Below are positions 1 through 64,000 of a stretch of DNA of 64,000 bases, in pieces. Position numbers and translations under genes: made by a program. Location: the NCBI GenBank assembly GCA_902788975.1, contig CADAMI010000012.1, positions 5,148-69,147 on the forward strand, read 5' to 3'. The notes below the pieces were generated by a model. The model saw only the letters and a program-made list of their open reading frames with translations. It was not told the origin of the DNA and did no database searches. This DNA is from an uncultured Erysipelotrichaceae bacterium. GTDB lineage: Bacteria > Bacillota_I > Bacilli_A > RF39 > UBA660. How positions within the stretch are numbered: the first letter of the stretch is position 1; each line of letters opens with the position of its first letter.

Positions 1-20500: not shown

Positions 20501-22605
20501 CCGGAATATATAGTAATCAATATGGCCCAGGAGATACGTTGGATTGGTCTGGTTTGTTTGCTAAAGGTAGTTATGTTTTAGGTAAGCATTTAACTAATCA
20601 TAATATTAAAGTTAATGGATTTTACAGTAATTTTATGAATGAAGAGACACAAGTAAATGAAGTAAATTATATTGATCCAACACCAAAGGATTCGCAATTT
20701 TATATGTGGTATATTGGGGAAAATATAATTGAATATAATGTTAATTTGGTGGCATCAAAATACTCTACATTAGGTTCGGTAGAGCAATCATTCTTAGAGT
20801 TTTCTAAACCAAATACCTCTTTCCAGATTGAAAGTTTCGATATTTCAGATATTGCTTCTGGAATATCATTGGTGGATAAAAATAATATTCCTAGAATTGC
20901 TGCTAACAATAATGATGCTAACAATATATTTGGTTTAGCAATGGAAGCAAGTAATAATGGTTGGTTAACGACTGGTAAAACATCTTTTTATACGACAAGC
21001 CCTTGGATGCAAGGTGTAACGTATTATGAAGGTGAAAACTCTACAGTTGTTCCAACGATGTTGTTCTATTTATATCACTCTAAGAATATTACGGAAACAA
21101 AGGATTTAGGAACAGTTCGTATTACGATTAAGGCAATTACTAAAATAAATGCTTTATCAAGTGAAGTAGAAAGATTAGTTGTTAATGTCAATATGTCAAC
21201 GGCATTGTTCCAAACAACTGAATATGAAGGAGCGATGACACCCGGTGATAAGTATGATTTATTTACTTCAACAACTACGAATATTACAACAAAGAGTAAA
21301 TTCAGTGTATATTACGGACTATATTCAGCTGGTACAAATATTTATCAAAGTGGTTATCATAGAGCTTTGACATCATCTTATATTCTTCCGGAGAACACTA
21401 AAATAACAATGATTGATTTTGGTACTGGAACGACAGAATACTACTATCATGTTATTACGGCTCAAGATGTTGCTAATGCGCAAAGTGAATTTCAATCAGA
21501 AAATGAATGCTCTTATAATTTATCATTATTTACTCGTATGGGTAGTTTAAATAACAATAGTAATTATGATGATGCGGCTAAGAATGCTATTTATTATGAC
21601 GGAACAAATAGTAGTGAAGAATTTATCTTTATTGTCGATTTTTCTGACACTGATATTCAAAGTGATCAATTAGAAAAAAAATTATTAATAGAAATAAGAG
21701 ATGCCAATGATGAGGGAATAATTACCGTATTAGGTATTCAACATGATCAATTAACTTATAATTTATATTCAGGAAAAGATTCAATAATTAATGAGACGGT
21801 TGTTGCATCGGCTAATCCACTTTATATTGGTTATAATGATACTTTTGAAGTTTCTATTGACTATCAAAATTCTAATTTAAGTGGGGTAGCCATTACTGAT
21901 ACACAATATTTTGATTCTAAATTAGGAGTACAAATTGCTATTAAAGATGCTAGAGGAAATGTTGTTTCTGGAACTGACCTTACGGGTGCTTATTTCCTTA
22001 TTGATGGAACAAGATATTACCCTGATATTGCTGGATATACACATATTAAATTAGCTAATAAAGTTGGTAATACGAAAAAATGGATTATCTTTAATACCGA
22101 GAATGCAAGTCTTGGAACTGGTTCTTATACATTTACTTTTGAAGCTTTTGCATCGACGGATGGTATATATTATAGTTCTGGTGCTTCGTCGTTTGTTAAT
22201 CTACCAATAGATATAATAAATAGTAAATATGGTCTTAATCCAGTACTAAATGAAGATAGTGTAATATTTAACGAAAAGGGGACGGATAGAGCATTGAAAT
22301 TTACAATTAATTATACATCTCTTTTGAGTAATCCTAATTTACGTATAGCATTGTATCGTCGTGAATATGATGAAATATATGACATTGATTATGATTTGGT
22401 TGATTTACAAGATTATGTATCGTCTACATTGACAACCACTGCTAATCCAAGTGAATATTTACTGTCAAATAGTCCATCACAAGTTAATACGTATGCACTT
22501 CTTTTAAATGATGATTTAATGACAGGGACATATAGATTAGCCTTTAGATTATATGATAGCAATACGATGATTGGTGAAATCAATCAATATATAGTAATAA
22601 AGTGA
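14536..22605 (+). CDS. Giant (2689 aa) secreted/surface beta-solenoid repeat protein
   Basis: Single uninterrupted ORF. N-terminal signal/TM (LLIAVFLIAMLLTW). Central block of roughly 30 tandem 25-aa units, each carrying a YGG(G/S)N motif (e.g. TVTNIYGGSNTLGNVSTTNVDILSG). Gly/Asn/Thr/Ser-rich composition typical of parallel beta-helix fibres. RBS aggagagtagg. Confidence 0.8.
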   Translation: MNKLKAFIKQHKYSLLIAVFLIAMLLTWNFMNSFSETTTDSAWDGVVARQFTSGTGSTDNPYVIANASEFAYFKSLLEGEDASLYAHKNYKLVGSFNYGKYDLAINNKVPFSGTIDGCGNKIYNASLSNMLFNILDGATIKNLQLVSLSYTLINETGAIVANDIKNSNIEMLLVNCDVNVQNDSTFGGLVYNSSDTTYKNIIIDYNIDSENENIFNFAYTMDNDNGANILIKDNNYQNTYCETNINFNKFNIKDGNINLIDVDNLNEFVSDNYKIIIKNNEFNFEEITNDLNNESQADDSSEHPNEHSNMLKSVVRNSTITVHDQGIDGTTIYINNLLSDSNYFKGLNHTEVLSTSIPSGVSTGYYDDSNLVKVAVVYDGTDINNANLVGAVSPINSENVNKYVYYKYYPLERTSSGDLATDNNGNNYIRIELIDNPFSKRPYVSTTEYGFNGWACNQGNSSDGVCESATFSFDNDIYTRYVDIAIDGSSEFTLYLNANWINADVVTSYYNISSFNSMTMENLPTHPVQYVIHHIASPHWKQNYTTMEYYQSYNRYSQMPTTTGYYYKTSTTSTTYYRLRNGNRTCQRTTCYVYRANTSGITSGSLYEGGTVEFFPNYNASSNTIYSTTISDYNTTYMNLVDDPNGTIEYDETATANRMILGDGSTAGSYYYKVTNPTAAMINTGEYYNSDGSVCTNANNCRTAYKLIQYNDTVTNSDGTSIYNINADGNGNIIDQDNYYYLVTRDTNIFRYTSTTALEMDYLQVNKPFTVTGTAVNGTSVTGVLEYPTGWGWDSSAEDFTASNDIVIENIKIYGPGGTGSDNLGIGDDDSYTSYVIYANSKNLKIGRNVVSSRDSSYLVANGIFNGTNTSVTGRFKVIVESGIYSAFHTGPVDPYGRDGSRQHNTTTSTYNALTVLGSDYDRVKVDNSKLKFFIGLDGMSGGYNNALSGNFIAFTTVKSGMYGFNADGTPSTDYTAGLYLGGHGYTDYFQVNNTTGAKIEGGKINIVVGGVGYSGSATTNANYIGMSGGEVRQIYGGAGTNTTKGNRIINVTGGTINYSILGGSNSSSSNSSTDGIVDGDTLVYVGGNVTVGTENDELYLVESGSIFGAGGGNTNYSSLGTVKNSHVIINGGTINKSVYGGGNFGSTGTQSSSAASTVIDIYKGTIGNVYGGSKSAGFSTSQYASSSTIDINMTGGTVGNIYGGSNEKGTIYGSTDIDITGGTISNNIYGGGQGENTFVTNDVDVTIGVANVANTPTVGGNVYGGSAFGTVNCATTSGNATGDTTVTVDNGLVTGSVFGGGQGSSTATPYVLGDITVNINGGDITSVFGGNDQAGSHTAVNEVYLNGGIIENVYGGGNRSSVTNTNIYMDGSTVTNIYGGSNTLGNVSTTNVDILSGTVQNVYGGNNEGGTCGTTDVNVTGTASINGSIYGGGNQVATTTTTVTLNSANGTVPNVYGGGNSASVTTSNVTNNGVTATNIFGGSNSSGTVTTANVTYNSGTSTNVYGGNNAGGNTVTSNIDINNGTITTVYGGGNQANGGTSNVDIGGGNITSVFGGGNSAGLTQSNINVTAGTVGDVYGGSNNSGTVTIANIDVATGTITNIYGGGNRAEVGTPTVVVDGGAVANIYGGGNLAQVTGNTIVDINGGTISGNVYGGGNYGVVKGSSNVTITNATILGNAYGGGNGSSATLEGNTNITIDGNTTIGNASSVAPNSGCVFGGGNQALTGIQDNNNSTSSVNIVGGTINGNVYGGAKFSVIYGNTIVNIGETAYTSNSLTKSDIYVKGNVFGGGEANSSGSEIYDWSFISVTQGVNISIDADTYQNFQIDGSFFGGGNASSATGDSYLTIRNYGSGMNPKRNVSIQRVTYVTIDNSSILLAGAIDRANEYDNELFSISRVDDFKLQNNSYIFFVTGANLLKNFQSLDSSGNPAVVTITDDYRITNRSVDNRVYMYEGKNLNVAEDQQVTVYGEVTGMSFFGIFNYANGGINTGIYSNQYGPGDTLDWSGLFAKGSYVLGKHLTNHNIKVNGFYSNFMNEETQVNEVNYIDPTPKDSQFYMWYIGENIIEYNVNLVASKYSTLGSVEQSFLEFSKPNTSFQIESFDISDIASGISLVDKNNIPRIAANNNDANNIFGLAMEASNNGWLTTGKTSFYTTSPWMQGVTYYEGENSTVVPTMLFYLYHSKNITETKDLGTVRITIKAITKINALSSEVERLVVNVNMSTALFQTTEYEGAMTPGDKYDLFTSTTTNITTKSKFSVYYGLYSAGTNIYQSGYHRALTSSYILPENTKITMIDFGTGTTEYYYHVITAQDVANAQSEFQSENECSYNLSLFTRMGSLNNNSNYDDAAKNAIYYDGTNSSEEFIFIVDFSDTDIQSDQLEKKLLIEIRDANDEGIITVLGIQHDQLTYNLYSGKDSIINETVVASANPLYIGYNDTFEVSIDYQNSNLSGVAITDTQYFDSKLGVQIAIKDARGNVVSGTDLTGAYFLIDGTRYYPDIAGYTHIKLANKVGNTKKWIIFNTENASLGTGSYTFTFEAFASTDGIYYSSGASSFVNLPIDIINSKYGLNPVLNEDSVIFNEKGTDRALKFTINYTSLLSNPNLRIALYRREYDEIYDIDYDLVDLQDYVSSTLTTTANPSEYLLSNSPSQVNTYALLLNDDLMTGTYRLAFRLYDSNTMIGEINQYIVIK
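17600..20060 (+). repeat. Coding tandem repeat, period about 75 nt (25 codons), roughly 30 copies
   Basis: Recurring tatggtgg(c/t)gg(t/a)aa strings at about 18598, 18669, 18745, 18826, 18903, 18975, 19050, 19125, 19197, 19270, 19343, 19417, 19494 and 19572. Spacing 70-81 nt. Confidence 0.7.
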
Positions 22606-22613
22606 GGTATTTT

Positions 22614-22736
22614 ATGGAAGAAAAATTAAAAGAAATAACAAATCAAGAATTAATACAAATTTATCGTTTAGTACTAGAACATCTTGAATACTTGAATAAT
22701 GAAAAAAGTAAAGTAGAGGAAGTTGATAAAAAATGA
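22614..22736 (+). CDS. Candidate 40-aa small ORF (MEEKLKEITNQELIQIYRLVLEHLEYLNNEKSKVEEVDKK)
   Basis: RBS gtgaggt lies 6 nt upstream of ATG 22614. The stop overlaps ATG 22733 of the next gene (ATGA overlap). Absent from the ORF track because it is under 60 aa. Confidence 0.35.
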   Translation: MEEKLKEITNQELIQIYRLVLEHLEYLNNEKSKVEEVDKK

Positions 22737-24259
22737 TTGAAGAATTAAATAACAAGTACAATGATTTTAAAGGTGTTATCGATATTCTTCCAGTAAATAC
22801 TAAGTATAATCGTAAACGTAAAACAGATTATATTCTTGAAGAAATAGAAAACGATAATAAAAGATTAGAACAAGTAAAGAAGGAGATTGAAAAAAGAATT
22901 AATAGTTTTTCTAGTTTAGAAGTTAATAATAAAATTCAAGAATTAGAACATGAATTAGAAAAATGTAATATTGTTAATGAATGGAGTAATTATAATACAG
23001 CTTATGAAAAAATGCATCTTGATTACTATTTATATCAACTTCATAGATACTACAAAGAGGATTTAGTTAGTGTTAATGCGTGTATTAAAAAAATATTAGA
23101 ATCTTTTAAAAAAGTAGAGATAGTTTTAACGAAGGATGACTTTAATTTTAATAGTTATGTAGCTGATTATATGGAAAAAATTTTAAATAATGTTACGGAT
23201 CAAGAATTATCTGATTATTTTGAAGAAATATATTGGAAGAATCCGGATATTATTAAGACAATTGAAATAAATTTTAAAAGTATTTATTTACGAAATGAAA
23301 AAAAGATAGATAAGTATTATGAAACGCGACATCAAGAATTTCTAAATAATCATAAAGATGAAGAAATATATAATATGCGTATTAAATTAAGTAATGATAT
23401 TAAGACACTAAAAGGTGAGGATGCATTCTTAAACTTTCAGAAATTTGTAAATAATGAATATGTTATTGCTGATTTTAAAAAAGATGATATAGATAAAAAG
23501 AAACAAATTTATTTTAATGAAGAAAGTTATAATTATGATAATCTTTTGGAATTAAATCAAGTATTGAATGAATATAATGTTTTAATAAAATATAAGTATT
23601 TATTTACTGATATGAGAGAAAGATTAGAGAAAAAAGATTCTTTAAAGAATGCTAAAAATAATGCATTAAAAGAAGTATCAAAGGAAGAAAACAAGTTAAT
23701 TAAATTAAATGATAAGCATAATAAGAAGCCATTATTTGGTAAAAAGAAAAATGATGAGAAGTTTTTATTCAATTATAAGAATATTTTAAATAATATTATT
23801 AAATATTATGATGAATTTGATAATGCTTGTTTTAATGATTTGGTATTTCTTAAATTGAGTCAAGATAGTACAGTTTTAGAAGTATTAAAATTAATTAGTG
23901 CTAATTATTTATATTTTGTTGAAAGAACTTTTGCTAATGATGAATCTTTAAATATTAATGATGTTACAAAGACGTTTGATGAATTAAAGGAATATATTAA
24001 TAATAATAATTTTGTTCTTTTAAATAATATTGCTTTATTAGATGAAAAACAAATGAAACAATTAATTAGTGATAAATATAATTTAGGAAATATTAAATTA
24101 TCAACGGATTCTTTGCTTGATGAAAATATTGAAAGAACAATAAGTGATATTAGATTATTAATTAATTATGAAGATATTGTTAAATCGGGTATTAATATCG
24201 ATGATATTTCTTTGTATTTGGACTATAGCAAATTATTAGAAAAAGAGAATTCTCACTAA
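22733..24259 (+). CDS. Hypothetical K/E/N-rich, largely alpha-helical protein (508 aa)
   Basis: Long ORF. No TM. No motif recognised. Confidence 0.5.
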   Translation: MIEELNNKYNDFKGVIDILPVNTKYNRKRKTDYILEEIENDNKRLEQVKKEIEKRINSFSSLEVNNKIQELEHELEKCNIVNEWSNYNTAYEKMHLDYYLYQLHRYYKEDLVSVNACIKKILESFKKVEIVLTKDDFNFNSYVADYMEKILNNVTDQELSDYFEEIYWKNPDIIKTIEINFKSIYLRNEKKIDKYYETRHQEFLNNHKDEEIYNMRIKLSNDIKTLKGEDAFLNFQKFVNNEYVIADFKKDDIDKKKQIYFNEESYNYDNLLELNQVLNEYNVLIKYKYLFTDMRERLEKKDSLKNAKNNALKEVSKEENKLIKLNDKHNKKPLFGKKKNDEKFLFNYKNILNNIIKYYDEFDNACFNDLVFLKLSQDSTVLEVLKLISANYLYFVERTFANDESLNINDVTKTFDELKEYINNNNFVLLNNIALLDEKQMKQLISDKYNLGNIKLSTDSLLDENIERTISDIRLLINYEDIVKSGINIDDISLYLDYSKLLEKENSH

Positions 24260-24347
24260 AATGTGATAATTCTTTTTTTTGATTATTTTATTTTTTGATT
24301 AGGCACAGAAACATGTTTTAATACATATAATGATATAGGTGATAAAT

Positions 24348-25538
24348 ATGAATAGTATGTTTGATGGTGTAGTAATAGATCCAGGACATGGTGGTGTTGA
24401 TAGTGGGGCTAGAGGTAAAGATATATTAGAAAAGGAGTATAATCTATTAATAAGTAAATATATGTATGATAGATTTAGGGAATTAGGAATACCGGTATAT
24501 ATAACAAGAGATAGTGATATAACTCTTAATCCTAGTGATAGGGTAAATAAAGTATTATCTTCCTTTGGAAATGATCCAAATGTTGTTGTTATTTCCAATC
24601 ATTTGAATGCAGGTAAAGGTGATGGTGCAGAGGTGATTTATGCTCTTAGGAATAGTTCTAGGTTAGCTAACGATATTTTAAATAATATTGGTAATGCTGG
24701 TCAAAATACAAGAAGAATATATCAAAGAAGATTACCTAGCGATCCCACCAAAGATTATTATTTTATGTTAAGAGATACGGGAAAAACAGAACCTTTAATT
24801 GTTGAATATGGCTTTATTGATAACGACGATGATTTAAGATTTCTTAAAGATAATTATAAACAGTTAGCTGAGGCTGTTATTAAAGCCGTTTTAGAGTATA
24901 AAAATATTCCGTATACTGATCCGGGAACTACCATTAGTGATACATATAAAGTAATGAAAGGTGATACATTATATGGAATAGCTAATAAATTAGATACAAC
25001 GGTAGATGAACTTAAGAAAATAAATAATTTAACAAGTAATTCTTTATCGATTGGTCAGATATTAAATGTACCAGTTAAAACTATCGATACAGGAGAAACT
25101 GAATTATATCAAGTAAAAAGAGGAGACACACTATATTCAATTGCTAATAAATATGGAATTACTTTAAAAGAATTAAAGGCTATTAATAATTTAGAAAATG
25201 ATAATTTAGCAATAGGACAATTATTAAATGTACCAAGCGGTTTATCTTTAGTTAGTTCTTATGTAGTTAGTCCTGGCGATACACTTTATAGTATAGCCAA
25301 AAAGTTTGATACAACAGTCGATAATTTAAAAAAGGCTAATAATTTAACTAACAATATGTTATCGGTTGGTCAAAAACTTATAATTCCACTAGTTGAAGAT
25401 ACTACGTATGTGGTTAGTGCTGGCGATACTCTTTATAGTATTGCTAGAAAATTTAATACAACGGTAGATGAACTTAGAAGATTAAATAATTTAACTAATG
25501 ATGTTTTATCAATAGGTCAAATATTAATACTTAAATAA
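24348..25538 (+). CDS. N-acetylmuramoyl-L-alanine amidase (Amidase_3, CwlC-like) with five C-terminal LysM repeats
   Basis: The GHGGVDSGA zinc-amidase motif sits near the N-terminus. There are five repeats of GDTLYSIA...(L/V)...LNNL (LysM). RBS aggtga precedes ATG 24348. Confidence 0.8.
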   Translation: MNSMFDGVVIDPGHGGVDSGARGKDILEKEYNLLISKYMYDRFRELGIPVYITRDSDITLNPSDRVNKVLSSFGNDPNVVVISNHLNAGKGDGAEVIYALRNSSRLANDILNNIGNAGQNTRRIYQRRLPSDPTKDYYFMLRDTGKTEPLIVEYGFIDNDDDLRFLKDNYKQLAEAVIKAVLEYKNIPYTDPGTTISDTYKVMKGDTLYGIANKLDTTVDELKKINNLTSNSLSIGQILNVPVKTIDTGETELYQVKRGDTLYSIANKYGITLKELKAINNLENDNLAIGQLLNVPSGLSLVSSYVVSPGDTLYSIAKKFDTTVDNLKKANNLTNNMLSVGQKLIIPLVEDTTYVVSAGDTLYSIARKFNTTVDELRRLNNLTNDVLSIGQILILK

Positions 25539-25543
25539 TGAAG

Positions 25544-25567
25544 CAACACTTTATAGTGTTGTTTTTA
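25544..25567 (+). terminator. Rho-independent terminator after the amidase gene
   Basis: caacact-ttata-gtgttg followed by ttttt. Confidence 0.5.
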
Positions 25568-25631
25568 GTATAAACAATTGCATTTTATGATTAATTATAG
25601 TAAAATTATAGTAGGAAAGTAGGTATGTTAG

Positions 25632-26000
25632 ATGAGCGATAATAAACGTAATTTTTTAATACAAAATGGTGTTGATGTAGAAAAGGGTATTGAAAATACA
25701 ATGGATGAAGAAACATATAATGAATTATTAATTGATTTTGCTAATACATTTCCAGTAGATGTAAATAAATTTAATGAATATAAAGTGGCTGGCGATATGG
25801 TTAATTATGAGATTATTGTTCATGCTCTTAAAAGCAATTGCAGAACACTTGGATTTTTGAATACTGGAGAAATGTTTTATCAACATGAACTTGCTAGTAA
25901 ACAAAATAATGTTAATTATGTAAATGAGCATTATAATGAATTAATTACTGAAGTGAGAAAAGTATATGATATATTGGTAAAATATAGGGAGATGAATTAA
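25632..26000 (+). CDS. Hpt (histidine phosphotransfer) domain protein
   Basis: VHALKSNCRTLGF matches the HxxKGxxxxxG Hpt signature. 122 aa. Lies directly upstream of a response regulator and a hybrid kinase. Confidence 0.55.
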   Translation: MSDNKRNFLIQNGVDVEKGIENTMDEETYNELLIDFANTFPVDVNKFNEYKVAGDMVNYEIIVHALKSNCRTLGFLNTGEMFYQHELASKQNNVNYVNEHYNELITEVRKVYDILVKYREMN

Positions 26001-27635
26001 ATGAATAATCAATTTTTAAATATTATTAATAAGAAAATATTAGAAAATTATCAAGAAGTTTTAATAATTGATATTCTTGATGATAAAATATATAAATATG
26101 TTAATAATGATGGTAATTTTATTTTTAAAGAAGACTCTTCTTATGTAGCATATTTTGATACTTGTAAAAAGTTTATTTTTGAAGATGATATACCTGATTA
26201 TATTAATTCTCTATCTATATCTAAATTAGAAGAAAGTAATAGTAAAATTACTTTAAATTATCGTATGTATGATAATAAACTTGGTAGTTATATGAATTAT
26301 ATTAATAATATATCTTTATATAATGATGAGACTAGTGGTAGAAAAATGATAGTTGTTTTAGTTAGTCCTAGTAATAATACGGTTGTTTTTAAAAACAATA
26401 ATCAATCAAAATCTGACTTGGAGGAAAAACTAAGTAAACTAGTAGATGCAGTTAGTTTATCAATGTTAAAGATTCATAATGTTGTTAATATGGATAATAA
26501 TTTAAGAACTAAAGATGAATATATTAATTCAATTCTGGTTGAATTAACAACTAATTATCCAATATTAAATAAATCATTTAATGATAATGCTTCGGAAATA
26601 TATAATTCTGGTAAGCAATCTATTATGATTGTTGATGATGATAAGATGACTTGTAATTTAATTGCTAAGATATTCAGTAATGATTATGATATTATCATGG
26701 CTAATAATGGTAGAGAAGCAATTGATGTTTTGAAGGATATAAAAAGAGATAATATCAATTTAGCTTGTATTTTCTTAGATTTAATTATGCCTGAGTTAGA
26801 TGGGTTTGGTGTACTTGATTTTTTAAATGATAACAATTATTTAATGAGATTACCAGTTATTATAATTAGTGGTAATTATGACAAAGAAACAAGAAATAAG
26901 GCATATAGTTATAGTATTGCCGATATGCTTGAGAAACCTTTTAATGCACAAGTTATACGTCATAGAATTGAAAATTTAATTAATTTATATCGTTCTAGTG
27001 GAATACTTAATGAAATGATGCTTGAACAACATCAAAACTTGAAAGAGGTTATTTTAACAATTGTTAAGTCATATGAAATTGATAATCAAATGATTATTAA
27101 TCAAGTTAAAAAATATATGAAAATATTAACTATGAAAGTTTCTTCTTTATATCCAGAATATAACATAAATAATAATATGATTGGAAAAATTGTTAATTCT
27201 TCATCTTATTATGGTATTGGTAATTATATATTACCGAAATCTATATTAAATAAAAGAGGAGAGTATACTCCAGCTGAAGACGATATTATTAAAGTAGCGA
27301 GTACAAGTGGAGCATCAATTGTTAAATATGTTTTAACAAATAATAAAGATGTCGATTTACAATATTGTTACGAGATAGCTAAATATTATTCTGAAAATTA
27401 TGATGGAACAGGTTATCCAGAAGGTGTAAGTGGTAATAGTATTCCATTATGTGCACAAATTGCATCTTTAGCTATTGAATATGCTAATTTAGTAAATACC
27501 ATTATGCCAGTTGATTATGAAAGAATAGCTTCTTTAATAATTATGGAATCTGGTCATAAGTTTAATCCAAAAATAGTGGAGGCATTTAAAGAGGTTGAGG
27601 TGGAATTTGAAGCTGTTACTAAAGTAGGTGGTTAG
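26001..27635 (+). CDS. Response regulator (REC) with novel N-terminal domain and C-terminal degenerate HD-GYP domain
   Basis: REC: IMIVDDDKMTCNLIA...FLDLIMPELDGFGVLDFL. C-terminus: YYSENYDGTGYPEGV resembles the HHExxDGxGYP signature, but the upstream metal-binding HD segment reads YGIGN instead of HDIGK. Confidence 0.6.
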   Translation: MNNQFLNIINKKILENYQEVLIIDILDDKIYKYVNNDGNFIFKEDSSYVAYFDTCKKFIFEDDIPDYINSLSISKLEESNSKITLNYRMYDNKLGSYMNYINNISLYNDETSGRKMIVVLVSPSNNTVVFKNNNQSKSDLEEKLSKLVDAVSLSMLKIHNVVNMDNNLRTKDEYINSILVELTTNYPILNKSFNDNASEIYNSGKQSIMIVDDDKMTCNLIAKIFSNDYDIIMANNGREAIDVLKDIKRDNINLACIFLDLIMPELDGFGVLDFLNDNNYLMRLPVIIISGNYDKETRNKAYSYSIADMLEKPFNAQVIRHRIENLINLYRSSGILNEMMLEQHQNLKEVILTIVKSYEIDNQMIINQVKKYMKILTMKVSSLYPEYNINNNMIGKIVNSSSYYGIGNYILPKSILNKRGEYTPAEDDIIKVASTSGASIVKYVLTNNKDVDLQYCYEIAKYYSENYDGTGYPEGVSGNSIPLCAQIASLAIEYANLVNTIMPVDYERIASLIIMESGHKFNPKIVEAFKEVEVEFEAVTKVGG

Positions 27636-27638
27636 TAA

Positions 27639-29534
27639 ATGTTAAGTGATATTTCTTTACAGTTAGTTAGCATTTTATATGTTGTAGTTTTAGCTACTGT
27701 CTATTTTGTTAAAAGAAGGTATAATTTTTTAGAGAGTAAAATATATAAAGTTTTATTAGGAGTTACATTTTTTAATCTGTTACTTAATATAGTAAATATA
27801 TTTATTGATAATACTAATATTTTATTTGTTATATCTATTTTGTATTGTTTAGGATTATTCTTTTGGTTAATACTATTTATTTCTTATTTGTTATTAAGTA
27901 TGAGTAATAAAAAATATGAAAATTTTAAATTATTAATTAGAGATCATCCTGTTATTTATTCAATTATAATTGCTATTATTATAATATTTCTAGTTTTAGT
28001 ATTATCTCAAAATTTATTTGGCTTAAAATTTGTAAATTATTATAATAAGGATATAAATATAATATATGCTTTTGGTATAATTAGTTCATTAATTATTATG
28101 TTTGTTTTACTTATTAATAATAAGAAAATTGCTAATTATAAAAATTGGTCTATATTGGTATCTACAATTTTATTAGTTTTGATGTTATTTATTCAGATTT
28201 TTTATCCTGATATATCAATAATTGGTAGTGGTTTATCTTTAATTACTTTATTTCAGTATTTTACAATGGAGAATCCAGATTTAAAATATATTGATGAATT
28301 AAATGCTTTGAAAATAAAAGCTGAACAGGCTAATGCGGCAAAGACTAATTTTTTAGCTAGCATGAGTCACGAAATAAGAACACCAATGAATGCAATTATT
28401 GGTTTGTCTGAATCAATGTTAAATAGTAATATACCTGATGAATTTAAGGAAGACGTTAAAAATATTAACGAAGCTGGAAGCATTTTACTTGAGATAGTAA
28501 ATAATATTTTGGATATAACAAAGGTAGAAGAAGGAAAGACAACATTAAATAATAAGCCATATAGTTTAGCTGATACGATTGCAAAACTATCTCATATGGT
28601 CGAAATTTCACTTATTGATAAACCAATTAAATTTAATGTTCAAGTTGTTGGTAATATACCAAATACATTAATGGGTGATGAAGTAAAAATATATCAAATT
28701 TTAATGAATATTCTTTCTAATGCCGTTAAATATACGAAAAAAGGAAGTATTACATTTGTTATTGAATCAGTTTTATTTGGAAATAAGGATACTTTAACAT
28801 TTAAAGTTATTGATACTGGTATTGGAATTAAAAAAGCTGATAATGCTAAATTGTTTCAAAAATTTGAAAGATTGGATCAAGAACAGTCTGATATTCAAGG
28901 TACAGGTTTAGGTCTTACAATTACTAAAAAGTTACTTGATTTAATGGGTGGTAAAATTAGTTTTGAGAGTGTTTATCAACAAGGAACTACTTTTACTATT
29001 GTTGTTGAACAGGAAATTGTTGATAAATCTTCGGTTAATTTTGAAACATACAAAGCAAAGAAGATGACTGTCGATAGTTATTTTGATGGTAGTAAATATA
29101 ATATTTTATTAGTGGATGATAATTTACTTAATTTAAAAGTAGCAGAAAAGATGTTAAAACAATATAATTTAAATGTTACGAGTGTTAAGAGTGGTCTTGA
29201 ATGTTTAAATAAAACTAAGAATAATAAGTATGATTTAATATTTATGGATCATATGATGCCAGAAATGGATGGTATTCATACATTATATAATTTAAAAAAT
29301 AGAGCGTCTGGCTTTGATACACCTGTTGTTGTATTAACAGCTAATGCAATTGACGGTTCAATGGAAATGTATCTAAGAGAAGGCTTTTGTGATTATTTAT
29401 CAAAGCCAATAGATCAAGTAGAACTAGATAGAATATTACGAGAACAATTAAAAATAGATAGTAATGGTTCTAGTTCTAATAATGTTAATACTCCAAATAG
29501 CATAAATAATGATGTAATAAATAATCCAATGTAA
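27639..29534 (+). CDS. Hybrid sensor histidine kinase (multi-TM sensor, HisKA, HATPase_c, C-terminal REC)
   Basis: H box MSHEIRTPMNAIIGL, N box NILSNAVKYT, G boxes IDTGIGI / GTGLGLTI, C-terminal REC ILLVDDNLLN...DLIFMDHMMPEMDG. Six or more N-terminal TM helices. Confidence 0.85.
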   Translation: MLSDISLQLVSILYVVVLATVYFVKRRYNFLESKIYKVLLGVTFFNLLLNIVNIFIDNTNILFVISILYCLGLFFWLILFISYLLLSMSNKKYENFKLLIRDHPVIYSIIIAIIIIFLVLVLSQNLFGLKFVNYYNKDINIIYAFGIISSLIIMFVLLINNKKIANYKNWSILVSTILLVLMLFIQIFYPDISIIGSGLSLITLFQYFTMENPDLKYIDELNALKIKAEQANAAKTNFLASMSHEIRTPMNAIIGLSESMLNSNIPDEFKEDVKNINEAGSILLEIVNNILDITKVEEGKTTLNNKPYSLADTIAKLSHMVEISLIDKPIKFNVQVVGNIPNTLMGDEVKIYQILMNILSNAVKYTKKGSITFVIESVLFGNKDTLTFKVIDTGIGIKKADNAKLFQKFERLDQEQSDIQGTGLGLTITKKLLDLMGGKISFESVYQQGTTFTIVVEQEIVDKSSVNFETYKAKKMTVDSYFDGSKYNILLVDDNLLNLKVAEKMLKQYNLNVTSVKSGLECLNKTKNNKYDLIFMDHMMPEMDGIHTLYNLKNRASGFDTPVVVLTANAIDGSMEMYLREGFCDYLSKPIDQVELDRILREQLKIDSNGSSSNNVNTPNSINNDVINNPM

Positions 29535-29560
29535 AAACAGCACTTTTAAGTGCTGTTTTA
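29534..29560. terminator. Bidirectional terminator between the kinase gene and bofA
   Basis: aaaacagcact-ttta-agtgctgtttt palindrome with flanking T/A runs. Confidence 0.55.
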
Positions 29561-29564
29561 CTAT

Positions 29565-29825
29565 TTAAATTATACCAATTAAACTTAGTAGTATTAAAAT
29601 AATTACACCTGGAACTCCTAAAATTCCAACGACAAGTGCAGTAATAAAGTTTATTGGGATAGATATTCCAAGTGAACCACCAAATTTATTGATAAGCCAT
29701 AAAACTACTAATCCAATTACAATATTAATGATTAATTCAATTAATCTTTTAGCATTGACATGAAATACAAATTTTGCTAGTAACAAAACAATTATGGCTA
29801 TTAAGATAATTGTTAAGTAATTCAT
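29565..29825 (-). CDS. bofA: Sigma-K processing regulator BofA (sporulation)
   Basis: 86 aa, two TM. FGGSLGISIPINFITALVVGILGVPGVIILILL matches the B. subtilis BofA core FGGSLGIHVPINLVTTAISGILGIPGIAALVV. Confidence 0.7.
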   Translation of the reverse strand: MNYLTIILIAIIVLLLAKFVFHVNAKRLIELIINIVIGLVVLWLINKFGGSLGISIPINFITALVVGILGVPGVIILILLSLIGII

Positions 29826-29887
29826 CTTACTCCTCCTTAAGATAATTAAATCATGAATTTAATAAAAATTCAATATATTATATGTCA

Positions 29888-30532
29888 TTACCTAATTTTA
29901 TTTTTGTGATTTTTATAATTTGTTTCAATAAAATTTTCAATATCTTTTAATACTTCTTGTTCAGTTTTGCTTGGTGTTGTAGTAAAACCAGTTATTTCAT
30001 ATTGTTCTGGTATATCAATGCTGCTAATATTTTCTTTAATGTTTAATATTTTACTATTAAGTTCATTAAATGAAAATGAATCATCATTGATATAACACTC
30101 TATATTATTCTTTTTAGCATAATCTGTATTTTGTAATTTTTTAACAAATTCACAAAGTGTTTTATATTGAAAATCATTTATTTTGGGTGGCATTATAATG
30201 CAAAGAATATTTTTAATAGTAATTATAAAAATATTAAATTCGCTATTATCGAAGTATATTTGTTGATCTCCAAATAAAATGCATGGTTTATATTTTGGAT
30301 ATATTCTACTTAATATTAAATCTGTTATTCCAGCGTGTCCGCCAGGTACGCAATAATAATCAAAATCAACGCTTACTTTTTGAGTTGGAGTTATTACTGA
30401 CATAGATGTATGTCTTTCGTTATGTTCTTTTGTATATACTTTGTTTATATCAAAAGTATAATTATCATATATAATATGTTTGGTTATTTCATTATCATTT
30501 GATATAACATAGTTAAAATAACTACTTTTCAT
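29888..30532 (-). CDS. Hypothetical protein (214 aa)
   Basis: Long ORF with coding-like composition. No motif recognised. Confidence 0.4.
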   Translation of the reverse strand: MKSSYFNYVISNDNEITKHIIYDNYTFDINKVYTKEHNERHTSMSVITPTQKVSVDFDYYCVPGGHAGITDLILSRIYPKYKPCILFGDQQIYFDNSEFNIFIITIKNILCIIMPPKINDFQYKTLCEFVKKLQNTDYAKKNNIECYINDDSFSFNELNSKILNIKENISSIDIPEQYEITGFTTTPSKTEQEVLKDIENFIETNYKNHKNKIR

Positions 30533-30541
30533 AACAATCTA

Positions 30542-31804
30542 CTATTTAATTTTCCTAGCTTCTAGATAGAATCTTTTATCATGACTATGTCCCATTGAGA
30601 ATGTTTTCCTTGGAAGTGCCCCATCTAATATTACAGTTTTAAATAAATCTTCCTTGGCCATTGGATCAAAGATAATACCAATATTGTTTTCTTTTGAACC
30701 TAATTCTTTGGTAACATCTTCGCCATGAATATAGTCTATTTTTCCATTATGATTATTTAGATATTCATCTAAAAACATTTGAATAGAACCAACGACAATA
30801 TTTGATTTAGGGTTGCTAATATATAATGTTTTATCAAAATCTTTGGTAATTAATTCAAATTTTTGCCCGTTACCATCTTCGTTTATTTCATAATATTTAT
30901 ATAAATTATCAATTAAATCTTTAACATCAACATCGAATAATACACGATGAATTGCTTCAAATTCTAGAGCTTCACTATGTAAATTAACAAGTTCAACTAA
31001 GGCATATCTTGCTGGATGATTTAAATATTCTTGTTCACTCATAGTTTCTTTTAGCTTTTCATAACATGCTTTAGCTGTAGCTAGGGAATGATTACCATCG
31101 CCCATGGCAAATAATAATACTCCCTTATTTGTTACATCGTATTTCTTTTCAAAGTTTTCTTTATCGGCAAGTTTTTCTAGTTTCCCGATGACTTCATCAA
31201 TAATATTGTTATTTAAATTATATCCTTTGATGTGTCCGCCTTTTTGCATTAAATCAAAGTCGTAAACAACATCATTATTATTTACTTTATTTTTAATACT
31301 CTCAATAATGTCTTTCTTTTCATCATCTATAAGAATCATAATGTGTGGTAATTCTAGTAAGGCGTTTTCTCTTACTTTCATTCTTGGTGGAATTCTTTCA
31401 ATGACAGTTTTTTCAGTTGCTCTAATTAGTGTTTGAGAACCCATTTCATATGAATAATCTTCTAGGTCTACGATACCAATTAATCCTTCTCTTACTTTTC
31501 CATCATTTTGAGTTCTTTCAATATAAAACATAGAATCTTTGTATTCATCAAATATATTATTATTTAACATTTCTTCCATGTTTTTATTAATTTTTTTAAT
31601 TCTTTCTTCAACGTCTTTTTCTTCCAAATATATTTCTGGTAAAGTTAGATTTAATGTTGATGGATTATTTCCAACAATATTATTTACTTCTTCCCAGTAG
31701 TCTGGCTCTGAAGTGTACTGATCACATGCAACAACACTCCATTTGTGCATATCAATATTTTTTTTAGGAATCAATATGTTTCCTCTATTAAAAGGTATTT
31801 TCAT
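30542..31804 (-). CDS. DUF1015-family protein (tentative)
   Basis: 420 aa. N-terminus MKIPFNRGNILIP...VVACDQYTSEP resembles the remembered DUF1015 start (KPFKALRYN...VVAPPYDVIS). Confidence 0.4.
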   Translation of the reverse strand: MKIPFNRGNILIPKKNIDMHKWSVVACDQYTSEPDYWEEVNNIVGNNPSTLNLTLPEIYLEEKDVEERIKKINKNMEEMLNNNIFDEYKDSMFYIERTQNDGKVREGLIGIVDLEDYSYEMGSQTLIRATEKTVIERIPPRMKVRENALLELPHIMILIDDEKKDIIESIKNKVNNNDVVYDFDLMQKGGHIKGYNLNNNIIDEVIGKLEKLADKENFEKKYDVTNKGVLLFAMGDGNHSLATAKACYEKLKETMSEQEYLNHPARYALVELVNLHSEALEFEAIHRVLFDVDVKDLIDNLYKYYEINEDGNGQKFELITKDFDKTLYISNPKSNIVVGSIQMFLDEYLNNHNGKIDYIHGEDVTKELGSKENNIGIIFDPMAKEDLFKTVILDGALPRKTFSMGHSHDKRFYLEARKIK

Positions 31805-32164
31805 TTTTTCATCTCCAAAATAATTATAACACTTATGTCGTTTATTATAAAGTAATATTTAACTTTAAATAAAAAAAAGACTATAAATAATAGTCTATAA
31901 TGCTAAAAAATGGCACGCAGTTATTACTCGTTTGAGAAAAAAATCGTGTAAATGAAATTTGAGACTAAGCTCAATTACATATTAAATATATCACATTATA
32001 GGGTAATAGTAAATACTGGAATCTGATAAAATGATAAAGTTGATAAAATGATGAGTGGGACATTGATTTTTATGAGCTCTATTTGATAATAATTTAAGTC
32101 CATACCTAATCCCACTAGTTTTAATTGAAATATAAAGAAAAATTACAATTATAATCCCACAACA

Positions 32165-32190
32165 GTGGGACAATTTTGCATGTGCAAAAT
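32165..32190. repeat. Site A: GGGACAA + perfect 18-bp palindrome ATTTTGCA-TG-TGCAAAAT
   Basis: Read directly: gtgggacaattttgcatgtgcaaaat. Lies in the 590-nt intergenic region upstream of the ligase gene. Confidence 0.55.
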
Positions 32191-32397
32191 AAGTTTGATA
32201 TCACACTCTTCCTTATGAAATAAGTAAATATTAAGTGTATAGATATCATTCTCTTATGCTCTTGTAAAATTATTCAATAAATTTAATAATTTGTGGGATT
32301 TAAATAATTTAAGTATAGTACTGAAAAAAAGCTGATTTTATGCTATAATAGAATTTGTAAATACTTTTGATATTAATGCAAAGAGCGGGGGATTAAA

Positions 32398-34119
32398 ATG
32401 GATAGTATTAATAAAAGTAAGTATGATTACTTGCTAGATCAAAACAAAAATTATATGGATTTAACAGCACTTTCTTTTGGTGAAAGAAAAATAACTTATG
32501 AAGAAATGCATGATAGAATTGAGAAATATGTAAGATTATTATATGCAAAAGGAGTTAGGCAAGGTGATATAATTGGTATTTGCGCTTTAAATACTCCAGA
32601 GTCTGTATATCTTATTTATGCTTTGGATATAATAGGTGCAATAACTGTTGGATATAACTTTTTTGATAACAAAGAGAAAATTAAAAAAGATATAGAATTA
32701 ACAAAGCCAAAAATGGTTATAACTGTTGATATGTTTTATAGTAATTTTAAAAAGTGGGAAAAGGCACTAAATTTCTCCACAATTTTGTATTCACCAGTTG
32801 AAATGATTGATGATAAAAAATTAAAAATTGGTTACAGGTTATTGCAATTAAAAAATGGTAATTTTAAGTTATCAAGAAATAGTTATTTGAAAAAATTGTT
32901 AGAAAAAGATTATTCGGATGTAGAATATATTAAAGCTCCATTTGTTCAAGATGGTCTAACTGATATACTATTTACAGGTGGATCAACAGGATTTCATAAA
33001 GGAGTTGAATTAACAGATAATGGTTTAAATGCTGTTGTTGATGGAATGACTGAACAGTTCCCAGAAAAACCTGGATTTGTTCATTTAGGAAATATTCCTT
33101 TCGGTTCTATGGCATATGGAAGATCAATTTTGCATTATGCATTATGCAATAATATGGAGTTTGCATTAACATTAAAAGCAATGCCAAGTGATTTCTATGA
33201 AGAACTTGTTAGAACTCATGCTGAAGGTGCTGTAGGAGGCCCACCACACTGGGTATCATTAATCGAAAAAGATGGGGAAGGATTTATACCAAATAAAAAT
33301 ATTAAACCAGGTTCTTTATCAAGTTTACGATATGCAACATCTGGTGGTGAAGCAAGAAAAGAATCAACAATAAATGCTATTAATGAAGCTTTAAGATATG
33401 GTGGCAGTGATGCAAGACTAGGTGATGGTTTAGGTGCAACAGAAACTTGGGCATGTATGATAATAAACAATGCAAGAAACACACATAGAGATACATTAGG
33501 TTATCCTATTAAAAGACTAGATGTTAAGCTAATTGATTCCACTACAGGATTAGAAGTTGAAAAAGGAAAAAAAGGATTATTATATGTTTCGGGTCCAACG
33601 ATAATGCGTAGATATTATAATAATCCTGGTGAAACTGATAAAGTTATTGTATATGACCAAAATGGTAAGAAATGGCTAAATACAGGAGATATAGTTCAAC
33701 AAACTGAAAAAGGTGATTATATTTATGTTGGACGACAAAAAAGAAACTTTGTTTCAGGATGTGATAATATCTATCCAGAAGAACTTGAAAGTTTATTGGT
33801 AACAATACCAGAAATAAGAGAATTAGTGGTGACTCCAATATCAGATGAAATGGTTCAATATATTCCGAGATATCATATATCATTATATAGTATGGATATA
33901 GATTTTAAAAATTTGGAAGAAAAGATTAATTCATTAGTTATGAAACATTTAAATGAGAATTGGTTGCCTGGATCAATTGTGTATTATGATAAACCACTTG
34001 AAAGAATGCAAAATTCAAAAGTAAATATATCGTATTATAGAGAGCAAGATGAGAAAGCACTTGCTAATGGCAAAATAGATCATACTAGTGCAAAAACATT
34101 AAGATTAACGAAAATATAA
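32398..34119 (+). CDS. AMP-dependent synthetase/ligase (acyl-CoA / acyl-AMP ligase family)
   Basis: AMP-binding motif FTGGSTGFHKGV. The YGxTE-like GATETW and later GD.V...GR motifs are consistent with the adenylate-forming fold. Confidence 0.75.
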   Translation: MDSINKSKYDYLLDQNKNYMDLTALSFGERKITYEEMHDRIEKYVRLLYAKGVRQGDIIGICALNTPESVYLIYALDIIGAITVGYNFFDNKEKIKKDIELTKPKMVITVDMFYSNFKKWEKALNFSTILYSPVEMIDDKKLKIGYRLLQLKNGNFKLSRNSYLKKLLEKDYSDVEYIKAPFVQDGLTDILFTGGSTGFHKGVELTDNGLNAVVDGMTEQFPEKPGFVHLGNIPFGSMAYGRSILHYALCNNMEFALTLKAMPSDFYEELVRTHAEGAVGGPPHWVSLIEKDGEGFIPNKNIKPGSLSSLRYATSGGEARKESTINAINEALRYGGSDARLGDGLGATETWACMIINNARNTHRDTLGYPIKRLDVKLIDSTTGLEVEKGKKGLLYVSGPTIMRRYYNNPGETDKVIVYDQNGKKWLNTGDIVQQTEKGDYIYVGRQKRNFVSGCDNIYPEELESLLVTIPEIRELVVTPISDEMVQYIPRYHISLYSMDIDFKNLEEKINSLVMKHLNENWLPGSIVYYDKPLERMQNSKVNISYYREQDEKALANGKIDHTSAKTLRLTKI

Positions 34120-34150
34120 GAAGCAATTCTTATATTTTTATTTACGGAAA

Positions 34151-35984
34151 ATGTCAGAATATGATATAATTATCTCGATACTAGGAGATGATAATATGAT
34201 GGGAGTTGGAGCACATTTTTCAATTTGTTCGTTTATTTTCTTGGCAATATTGTCATATATTTATTTTTTAAAGCCAAAAATTAATAATGCTGAAACAAAT
34301 ATATATGGTAAATTATTAATTTTGACATTAATAGGATTATTCTTAGAGGTGGCAACATGTATATGGTATGTATGTGGAGTAAGTTTAGATAATATAGTAT
34401 ATCAATATGCTTCAAAGTTAACGTCAGCATATTATATGGTATGGACAAGTTTATTTGCAAAGTATGTTTTAAATATATGTAATGTTAAAAAAGAAATTAT
34501 TAAAATAGCAAATATCATATATATTATTTGTTTTGTAGTAATTATATTTTTACCAATATCATATATTATAAACGATAATTCAATAGTGCCTACAGGTCCA
34601 TCAATTTTCCTTACATATTTTGCATGTATTGTAAATACTGTGATGGACATAATATTATGTATAAAAAATAGAGATAAAATATCTGGAAAGAAACTAACAC
34701 CAGTTTATTCATTATTACTAATTGGAACGATATGTATAGTTGTGACAGATTTATTTCCTGAAACATTTCTTATTGGTTTTCAATTTGTATTAATAATTTT
34801 TATAATGTATTTTACAATTGAAAATCCTGATATTAAAATGGCAAAAGAATTAGAATATCAAAAACAATTATCTGATGCTTCTTCCAAAAAAACTTTAGAA
34901 TTACTTGAAGATCTTTCGAATGATTTGAAATCATCTGTAAGAAAACTAGAACAATTTGGAAATAAGAAAATAGATAAAAATAATATTGATGAATTGAATA
35001 AAGAATTAACTGAATTTATCTGGTATTATTGATCTTGCTATTGTTAAAGGGGATTCAAAAGTTAGTGAATATAAATATGAAGTTAAAGATATGTTAGATA
35101 AATTACAACAATTAATAATGGTTGAAAATGAGAATGATAATAGAAAGTTAAACATAGAATTAAGTAATAATATTCCAAATGTTGTATATGGTGATGAAAG
35201 CAATGTAATCAAGATAGTTTTATATTATTATAATTTAATTTCATCATTAACCAATAGCAAAGAAATGACAATGAAAATTGAATGTATTCAAGTTGGTAGA
35301 TTTGCAAGACTAAAGTTTAACTATTTAGTTAATGAATCTTTAATCAAAGATTACATTTATAAAGAAAAGGATACAAACGAATTACAATTAGTTAAGAGTG
35401 ATGATGTAAATTATCAAATAATAGTAAATTTGTTGAAAAAGTTTAATGGGAAAATGATAGTATCAAATCAAAATGATGTTGTTTCAATATCGTTATGCAT
35501 TAATCAAAGATTATTAACTGAATATGAAATAATAAGTAATAAAGAAGAAAATAAGAATATTAAAGTTACATATAACGATTACTCTGGTAAAAGAATTTTG
35601 ATAGTTGATAACAACAACTTGAATATTAAAGAAATGAAAGTATTATTGAATCCTTACAATGTTGAAGTGTTGTCAGTAAATACTCCTAATGAAATGTCAG
35701 AAGTTCTTAGTGAAAATGAAACCTTTGATTTGATTTTTGTCGATGACATTATTCCTAACTTTAAATTAGATGATTTTACTAATGAAATAGTTAGAACAAA
35801 AGACGATTTCTTAAGGCATATTAAAGATAATGCAAAGTATCCAATACTATCAATTATTATGGTAAATCCTAATAATGAAAACATGGAACAAAAATATTTG
35901 AATTATGGATTTAGTGATTATATAGTAAAACCAATAAATAAAGCAAATTTAGATAAAATATTAAATAAATATTTTAAGAAATAG
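34151..35984 (+). pseudogene. Frameshifted, His-less paralog of the hybrid histidine kinase at 27639
   Basis: Two ORFs (34151..35032 and 35091..35984) align colinearly with the kinase (IENPDIKMAKELE vs MENPDLKYIDELN; NIELSNNIPNVVYGDESNVIKIVLYYYNLIS vs NVQVVGNIPNTLMGDEVKIYQILMNILSNAV). The second frame stays open upstream, and IIDLAIVKGDSK continues the alignment, implying a single 1-nt frame break near 35020. The H box SHEIRTP is replaced by LEDLSNDL. G boxes are absent. The REC-like C-terminus retains DLIFVDD. Confidence 0.5.
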
Positions 35985-36132
35985 AAGTCAAGAAAAATCT
36001 TGGCTTTTTATTTGGATGATTATGGATGATTTTCGACCATAATTTCTATTTTTTTGCATAACAAAAAAGCAAGAGCATAAGAGATTGTCCCTTTAAACTA
36101 TTTAAACCCAGATAAATACTAGGTTATTCATA

Positions 36133-36161
36133 GGGACAAACTCATTTTGCACTTGCAAAAT
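36133..36161. repeat. Site B: GGGACAA + perfect 18-bp palindrome ATTTTGCA-CT-TGCAAAAT
   Basis: Read directly: tagggacaaactcattttgcacttgcaaaat. Same orientation as site A. Lies between the convergent 3' ends of the pseudo-kinase and the recombinase. Confidence 0.55.
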
Positions 36162-36240
36162 CAAACCAAAAACTTGGTTGTAAAAAATATTAAATCCTTA
36201 TTCTATAAGGTATTTTTTATGGTCGAAATTATGGTTAATT

Positions 36241-38130
<1,890 letters not shown>

Positions 38131-38247
38131 AATAATTTAATATTATAAATATATCCTTTGCTTTTTATCATCGGTGTACCTCCATTTCTAGAGAATACCT
38201 CTTTCATTGGTTATTTATAATATCACTTTATTTAGTTTTGTCAATAG

Positions 38248-38529
38248 TTAGCAACTTTTAGCTAGTTTAAAGTAGTTTTCAAGTTCAGATAAATTGTGTT
38301 TTTCATGCAAGTTATTAATATAAAAATCATCGATACCATTGAAGAATAAGAAAGTATAATTATTGATTATTACCTTATGAGGATCTACATAAGCAAGATT
38401 ACTAGGTTCTAACTTAATTAAATGACCTTTCTCAAGTGTTATAGGAGTGGAAGTATATTTACTTGCCCAATTTATTTTCTTCTTTAAATCAGGACTTAAA
38501 TCAAGTTTTTCTTTAATAATATTTAACAT
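38248..38529 (-). CDS. Hypothetical small protein (93 aa)
   Basis: RBS aaaggtg precedes the ATG. No motif recognised. Confidence 0.4.
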   Translation of the reverse strand: MLNIIKEKLDLSPDLKKKINWASKYTSTPITLEKGHLIKLEPSNLAYVDPHKVIINNYTFLFFNGIDDFYINNLHEKHNLSELENYFKLAKSC

Positions 38530-38583
38530 ATCATCACACCTTTCTTACAACAAAAAAACGAATGGTTCGACGATTATTTCAAA

Positions 38584-38656
38584 TGGCAGGGGATGAGAGA
38601 ATCGAACTCCCAACAGTGGTTTTGGAGACCATTATTATACCATTTAACTAATCCCC
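38584..38656 (-). tRNA. trnW: tRNA-Trp (anticodon CCA)
   Basis: Reverse complement GGGGATTAGTTAAATGGTATAATAATGGTCTCCAAAACCACTGTTGGGAGTTCGATTCTCTCATCCCCTGCCA. 7-bp acceptor stem, T-loop GTTCGATTC, anticodon loop CTCCAAA (U33, CCA, A37), 3' CCA encoded. Confidence 0.75.
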
Positions 38657-38772
38657 TAGGTCGTTTTCTTTATATAATTTATCATAAAAAATGTTATTTA
38701 TCAAGATTTTATGTTAAATTTATATAATATTTTATGTTTAGGTAAATAAAAAATTTCTTGATAATCAAGAAA

Positions 38773-39561
38773 TTAAATATTTATGGTTTCTTTTTTATTT
38801 CTAGGATGTTTTAGTAAGAAGTCAGTAATTATTTTTTTTACTTCTTCTTTTCTTTTTTGAGTAAAACAATCATGAGTTACATTTTTAATGTTTACTAAGA
38901 TGTTTGTTTTTGATTTAACTGATTCATATACATAATTTGTTCCTTCTTCAGGAACTACTTTATCCTCTAATCCATGAATTGTTAAAATAGGGCAAGTTAT
39001 ATTTTCAACATCATTCTGGTATTTATTAACTAATTTAGTAAATTCCATCATTGTTGTAATTGGTGTTTTTTGAATACGTTCAATTACTTTTTCTTTTCCT
39101 TCTTCTTTTAATAATTCAGGCATGCTTTTTAAGGTTTCATTAATACCTTTAATATTTACTTTGCCATCTTTAAAATAGAAATATCTAAATGCTGGAGCTG
39201 CAAGGACTAGTTTTTTTACTTGTGGATAAATGCTGGCTAAATGAGCAGCAATTACACCGCCCATACTATGACCGATTAGGTATATTTCTTTATAATTATG
39301 ATTAATTAGAAATTCAATTTGATTTTTGGCTTCTTTTATCCATTCTTCATATTTTACATCTTTGACAACATTTTTTTCATGTCCAGGTAGAGTAAATGTA
39401 TAAACGTCAAATTTTCTATTTACTTGTAGTTCATTTTGAAGATTACCATAGTCATATATTCCACCAACAAATCCATGAATTAATAAAATTGCTTTCTTTC
39501 TAAAAATCATATTATCACCAATAAAATTATAGCATTTCTTTTTAGAGATGTAAATTAACAT
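38773..39561 (-). CDS. Alpha/beta hydrolase (esterase/lysophospholipase-like)
   Basis: GHSMGG nucleophile elbow, HG oxyanion motif (LIHGFVGG), C-terminal catalytic His region. 262 aa. Confidence 0.7.
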   Translation of the reverse strand: MLIYISKKKCYNFIGDNMIFRKKAILLIHGFVGGIYDYGNLQNELQVNRKFDVYTFTLPGHEKNVVKDVKYEEWIKEAKNQIEFLINHNYKEIYLIGHSMGGVIAAHLASIYPQVKKLVLAAPAFRYFYFKDGKVNIKGINETLKSMPELLKEEGKEKVIERIQKTPITTMMEFTKLVNKYQNDVENITCPILTIHGLEDKVVPEEGTNYVYESVKSKTNILVNIKNVTHDCFTQKRKEEVKKIITDFLLKHPRNKKETINI

Positions 39562-39566
39562 TTAGC

Positions 39567-40655
39567 TTATTGTTTTATTTTACGTTTATTATTTATATAT
39601 ATTTTTATAGTGATTAAAATATATGGTATGATTAGTAAACTAACTATATATATAAAATTTTTTTCTATATAATTATTAAATACAGTTATATTATCAAATA
39701 TATAATTACTCATGATAATTAATAATAATCCAATAACTATATTAGTATATTTAAATGTCTTATCATTTTTTCTAGGTATATTTTTAGAGATAGTATAAAT
39801 AAGTAATGTCATATAGATATATGATTCAGTAATACAGCTCATCGATACGATATTTTCAATTCGTTCTAGAAAACCAAATAGTTTTATTTTCTTTAGAACC
39901 ATGTATTCAGAAAATTCAAATGCTTTTGTTAAATATATACCTAATGTGCCAATGGTTCCAATAATAGTTATTAATGAGATGAGACATCCGACAATATAAG
40001 AAAAGATGATACTTTTATTATATTTATCTTGATTAGTTATTTTATCTTTAGGGATAATTAAGATAGATATTATTGGTAAGATATTGATAATAGATATTTT
40101 TATAGATGATATGAATAAATTGTTTATATTTATTTTTAAGATTGGGAGTAAGTTATCTAATTTTATATCACCAATTAATGATAAGTTACTAAGAATAAAC
40201 ATGATTAAATTAATAGTTATTAAGATAATACTTATATGAGAAATAACATTTATTTCTTTGGTAGAACAATATACTGATAAAGTTACTAATAAGATGGATG
40301 TAATGATTATAGGAGTACGATAGAGAAATTGGGTTGTGATAAAACTTATAATGTTATATAAAACAGTTAAAGCTATTATTAATAATATAATTGATATAAA
40401 TAGATTTATAATGGTACCAAATATATCTCCGAATAAATGCTTATTTTTTTCAAATAGATTTAATTCTTTATGATAGTTAGAAATATATAGTGTTAGTAAT
40501 AAAGGTATAATGCCAATTATATATGAAATTAATATAGCAATCCACGAATTAACACCAACTGATTGTTTTAATATACAAATGTTAATACCAGTATTAAAGG
40601 AAATAATAATAGTTAAGAAAATAGATGATAATTCTAAATAACTAATTTTTTTCAT
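39567..40655 (-). CDS. Spore germination protein, GerAB/GerKB family (amino-acid-permease-like, about 10 TM)
   Basis: 362-aa polytopic membrane protein immediately downstream of gerAA/gerAC-like genes. Size and topology are typical of the germinant receptor B subunit. Confidence 0.65.
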   Translation of the reverse strand: MKKISYLELSSIFLTIIISFNTGINICILKQSVGVNSWIAILISYIIGIIPLLLTLYISNYHKELNLFEKNKHLFGDIFGTIINLFISIILLIIALTVLYNIISFITTQFLYRTPIIITSILLVTLSVYCSTKEINVISHISIILITINLIMFILSNLSLIGDIKLDNLLPILKININNLFISSIKISIINILPIISILIIPKDKITNQDKYNKSIIFSYIVGCLISLITIIGTIGTLGIYLTKAFEFSEYMVLKKIKLFGFLERIENIVSMSCITESYIYMTLLIYTISKNIPRKNDKTFKYTNIVIGLLLIIMSNYIFDNITVFNNYIEKNFIYIVSLLIIPYILITIKIYINNKRKIKQ

Positions 40656-41814
40656 TATTACCCTCCATAATATTTCCTTTGCTAATAATATTAATTTTTG
40701 TGTTTATATTAATAGGAATAGTTTTATAAGTTTCGTTGTACCAATTATCTTTTACTTTTAGGTATGTTTTATAATCATGTTTATATATTTCATCTAAGAA
40801 ACCAAAGACATCAGAATTATATTTATTTCTAATAGTATTAATATCTTTAGAGATATTGTTTTTTAAATATGTTGATAGATTATTTTCTAATAATTTAAGA
40901 TTGTTATTATGATTTAAGTTTAAATTACAGGCTGATTCATTGATGGTGGCTTTGATATTTATATCGATATTTATTTTTTGGTTTTTAGTAGTTATTTTGG
41001 ATTTACTAGAAATAATTTCAGCTGATAAATATTTATCTTTTTCACATTCATAGGTAATAATACTGCTGCTAATATGATTCTTTATAATGTTGTAAGATAT
41101 ACTTTCATTATCAGTAAGATAATCTAATAATTTATTATTTTTGAATATGGCTAGACCTGATAGTTTATACATTGAATTCACTTTGGTACTATCAGTATTT
41201 TGAGTTGTATCTGATTCGTCATTTATATTATCAATTTTTATAGATGGGAGAATTATTTCGGTATTAGGATTTAATGACATAATGGTTAATTCATTTAGTG
41301 TGGTTAAGTTGGTTACTCCTTGAAATCTATTATTAGTTTCTAGTGTTTTTAAGATACTTGATGAGGATATTTGATCGATTGGAGTTGTTGTTGATATGAT
41401 ATTTTCGTCTTTTCCAATTAGAACATTAAATTCAGTTCTAATAGATGGATCTCTTAAATAGAAATCTAATATTTGGGTAATATCTTCTTTTGCAATATTT
41501 TCATTAATTATTACTATTTGGAGGTGTTCTGGATAAAGATATCTTGATGAAGATAATTTTATTTGTCGATAGGCTTCTTGAATGGTTTTGCCAGTACCAG
41601 TATAGATAATAAATGGTGCTTCAATATTACTTGATTTATCGGGGGCTTGAGGATTTACAACTTGAGCATTTATAATAAAGTTATTATTTATTTTATTTAT
41701 TTCAGTAGCTGTTAAGATAGCAATGTCATTTAATTCTTTATTGTCGTAGCATCCGGTTAAGATAAAGATGGTAAATAGTAGAATTATTTTTTTAATCTTC
41801 ATAAGGGCCTCCAC
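40642..41814 (-). CDS. Spore germination lipoprotein, GerAC family
   Basis: Lipobox LTGC after the signal peptide. About 390 aa. Positioned between the A and B subunits. Confidence 0.6.
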   Translation of the reverse strand: MEALMKIKKIILLFTIFILTGCYDNKELNDIAILTATEINKINNNFIINAQVVNPQAPDKSSNIEAPFIIYTGTGKTIQEAYRQIKLSSSRYLYPEHLQIVIINENIAKEDITQILDFYLRDPSIRTEFNVLIGKDENIISTTTPIDQISSSSILKTLETNNRFQGVTNLTTLNELTIMSLNPNTEIILPSIKIDNINDESDTTQNTDSTKVNSMYKLSGLAIFKNNKLLDYLTDNESISYNIIKNHISSSIITYECEKDKYLSAEIISSKSKITTKNQKINIDINIKATINESACNLNLNHNNNLKLLENNLSTYLKNNISKDINTIRNKYNSDVFGFLDEIYKHDYKTYLKVKDNWYNETYKTIPININTKINIISKGNIMEGNNEKN

Positions 41815-43222
41815 TTTTGTTTTTAGTAATATTATCTGTTAGCATATGATTTCTTTTATTTAAATTTATGGTAGGTGTTTTAATGATACTATCTTTTAAA
41901 TTAGCAGTAATGGGCGGAGCAAATGGAGTAAGATAGGGCATACCAAGAAAATCATAACTTGATAGGTTGATAATCATAAAGATAAATACTAAGAGAATAC
42001 CATGGATTCCAAAAAGGGCACCGCCTATCATGAAGAGAAAGCGATATAAACGCATAGCATTAATAAATTCAGGCTCGACAAACGTTAAGGCTGATATTGA
42101 AGTAATGGCAATAACGATAATCATTATTGGAGAAACAATACCTGCGCTTACAGCAGCTTCGCCTAAAATAAGGGCACCAACGATTGAAATAGCAGATGAG
42201 GCAAAGGATGGTATTTTTAAATCGCTTTCACGAAGTATTTCAAATGATACCATCATTAAGAGGGCTTCAACAAAAGTAGAAAAGGGAACGTTTTCGCGTT
42301 GGGCTGCTATGCCAATTAACAATTCAGTGGGAATAATCTCTTGATTGTAAGTAGTCATGGCAATATATACTCCTGGTGTTAAAAGAGTAATAGCAAAAGT
42401 AATATATCTAATAATTCTTGTTAAGGACACATTGATGCTTTTAGCAAAATCGTCTTCTTCAGAAATAAAATAATCATTAATTGTGGTGGGCATAATTAAG
42501 GCAAAAGGATCATTATCAGCTAAAATAACAACATTTCCTTGGAGTAAATATTTAATGGCAGTGTAAGGTTTTTCGGCGGTCATAACATTTGGAAAATTAT
42601 TTTTATTTTCTTTTTCAATTAAATTTCTAATAGTACCGGTAGCAATAATACCATCGATATTTATTTTTTTAAGTAATTTATCGACATCATTGACTAGTTT
42701 TTCTTTAGCAATTGATTTAATATATAAAAGCGATACTGAAGTATCGGTATATTTACCCATTCGATAATTTTTAATCCATAAGTCATTACTTTTAATTCTT
42801 CTTTTTATTAAGCCAATATTATTTTCAATGTTTTCGGTAAATGAATCTAATGCTCCACGAGGAGTATTTTCAGTAGTAGGGGTAGTAATACCACGTGACA
42901 AATCTTTTCTTGTTTCTAGAGCAATATATTTATTTTGGGAATATATAATAATGGTAAAACCACTATTTAAGTAGTAAGTTAGATCATTATAGTTATTTAA
43001 TTCTTTATATTTAAAATTATTAATTTTGTTTTTAATATTTTTTATGGTTGGTATATAAATATTATTTAAACTTCTAATTATAAAATTAGAAATATCACTT
43101 GAAGATGTTATTGTTTGATTATATATAATATATATTTCTTTATAAAGTATTTTCTTTTTGCGATATACAATATTATCATCATTGTTAGTATCTTTTTTTA
43201 ATTTATTTATTACATTATTCAT
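41792..43222 (-). CDS. Spore germination protein, GerAA/GerKA family
   Basis: About 475 aa. Soluble N-terminal domain followed by 4-5 C-terminal TM helices. First gene of the A-C-B operon. The likely start is ATG (MNNVINK) after RBS aggatg. The ORF track extends to 43231. Confidence 0.7.
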   Translation of the reverse strand: MNNVINKLKKDTNNDDNIVYRKKKILYKEIYIIYNQTITSSSDISNFIIRSLNNIYIPTIKNIKNKINNFKYKELNNYNDLTYYLNSGFTIIIYSQNKYIALETRKDLSRGITTPTTENTPRGALDSFTENIENNIGLIKRRIKSNDLWIKNYRMGKYTDTSVSLLYIKSIAKEKLVNDVDKLLKKINIDGIIATGTIRNLIEKENKNNFPNVMTAEKPYTAIKYLLQGNVVILADNDPFALIMPTTINDYFISEEDDFAKSINVSLTRIIRYITFAITLLTPGVYIAMTTYNQEIIPTELLIGIAAQRENVPFSTFVEALLMMVSFEILRESDLKIPSFASSAISIVGALILGEAAVSAGIVSPIMIIVIAITSISALTFVEPEFINAMRLYRFLFMIGGALFGIHGILLVFIFMIINLSSYDFLGMPYLTPFAPPITANLKDSIIKTPTINLNKRNHMLTDNITKNKSGGPYED

Positions 43223-43346
43223 ATGGCACATCCTTTATAGTTTTCTTTTTTTAGTATTGATAAAATGTGTAAATTTATGTAAAAAATGGGGATTTTATTG
43301 TTTTAAAAAATTAGATATGATAAACTATTTTTTAGGAGATAATAAT

Positions 43347-44717
43347 ATGAAAAAGAAAGAAAACAAAGATATAGATAAAAATAATCAAAAAATATTTGAA
43401 GCTAAGAAAATTATTAAAGAAGAAAAAAGAAAAATAAAGATAGAAAAAAATAATATTAGAAAGAGAAAAATTGAAAAATTTAAAAAGACAAAATTAGGAA
43501 AAGTGTTTGGTAGAGTATTTTTCTTTTTAGATGATAAGAGAGATAATTATTCTTTTTCTGAATTATTTTGTGTAACACTTGTTTCTTTAGTTTTAGGCTT
43601 TTTTGTATGCCTTTGTGTATTTACTATTATTACTGGTGGTAGAAATTATTTTAAGATGTCAAAGCAATTAGATAAATTTTATGATGTATATGATGTTATT
43701 ATAAATAATTATTATGGTAATATTGATAAAGATGAATTAATTGAAGCAGCTATTGATGGTATGGTATCTAGTGTAGGAGATGTATATACTAGTTATAATG
43801 ATGTTGCAACAACGGATAATTTTAATGAGATGGTTAATGGTACTTATGAAGGTATTGGGTGTACAATTACTAAAGTTGAAAATGGTATTATGATTGTAGA
43901 AGTATATGAAAATACTCCAGCTAGTAAAGCAGGATTAAAGGCTAATGATATTATTACTTTGGTCGATAACAAAGATGCTGTAACTGGAATGAGTATTAAT
44001 GACTTATCAAATTATGTTAAGAATGAGGCTAAGGGTAAAATTGTTATGAAAATTCTTAGGGGTGATGAAGAACTAGAGGTTACTCTAGAAAGGGGAAAGG
44101 TAGAGATTCCTTCAGTACATACAGAAATATATGAAAATAATGACAGGAAGATTGGATATATGGATATATCAATATTTTCTTCAGTTTCAGCAAAGCAATT
44201 TAAAGATAAATTAGAAGAATTGGAAGAAAAGAAAATAGATGGTTTAGTTATTGATGTAAGAGATAATAATGGAGGATATTTAACAAGTGTAACAGATATA
44301 GCTAGTTATCTTCTCCCAAAAGGCAAGACCATTTATCAAGTTCAAAGTACAAAGAAGAAAACAATTACCAAAGATAAAACAAATGAAATGAGAGAATATC
44401 CAATTGCAATAATTACAAACGGTGAAAGTGCATCGGCATCAGAGATTTTAGCAGCAGTCATTAAAGAAAGTTATGGTGGATATGTAGTTGGCACAAAAAC
44501 TTATGGCAAAGGAACTGTTCAACAAGTAAAACAATTAAAAGATGGTAGTATGGTTAAATATACGATAGAGAATTGGCTTACTCCTGATGGTAATTGGATT
44601 AATGAAAAAGGGATTGAACCAACCGATGAAGTAGTACTTAGTGAAGAATATTATAAAGAACCAACTGCAGCAAATGATAATCAATTACAGAAGGCTTTAG
44701 AATTGGTTAGTAAATAA
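43347..44717 (+). CDS. ctpA: Carboxyl-terminal processing protease (S41 family; CtpA/CtpB-like) with PDZ domain
   Basis: S41 motifs TNGESASASEIL and TKTYGKGTVQ. PDZ region GLKANDIITLVDN. N-terminal TM. RBS aggaga precedes ATG 43347. The ORF track extension to 43158 overlaps gerAA. Confidence 0.8.
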   Translation: MKKKENKDIDKNNQKIFEAKKIIKEEKRKIKIEKNNIRKRKIEKFKKTKLGKVFGRVFFFLDDKRDNYSFSELFCVTLVSLVLGFFVCLCVFTIITGGRNYFKMSKQLDKFYDVYDVIINNYYGNIDKDELIEAAIDGMVSSVGDVYTSYNDVATTDNFNEMVNGTYEGIGCTITKVENGIMIVEVYENTPASKAGLKANDIITLVDNKDAVTGMSINDLSNYVKNEAKGKIVMKILRGDEELEVTLERGKVEIPSVHTEIYENNDRKIGYMDISIFSSVSAKQFKDKLEELEEKKIDGLVIDVRDNNGGYLTSVTDIASYLLPKGKTIYQVQSTKKKTITKDKTNEMREYPIAIITNGESASASEILAAVIKESYGGYVVGTKTYGKGTVQQVKQLKDGSMVKYTIENWLTPDGNWINEKGIEPTDEVVLSEEYYKEPTAANDNQLQKALELVSK

Positions 44718-44830
44718 TCATTAAAGTCTTTTTTTATGACAAAATTTGTAAAATTTATGACAAATACATTGATTTTTAAAAATCATAGTTTATAATTCTT
44801 GTATGTAAGTGATTATGAAGGTGAATTATT

Positions 44831-45526
44831 GTGTTTGATATTGTGGTTTGCAGTACAAGTAAAGACTTGATGAATAGGAGTATCAAGGTAATTAATTGTG
44901 GTTTAATTAATTATGATTTTGATTATCATGTTTGTAAATTTAATAATAATTGTGATGAATTATTAAAAATTATTGATAAGAATAGAAGAAAATTATATAT
45001 AATTGATATTGATAATAATTTAGATATAGCTATTAAAATAAGAGAAAATGATTTTGATAGTATAATTATACTTGTTAGTTCACATGATAGTATTGATTAT
45101 TCTTTGTTTAACGAAAGACTTATGATACTAGATTATTTATGTAATAATGAATTGTATGAAGATAGATTAAAACAAGATATTTGTTTAGGAATTAAGATAT
45201 TGTTTAAAGAAAACGTTTTTGTTTTTAGTTATAATCATGTTGTGTATCGTATTCCTTATGAAGATATAAATTATATTGAAAAGGAACCAAATATAAAGAG
45301 ATGTATAATTCATACGTTAGATAAAGATTATTATGTTGTTAATTCAGTAGAAAAGATTAGCAGCAATTTATCAGGGATGTTTATTAAGACAAGTCAGTCT
45401 TGTATTATTAATTTAATGAATGTTAGTAATGTAGATTGTGTAAAAAATATAGTTTGTTTTAAGAATGGTGATATGACTACATTAATAACAAATAGAGCAA
45501 AAAAGATAATTAAAGAATATGTGTAA
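44831..45526 (+). CDS. LytTR-domain DNA-binding protein with degenerate N-terminal receiver-like domain
   Basis: The C-terminus FIKTSQSCIINLMNV fits the LytTR pattern (F.R.HRSYIVNL). No phospho-acceptor context is recognisable at the N-terminus. Confidence 0.45.
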   Translation: MFDIVVCSTSKDLMNRSIKVINCGLINYDFDYHVCKFNNNCDELLKIIDKNRRKLYIIDIDNNLDIAIKIRENDFDSIIILVSSHDSIDYSLFNERLMILDYLCNNELYEDRLKQDICLGIKILFKENVFVFSYNHVVYRIPYEDINYIEKEPNIKRCIIHTLDKDYYVVNSVEKISSNLSGMFIKTSQSCIINLMNVSNVDCVKNIVCFKNGDMTTLITNRAKKIIKEYV

Positions 45527-45594
45527 AGTAGTCTTCTTTGTTTGTATTTTATGATATTATTTGTTATAATTATGATAATGTGAGGTAGATATGA

Positions 45595-47412
45595 ATGTGT
45601 GGATTTGTTGGCTTTGTTGATAAGGCTAATAATAAAAAGAAGATAATTAAAGATATGGCTGATATTATTAAACATAGAGGACCGGACAGTGATGGATACT
45701 ACGTAGGTAATGATTGTGCGCTTGGATTTAGAAGATTATCAATTATTGATTTAGCAGGTGGAGATCAGCCAATTTATAATGAGGATAATACAAAGATAAT
45801 TACATTTAATGGCGAAATATATAATTATCAAGAAATAAGAGAGGATCTTGTCGGTAAAGGACATAAATTTAAAACAAATAGTGATACCGAAGTATTACTT
45901 CATGGGTATGAAGAATATGGTAGTAAACTATTAAATAAATTAAGAGGTATGTTTGCATTTGCTATTTACGATATAAAAGATAATAGTTTGTTTGTAGCAA
46001 GAGATTTTTATGGCATTAAACCATTATATTATTATTTAACAGATGATGAATTTATGTTTGGTTCCGAAATAAAATCTTTTTTGGGGCATCCTAATTTTAA
46101 GAAAGAATTAAATAGAGATATGTTAAAACAATATCTTACTTTTCAGTATAGTGTCGGAGAAGATACTTTCTTTAAAAATGTATATAAGCTTAGACCTGGT
46201 CATTATATGACATATAAAGATGGTAAACTTGATATAAAGAAGTATTATGAAATAGATTTGACTAGTGATAATACTAAATCTTTAGATGAATGGAAAGATA
46301 TTATTAGAAAAGAATTAAAGGAATCGATTAAATATCATAAGATTAGTGATGTTGAAGTTGGAAGTTTTTTATCGAGTGGGGTAGATTCTTCAATCGTAGC
46401 GACACTAAGTGATGTCGATAAGACATTTACGGTTGGTTATGATAATAAAAAATATAGTGAAATTGATTATGCTAAAGAATTAAGTGAAAAAATTGGTGTT
46501 AAAAATATTAGTAAGAAAATAAGTAAAAAAGAATATTTTGATAAATTTAGTGATATTCAATACTTTATGGATGAACCTTTAGCTGATCCTTCAGCGGCAG
46601 CTTTGTATTTTGTGGCTAATACGGCTAGTAAGCATGTAAAAGTCGCTTTATCTGGTGAAGGGGCTGATGAAATATTTGGAGGATATAATATATATCATGA
46701 GCCATATTCGGTTAGCTGGTATAATAAAATTCCTTATCCAATAAGAAGAGGGATTGGAGTAATGGCTTATCCATTTAGAAATCATACTGGTTTTAATTTT
46801 TTAGTAAGAAGAAGTAAGAAATTAGAAGATAGATATGTCGGAAATGCATTTATTTTTGATCCACATGATGCCGAAAAAATATTAAGCTATCAAGATAAAC
46901 ATACTTTTAAAGAATTAACTAAATCTTATTATGAAAAAGCTAAAAATTATGATGATGTTGGAAAGATGCAATATATAGATTTTAATTTTTGGTTAATTGG
47001 GGATATTCTTTTAAAAGCTGATAAAATGAGTATGGCTAATTCTTTAGAAGTAAGAGTACCTTTTTTGGATAGAATGTTAATATCTAATGTAATTAGTATG
47101 CCATCTGAATATAAAATAGTTGGTAATGAAACAAAATATGCATTCAGACAAGTATGTAAAGAAACATTGGATCCTAAATGGGCTAATAAGAAAAAATTAG
47201 GTTTTCCGGTACCAATTAGAGAATGGATTAAAGAAGAAGATACTTATAATAATATATATAAATTATTTGAGTCATCTCATGAATTCTTTAATGTTAATAG
47301 AATTTTAAAACTATTAGCAGATCATAAGAATGGTAAATGCGATAATAGTAGAAAGATATGGACGATATATTCATTCTTAATTTGGTATCAAGAATATTTT
47401 GTAAAGAGATAA
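45595..47412 (+). CDS. asnB: Asparagine synthetase, glutamine-hydrolysing
   Basis: N-terminal MCGFVGF (Cys2 nucleophile). Gn-AT II domain, then synthetase domain with the SGGVDSS PP-loop. 605 aa. Confidence 0.85.
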   Translation: MCGFVGFVDKANNKKKIIKDMADIIKHRGPDSDGYYVGNDCALGFRRLSIIDLAGGDQPIYNEDNTKIITFNGEIYNYQEIREDLVGKGHKFKTNSDTEVLLHGYEEYGSKLLNKLRGMFAFAIYDIKDNSLFVARDFYGIKPLYYYLTDDEFMFGSEIKSFLGHPNFKKELNRDMLKQYLTFQYSVGEDTFFKNVYKLRPGHYMTYKDGKLDIKKYYEIDLTSDNTKSLDEWKDIIRKELKESIKYHKISDVEVGSFLSSGVDSSIVATLSDVDKTFTVGYDNKKYSEIDYAKELSEKIGVKNISKKISKKEYFDKFSDIQYFMDEPLADPSAAALYFVANTASKHVKVALSGEGADEIFGGYNIYHEPYSVSWYNKIPYPIRRGIGVMAYPFRNHTGFNFLVRRSKKLEDRYVGNAFIFDPHDAEKILSYQDKHTFKELTKSYYEKAKNYDDVGKMQYIDFNFWLIGDILLKADKMSMANSLEVRVPFLDRMLISNVISMPSEYKIVGNETKYAFRQVCKETLDPKWANKKKLGFPVPIREWIKEEDTYNNIYKLFESSHEFFNVNRILKLLADHKNGKCDNSRKIWTIYSFLIWYQEYFVKR

Positions 47413-47437
47413 GATGACGGTATAGTCATCTTTTTTT
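47411..47437 (+). terminator. Rho-independent terminator after asnB
   Basis: aagatgac-ggtata-gtcatctt followed by ttttttt. Confidence 0.55.
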
Positions 47438-47519
47438 GACAAATATTTGTAAAACTATTATGAATATTGCATTCTTCGTTAATGTTTGATATACTTTTGT
47501 TGTGCGGAGAGGTGTTTAG

Positions 47520-48089
47520 ATGAAAAAAATTGATTTTGGATTTAATGATGATAATAGATTAAATTCTTCTTTTTCAAGAATATCACCTTATAATGGTGAA
47601 TATATCGAAATAGTTTCTTGCAATGGTTTTAATTTTTTGATAACAAGAATAATTGATTCGTATAATGGCTTAAATGGTAATATTGACGTGCGCGAAATTG
47701 CACAAGATTATTATGCAGATGGTAGTTATGTTAACTATGCAAATCAAGCAAGTAATGGTTTGTGTCGCAAATTTGAACAACTTTTAAATACTGATAGATT
47801 GAGACATGAGTTGAATAGTGGCAAAACACCACTTACCATACTCAGAGAAGCTGGCTTTCCGGTTAGTTTATCAGCAATTAATAATGTTGCATCAGACTCA
47901 AAATACGTATCATCAATCGTTACTTCGATAAGGCCCGAATTGTTTCAAAGATTGAAAGATAGTAAAAAGTATAATGCTGGTAAATCTATGTATTATTTGG
48001 TGCAAGAAAACCAAATATTATATGATAAAATTGCTCAATTGAAAGAGGAAATTGCTAGGTTGGAAAGGGAAAAACATAAGGGAAGATAA
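47520..48089 (+). CDS. Hypothetical protein (189 aa) with C-terminal coiled coil
   Basis: RBS ggagaggtg. No motif recognised. Confidence 0.4.
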   Translation: MKKIDFGFNDDNRLNSSFSRISPYNGEYIEIVSCNGFNFLITRIIDSYNGLNGNIDVREIAQDYYADGSYVNYANQASNGLCRKFEQLLNTDRLRHELNSGKTPLTILREAGFPVSLSAINNVASDSKYVSSIVTSIRPELFQRLKDSKKYNAGKSMYYLVQENQILYDKIAQLKEEIARLEREKHKGR

Positions 48090-48207
48090 ATATCAAACAA
48101 TGAATGTTGTCAATGTATAACATTCCTTTTTTTCTTATTAGTATTTACTTTCGATAGTTAAAATGCTATAATTTTAGTATAAGTAATCATATAAAGTGAG
48201 GTACATA

Positions 48208-50424
48208 ATGGCAAAGAAGAAACAAAAAAAAGATAAAGATAAATTTGAATATAGTAATGAAGTAATTGGAGTATTGTTAATACTTTTATCAATTATTGGA
48301 ATGTTAGGATATGGAAGAGCAGGTAATTTTATTAGAAGCTTTGCAGTTTTTCTAGTTGGGATTGCTTATTTTCCATTACTTGTTGGTTTCTTGACTTTGG
48401 GTATTTATTTAATTGTTAAAAGAAAGTCTCCAAAGATGATATCAAGAACTTCAATTGGATTGTATCTAATAATTATGGCTATTTTAACTATTCTTCATTT
48501 AGAATATGTTAAGAAAACACCTACGTCTGAAATGATAATGGAAACATTTAGAAATGTTATGTCAGCATTTAAATCAGCAGATTTTATTAAAAATTGTGGT
48601 GGGGGAATGCTTGGATCCATTTTAGCTTATGTTTTTAATTGGGCATTTTCTGCTGATGGAATAATAATTGTTGTTATTACATTAATAATTTTAGGAATTA
48701 TCTTATTATTTAATACTTCTATTCTCAATATGTTTAAGAAGATTAAATTACCAAAATTAAGTAGAGAAGAAAGTGATGAAGAAGAAGAGGAAAAAGAAAC
48801 TGCTAAAGAAGAGGTAGAAGATAAACGCATTGTTATATCTTCAATTGAAGAATTAACTAACAAGAAGGAAGAAAAAGTTGATGAAATAGATGCTGATATT
48901 CCTATTAAAAGAGAAAACGAAAATGTTACTCAAGAAGAAAAAGTAGCAGAAACAGAAGAAATAAAGAAGAACGATAATTATAAATTACCTTCAATTAATT
49001 TACTTAAGACTGTTAAGAATGTTAATAGTAAAGAAAATGAACAAACAGCTAAAGAAAATATTAGTAAACTGGAGGAAGTATTAAAAGTATTTGAAATATC
49101 TGGTAAAATAGTACAAGTCAATATTGGACCTACGGTAACTCAATATGAGTTAGATTTAAAAGCTGGTACTAAAGTTAACAAATTATTGGGTATTCAAAGA
49201 GAAATTGCTTTAGCTATGGCAGCAAAAGATGTTAGAATTCAAGCACCTATTCCTGGTAAGAATACGATTGGAATTGAATTACCTAATAAGGTAAATGCTA
49301 GTGTTTCGTTTAAAGAAGTATTATCAAACATGCCTGAAGTAAACGAAAAGACACTTTTAGCTGTTGGGCTTGGTAAGGATATTATGGGTAAAGTTAAATG
49401 GTGTGAAATAAATGCAACGCCACACTTGCTTGTAGCTGGATCTACAGGTAGTGGTAAATCAGTATGTATTAACTGTATTATTGCATCTATTCTTATGAGG
49501 GCAAAACCTGATCAAGTTAAATTGGTTTTAGTAGATCCTAAAAAAGTTGAATTTTCAATGTATGATGGGGTACCTCACTTACTTAGCCCAGTAGTAACAG
49601 ATGCCAAGAAAGCTTCAATTGCTCTTAAAAATATTGTTGGTGAAATGGAAAGACGTTATGAACTACTTGAACACACTAAAAATAAGAATATAGTAGGTTA
49701 TAATAAGTTTTGTGAAACACATCCAGAATATCAAAAATTACCATACATTGTGGTTATTATAGATGAGTTAGCTGATTTAATGTTAGTAGCTGCTAAAGAA
49801 GTAGAAGATTCAATTATGCGTATTACGCAAATGGCTCGTGCAGCTGGAATTCATTTAATTGTTGCTACTCAAAGACCATCTACGGATATTATTACAGGTG
49901 TAGTTAAAGCTAATATTCCGTCAAGAATTAGTTTTGCAGTATCAAGTCAGATAGACTCTCGTACAATTCTTGATATGGGTGGAGCTGAAAAGTTGCTTGG
50001 TAAAGGTGATATGTTATTTTTACCAATGGGTGAATCTATTCCAATGAGAGTACAAGGGGCTTTTGTATCTGAAGAGGAAATAGAAAAACTAGTTAATTAT
50101 ACGATTAGTCAACAAAAGGCTATTTATGATGAATCACTTACGGTTGATAAGAGTGAAGGTGGAAGTTCATCAGTTAGCAGTGGTGGAGATGATTATGCAT
50201 CAGCTGATGAATATGATGATCCAATCTATAATGAAGTTGTTGATTTCGCAGTATCAGCTGGAAAAATTAGTGCTTCTTTGATTCAAAGAAAGTTTAGGCT
50301 TGGATATAATAGAGCCGCTAGAATTGTTGATTTACTTGAAGAGAGAGGAATAATTGGACCACCAAATGGTTCAAAACCTAGAGAAGTTTTGGTTAAACTT
50401 GAAAGTCATAATGATGAAGAATAG
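48208..50424 (+). CDS. ftsK: DNA translocase FtsK/SpoIIIE
   Basis: N-terminal 4-TM domain, acidic linker, Walker A GSTGSGKSV, Walker B VVIIDELADLM, C-terminal gamma-domain-like tail. RBS gtgaggt precedes ATG 48208. The ORF track opens at 48196. Confidence 0.85.
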   Translation: MAKKKQKKDKDKFEYSNEVIGVLLILLSIIGMLGYGRAGNFIRSFAVFLVGIAYFPLLVGFLTLGIYLIVKRKSPKMISRTSIGLYLIIMAILTILHLEYVKKTPTSEMIMETFRNVMSAFKSADFIKNCGGGMLGSILAYVFNWAFSADGIIIVVITLIILGIILLFNTSILNMFKKIKLPKLSREESDEEEEEKETAKEEVEDKRIVISSIEELTNKKEEKVDEIDADIPIKRENENVTQEEKVAETEEIKKNDNYKLPSINLLKTVKNVNSKENEQTAKENISKLEEVLKVFEISGKIVQVNIGPTVTQYELDLKAGTKVNKLLGIQREIALAMAAKDVRIQAPIPGKNTIGIELPNKVNASVSFKEVLSNMPEVNEKTLLAVGLGKDIMGKVKWCEINATPHLLVAGSTGSGKSVCINCIIASILMRAKPDQVKLVLVDPKKVEFSMYDGVPHLLSPVVTDAKKASIALKNIVGEMERRYELLEHTKNKNIVGYNKFCETHPEYQKLPYIVVIIDELADLMLVAAKEVEDSIMRITQMARAAGIHLIVATQRPSTDIITGVVKANIPSRISFAVSSQIDSRTILDMGGAEKLLGKGDMLFLPMGESIPMRVQGAFVSEEEIEKLVNYTISQQKAIYDESLTVDKSEGGSSSVSSGGDDYASADEYDDPIYNEVVDFAVSAGKISASLIQRKFRLGYNRAARIVDLLEERGIIGPPNGSKPREVLVKLESHNDEE

Positions 50425-50428
50425 TATT

Positions 50429-50452
50429 TAGGGGAATTTAATTTCCCTTTTT
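50429..50452 (+). terminator. Rho-independent terminator after ftsK
   Basis: agggaaat-taa-atttccct followed by ttttt. Confidence 0.5.
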
Positions 50453-50470
50453 ACCAATTGAGGTATTTAT

Positions 50471-51208
50471 ATGAAGAAAAAAGTAATGATAATAGCAGGG
50501 CCTTGTGCGGTTGAATCAAGGGAACAAATTATTAGAATTGCCAAAGAGTTAAAAGAACTTGGTGTTGATATGTTAAGAGGCGGAGTGTTTAAGCCTAGAA
50601 CTAATCCTGATAGTTTTCAAGGATTAGGTGATGAAGGAATTAAATATTTAATTGAGGCTAAAGAAATAACTGGTTTACCAATAATAACGGAACTTATGAG
50701 TATAGAGCAAGTTAAGATGTATGCGGATAAAATAGATATAATTCAAATTGGAGCACGAAATATGTACAATTATGAATTATTAAAGGAATTAAGTATATAT
50801 AATAAACCCGTATTACTTAAAAGAGGTATAAGTGCTACATATGATGAATGGATTAATGCTAGTAAATATATTACTAATGGTATTAATAAAAGAGTTATAT
50901 TATGTGAAAGAGGAATAAGGGGATTTGATAGTAATACGAGAAATGTGTTAGATATTCAGGCTATTCCATATATAAAGAAACATAGTAATCTACCAATATT
51001 TGTTGATCCTAGTCATGCAGCAGGAAATAATTATATGATACACGATACTTCGCTTGCAGCAGTTGCTGCTGGATGTGATGGCTTAATGATCGAAGTTCAT
51101 GATAGGCCTGATGAAGCGTTATCTGATAAAGAGCAAGCAATAACGCCTGGTGAATTAAAGAAAATAATTAATGATGTAAAAAAAATTAGCGAGATTGTTG
51201 ATAATTAA
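50471..51208 (+). CDS. 3-deoxy-7-phosphoheptulonate (DAHP) synthase, short class I-beta form
   Basis: GPCAVES and [18 protein letters not shown] match remembered Thermotoga/Pyrococcus DAHPS motifs (GPCSVES, RGGAFKPRTSPYSFQGLG). 245 aa, no regulatory domain. A KDO8P-synthase-like alternative is not excluded. Confidence 0.6.
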
Positions 51209-51307
51209 TTATAAAAGATAAGTTTGTAGAGAAAGAAAAAAATTAGTAATCTTTCTCTTTTAATTTCGTTACTTTTGGTTTATAATTATTTTAGGATGGT
51301 GATTTAG

Positions 51308-52392
51308 GTGCTAGATAAAAGAGAAATAACGATAAAATATAATAATTGTTTAAATGATATAAATGATATTTGGAGGTCACTCCCGGCTTAGATAGTAAGA
51401 TAATTAGAAGAGATGAACTGGATAAAATTATTAACTCAGTAGACTTTTGGAATAGTAGTAATAAAGATAGTGATTTAAAAGAATTTAATAATTTAAATAA
51501 TTTAGTTAATGATATTACTAATGTTAAGAATAAAATTGAATCTAATATTGAATTATTAAATGAAGAAATTGATGATGATATGTTACAAGTTATTGATAGT
51601 GAATATGAAGATATCAACAAAGATGTTCAACGACTTAGAATAGATACTTATTTATCAGGTGAATTTGATAAAAATGATTGTTTTTTAGAAATTCATTCAG
51701 GAGCTGGAGGAACTGAAGCATGTGACTGGGCTAATATGTTATATCGAATGTATACGAGATATTTAACTAAGAATGGTTATAAATATATTGAGATAGATTC
51801 ACAGCCTGGAGATGAAGTAGGTATTAAATCAGTAATGATAGAAATTAGCGGTAAAAATGCTTATGGATATTTAAAAGGAGAAATTGGAGTACATAGACTT
51901 GTTAGAATTAGTCCCTTTGATGCGAATAAAAGAAGACATACTTCGTTTGCTTCAGTTCTTGTTACACCAAAATTTGATAAAAATATTGATATTAATATAA
52001 ATGATAGTGATATACGTGTTGATATTTATAGAAGTAGTGGACCTGGTGGTCAGGGAGTTAATACGACTGATTCAGCGGTTAGAGTTACCCATATACCAAC
52101 AGGAATTGTTGTTACATGTCAAAATGAACGTAGTCAAATTAGGAATCGTGAGATTGCGATGGAAGTTCTTAAGAATAAACTTTATAGTTTAGAACTTGAA
52201 AAACAAAATAAAGAGATAAAGACTATTCAAGGCGATATGATGACAATTGGCTTTGGTAGTGGTAAACGTAGTTACGTAATGTGTCCTTATACATTGGTAA
52301 AAGATAATGATAGTGGATATGAAACTAGTAATGTAGAAGGTATTTTAGATGGGGAAATTGGGGAGATGTTAGAAAAGAATATAAGGAGGTAA
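51308..52392 (+). CDS. prfB: Peptide chain release factor 2, with a frame discontinuity near 51380-51390
   Basis: The body matches RF2 (GGQ motif SGPGGQGVNTTDSAVR, SPF tripeptide in RLVRISPFD). The N-terminal 25 codons start at GTG 51308 in a different frame (LDKREITIKYNNCLNDINDIWRSL aligns with B. subtilis [22 protein letters not shown]). That frame ends at a UAG. The junction requires a -1 (or +2) shift. Confidence 0.75.
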
Positions 52393-52394
52393 TT

Positions 52395-53300
52395 ATGCTT
52401 CTATTTAAGAAATTTAGGGAAAAAAGAATAGATGAAATAATTGAAAGAGTTAATAAGAAGAATATCTTTGGTAGATATATAATGCTGCTTAGTGGGTGTT
52501 TAATTGTAGCATTTGCTTTCAATTTGTTTTTTCTAAGATATAATATCGTTTGTTTTGGTGTTAGTGGGGTATCAATCGTTTTAGCTGAATTTGGTATACC
52601 ACCGTCTACATTTATTATGATTACCAATATTATTTTACTTATTATAAGTTATTTCTTTTTGGGAGTTAATGATACGAAAGGACAGATTGTAGGATCATTA
52701 ATATATCCAGTATTTGTTAGTTTAACGGCTTATGTTACCAATATGATTGATTTAGGAAATTTAGAGATGATAGTTATTGCCGTTTTGGGCGGTGTTCTAG
52801 CTGGTGTTGGATATGGATTAATTTATAAAAGTGGTTATGGTACTGGGGGCACTGATATTATCGGTAATATGGTTGTTAAATATTCCAAAATATCAATGGG
52901 TAATGCAATGATGTTTATTAATATTTCCATTATTGCATTAGGAAAACTTGTCTTTTCGTGGAAGACGGTTATGTATGCAGTAGTAGTAGCGTATTTAATA
53001 TCAATGTTTACGGATAAAATACTTTTAGGAATATCTAATAGTAAAGCATTTTATATAGTAGTCGACAAATCAAAAGATGATATTGTAAGAGATTTTTTAA
53101 CTTCACTAAATGGCGTTGGAAGTACAATAATTGATGCGCATGGTGGATACTCTAACGATAAACAAACTTTAATATTAGCAGTTGCTCCAACTAAAATGTA
53201 TTTTTTAATTAAAGAAGGATTAAAGGAGATTGATAAAAATATCTTTTATTTAGTGTGTGACTCTTATGAAGTTAGTAGTAGGGGAAATAAATATGAATAA
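52395..53300 (+). CDS. YitT-family membrane protein (DUF161 transmembrane region + C-terminal DUF2179)
   Basis: Five TM helices, then a soluble C-terminal domain (DAHGGYSNDKQTLILAVAP). The ATGA-type start sits 3 nt after the prfB stop. Confidence 0.55.
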   Translation: MLLFKKFREKRIDEIIERVNKKNIFGRYIMLLSGCLIVAFAFNLFFLRYNIVCFGVSGVSIVLAEFGIPPSTFIMITNIILLIISYFFLGVNDTKGQIVGSLIYPVFVSLTAYVTNMIDLGNLEMIVIAVLGGVLAGVGYGLIYKSGYGTGGTDIIGNMVVKYSKISMGNAMMFINISIIALGKLVFSWKTVMYAVVVAYLISMFTDKILLGISNSKAFYIVVDKSKDDIVRDFLTSLNGVGSTIIDAHGGYSNDKQTLILAVAPTKMYFLIKEGLKEIDKNIFYLVCDSYEVSSRGNKYE

Positions 53301-54180
53301 TTTTGATATTAATGATTTTATAAATGATTTACATAAGAAACATTTTTTAAAGAATTTATTGTTGTTTTTAGCTGGCGTATTTATTTCAGCCTTTGCTTTT
53401 AATTTATTTTATCAGAGATATAGCGTAGTTGCCGGCGGTTCTACAGGGTTATCAATTTTACTAAATAACTTTATTACTTTAGATATCTCAATAATTATAT
53501 TAATATTAAATTTAATATGTTTAATGATTGGTCTAATCTTTTTTGGTTGGGAATATGCAGTTAAAATGTTAGCAGTTACATTTATTTATCCGTTGTTTGT
53601 AAAAGGTTTATTATATTTAACAAATTTAATTAATTTAGAAGATACTTCAATGTTTTTAGTAATGGTAGTTGGTGGGGGACTTACCGGGTATGCGAATGGG
53701 TTAATTAGAAATAGTGGATATAGTCCAGGTGGATTTTATTCATTGTATGATTTGATGAGTAAGTATTTACATATAAGTATTGGAATGGCTAATACGATTA
53801 TTAATGTTATTTTAATTAGTTTAGGCGGTTTCTTCTTTGGTATGGATAAAGCAATATATGCGATAATTTCTTTGTTAGTGTCATCATATGTTGTCGATAG
53901 AGTAACAATAGGAATATCTGATAATAAAGTATTTTATATTATTACTAATAAACCACTTGAAGTGAAGGAATATGTTAACGATAAGTTAAATTATGATGTT
54001 ACGGTTGTTAATGCTAGAGGTGGATACACAAATAAAAGAAAGAAAATGCTTATGTGTGTGGTGCCAACAATTGAGTATGTTAAATTAAAAGAAATAGTTA
54101 ATGAAATAGATGATAAAGCATTTTTCTTAATTGTTGATGCATATGAGTCTAGTGTTAAGAAAAAATGTAAAAATATGTAA
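53293..54180 (+). CDS. Second YitT-family membrane protein (tandem paralog)
   Basis: Same architecture (NARGGYTNKRKKMLMCVVP). Start ATG 53293 (MNNFDIND). The ORF track opens at 53257, overlapping the upstream paralog. Confidence 0.55.
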   Translation: MNNFDINDFINDLHKKHFLKNLLLFLAGVFISAFAFNLFYQRYSVVAGGSTGLSILLNNFITLDISIIILILNLICLMIGLIFFGWEYAVKMLAVTFIYPLFVKGLLYLTNLINLEDTSMFLVMVVGGGLTGYANGLIRNSGYSPGGFYSLYDLMSKYLHISIGMANTIINVILISLGGFFFGMDKAIYAIISLLVSSYVVDRVTIGISDNKVFYIITNKPLEVKEYVNDKLNYDVTVVNARGGYTNKRKKMLMCVVPTIEYVKLKEIVNEIDDKAFFLIVDAYESSVKKKCKNM

Positions 54181-54250
54181 ATTTATATAAATGTATTTTA
54201 TGATAGGTAATAATTTGATATAATATTAGATAGTATTGGTAGGTGTAGTT

Positions 54251-54943
54251 ATGGATTTAATAAGAATTACAGATGTACAAAAGACTTATAAGACAGGGAC
54301 AGTCGCTTTATATGATGTTGATTTAACAATATCTAAAGGTGATTTTGTCTTTGTTATTGGGGCTTCTGGCTCTGGTAAATCAACATTAATTAAAATGCTT
54401 TATCGTGAGGAGAAACCTGACAAAGGTTCTATTATGATTGGTGGCATTAATGTTGCTAAACTTAAAGATAGAAAAGTATATATTCTTCGTAGAAAATTAG
54501 GAGTAGTATTTCAGGATTTTAAACTATTACCTAGACTAACGGTATATGAAAATGTAGCTTTTGCAATGGAAGTATTTAATTATGATAAGAAAAAGATACA
54601 TCACAGAGTAATGGAAGTACTAGAGTTAGTTGGATTAAAAAATAAAGTTAGAATGTATCCAGATCAATTGTCTGGTGGAGAGCAACAGAGAGTTGTTATA
54701 GCTAGAGCAATTGTCAATAATCCTAAATTATTAATATGTGACGAGCCTACCGGTAATTTGGATCCTGATACCAGTATGGGTATTATGAAAGTTCTTGATG
54801 ATATTAATAAGATGGGAACAACAATTATTATGTCTACCCATAATAGAGATATTGTTAATGCAATGAAAAAACGTGTGGTTGTTTTACATGAAGGTAAAAT
54901 TGTTCAAGATTATGAAAGAGGTAAGTATTATGAAGTTGTTTAG
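54251..54943 (+). CDS. ftsE: Cell division ATP-binding protein FtsE
   Basis: Walker A GASGSGKST, ABC signature LSGGEQQRV, Walker B LLICDEPT. ATG 54251 (MDLIRITDVQK) after aggtg. Confidence 0.85.
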   Translation: MDLIRITDVQKTYKTGTVALYDVDLTISKGDFVFVIGASGSGKSTLIKMLYREEKPDKGSIMIGGINVAKLKDRKVYILRRKLGVVFQDFKLLPRLTVYENVAFAMEVFNYDKKKIHHRVMEVLELVGLKNKVRMYPDQLSGGEQQRVVIARAIVNNPKLLICDEPTGNLDPDTSMGIMKVLDDINKMGTTIIMSTHNRDIVNAMKKRVVVLHEGKIVQDYERGKYYEVV

Positions 54944-55832
54944 AAGTATAGGTAGATATTTTCGTGATGCTGGTAAAAGTGTATTTAGAAATTTTTCATT
55001 ATCTTTGGCTTCAATTTCATGCATTACAATTACATTAATTGTAGTAGCTTTATCTATAATATTATCTTATAATGTAGAGAAAATGACAGAACATGTTAGT
55101 AGTAATACTTCAATTGTGGTCTTTTTAGCTGAAGAGGTTACTGATACACAAATTGATCAAGTTAAGAATAATATTGTTAAACTTGATAATATTGCTGAAG
55201 TAACATTTAAATCTAGGGATGAATGGGCAAAGGAAACTAAAGATAAGGATAAAACAATTTCAATTGTTATAGATAGTTGGCCTGAGGGCGAAAATCATCT
55301 ACTTGATAGTTATGAAGTTAAAGTAAAAGATATTAATTTAATAGATGATACAGCTTCAAAAATAGAAAAAATTACGAATGTGGCATATATAAATTATGGA
55401 AAAGAATATATTTCTTCGGTAATAACTATTTTTGATGTAATTGAGAAGGTATGTATTGGGGGAGTAGTGGCTTTAGTTTTAGTTACGGCTTTCTTAATTG
55501 CTAATACGATTAAGTTAGCAATATTTTCAAGAAAAACAGAAATTGAAATTATGCGTTTAGTTGGAGCTAGTAATATGGCAATTAAAATACCATTTATTAT
55601 CGAAGGCTCATTTATTGGCTTTTTTGGTTCAATAATACCAATTGTATTAACATCTTATGGTTATAATGCATTATATAAGTTTTTAGATGGTAGATTATTT
55701 TCATCTTCATTAGGTGAATTAGTTAAACCTTATCCATTTATTTTATATACTTCCGGTTTGCTTTTAGTAATTGGTTTACTTGTTGGTATGTTTGGAAGTT
55801 ATAATGCAGTTAGAAAGTATTTAAAGATATAG
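54930..55832 (+). CDS. ftsX: Cell division permease-like protein FtsX
   Basis: Four TM helices with a large extracytoplasmic loop. Immediately follows ftsE with a 14-nt overlap. Start ATG 54930 (MKLFRSIGRYF) after gaaagaggtaag. The ORF track opens at 54873. Confidence 0.75.
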   Translation: MKLFRSIGRYFRDAGKSVFRNFSLSLASISCITITLIVVALSIILSYNVEKMTEHVSSNTSIVVFLAEEVTDTQIDQVKNNIVKLDNIAEVTFKSRDEWAKETKDKDKTISIVIDSWPEGENHLLDSYEVKVKDINLIDDTASKIEKITNVAYINYGKEYISSVITIFDVIEKVCIGGVVALVLVTAFLIANTIKLAIFSRKTEIEIMRLVGASNMAIKIPFIIEGSFIGFFGSIIPIVLTSYGYNALYKFLDGRLFSSSLGELVKPYPFILYTSGLLLVIGLLVGMFGSYNAVRKYLKI

Positions 55833-55869
55833 TTTTTTAACTATGTCTTTTATATAATGAGGAGGCTTT

Positions 55870-56568
55870 ATGAATAAAACAATATTGATTAAATTATCAG
55901 GGGAATCTTTATCTGGGCAGTATGGACATGGCTTTGATTTTTCATATATGAGAGAAGTATGCTCTAGAATTAAAGAAATTCATGATTTAGGATGTAATAT
56001 TGCAATTGTTTGTGGCGGTGGCAATTTTATGCGTGGTAGAGATGCAACTGAGATGGATAGAGAAACAGCTGATTATGTAGGAATGTTAGCGACAGTTATG
56101 AATAGTTTAGCACTTAAGGATGTATTCACTAAGTTAGGATGTGTGGTATACAACCAAAGTGGCTTAGGAGTATCAATAATAGATGGAATAGATACTGATA
56201 GAATAAAAGCTGCATTTAAAGAAAATAAAATAGTAATATTTGGTGGCGGTACGGGTAAACCATTCTTTTCAACTGATACAGGAGCAGCACTTAGAGCTAA
56301 AGATTGCAATGCTGATATGATTATTAAACTTACTAATGTCGATGGAGTATATGATAAAGATCCGAATAAATTTAGTGATGCAGTAATGTATAATGATATT
56401 ACTTTTGATGAAGTATTGGAAAAAGAACTTGGAGTAATGGATTTATCGGCTATGGAAATATGTCGTGATAATAATATTCAGATATTAGTTACTAATATTG
56501 ATAATAAGAGTGCTTTAAAAGATATTATTAATGGAAAAAAAGTTGGAACAAGAGTCTACAAACAATAG
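55870..56568 (+). CDS. pyrH: UMP kinase
   Basis: ILIKLSGESL, GGGNFMRG and GGGTGKPFFSTDTGAALRA motifs. 232 aa. Confidence 0.9.
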   Translation: MNKTILIKLSGESLSGQYGHGFDFSYMREVCSRIKEIHDLGCNIAIVCGGGNFMRGRDATEMDRETADYVGMLATVMNSLALKDVFTKLGCVVYNQSGLGVSIIDGIDTDRIKAAFKENKIVIFGGGTGKPFFSTDTGAALRAKDCNADMIIKLTNVDGVYDKDPNKFSDAVMYNDITFDEVLEKELGVMDLSAMEICRDNNIQILVTNIDNKSALKDIINGKKVGTRVYKQ

Positions 56569-56659
56569 ATTCTTTTCTTTTGGTATAATTAAAAGTATTA
56601 TGAATATAATAATTATGTAGATATTTCCTATAAAAATTGAAAAAACTTTAAAAAAAGGG

Positions 56660-56689
56660 TTGATATTTTGTTTTTTTTATTATATAATG
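56660..56689 (+). promoter_or_regulatory. Sigma-A type promoter TTGATA-N17-TATAAT driving tRNA-Asn
   Basis: ttgata at 56660-56665 and tataat at 56683-56688, about 21 nt upstream of the tRNA 5' end. Confidence 0.5.
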
Positions 56690-56709
56690 AATTAGCAATC
56701 CGAAATAAT

Positions 56710-56785
56710 GCCTGATTAGCTCAGTCGGTAGAGCACTCGGCTGTTAACCGATAGGTCGTAGGTTCGAGTCCTACATCAGGCGCCA
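56710..56785 (+). tRNA. trnN: tRNA-Asn (anticodon GTT)
   Basis: GCCTGATTAGCTCAGTCGGTAGAGCACTCGGCTGTTAACCGATAGGTCGTAGGTTCGAGTCCTACATCAGGCGCCA. Cloverleaf with anticodon loop CTGTTAA. CCA encoded. Confidence 0.85.
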
Positions 56786-56796
56786 TTTATGATTGT

Positions 56797-56828
56797 TGCA
56801 AACTCTTAATTATAGGGTTTGTTTTTTT
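56797..56828 (+). terminator. Terminator-like hairpin after tRNA-Asn
   Basis: gcaaactc...gggtttg followed by ttttttt. Confidence 0.4.
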
Positions 56829-56915
56829 GTGTTAAATTTGCGACAACAATTATAATTATTATCAAATTTTGTGTTAAGATAGATATTAAACTTTAAAAAA
56901 ATGTAGGAGGTATCT

Positions 56916-57647
56916 ATGGCAATACAAGAAATATTTATTTGTATGGATGATTCTGGAAAATTGACTAATCATGAAAAATATGCGGCTTACGGTGGAATTG
57001 TCTTTTTTACTAAAAATGAAAAGGATAAATTTATAACTCAATACAGACAAATAATTAAAAAAATTAAATGTAGCGAATGTAATCATAATAATATTAATTG
57101 TGACAATGTTTGTCACGAAATAAAGAATGCTAGAATTAAAAATGCTGGTAATAAAAGATGGATAATGAATTATATAAAAAAATATGCAATGTTTTGTCTT
57201 GTTATTGATAATAGTAGAATTACGAAATATATAATGGAAAGTAAAAGTTCGAAAGGTAGATATTTAGATTATGCACAAAAAATGTTAGTTAAGAAAATAT
57301 TTCTTGATATGATTAATCAAGGAAAGATAAACCCTTATAAACCTGTTAAATTAACAATGTATATTGATGAACAAACTACTAAATCAAATGGATATTATAA
57401 TCTTAGAGAAAGTATTAGAGAAGAATTTTTACATGGAATTATTAATTTTGATTATGGGATTGTATATAGACCTATATTACATAGTAGTTTTAAAATCGAT
57501 ATTCATTATGTTGATTCAAAAAAAAATTATATTGTACAAGCGGCTGATTTCGTCGCAGGTGAGGCTCGGTCTTTGTGTTTAAATAATAATGAAAATATAA
57601 TACAGGATATTTTACATAACTATACATATATAAAATTTTTACCATAA
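56916..57647 (+). CDS. DUF3800-like protein (tentative)
   Basis: N-terminus MAIQEIFICMDDSGKLT resembles the remembered DUF3800 start (iyiDESG). Strong RBS taggaggt. 243 aa. Confidence 0.4.
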   Translation: MAIQEIFICMDDSGKLTNHEKYAAYGGIVFFTKNEKDKFITQYRQIIKKIKCSECNHNNINCDNVCHEIKNARIKNAGNKRWIMNYIKKYAMFCLVIDNSRITKYIMESKSSKGRYLDYAQKMLVKKIFLDMINQGKINPYKPVKLTMYIDEQTTKSNGYYNLRESIREEFLHGIINFDYGIVYRPILHSSFKIDIHYVDSKKNYIVQAADFVAGEARSLCLNNNENIIQDILHNYTYIKFLP

Positions 57648-57648
57648 G

Positions 57649-57672
57649 AAAAAGCCCATTTAATGGGCTTTC
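57649..57672 (+). terminator. Hairpin aaagccca-ttta-atgggcttt after the DUF3800-like gene
   Basis: Perfect 8-9 bp stem. Followed by ccc rather than a T-run, so weak as an intrinsic terminator. Confidence 0.35.
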
Positions 57673-57891
57673 CCAGCTAGATTGGCGCACTAAATATTAC
57701 GCTTAATTAAATAATCAGGTTCTAGCTATCGACCAGACAAGAGAAAATCTCTTCGGTAATACAATAATAGCATAATTAAAAATACTTGTCAATTATAATT
57801 ATTGTACTAATTGTATTATATTCATTTTTAAGGTTATTATTCTTGTTTTATTTTATTTTTAGTGATATTATTATAATAGGAGAAAGAGAAT

Positions 57892-59640
57892 ATGATAGGG
57901 AAGATAGTTAGTATTAAGAATGGTGTGGTGTATGTTAATTTAAGTGTTAATATATATCAAGTTGATAATTTAATTGGTAAAAATGTAACATTTGCCAATA
58001 GATATATTGGTGAAATAGGTAGTATGTCTAGCACTTTGATGGAAGTTAATTTAGTTGGAGAAATTATTAATAATGTATTTATTCCAGGTAATTTAACAAT
58101 GCCACCATTTGGTAGTGATTGTAGATTGACTACTAATGAAGAAATTAATTTAATATATGGAGTATCAGCTACAGCTGATTTAATAAAAGTTGGTCAATCT
58201 TATATTTATCGTGATTATCCAGTATATTTAAATATTAATTCTTTTTTCTCAGGTCATTTTGCTATATTTGGTAATAGTGGTTCTGGTAAAAGTTATTTTG
58301 TATCTAGATTATTACAAGGAATATTTTATGATGCGAGAAGATTACCACTTAATACCAATATTTTCTTATTTGATGCATATGGAGAATATCAACAAGCATT
58401 TAATAATATAAATCAAGTTAATAGTAATTTAAATTATCGAGTATTTACGACTAATTTAAAAGATAATCAATATGAAAAATTATTTATTCCATTTTGGTTT
58501 TTAACGGTTGATGATTTGTGTTTGTTATTAGATGTTGATGATTTAAGACAAATTCCAATTATTGAAAAGGCTTTAAAATTAGTTAGATTTTTCTGCAATA
58601 GTACTGGTGATACTAAAAATCAAAAGAATGATATTATTGCTAGAAGTGTTTTGGATGTTATATTTTCAGGAGTTAATCATAACGAAGTTAGAAATAAATT
58701 AATAACAATTCTTACTAAATTTAGTACAGATGAGATTAATTTGGATGTTAATTTAACTAAGGGTGGTTGGACAAGGAGTATAAGACAATGCATTTCTATT
58801 GATGAGACTGGTAAGTTTGCTGATATTGAAATAGTTATCAATTATTTAGAACAATTTTGTATAAATGATTTTGAATTAACATTACCTGATGGAAGTTTTA
58901 TGTATACGATAAAAGATTTTTATAATTCACTTGAATTTGCTTTAATTAGTGAAGGAGTATTTAGTAGTAATAAAGTATTTGATTATGCGAATGTTTTAAA
59001 AGTTAGATTAAATTCACTAATAAACAGTGATTATGTAAATTATTTCAATTGCGATAGATTTATTACTAAAGATGAATTTCTTAGATATTTATTGTATGTG
59101 AATGGAAATATGAAGTGTCAAGTTGTTAATTTTAATATTAATTATGTCGATGATAGATTTGCGAAGAGTATAGTTAAGATATATTCAAAAATATTATTTG
59201 ATTATGTTACATTGTTACCAGATAGGGCATCAATGCCATTCCATATTGTGCTCGAAGAAGCACATAGATATGTTCAAAATGATCTTGATACGAAAATACT
59301 TGGATATAATATTTTTGATCGTATTGCTAAAGAAGGTAGAAAATATGGTATTTTACTTGGAGTAATAAGTCAAAGACCTTCTGAAGTTAGTGAAACAATG
59401 GTCAGTCAATGTTCTAACTTTGCTATATTTAAAATGTTTAATCATACGGATATTAGATTTGTTGAAGAAACGGTGCCTGGAATCAGTGAAATGACAATGA
59501 GTAAAATTAAGATTTTAACACCTGGTAATTGTATGCTATTTGGGACTGCATTCAGAATGCCAATCTTAACTTCAGTTGATAAACCTAACCCAACACCACA
59601 TAGTGATTCTTGTGATATTAGTAGAACATGGTATGTATAG
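57892..59640 (+). CDS. HerA/FtsK-superfamily ATPase (DUF87-like) with HerA-type N-terminal barrel domain
   Basis: N-terminus MIGKIVSIKNGVVYVNL (HerA-barrel-like). Walker A FAIFGNSGSGKSYF. Walker B HIVLEEAHRYV. C-terminal GVISQRPSEVSETMVSQCSNFAIFK. RBS aggagaaagag. Confidence 0.6.
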   Translation: MIGKIVSIKNGVVYVNLSVNIYQVDNLIGKNVTFANRYIGEIGSMSSTLMEVNLVGEIINNVFIPGNLTMPPFGSDCRLTTNEEINLIYGVSATADLIKVGQSYIYRDYPVYLNINSFFSGHFAIFGNSGSGKSYFVSRLLQGIFYDARRLPLNTNIFLFDAYGEYQQAFNNINQVNSNLNYRVFTTNLKDNQYEKLFIPFWFLTVDDLCLLLDVDDLRQIPIIEKALKLVRFFCNSTGDTKNQKNDIIARSVLDVIFSGVNHNEVRNKLITILTKFSTDEINLDVNLTKGGWTRSIRQCISIDETGKFADIEIVINYLEQFCINDFELTLPDGSFMYTIKDFYNSLEFALISEGVFSSNKVFDYANVLKVRLNSLINSDYVNYFNCDRFITKDEFLRYLLYVNGNMKCQVVNFNINYVDDRFAKSIVKIYSKILFDYVTLLPDRASMPFHIVLEEAHRYVQNDLDTKILGYNIFDRIAKEGRKYGILLGVISQRPSEVSETMVSQCSNFAIFKMFNHTDIRFVEETVPGISEMTMSKIKILTPGNCMLFGTAFRMPILTSVDKPNPTPHSDSCDISRTWYV

Positions 59641-59709
59641 ATAATTCTTAAAATAAGAATTATCTTTTATTTTATGGGATTTTCTGTTATAATTTATGTG
59701 GGTGATATT

Positions 59710-60480
59710 ATGTTATCAATTAAAAATTTAAGTGTTAAAGTTGAAGAGAAAAATGTTCTTAATAATTTTAACTTAGATATAGAAGATGGAAGTATTCATG
59801 TTATTATGGGCCCTAATGGTGTTGGTAAATCGACTTTATCAAGAGTTATTATGGGAGATAATAATTATAAGGTAACTAATGGAGAAATATTATTTAATGG
59901 TGAAGATATTAAGAATATGTCAGTTGATGCGAGAAGTAGATTGGGAATATTCTTAGCAATGCAATATCCACTTGAAATAGATGGTGTAAGTAATCAGGAT
60001 TTTCTGCGAACGGCTATTTCTAGTCATGAAGGTAAAAGAGTAGGTTTATATGATTTTATTAAAAGATGTGAAGCTGCTAGTGAAGACTTAAAAATGGATA
60101 AGAATTTGATACATAGATCTTTAAATGTCGGATTCTCTGGTGGGGAAAAGAAAAAAAATGAAGTATTACAACTTAAACTATTAAAACCATCATTTATAAT
60201 ATTAGATGAACTAGATTCAGGATTAGATGTTGATAGTTTAAAGATAGTAGCTACGAATATTGCTAAATATAAAAAAGATAATCCCAATACATCAATACTT
60301 ATTATTACACATTTATCGAAGATACTTGATTATATTAAACCTGATTATGTTCATGTAGTTGCTAATGGTAAGATTATTGCGACAGGTGACTATAGTTTGT
60401 CACAAGAAATTGAAAAAAATGGTTATAGTGAATACTTAGCTAAGTCAAATATTATACTTGAGGATAAAAATAATGAATAA
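59710..60480 (+). CDS. sufC: Fe-S cluster assembly ATPase SufC
   Basis: Walker A GPNGVGKSTL, signature FSGGEKKKNE, Walker B ILDELDSGLD. ATG 59710 (MLSIKNLSVKV). The ORF track opens at 59674. Confidence 0.85.
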   Translation: MLSIKNLSVKVEEKNVLNNFNLDIEDGSIHVIMGPNGVGKSTLSRVIMGDNNYKVTNGEILFNGEDIKNMSVDARSRLGIFLAMQYPLEIDGVSNQDFLRTAISSHEGKRVGLYDFIKRCEAASEDLKMDKNLIHRSLNVGFSGGEKKKNEVLQLKLLKPSFIILDELDSGLDVDSLKIVATNIAKYKKDNPNTSILIITHLSKILDYIKPDYVHVVANGKIIATGDYSLSQEIEKNGYSEYLAKSNIILEDKNNE

Positions 60481-61222
60481 GATATTAGTAAGTAGAAATA
60501 AGATTGAATGTGATATTGATAGTATTATTTGTAAAGATAATGTTGTTACTTTTAGAAATAGTGGAGAATATGTTTTAGAATATACTGAAAGTGGCGAATA
60601 TAATATTACATTTAATATTAATAAAAATATTAAGATAATAGAGAGTAGTTTTGATAATGATCTTATAATTAATAATAATTATATTATTGATAATGGAAGT
60701 TTAAATGTAGTTAAGTTTTATAATAATCAAAGCGTTAATGAAATAATTAATATTGATTTATTAAAAGATGGAGATAAAGTTGATTATTGTTTTGCTAATA
60801 TTTGTAAATATGAAGAAAGATATTCGATTAATATAAATCATAAATGTAAGAAGACAATCAGTAATATAACTAATAAATCAATAGCTCTTGGTAATAGTAT
60901 TCTTAAATTTATTATTAATAGTAATGTATATAAAGATTGTATTAAATCAGTACTAGATCAAAATACAAGAATAGTTACAATGGGAGAATGTGATGCTTCA
61001 ATTAGTCCTAATATGTTTATTGATTTAGATGATGTTGAAGCTAGACATGGATCAGTAATTGGGGCATTTAAAGAAGACCAAGTATTTTATTTAATGAGTA
61101 AAGGGATTAGTTATAGTGATACATTAAAATTGCTAATAAAAGGATATATACTTGCAAATATGAGTGTTCATTTTGAACTTAGAAAGAAGATAATTGAAAT
61201 TATAGATATGTATTGGAGGTGA
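60458..61222 (+). CDS. Short SufB/SufD-family Fe-S assembly protein (254 aa)
   Basis: C-terminal GAFKEDQVFYLMSKGISYSDTLKLLIKGY matches the SufB/SufD C-terminal region (EEQLFYLMSRGI...). Roughly half the usual length. Confidence 0.5.
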   Translation: MRIKIMNKILVSRNKIECDIDSIICKDNVVTFRNSGEYVLEYTESGEYNITFNINKNIKIIESSFDNDLIINNNYIIDNGSLNVVKFYNNQSVNEIINIDLLKDGDKVDYCFANICKYEERYSININHKCKKTISNITNKSIALGNSILKFIINSNVYKDCIKSVLDQNTRIVTMGECDASISPNMFIDLDDVEARHGSVIGAFKEDQVFYLMSKGISYSDTLKLLIKGYILANMSVHFELRKKIIEIIDMYWR

Positions 61223-61225
61223 GTT

Positions 61226-62425
61226 ATGAATAGAGAAGATTTTACAATTCTTAAAGATACGAATATGGTCTATTTTGATAATGGAGCAACAACATTAAAG
61301 CCAGATGTGGTTAGAGATGCGATTGTAAATTATTATGATAAATATACTTCAAGTATACATAGGGGAGATTATAAGAATAGTTTAATGGTATCTTCAATGT
61401 ATGATGAGGCTAGAGAAGTCATTCGTAATTTTATTAATGCTGAACACCCTAGTGAAATAATATTTACATCAGGAACAACAGCATCATTAAATGATATAGT
61501 TTTTGGTTATTTTAAACATCATCTTAAGAGTGGAGATGAAGTATTAATAACAGAAACTGAACACGCTTCAAATGTATTACCTTGGTTTATGTTAGCTAAA
61601 GAGATGGGGATAGTTGTTAAATATATTCCACTTAATGATAATAATGAAGTAACAATTGTTAATTTAAATACAGTAATTACTGATAAAACAAAAGTAGTTT
61701 CTATTGCGCATATTACCAATGTTATTGGAGATATTAGAGATATTAAAGAAATATCAAAGATATGTCATGAAAATAATATAATGGTGGTTGTAGATGCGGC
61801 ACAAAGTATTGCTCATACGAAGATAGATGTTAAAGATATGGATATTGACTTTATGGCTTTTTCTGGACATAAAGCGTATGGACCTACCGGTATTGGAGTA
61901 TTATATGGTAAATTTAATTTATTAAGAGAGTTAACTCCATTAGAGTATGGCGGTGGTATGAATGCCATATTTAATAAAGATGGTTATGTTGAATTAAAAG
62001 ATTTACCAGATAAATTAGAAGCGGGAACGCCAAATATTGAAGGAGTGCTTGGTTTAACAGAAAGTATTAAATATATTGATAAAATTGGCATAGATAAGAT
62101 TCATGAATATGAAAGTTATCTTAGAAAATACTTAATAGATAGACTAAGTGAATTAGATTTTATAAAGATATATAATAAAGATAATGAAGCGGCTATTGTT
62201 ACATTTAATTTAGATGGGGTATTTAGTCAAGATGCAGCAATATATTTAGATAAATATAATATATGTGTTAGAGCAGGAAATCACTGCGCTAAAATGACTA
62301 AAGATGTCTTTAATGTAGCCAATACGGTTAGAGTTAGTTTAAGTTTTTATAATACTAAAGAAGAAATAGATTTGCTTATTAATGTACTTAAAAATAGTAA
62401 GAATATATGGGAGGAAATACTTTAA
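61226..62425 (+). CDS. sufS: Cysteine desulfurase (SufS / class V aminotransferase)
   Basis: PLP-lysine region FSGHKAYGPTGIGVLYGK. Active Cys loop RAGNHCA. 399 aa. Confidence 0.85.
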   Translation: MNREDFTILKDTNMVYFDNGATTLKPDVVRDAIVNYYDKYTSSIHRGDYKNSLMVSSMYDEAREVIRNFINAEHPSEIIFTSGTTASLNDIVFGYFKHHLKSGDEVLITETEHASNVLPWFMLAKEMGIVVKYIPLNDNNEVTIVNLNTVITDKTKVVSIAHITNVIGDIRDIKEISKICHENNIMVVVDAAQSIAHTKIDVKDMDIDFMAFSGHKAYGPTGIGVLYGKFNLLRELTPLEYGGGMNAIFNKDGYVELKDLPDKLEAGTPNIEGVLGLTESIKYIDKIGIDKIHEYESYLRKYLIDRLSELDFIKIYNKDNEAAIVTFNLDGVFSQDAAIYLDKYNICVRAGNHCAKMTKDVFNVANTVRVSLSFYNTKEEIDLLINVLKNSKNIWEEIL

Positions 62426-62847
62426 TGGATAATGATATGAAACGTAGTATTATTTTAGATAATTATCAAGATGCAAAGAATAGATGCGTTCCTCAAAATA
62501 TAGATGATTATATAGTAATAAATAGTAATAATCAAAGTTGTATAGATAATATTAATATTTACGTAAAATTAGATAATGATAAAATTAGTGATATTAAATT
62601 TGATGGGGAAGCGTGTGTTATAGCTATATCTAGTACATCAATACTAAGCGATATGTTAATAGGTAAAACAACCAATGAAGCAAAAGAAATACTTAATAAT
62701 TATTTTAATATGATTGAAGAAAAAGAATATAATAAAGATATCTTAGGTGAAGCTAATGTATATGAAGATATGTATAAGCAGCCATCAAGAAAGACTTGCG
62801 CAACACTTTTTGCAAGAGGAATAAGTAAGATATTTAATAAAGAATAG
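62425..62847 (+). CDS. sufU: SufU/IscU-like Fe-S scaffold / sulfur acceptor
   Basis: Conserved Cys-containing segments (NQSCIDNI, GEACVIAISSTS, and a C-terminal Cys in TCATLFARG). Start overlaps the sufS stop (TAATG). Confidence 0.65.
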   Translation: MDNDMKRSIILDNYQDAKNRCVPQNIDDYIVINSNNQSCIDNINIYVKLDNDKISDIKFDGEACVIAISSTSILSDMLIGKTTNEAKEILNNYFNMIEEKEYNKDILGEANVYEDMYKQPSRKTCATLFARGISKIFNKE

Positions 62848-62920
62848 TAAATTGAAGTGAACTATTTGGGGTTCACTTCAAATACTATTCTTTTAATGTT
62901 ATAATGATAATGGTGGTAGT

Positions 62921-63952
62921 ATGAAAGAAAGAAAGTTAAGTATTGAATTTATAAGAATCTTTGCTGTTTTTTTAACAATTATGATTCATGTATCAAATAT
63001 TTATATTTATAGCTTTGATAAAATAAGTAATGCTAATTATTTAATAGCTATAATTTATAATTCAATTGCAAGAATATGTGTACCATTATTTTTTATGATT
63101 AGTGGCATTTTCTTAATAAATGAAGAATATAACTTTAATAAGTATATTAATCGTATAAAAAAATTTTTAATATTATTAGTAATATGGAGTATGATATATG
63201 TTCTTATATATCATAGAGATGATTTTTTAAATACTTTTGTTAATTCTCTATTTAATGCGAATAAATCATCTAGGCATTTGTGGTTTATGTATGCAATTAT
63301 TGGAATATATATAGCATTGCCTTTTATTCAAAATATGTGTAAAAATTTATCTAAAGAGCAAGAAAATTTATTTTTAATATTATGGATGTTTTTTTCTGGT
63401 GGAGTTGTTATTTTTGTTCCATTTGCTAGATTAATAACCAATACTGGTATCGATATAAGTTATCCAATACCGATAATAAACTCAACATATTATTTAGGTT
63501 ATTTCATAAGTGGTCATATTTTATATGAAAGATATTATAAACAAAGAAATAACATTAAAAATAATATTATATATTTTTTAACATTTATATTAGCTACATT
63601 GATTACAATAATTTTGACTTATGTATATTCAATTAAGAATAACAGTGTATATGATTCATTTTTATGGTATAGAAGTATATTTATTATAATTGCTTCGTTT
63701 ACAATATTTTTATTAATAATTACAAATGAAAAGATATTTAATAATAAAATTATTTTGGGAGTATCTAGTTTATCTTTTGGAATATATTTGCTACATGTTT
63801 TATTTTTGATAATATTAAAAAAGAATGTTAACATAATTATATATAACGCATTATGGATAATACCATTGGTAACATTTATGATATATTTATGTTCATTTTT
63901 GGGTTGTTTAATAATTAAAAAAATTCCAATTATAAATAAATTAATAAAATAG
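62921..63952 (+). CDS. Acyltransferase family 3 (membrane O-acyltransferase)
   Basis: N-terminus SIEFIRIFAVFLTIMIHVS is typical of acyltransferase_3. About 10 TM helices. 343 aa. Confidence 0.7.
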   Translation: MKERKLSIEFIRIFAVFLTIMIHVSNIYIYSFDKISNANYLIAIIYNSIARICVPLFFMISGIFLINEEYNFNKYINRIKKFLILLVIWSMIYVLIYHRDDFLNTFVNSLFNANKSSRHLWFMYAIIGIYIALPFIQNMCKNLSKEQENLFLILWMFFSGGVVIFVPFARLITNTGIDISYPIPIINSTYYLGYFISGHILYERYYKQRNNIKNNIIYFLTFILATLITIILTYVYSIKNNSVYDSFLWYRSIFIIIASFTIFLLIITNEKIFNNKIILGVSSLSFGIYLLHVLFLIILKKNVNIIIYNALWIIPLVTFMIYLCSFLGCLIIKKIPIINKLIK

Positions 63953-64000
63953 GTAAGAATAATGTCTATTAGATATTGTTCTTTTTTTTTATACATCTAA

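What the first reader, a model, noticed from the sequence alone, without database searches (positions are those of the whole stretch)
51308..51400. prfB interrupted by a non-canonical frame break (upstream frame ends in UAG, needs -1 not +1)
RF2 genes commonly carry an autoregulatory +1 frameshift at CUU-UGA-C after codon 25 or so. Here the conserved N-terminal segment is encoded from GTG 51308 and ends ...tgg agg tca ctc ccg gct TAG. The RF2 body (GLDSKIIRRDELDK...) reads from the overlapping frame reached by a -1 (or +2) shift around the C-run at 51382-51385. There is no UGA and no CUU-U slippery context. Adding a single C to the run would fuse both parts into one uninterrupted ORF. The possibilities are a homopolymer sequencing error in a frameshift-less prfB, a pseudogenised prfB, or an atypical recoding site. 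A genuine UAG-terminated upstream frame would be odd because RF2 does not read UAG.
Basis: seen in the sequence. Interest (0 to 1): 0.55.

Follow-up and report, generated by a model that had tools for sequence, protein, structure and literature searches.

The report
Non-canonical frameshift site in prfB
In this rumen or gut bacterium and three related lineages, the near-universal +1 frameshift signal of the release factor 2 gene (CUU-UGA-C) is replaced by CUC-YCG-G, which has no UGA and needs a +2/-1 frame change; the altered site recurs in dozens of independent assemblies and the gene is still under strong purifying selection.

Summary
ORF0 (GTG 51308 to TAG 51391) encodes the RF2 N-terminus. 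The RF2 body (to 52392) lies in the -1/+2 frame. There is no UGA and no CUU-U.

It is not a sequencing error. The same junction, GGAGG-TCA-CTC-Y-CGG-Y-TTAGAT, occurs in the window and 24 fetched loci from independent metagenome assemblies. These fall into four diverged backgrounds (dS about 0.8-1.0), and the database records more contigs.

It is not a pseudogene. Body dN/dS is 0.04-0.13, ORF0 is always intact, and UGA ends about 5 of 53 window genes.

Seventy-eight of 80 GTDB relatives, and some strains of the same species, keep the canonical GGAGG-TCN-CTT-TGA-C. A 2025 survey of 12,753 genomes reported only CTTTGA, CTTTAA and TTTTTGA sites and no TAG.

The UAG is incidental. It is the TAG inside the Leu-Asp codons TTA-GAT, which canonical relatives also have.

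Best reading, inferred and not shown: a stop-independent forward +2 slip. The retained internal Shine-Dalgarno, 3 nt upstream, pushes peptidyl-tRNA-Leu from CUC onto the overlapping CYC. That landing codon is a perfect CUC in the likely ancestral allele. The slip gives ...WRSL-G-LDSK.... RF2 autoregulation would then be lost or rewired.

Rivals are a -1 slip and internal initiation at TTG/ATG 51370. This is a new variant of a known kind and needs experimental proof.

The parts
51308..51391 (+). ORF0: the prfB N-terminal segment (GTG start; MLDKREITIKYNNCLNDINDIWRSL, then Pro-Ala-stop for ribosomes that do not shift).
   Evidence: It is homologous to and collinear with ORF0 of canonical relatives. 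It is intact in all 25 non-canonical sequences. Fusing it to the body raises the TIGR00020 score and extends the match to profile position 4.
51372..51376 (+). Internal Shine-Dalgarno-like GGAGG, retained from the canonical cassette. It lies 3 nt (TCA 51377-79) upstream of the Leu codon.
   Evidence: It is invariant in all non-canonical and nearly all canonical relatives. Its role as a stimulator of forward slippage comes from established knowledge of prfB (PMC12421855, PMC5009743).
51380..51387 (+). The altered shift site CTC-C-CGG-C (consensus CTC Y CGG Y). CUC 51380-82 is the proposed take-off codon, CYC 51382-84 the proposed landing codon, and GGC 51385-87 the first body codon.
   Evidence: It replaces CTT-T-GAC of relatives. 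Three alleles are seen: CTCCCGGC, CTCTCGGC and CTCTCGGT. Both variable positions are silent under a +2 model. In the window's genes CTC is 0.9 per 1000 codons, CCG is 1.5 per 1000, and CGG is used once in 20,002 codons.
51389..51391 (+). UAG that ends ORF0 for non-shifted ribosomes. It is incidental, being embedded in the body codons TTA GAT.
   Evidence: The same TTAGAT is present in canonical relatives, where it is out of frame with ORF0.
51385..52392 (+). RF2 body (GLDSK ... NIRR, TAA stop), containing the SPF and GGQ motifs.
   Evidence: TIGR00020 scores 440.6 bits. SPF and SGPGGQ are visible in the translation. dN/dS is 0.04-0.13.
51370..51372 (+). Body-frame TTG (ATG in some relatives). 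This is the start that gene callers use for the 340-aa product and is the candidate internal start in the rival explanation.
   Evidence: Ten of 15 same-species sequences have TTG (ATT TGG) and five have ATG (ATA TGG). No SD lies upstream.

Best explanation
This is a functional, naturally occurring prfB allele in which the canonical +1 autoregulatory site (SD-N3-CUU-UGA-C) has been replaced by SD-UCA-CUC-YCG-GYU-UAG. Full-length RF2 therefore requires a net -1 (= +2) ribosomal frame change between 51367 and 51391.

Most likely mechanism (inferred): when CUC (51380-82) is in the P site, the retained internal Shine-Dalgarno duplex only 3 nt upstream pushes the ribosome forward, as in canonical prfB. 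The 0-frame A-site codon is a rare YCG, and the +1-frame codon is CGG, which this genome almost never uses. Peptidyl-tRNA-Leu therefore moves 2 nt onto the overlapping CYC (51382-84). That codon is a perfect CUC in the CUCUC alleles and is CCC in the window. GGY (51385-87) is then read, giving ...DIWRSL-G-LDSK..., the same length as canonical RF2.

Non-shifted ribosomes make a 27-aa peptide ending at the incidental UAG. Because no RF2-read stop codon is involved, the classical RF2 feedback would be lost or replaced.

Shown: the sequence is real and recurrent, the gene is under selection, and the cassette differs from all described ones. Inferred: that a ribosomal shift occurs, its direction and size, and its stimulators.
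For: The allele is real. The identical junction is in the window plus 24 fetched loci from independent ENA, JGI and Logan assemblies. The 340-aa products P0121, P0122, P0126 and P0132 are recorded on 34, 6, 2 and 1 contigs.

It occurs in four diverged backgrounds. Body nucleotide identity among three of them (window, L081 and L082/L083 groups) is about 80-82% and dS is 0.8-0.97. The fourth (P0139) is 80% identical in protein to the nearest other background. In the protein tree the junction appears in at least 4 places. All five full-length members of the P0139 cluster are non-canonical.

The gene is functional. dN/dS is 0.035-0.052 among L081, L086 and L093, which all carry the junction, and 0.11-0.13 between backgrounds. 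The body is 335 codons everywhere and ORF0 is intact everywhere. UGA terminates about 5 of 53 window genes. The tRNA-Trp has anticodon CCA. Only one GGQ release-factor gene lies in the window.

Cassette logic is partly retained. GGAGG, the 3-nt spacer and a Leu CUN codon are invariant.

For +2 specifically:
- Both polymorphic junction positions (Y at 51383 and Y at 51387) are silent under +2, but non-synonymous under every other model.
- The allele found in the two most diverged backgrounds is CUCUC, which gives perfect re-pairing.
- The +2 product fits TIGR00020 best: 447.0 bits, against 442.2 for the -1 product and 440.6 for the body alone; a canonical relative scores 452.5.
- GAC to GGC creates CGG in the +1 frame. 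CGG occurs once in frame against 137 and 95 times out of frame.
- Entry into the -1 frame by a +2 slip has been observed by mass spectrometry on E. coli dnaX (PMC4344849).

Against internal initiation: ATA to ATT is silent in ORF0 but turns the body-frame ATG into TTG, and it is the majority state in this species.
Against: There is no experimental evidence of any kind. No peptide, reporter or ribosome-profiling data exist.

In the window's own allele (CUC-CC) the +2 landing codon is CCC, which mismatches tRNA-Leu at the middle position. In that allele a -1 slip of tRNA-Pro (CCG to CCC) would re-pair better.

CGG is not strictly undecodable in the clade. L104 carries an in-frame CGG in ORF0 where L102 and L103 have CGA, and the window has one in-frame CGG.

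The 0-frame codons CCG and UCG are rare but clearly used, 30 and 66 times, so the pause may be weak and the efficiency low.

The argument from silent variation rests on only two sites. The junction may also have spread by short-patch recombination, so its conservation across backgrounds is partly identity by descent.

No stimulatory RNA structure was found. Whole genomes could not be checked for a second prfB or for unusual tRNAs.
Confidence: 0.5

Rival explanations
1. A -1 ribosomal slip rather than +2. One version has tRNA-Pro moving from CCG (51383-85) back onto CCC (51382-84), giving ...SL-P-GLDSK. The other is a 'shifty stop' event: tRNA-Ala on GCU (51386-88) slips to GGC while UAG waits in the A site, helped by the SD 9 nt upstream, giving ...SLPA-LDSK. 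The second version would make RF2 synthesis sensitive to RF1, which reads UAG.
For: In the window allele, CCG to CCC keeps the first two pairs. The body lies in the -1 frame. The distance of 9 nt from GGAGG to GCU is close to the 10-14 nt range known to favour -1 shifting in dnaX (own knowledge). A stop codon in the A site is a classical pause.
Against: In the CUC-UCG alleles (L082, L083, L089, L102-L104), tRNA-Ser cannot re-pair on CUC. At the stop, GCU to GGC and GUU to GGU both mismatch at the middle position, and the tRNA identity changes from Ala to Val between alleles. There is no X XXY YYZ heptamer and no conserved downstream structure. Both junction polymorphisms would be non-synonymous. 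The -1 product scores lower against TIGR00020 (442.2 versus 447.0 bits).
Confidence: 0.2
2. There is no frameshift. The body is translated independently from the body-frame TTG/ATG at 51370 (MEVTPGLDSK...), producing an RF2 that lacks its first ~21 residues, plus a separate 27-aa ORF0 peptide.
For: A start codon exists in all 25 sequences, ATG in 15 and TTG in 10. Gene callers use it. The missing segment is only the first helix of domain 1.
Against: No SD lies upstream of 51370; the GGAGG is downstream of it. The ATG is a by-product of the Ile-Trp codons ATA TGG, which canonical relatives also have. Within this species the ATG was replaced by the weaker TTG through a change that is silent in ORF0, and TTG became the majority state. 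ORF0, its start codon and the sequence upstream of it stay intact and conserved, with ORF0 dN/dS about 0.3 as in canonical pairs.
Confidence: 0.12
3. The allele is non-functional or nearly so, a recent pseudogene. It is tolerated because another prfB copy or another termination or rescue route covers UGA.
For: The two frames cannot be joined by standard decoding. Whole genomes were not available to exclude a second copy.
Against: dN/dS is 0.04-0.05 within a lineage where every member carries the junction. The body is intact in four backgrounds separated by dS about 0.8-1.0. The allele appears fixed in three backgrounds and is the majority form in the fourth. UGA stops are in use. The gene sits in the same syntenic position as in relatives.
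Confidence: 0.05
4. A sequencing or assembly artefact: a missing C in a homopolymer.
For: One extra C would restore a single ORF.
Against: The same sequence is seen in the window and 24 fetched loci from different projects and assemblers. There are two further sequence variants of the junction. The same projects also yield the canonical allele (L090, L091). The difference from the canonical site is multi-nucleotide. No protein of about 360 aa appears among the 155 close relatives retrieved.
Confidence: 0.01

Closest known systems
Canonical prfB +1 programmed frameshift (SD-N3-CUU-UGA-C), the autoregulatory site of RF2
   Same: Same gene, same position in the protein, same internal SD (GGAGG), same 3-nt spacer, and a Leu CUN codon in the P site. 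ORF0 is about 25 codons. The surrounding sequence is homologous to that of relatives.
   Different: There is no UGA or UAA at the site. The Leu codon is CUC, not CUU-U. Two nucleotides rather than one separate the frames, so the shift is +2/-1. ORF0 ends two codons later at UAG, which RF2 does not read. The RF2-sensing logic is therefore absent. Surveys report only CTTTGA, CTTTAA and TTTTTGA sites, no TAG, and only +1 shifts (PMC12421855; PMC3711429).
Rare-codon ('hungry codon') +1 frameshifting, e.g. yeast Ty1 CUU-AGG-C (own knowledge: Belcourt and Farabaugh 1990)
   Same: Peptidyl-tRNA-Leu sits on a CUN codon. A rare or slowly decoded codon, rather than a stop, gives the pause. A scarcely used Arg codon (CGG here) is involved.
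   Different: Here the very rare CGG is in the +1 frame, not the 0 frame. The net displacement needed is +2. A bacterial SD stimulator is present.
+2 slips into the -1 frame seen on E. coli dnaX (Yan et al. 2015, PMC4344849), and synthetic +2 hops (Weiss et al. 1987, cited in PMC5009743; details from memory)
   Same: They show that bacterial ribosomes can move +2 and resume when the tRNA can re-pair. CUCUC offers identical take-off and landing codons.
   Different: Those are minor by-products or engineered constructs. Here +2 would be the obligatory route for an essential cellular gene.
Stop-codon-directed +1/+2 frameshifting in Euplotes (PMC10235951)
   Same: Obligatory non-triplet steps inside ordinary cellular genes, including +2.
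   Different: That is a eukaryotic, genome-wide phenomenon directed by stop codons. The case here is a single bacterial gene with no stop at the proposed shift site.
Evolutionary loss of the prfB frameshift by single-nucleotide deletion (PMC13245932; in-frame relatives L063 and L078)
   Same: It also removes RF2 autoregulation. It also arises within lineages that otherwise keep the cassette.
   Different: Loss normally fuses the frames and erodes the SD and slippery signals (PMC12421855). Here the frames stay separate and the SD is retained.

Membership tests
Peptide chain release factor 2 (prfB, TIGR00020) | Full-length match above the curated cut-off (370 bits), and higher than the RF1 models | tested here: met
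   The body alone scores 440.6 bits and the +2 fusion scores 447.0. The RF1 models score 246-256 bits, below their own cut-offs.
Peptide chain release factor 2 (prfB, TIGR00020) | GGQ catalytic motif and SPF stop-codon recognition motif | tested here: met
   SGPGGQGVN (codons at about 52039) and VRISPFDANK are visible in the translation.
Canonical prfB +1 autoregulatory frameshift cassette | Internal SD-like sequence 3 nt upstream of the shift codon | tested here: met
   GGAGG at 51372-76, then TCA, then CTC. This is invariant in all non-canonical copies.
Canonical prfB +1 autoregulatory frameshift cassette | Slippery CUU-U (or UUU-U) | tested here: not met
   The site reads CTC-C in the window and CTC-T in other alleles.
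Canonical prfB +1 autoregulatory frameshift cassette | In-frame RF2-readable stop (UGA, rarely UAA) immediately after the Leu codon, followed by C | tested here: not met
   The next codon is CCG or UCG. The first stop is UAG two codons later.
Canonical prfB +1 autoregulatory frameshift cassette | Body of the gene in the +1 frame | tested here: not met
   The body is in the -1/+2 frame, and the +1 frame ends at TAG after CGG CTT AGA.
Classical -1 programmed frameshift (X XXY YYZ plus a 3' structure, or an SD 10-14 nt 5') | Slippery heptamer that allows tandem re-pairing | tested here: not met
   C CCG GCU and C UCG GYU do not allow the A-site tRNA to re-pair.
Classical -1 programmed frameshift (X XXY YYZ plus a 3' structure, or an SD 10-14 nt 5') | Conserved downstream stem-loop or pseudoknot | tested here: not met
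   The folds differ between alleles and their z-scores range from -1.35 to +1.28.
Pseudogene | Relaxed selection (dN/dS near 1) and accumulation of further stops or indels | tested here: not met
   dN/dS is 0.035-0.13. The body is 335 codons and ORF0 is intact in every copy.
Phase-variable (slipped-strand) gene | A long simple repeat at the break, and both in-frame and out-of-frame length variants in the population | tested here: not met
   The repeat is only CCC or CTCTC. All 25 copies are in the same frame state, and there is no in-frame product of about 360 aa among the 155 relatives retrieved.

The most novel reading that the evidence does not exclude
A natural, obligatory, stop-codon-independent +2 ribosomal frameshift (tRNA-Leu moving from CUC to the overlapping CYC, driven by the retained internal SD) has replaced the otherwise hyper-conserved +1 UGA-sensing site of prfB in a clade of uncultured low-GC Bacilli. 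The new site has spread between species by short-patch recombination. RF2 synthesis would then be uncoupled from RF2 sensing. It might instead be tuned by the decoding of rare NCG or CGG codons, or by RF1 through the UAG, or by RF2's action on mismatched P-site complexes.
Probability: 0.4. Interest if true: 0.85.

Novelty: new variant of a known kind. Interest (0 to 1): 0.78.

Why it matters
The prfB frameshift cassette is the textbook case of autoregulatory recoding. It is considered almost invariant: CTTTGA in about 98.6% of 8,164 frameshifting genomes, never TAG, always +1. A clade that swapped it for a site needing a different displacement and lacking any RF2-read stop would be important for three reasons if confirmed. 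It would show that the cassette can evolve into something other than canonical or lost. It would provide a natural bacterial substrate for studying +2 slippage driven by a Shine-Dalgarno duplex. It would also raise the question of how RF2 dosage is controlled without feedback in organisms with few UGA stops.

There is a practical consequence as well. Annotation pipelines will call these genes pseudogenes or N-terminally truncated RF2, and all database entries found here are the 340-aa truncated call.

Tried and rejected
- Sequencing error: rejected because of recurrence in independent assemblies and the multi-nucleotide difference from the canonical site.
- Pseudogene: rejected by dN/dS and ORF integrity.
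- UGA reassignment making RF2 dispensable: rejected. UGA ends about 5 of 53 genes, no gene is split at a TGA, and the tRNA-Trp has anticodon CCA.
- Second release-factor gene in the window: none found. The whole genome could not be tested.
- Stimulatory RNA structure: nothing conserved or significant. A 4-bp GGAG/CUCC hairpin exists only in the CTCCC allele.
- Tandem -1 slippage, tRNA-Ser or tRNA-Leu hops to other codons, and a shift further upstream (UGG-AGG): considered by inspection. All give poor or non-conserved re-pairing, or end in the +1 frame, which stops at AGA TAG.
- Re-initiation after UAG using the internal SD: no start-like codon lies at a usable distance in the body frame.
- Phase variation: no in-frame variants seen.
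- The look-up of encoding contigs on the window ORF failed, presumably because the tool translates the TTG start as Leu. P0126, which is identical to the window ORF, was also not retrievable.
- The metagenome pattern scan returned three unrelated chance hits (L084, L085, L088).
- A PDB search of the only gene with an in-frame CGG, intended to infer the meaning of CGG, found nothing.
- The promoter scan did not call a promoter upstream of ORF0, although a TATAAT hexamer at 51281-86 is conserved in relatives.

Full report
**1. What is in the window**

- ORF0 starts at GTG 51308 and reads ...GAT ATT TGG AGG TCA CTC CCG GCT TAG (stop at 51389-91).
- The long ORF 51370-52392 lies in the -1 (= +2) frame and is release factor 2. 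It scores 440.6 bits against TIGR00020 (cut-off 370), starting at profile position 19, and contains the SPF and GGQ motifs.
- The frames can only be joined between the body-frame stop TGA 51364-66 and TAG 51389-91.
- The rest of the 64 kb is densely coding and has no other visibly split gene.
- GC content is about 27%.

**2. Comparison with relatives**

- A scan of one genome per GTDB species returned 80 loci, all uncultured gut or rumen Bacilli-type MAGs. The best was 89% identical in protein.
- At the aligned position, 78 of the 80 carry the canonical cassette tGGAGGtcN CTT TGA C. Two (L063, L078) are in frame and have no cassette.
- The window has CTC CC GGC where relatives have CTT T GAC. 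That is several substitutions plus one extra base. Two nucleotides, not one, now separate the frames, and the UGA is gone.

**3. Not an error**

- Protein searches found 340-aa RF2 calls beginning MEVTPG or MEVTLG, which are the body-frame reading of the same junction.
- Fetching their DNA, together with one pattern scan of JGI metagenomes, gave the window plus 24 independent loci carrying the junction:
  - CTCCCGGCT in 19 sequences: the window, L094-L101, L105-L110, and L081, L086, L087, L093.
  - CTCTCGGCT in 4: L083, L102-L104.
  - CTCTCGGTT in 2: L082, L089.
- These come from different projects and assemblers. Some of the same projects also yield the canonical allele of the same species (L090, L091).
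- In the window's 90% identity cluster, the non-canonical products are recorded on 34, 6, 2 and 1 contigs. The listed canonical members sit on about 21 contigs.
- All five full-length members of the P0139 cluster are non-canonical.
- No canonical member turned up in the clusters of P0032, P0033, P0037, P0053 or P0059.

**4. Not a pseudogene**

- Every body is 335 codons and every ORF0 is intact.
- dN/dS among L081, L086 and L093, which all carry the junction, is 0.035-0.052 (13-19 synonymous against 3 non-synonymous differences).
- Between the three backgrounds compared, dN/dS is 0.11-0.13 with dS 0.8-0.97. That is the same as for canonical pairs, at 0.09-0.11.
- ORF0 evolves as it does in canonical pairs, with a ratio of about 0.3.
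- UGA ends about 5 of 53 genes (29 TAA, 19 TAG, 6 TGA including one doubtful ORF).
- The tRNA-Trp has anticodon CCA, so RF2 is needed.

**5. Population and evolutionary pattern**

- The window is 96% identical in DNA to canonical L090. It is 99-100% identical to canonical L092 across the 5' half, except for a cluster of differences at columns 172-188, which is the junction.
- L092 is itself a mosaic: its 3' half is like L081.
- In a protein tree of the retrieved relatives, the junction appears in at least four places. The window's group is nested inside canonical sequences.
- The junction has therefore moved by short-patch recombination, or far less likely arisen repeatedly, and has reached majority or fixation. 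That argues it is at least not deleterious.
- The CUCUC allele is found in the two most divergent backgrounds and is probably ancestral. This is an inference.

**6. Why UAG is not odd**

- The TAG is the middle of the body codons TTA GAT (Leu-Asp).
- Canonical relatives have the same TTAGAT.
- It is simply the first stop that non-shifted ribosomes meet.

**7. Mechanism**

All of this section is inference.

- Retained from the canonical cassette: GGAGG, a 3-nt spacer, and a Leu CUN codon.
- New elements: CUC in place of CUU, a pyrimidine, then CGG.
- A forward slip of peptidyl-tRNA-Leu from CUC onto the overlapping CYC puts GGY in the A site and gives ...WRSL-G-LDSK.
- Four points support this:
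  - The two polymorphic junction positions are silent only under this model.
  - CUCUC re-pairs perfectly.
  - The +2 product has the canonical length and the best fit to the family model: 447.0 bits, against 442.2 for the -1 product and 440.6 for the body alone.
  - GAC to GGC places CGG in the intermediate +1 frame. The window uses CGG once in 20,002 codons, against 137 and 95 out-of-frame occurrences. Ribosomes advancing by one would therefore stall rather than continue into the dead-end +1 frame.
- CGG is unassigned or reassigned in several low-GC Firmicutes, including RFN20 Bacilli (PMC8629427).
- +2 entry into the -1 frame has been seen on dnaX (PMC4344849).
- Weak points:
  - The window's allele lands on CCC, a middle-position mismatch.
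  - L104 tolerates an in-frame CGG in ORF0.
  - CCG and UCG are used elsewhere in the window's genes.
  - No RNA structure was found.
- A -1 slip remains possible, either by tRNA-Pro in the CCC allele or at the UAG with the SD 9 nt upstream.
- Internal initiation at 51370 is disfavoured. There is no SD upstream of it, ORF0 is conserved, and the ATG there became TTG in most strains of this species through a change that is silent in ORF0.

**8. Comparison with what is known**

- Prince et al. 2025 surveyed 12,753 genomes. Of the 8,164 with a frameshift site, virtually all carry CTTTGA. There are 21 TTTTTGA exceptions, 1.4% use TAA, and none use TAG.
- The 2016 recoding review stresses how few variants of the cassette exist.
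- Known evolutionary exits are deletions that fuse the frames.
- I found no description of a prfB that needs -1/+2.
- The locus is a member of the RF2 family but fails three of the four defining features of the canonical cassette.

**9. Verdict**

This is a real, recurrent, selected, undescribed variant of the prfB recoding site. The existence of the variant is well supported. The decoding mechanism is a hypothesis that a junction-peptide mass measurement or a reporter assay would settle.

Noticed in passing
whole window (codon counts over 52 ORFs): CGG is almost never used as a codon: 1 of 20,002 codons, against 137 and 95 CGG trinucleotides in the other two phases. The single in-frame case is in the gene at 56916-57647. 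This suggests CGG is unassigned, very slowly decoded, or reassigned in this lineage.
   Followed up: partly
L104, ORF0 of prfB (about 45 nt upstream of the junction), compared with L102 and L103: One strain of the fourth background has CGG where its siblings have CGA, inside ORF0 of prfB. CGG must therefore be decodable there, or that strain pays a cost.
   Followed up: no
window 14536-22605 (+): A giant 2,689-aa ORF ending in TGA. It has no Pfam match at E<=1e-5, and its local GC content (0.35) is higher than the window average (about 0.27).
   Followed up: partly
L092 compared with the window and L081 (prfB alignment): prfB of L092 is a mosaic. Its 5' half is 99-100% identical to the window and its 3' half is about 92% identical to the L081 group. 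Homologous recombination between these co-occurring species is therefore frequent inside this gene.
   Followed up: partly
whole window (stop codons of 54 ORFs): TAG is unusually common for a 27% GC genome (19 of 54 ORFs, against 29 TAA and 6 TGA). RF1-specific stops therefore outnumber RF2-specific ones by about 3 to 1.
   Followed up: no
L063 and L078 (prfB 5' region): Two of the 80 related species have an in-frame prfB with no SD, CUU or UGA cassette. These look like ordinary independent losses of the frameshift within this group.
   Followed up: no
window 52395-53300 and 53257-54180 (+): Two tandem YitT/DUF2179 membrane-protein paralogues lie immediately downstream of prfB. The arrangement FtsK, DAHP synthase, prfB, YitT x2, FtsE/FtsX-like is conserved in relatives. 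In L081, L093, L102 and L104 the DAHP synthase gene is not listed directly upstream of prfB: L081 and L093 have other ORFs there, L104 has FtsK, and in L102 the upstream ORF is cut by the contig end and has no family call.
   Followed up: no
whole window: GC skew is strongly positive in most 4-kb bins and nearly all genes are on the + strand. This is consistent with a leading-strand segment that contains no replication origin or terminus.
   Followed up: no
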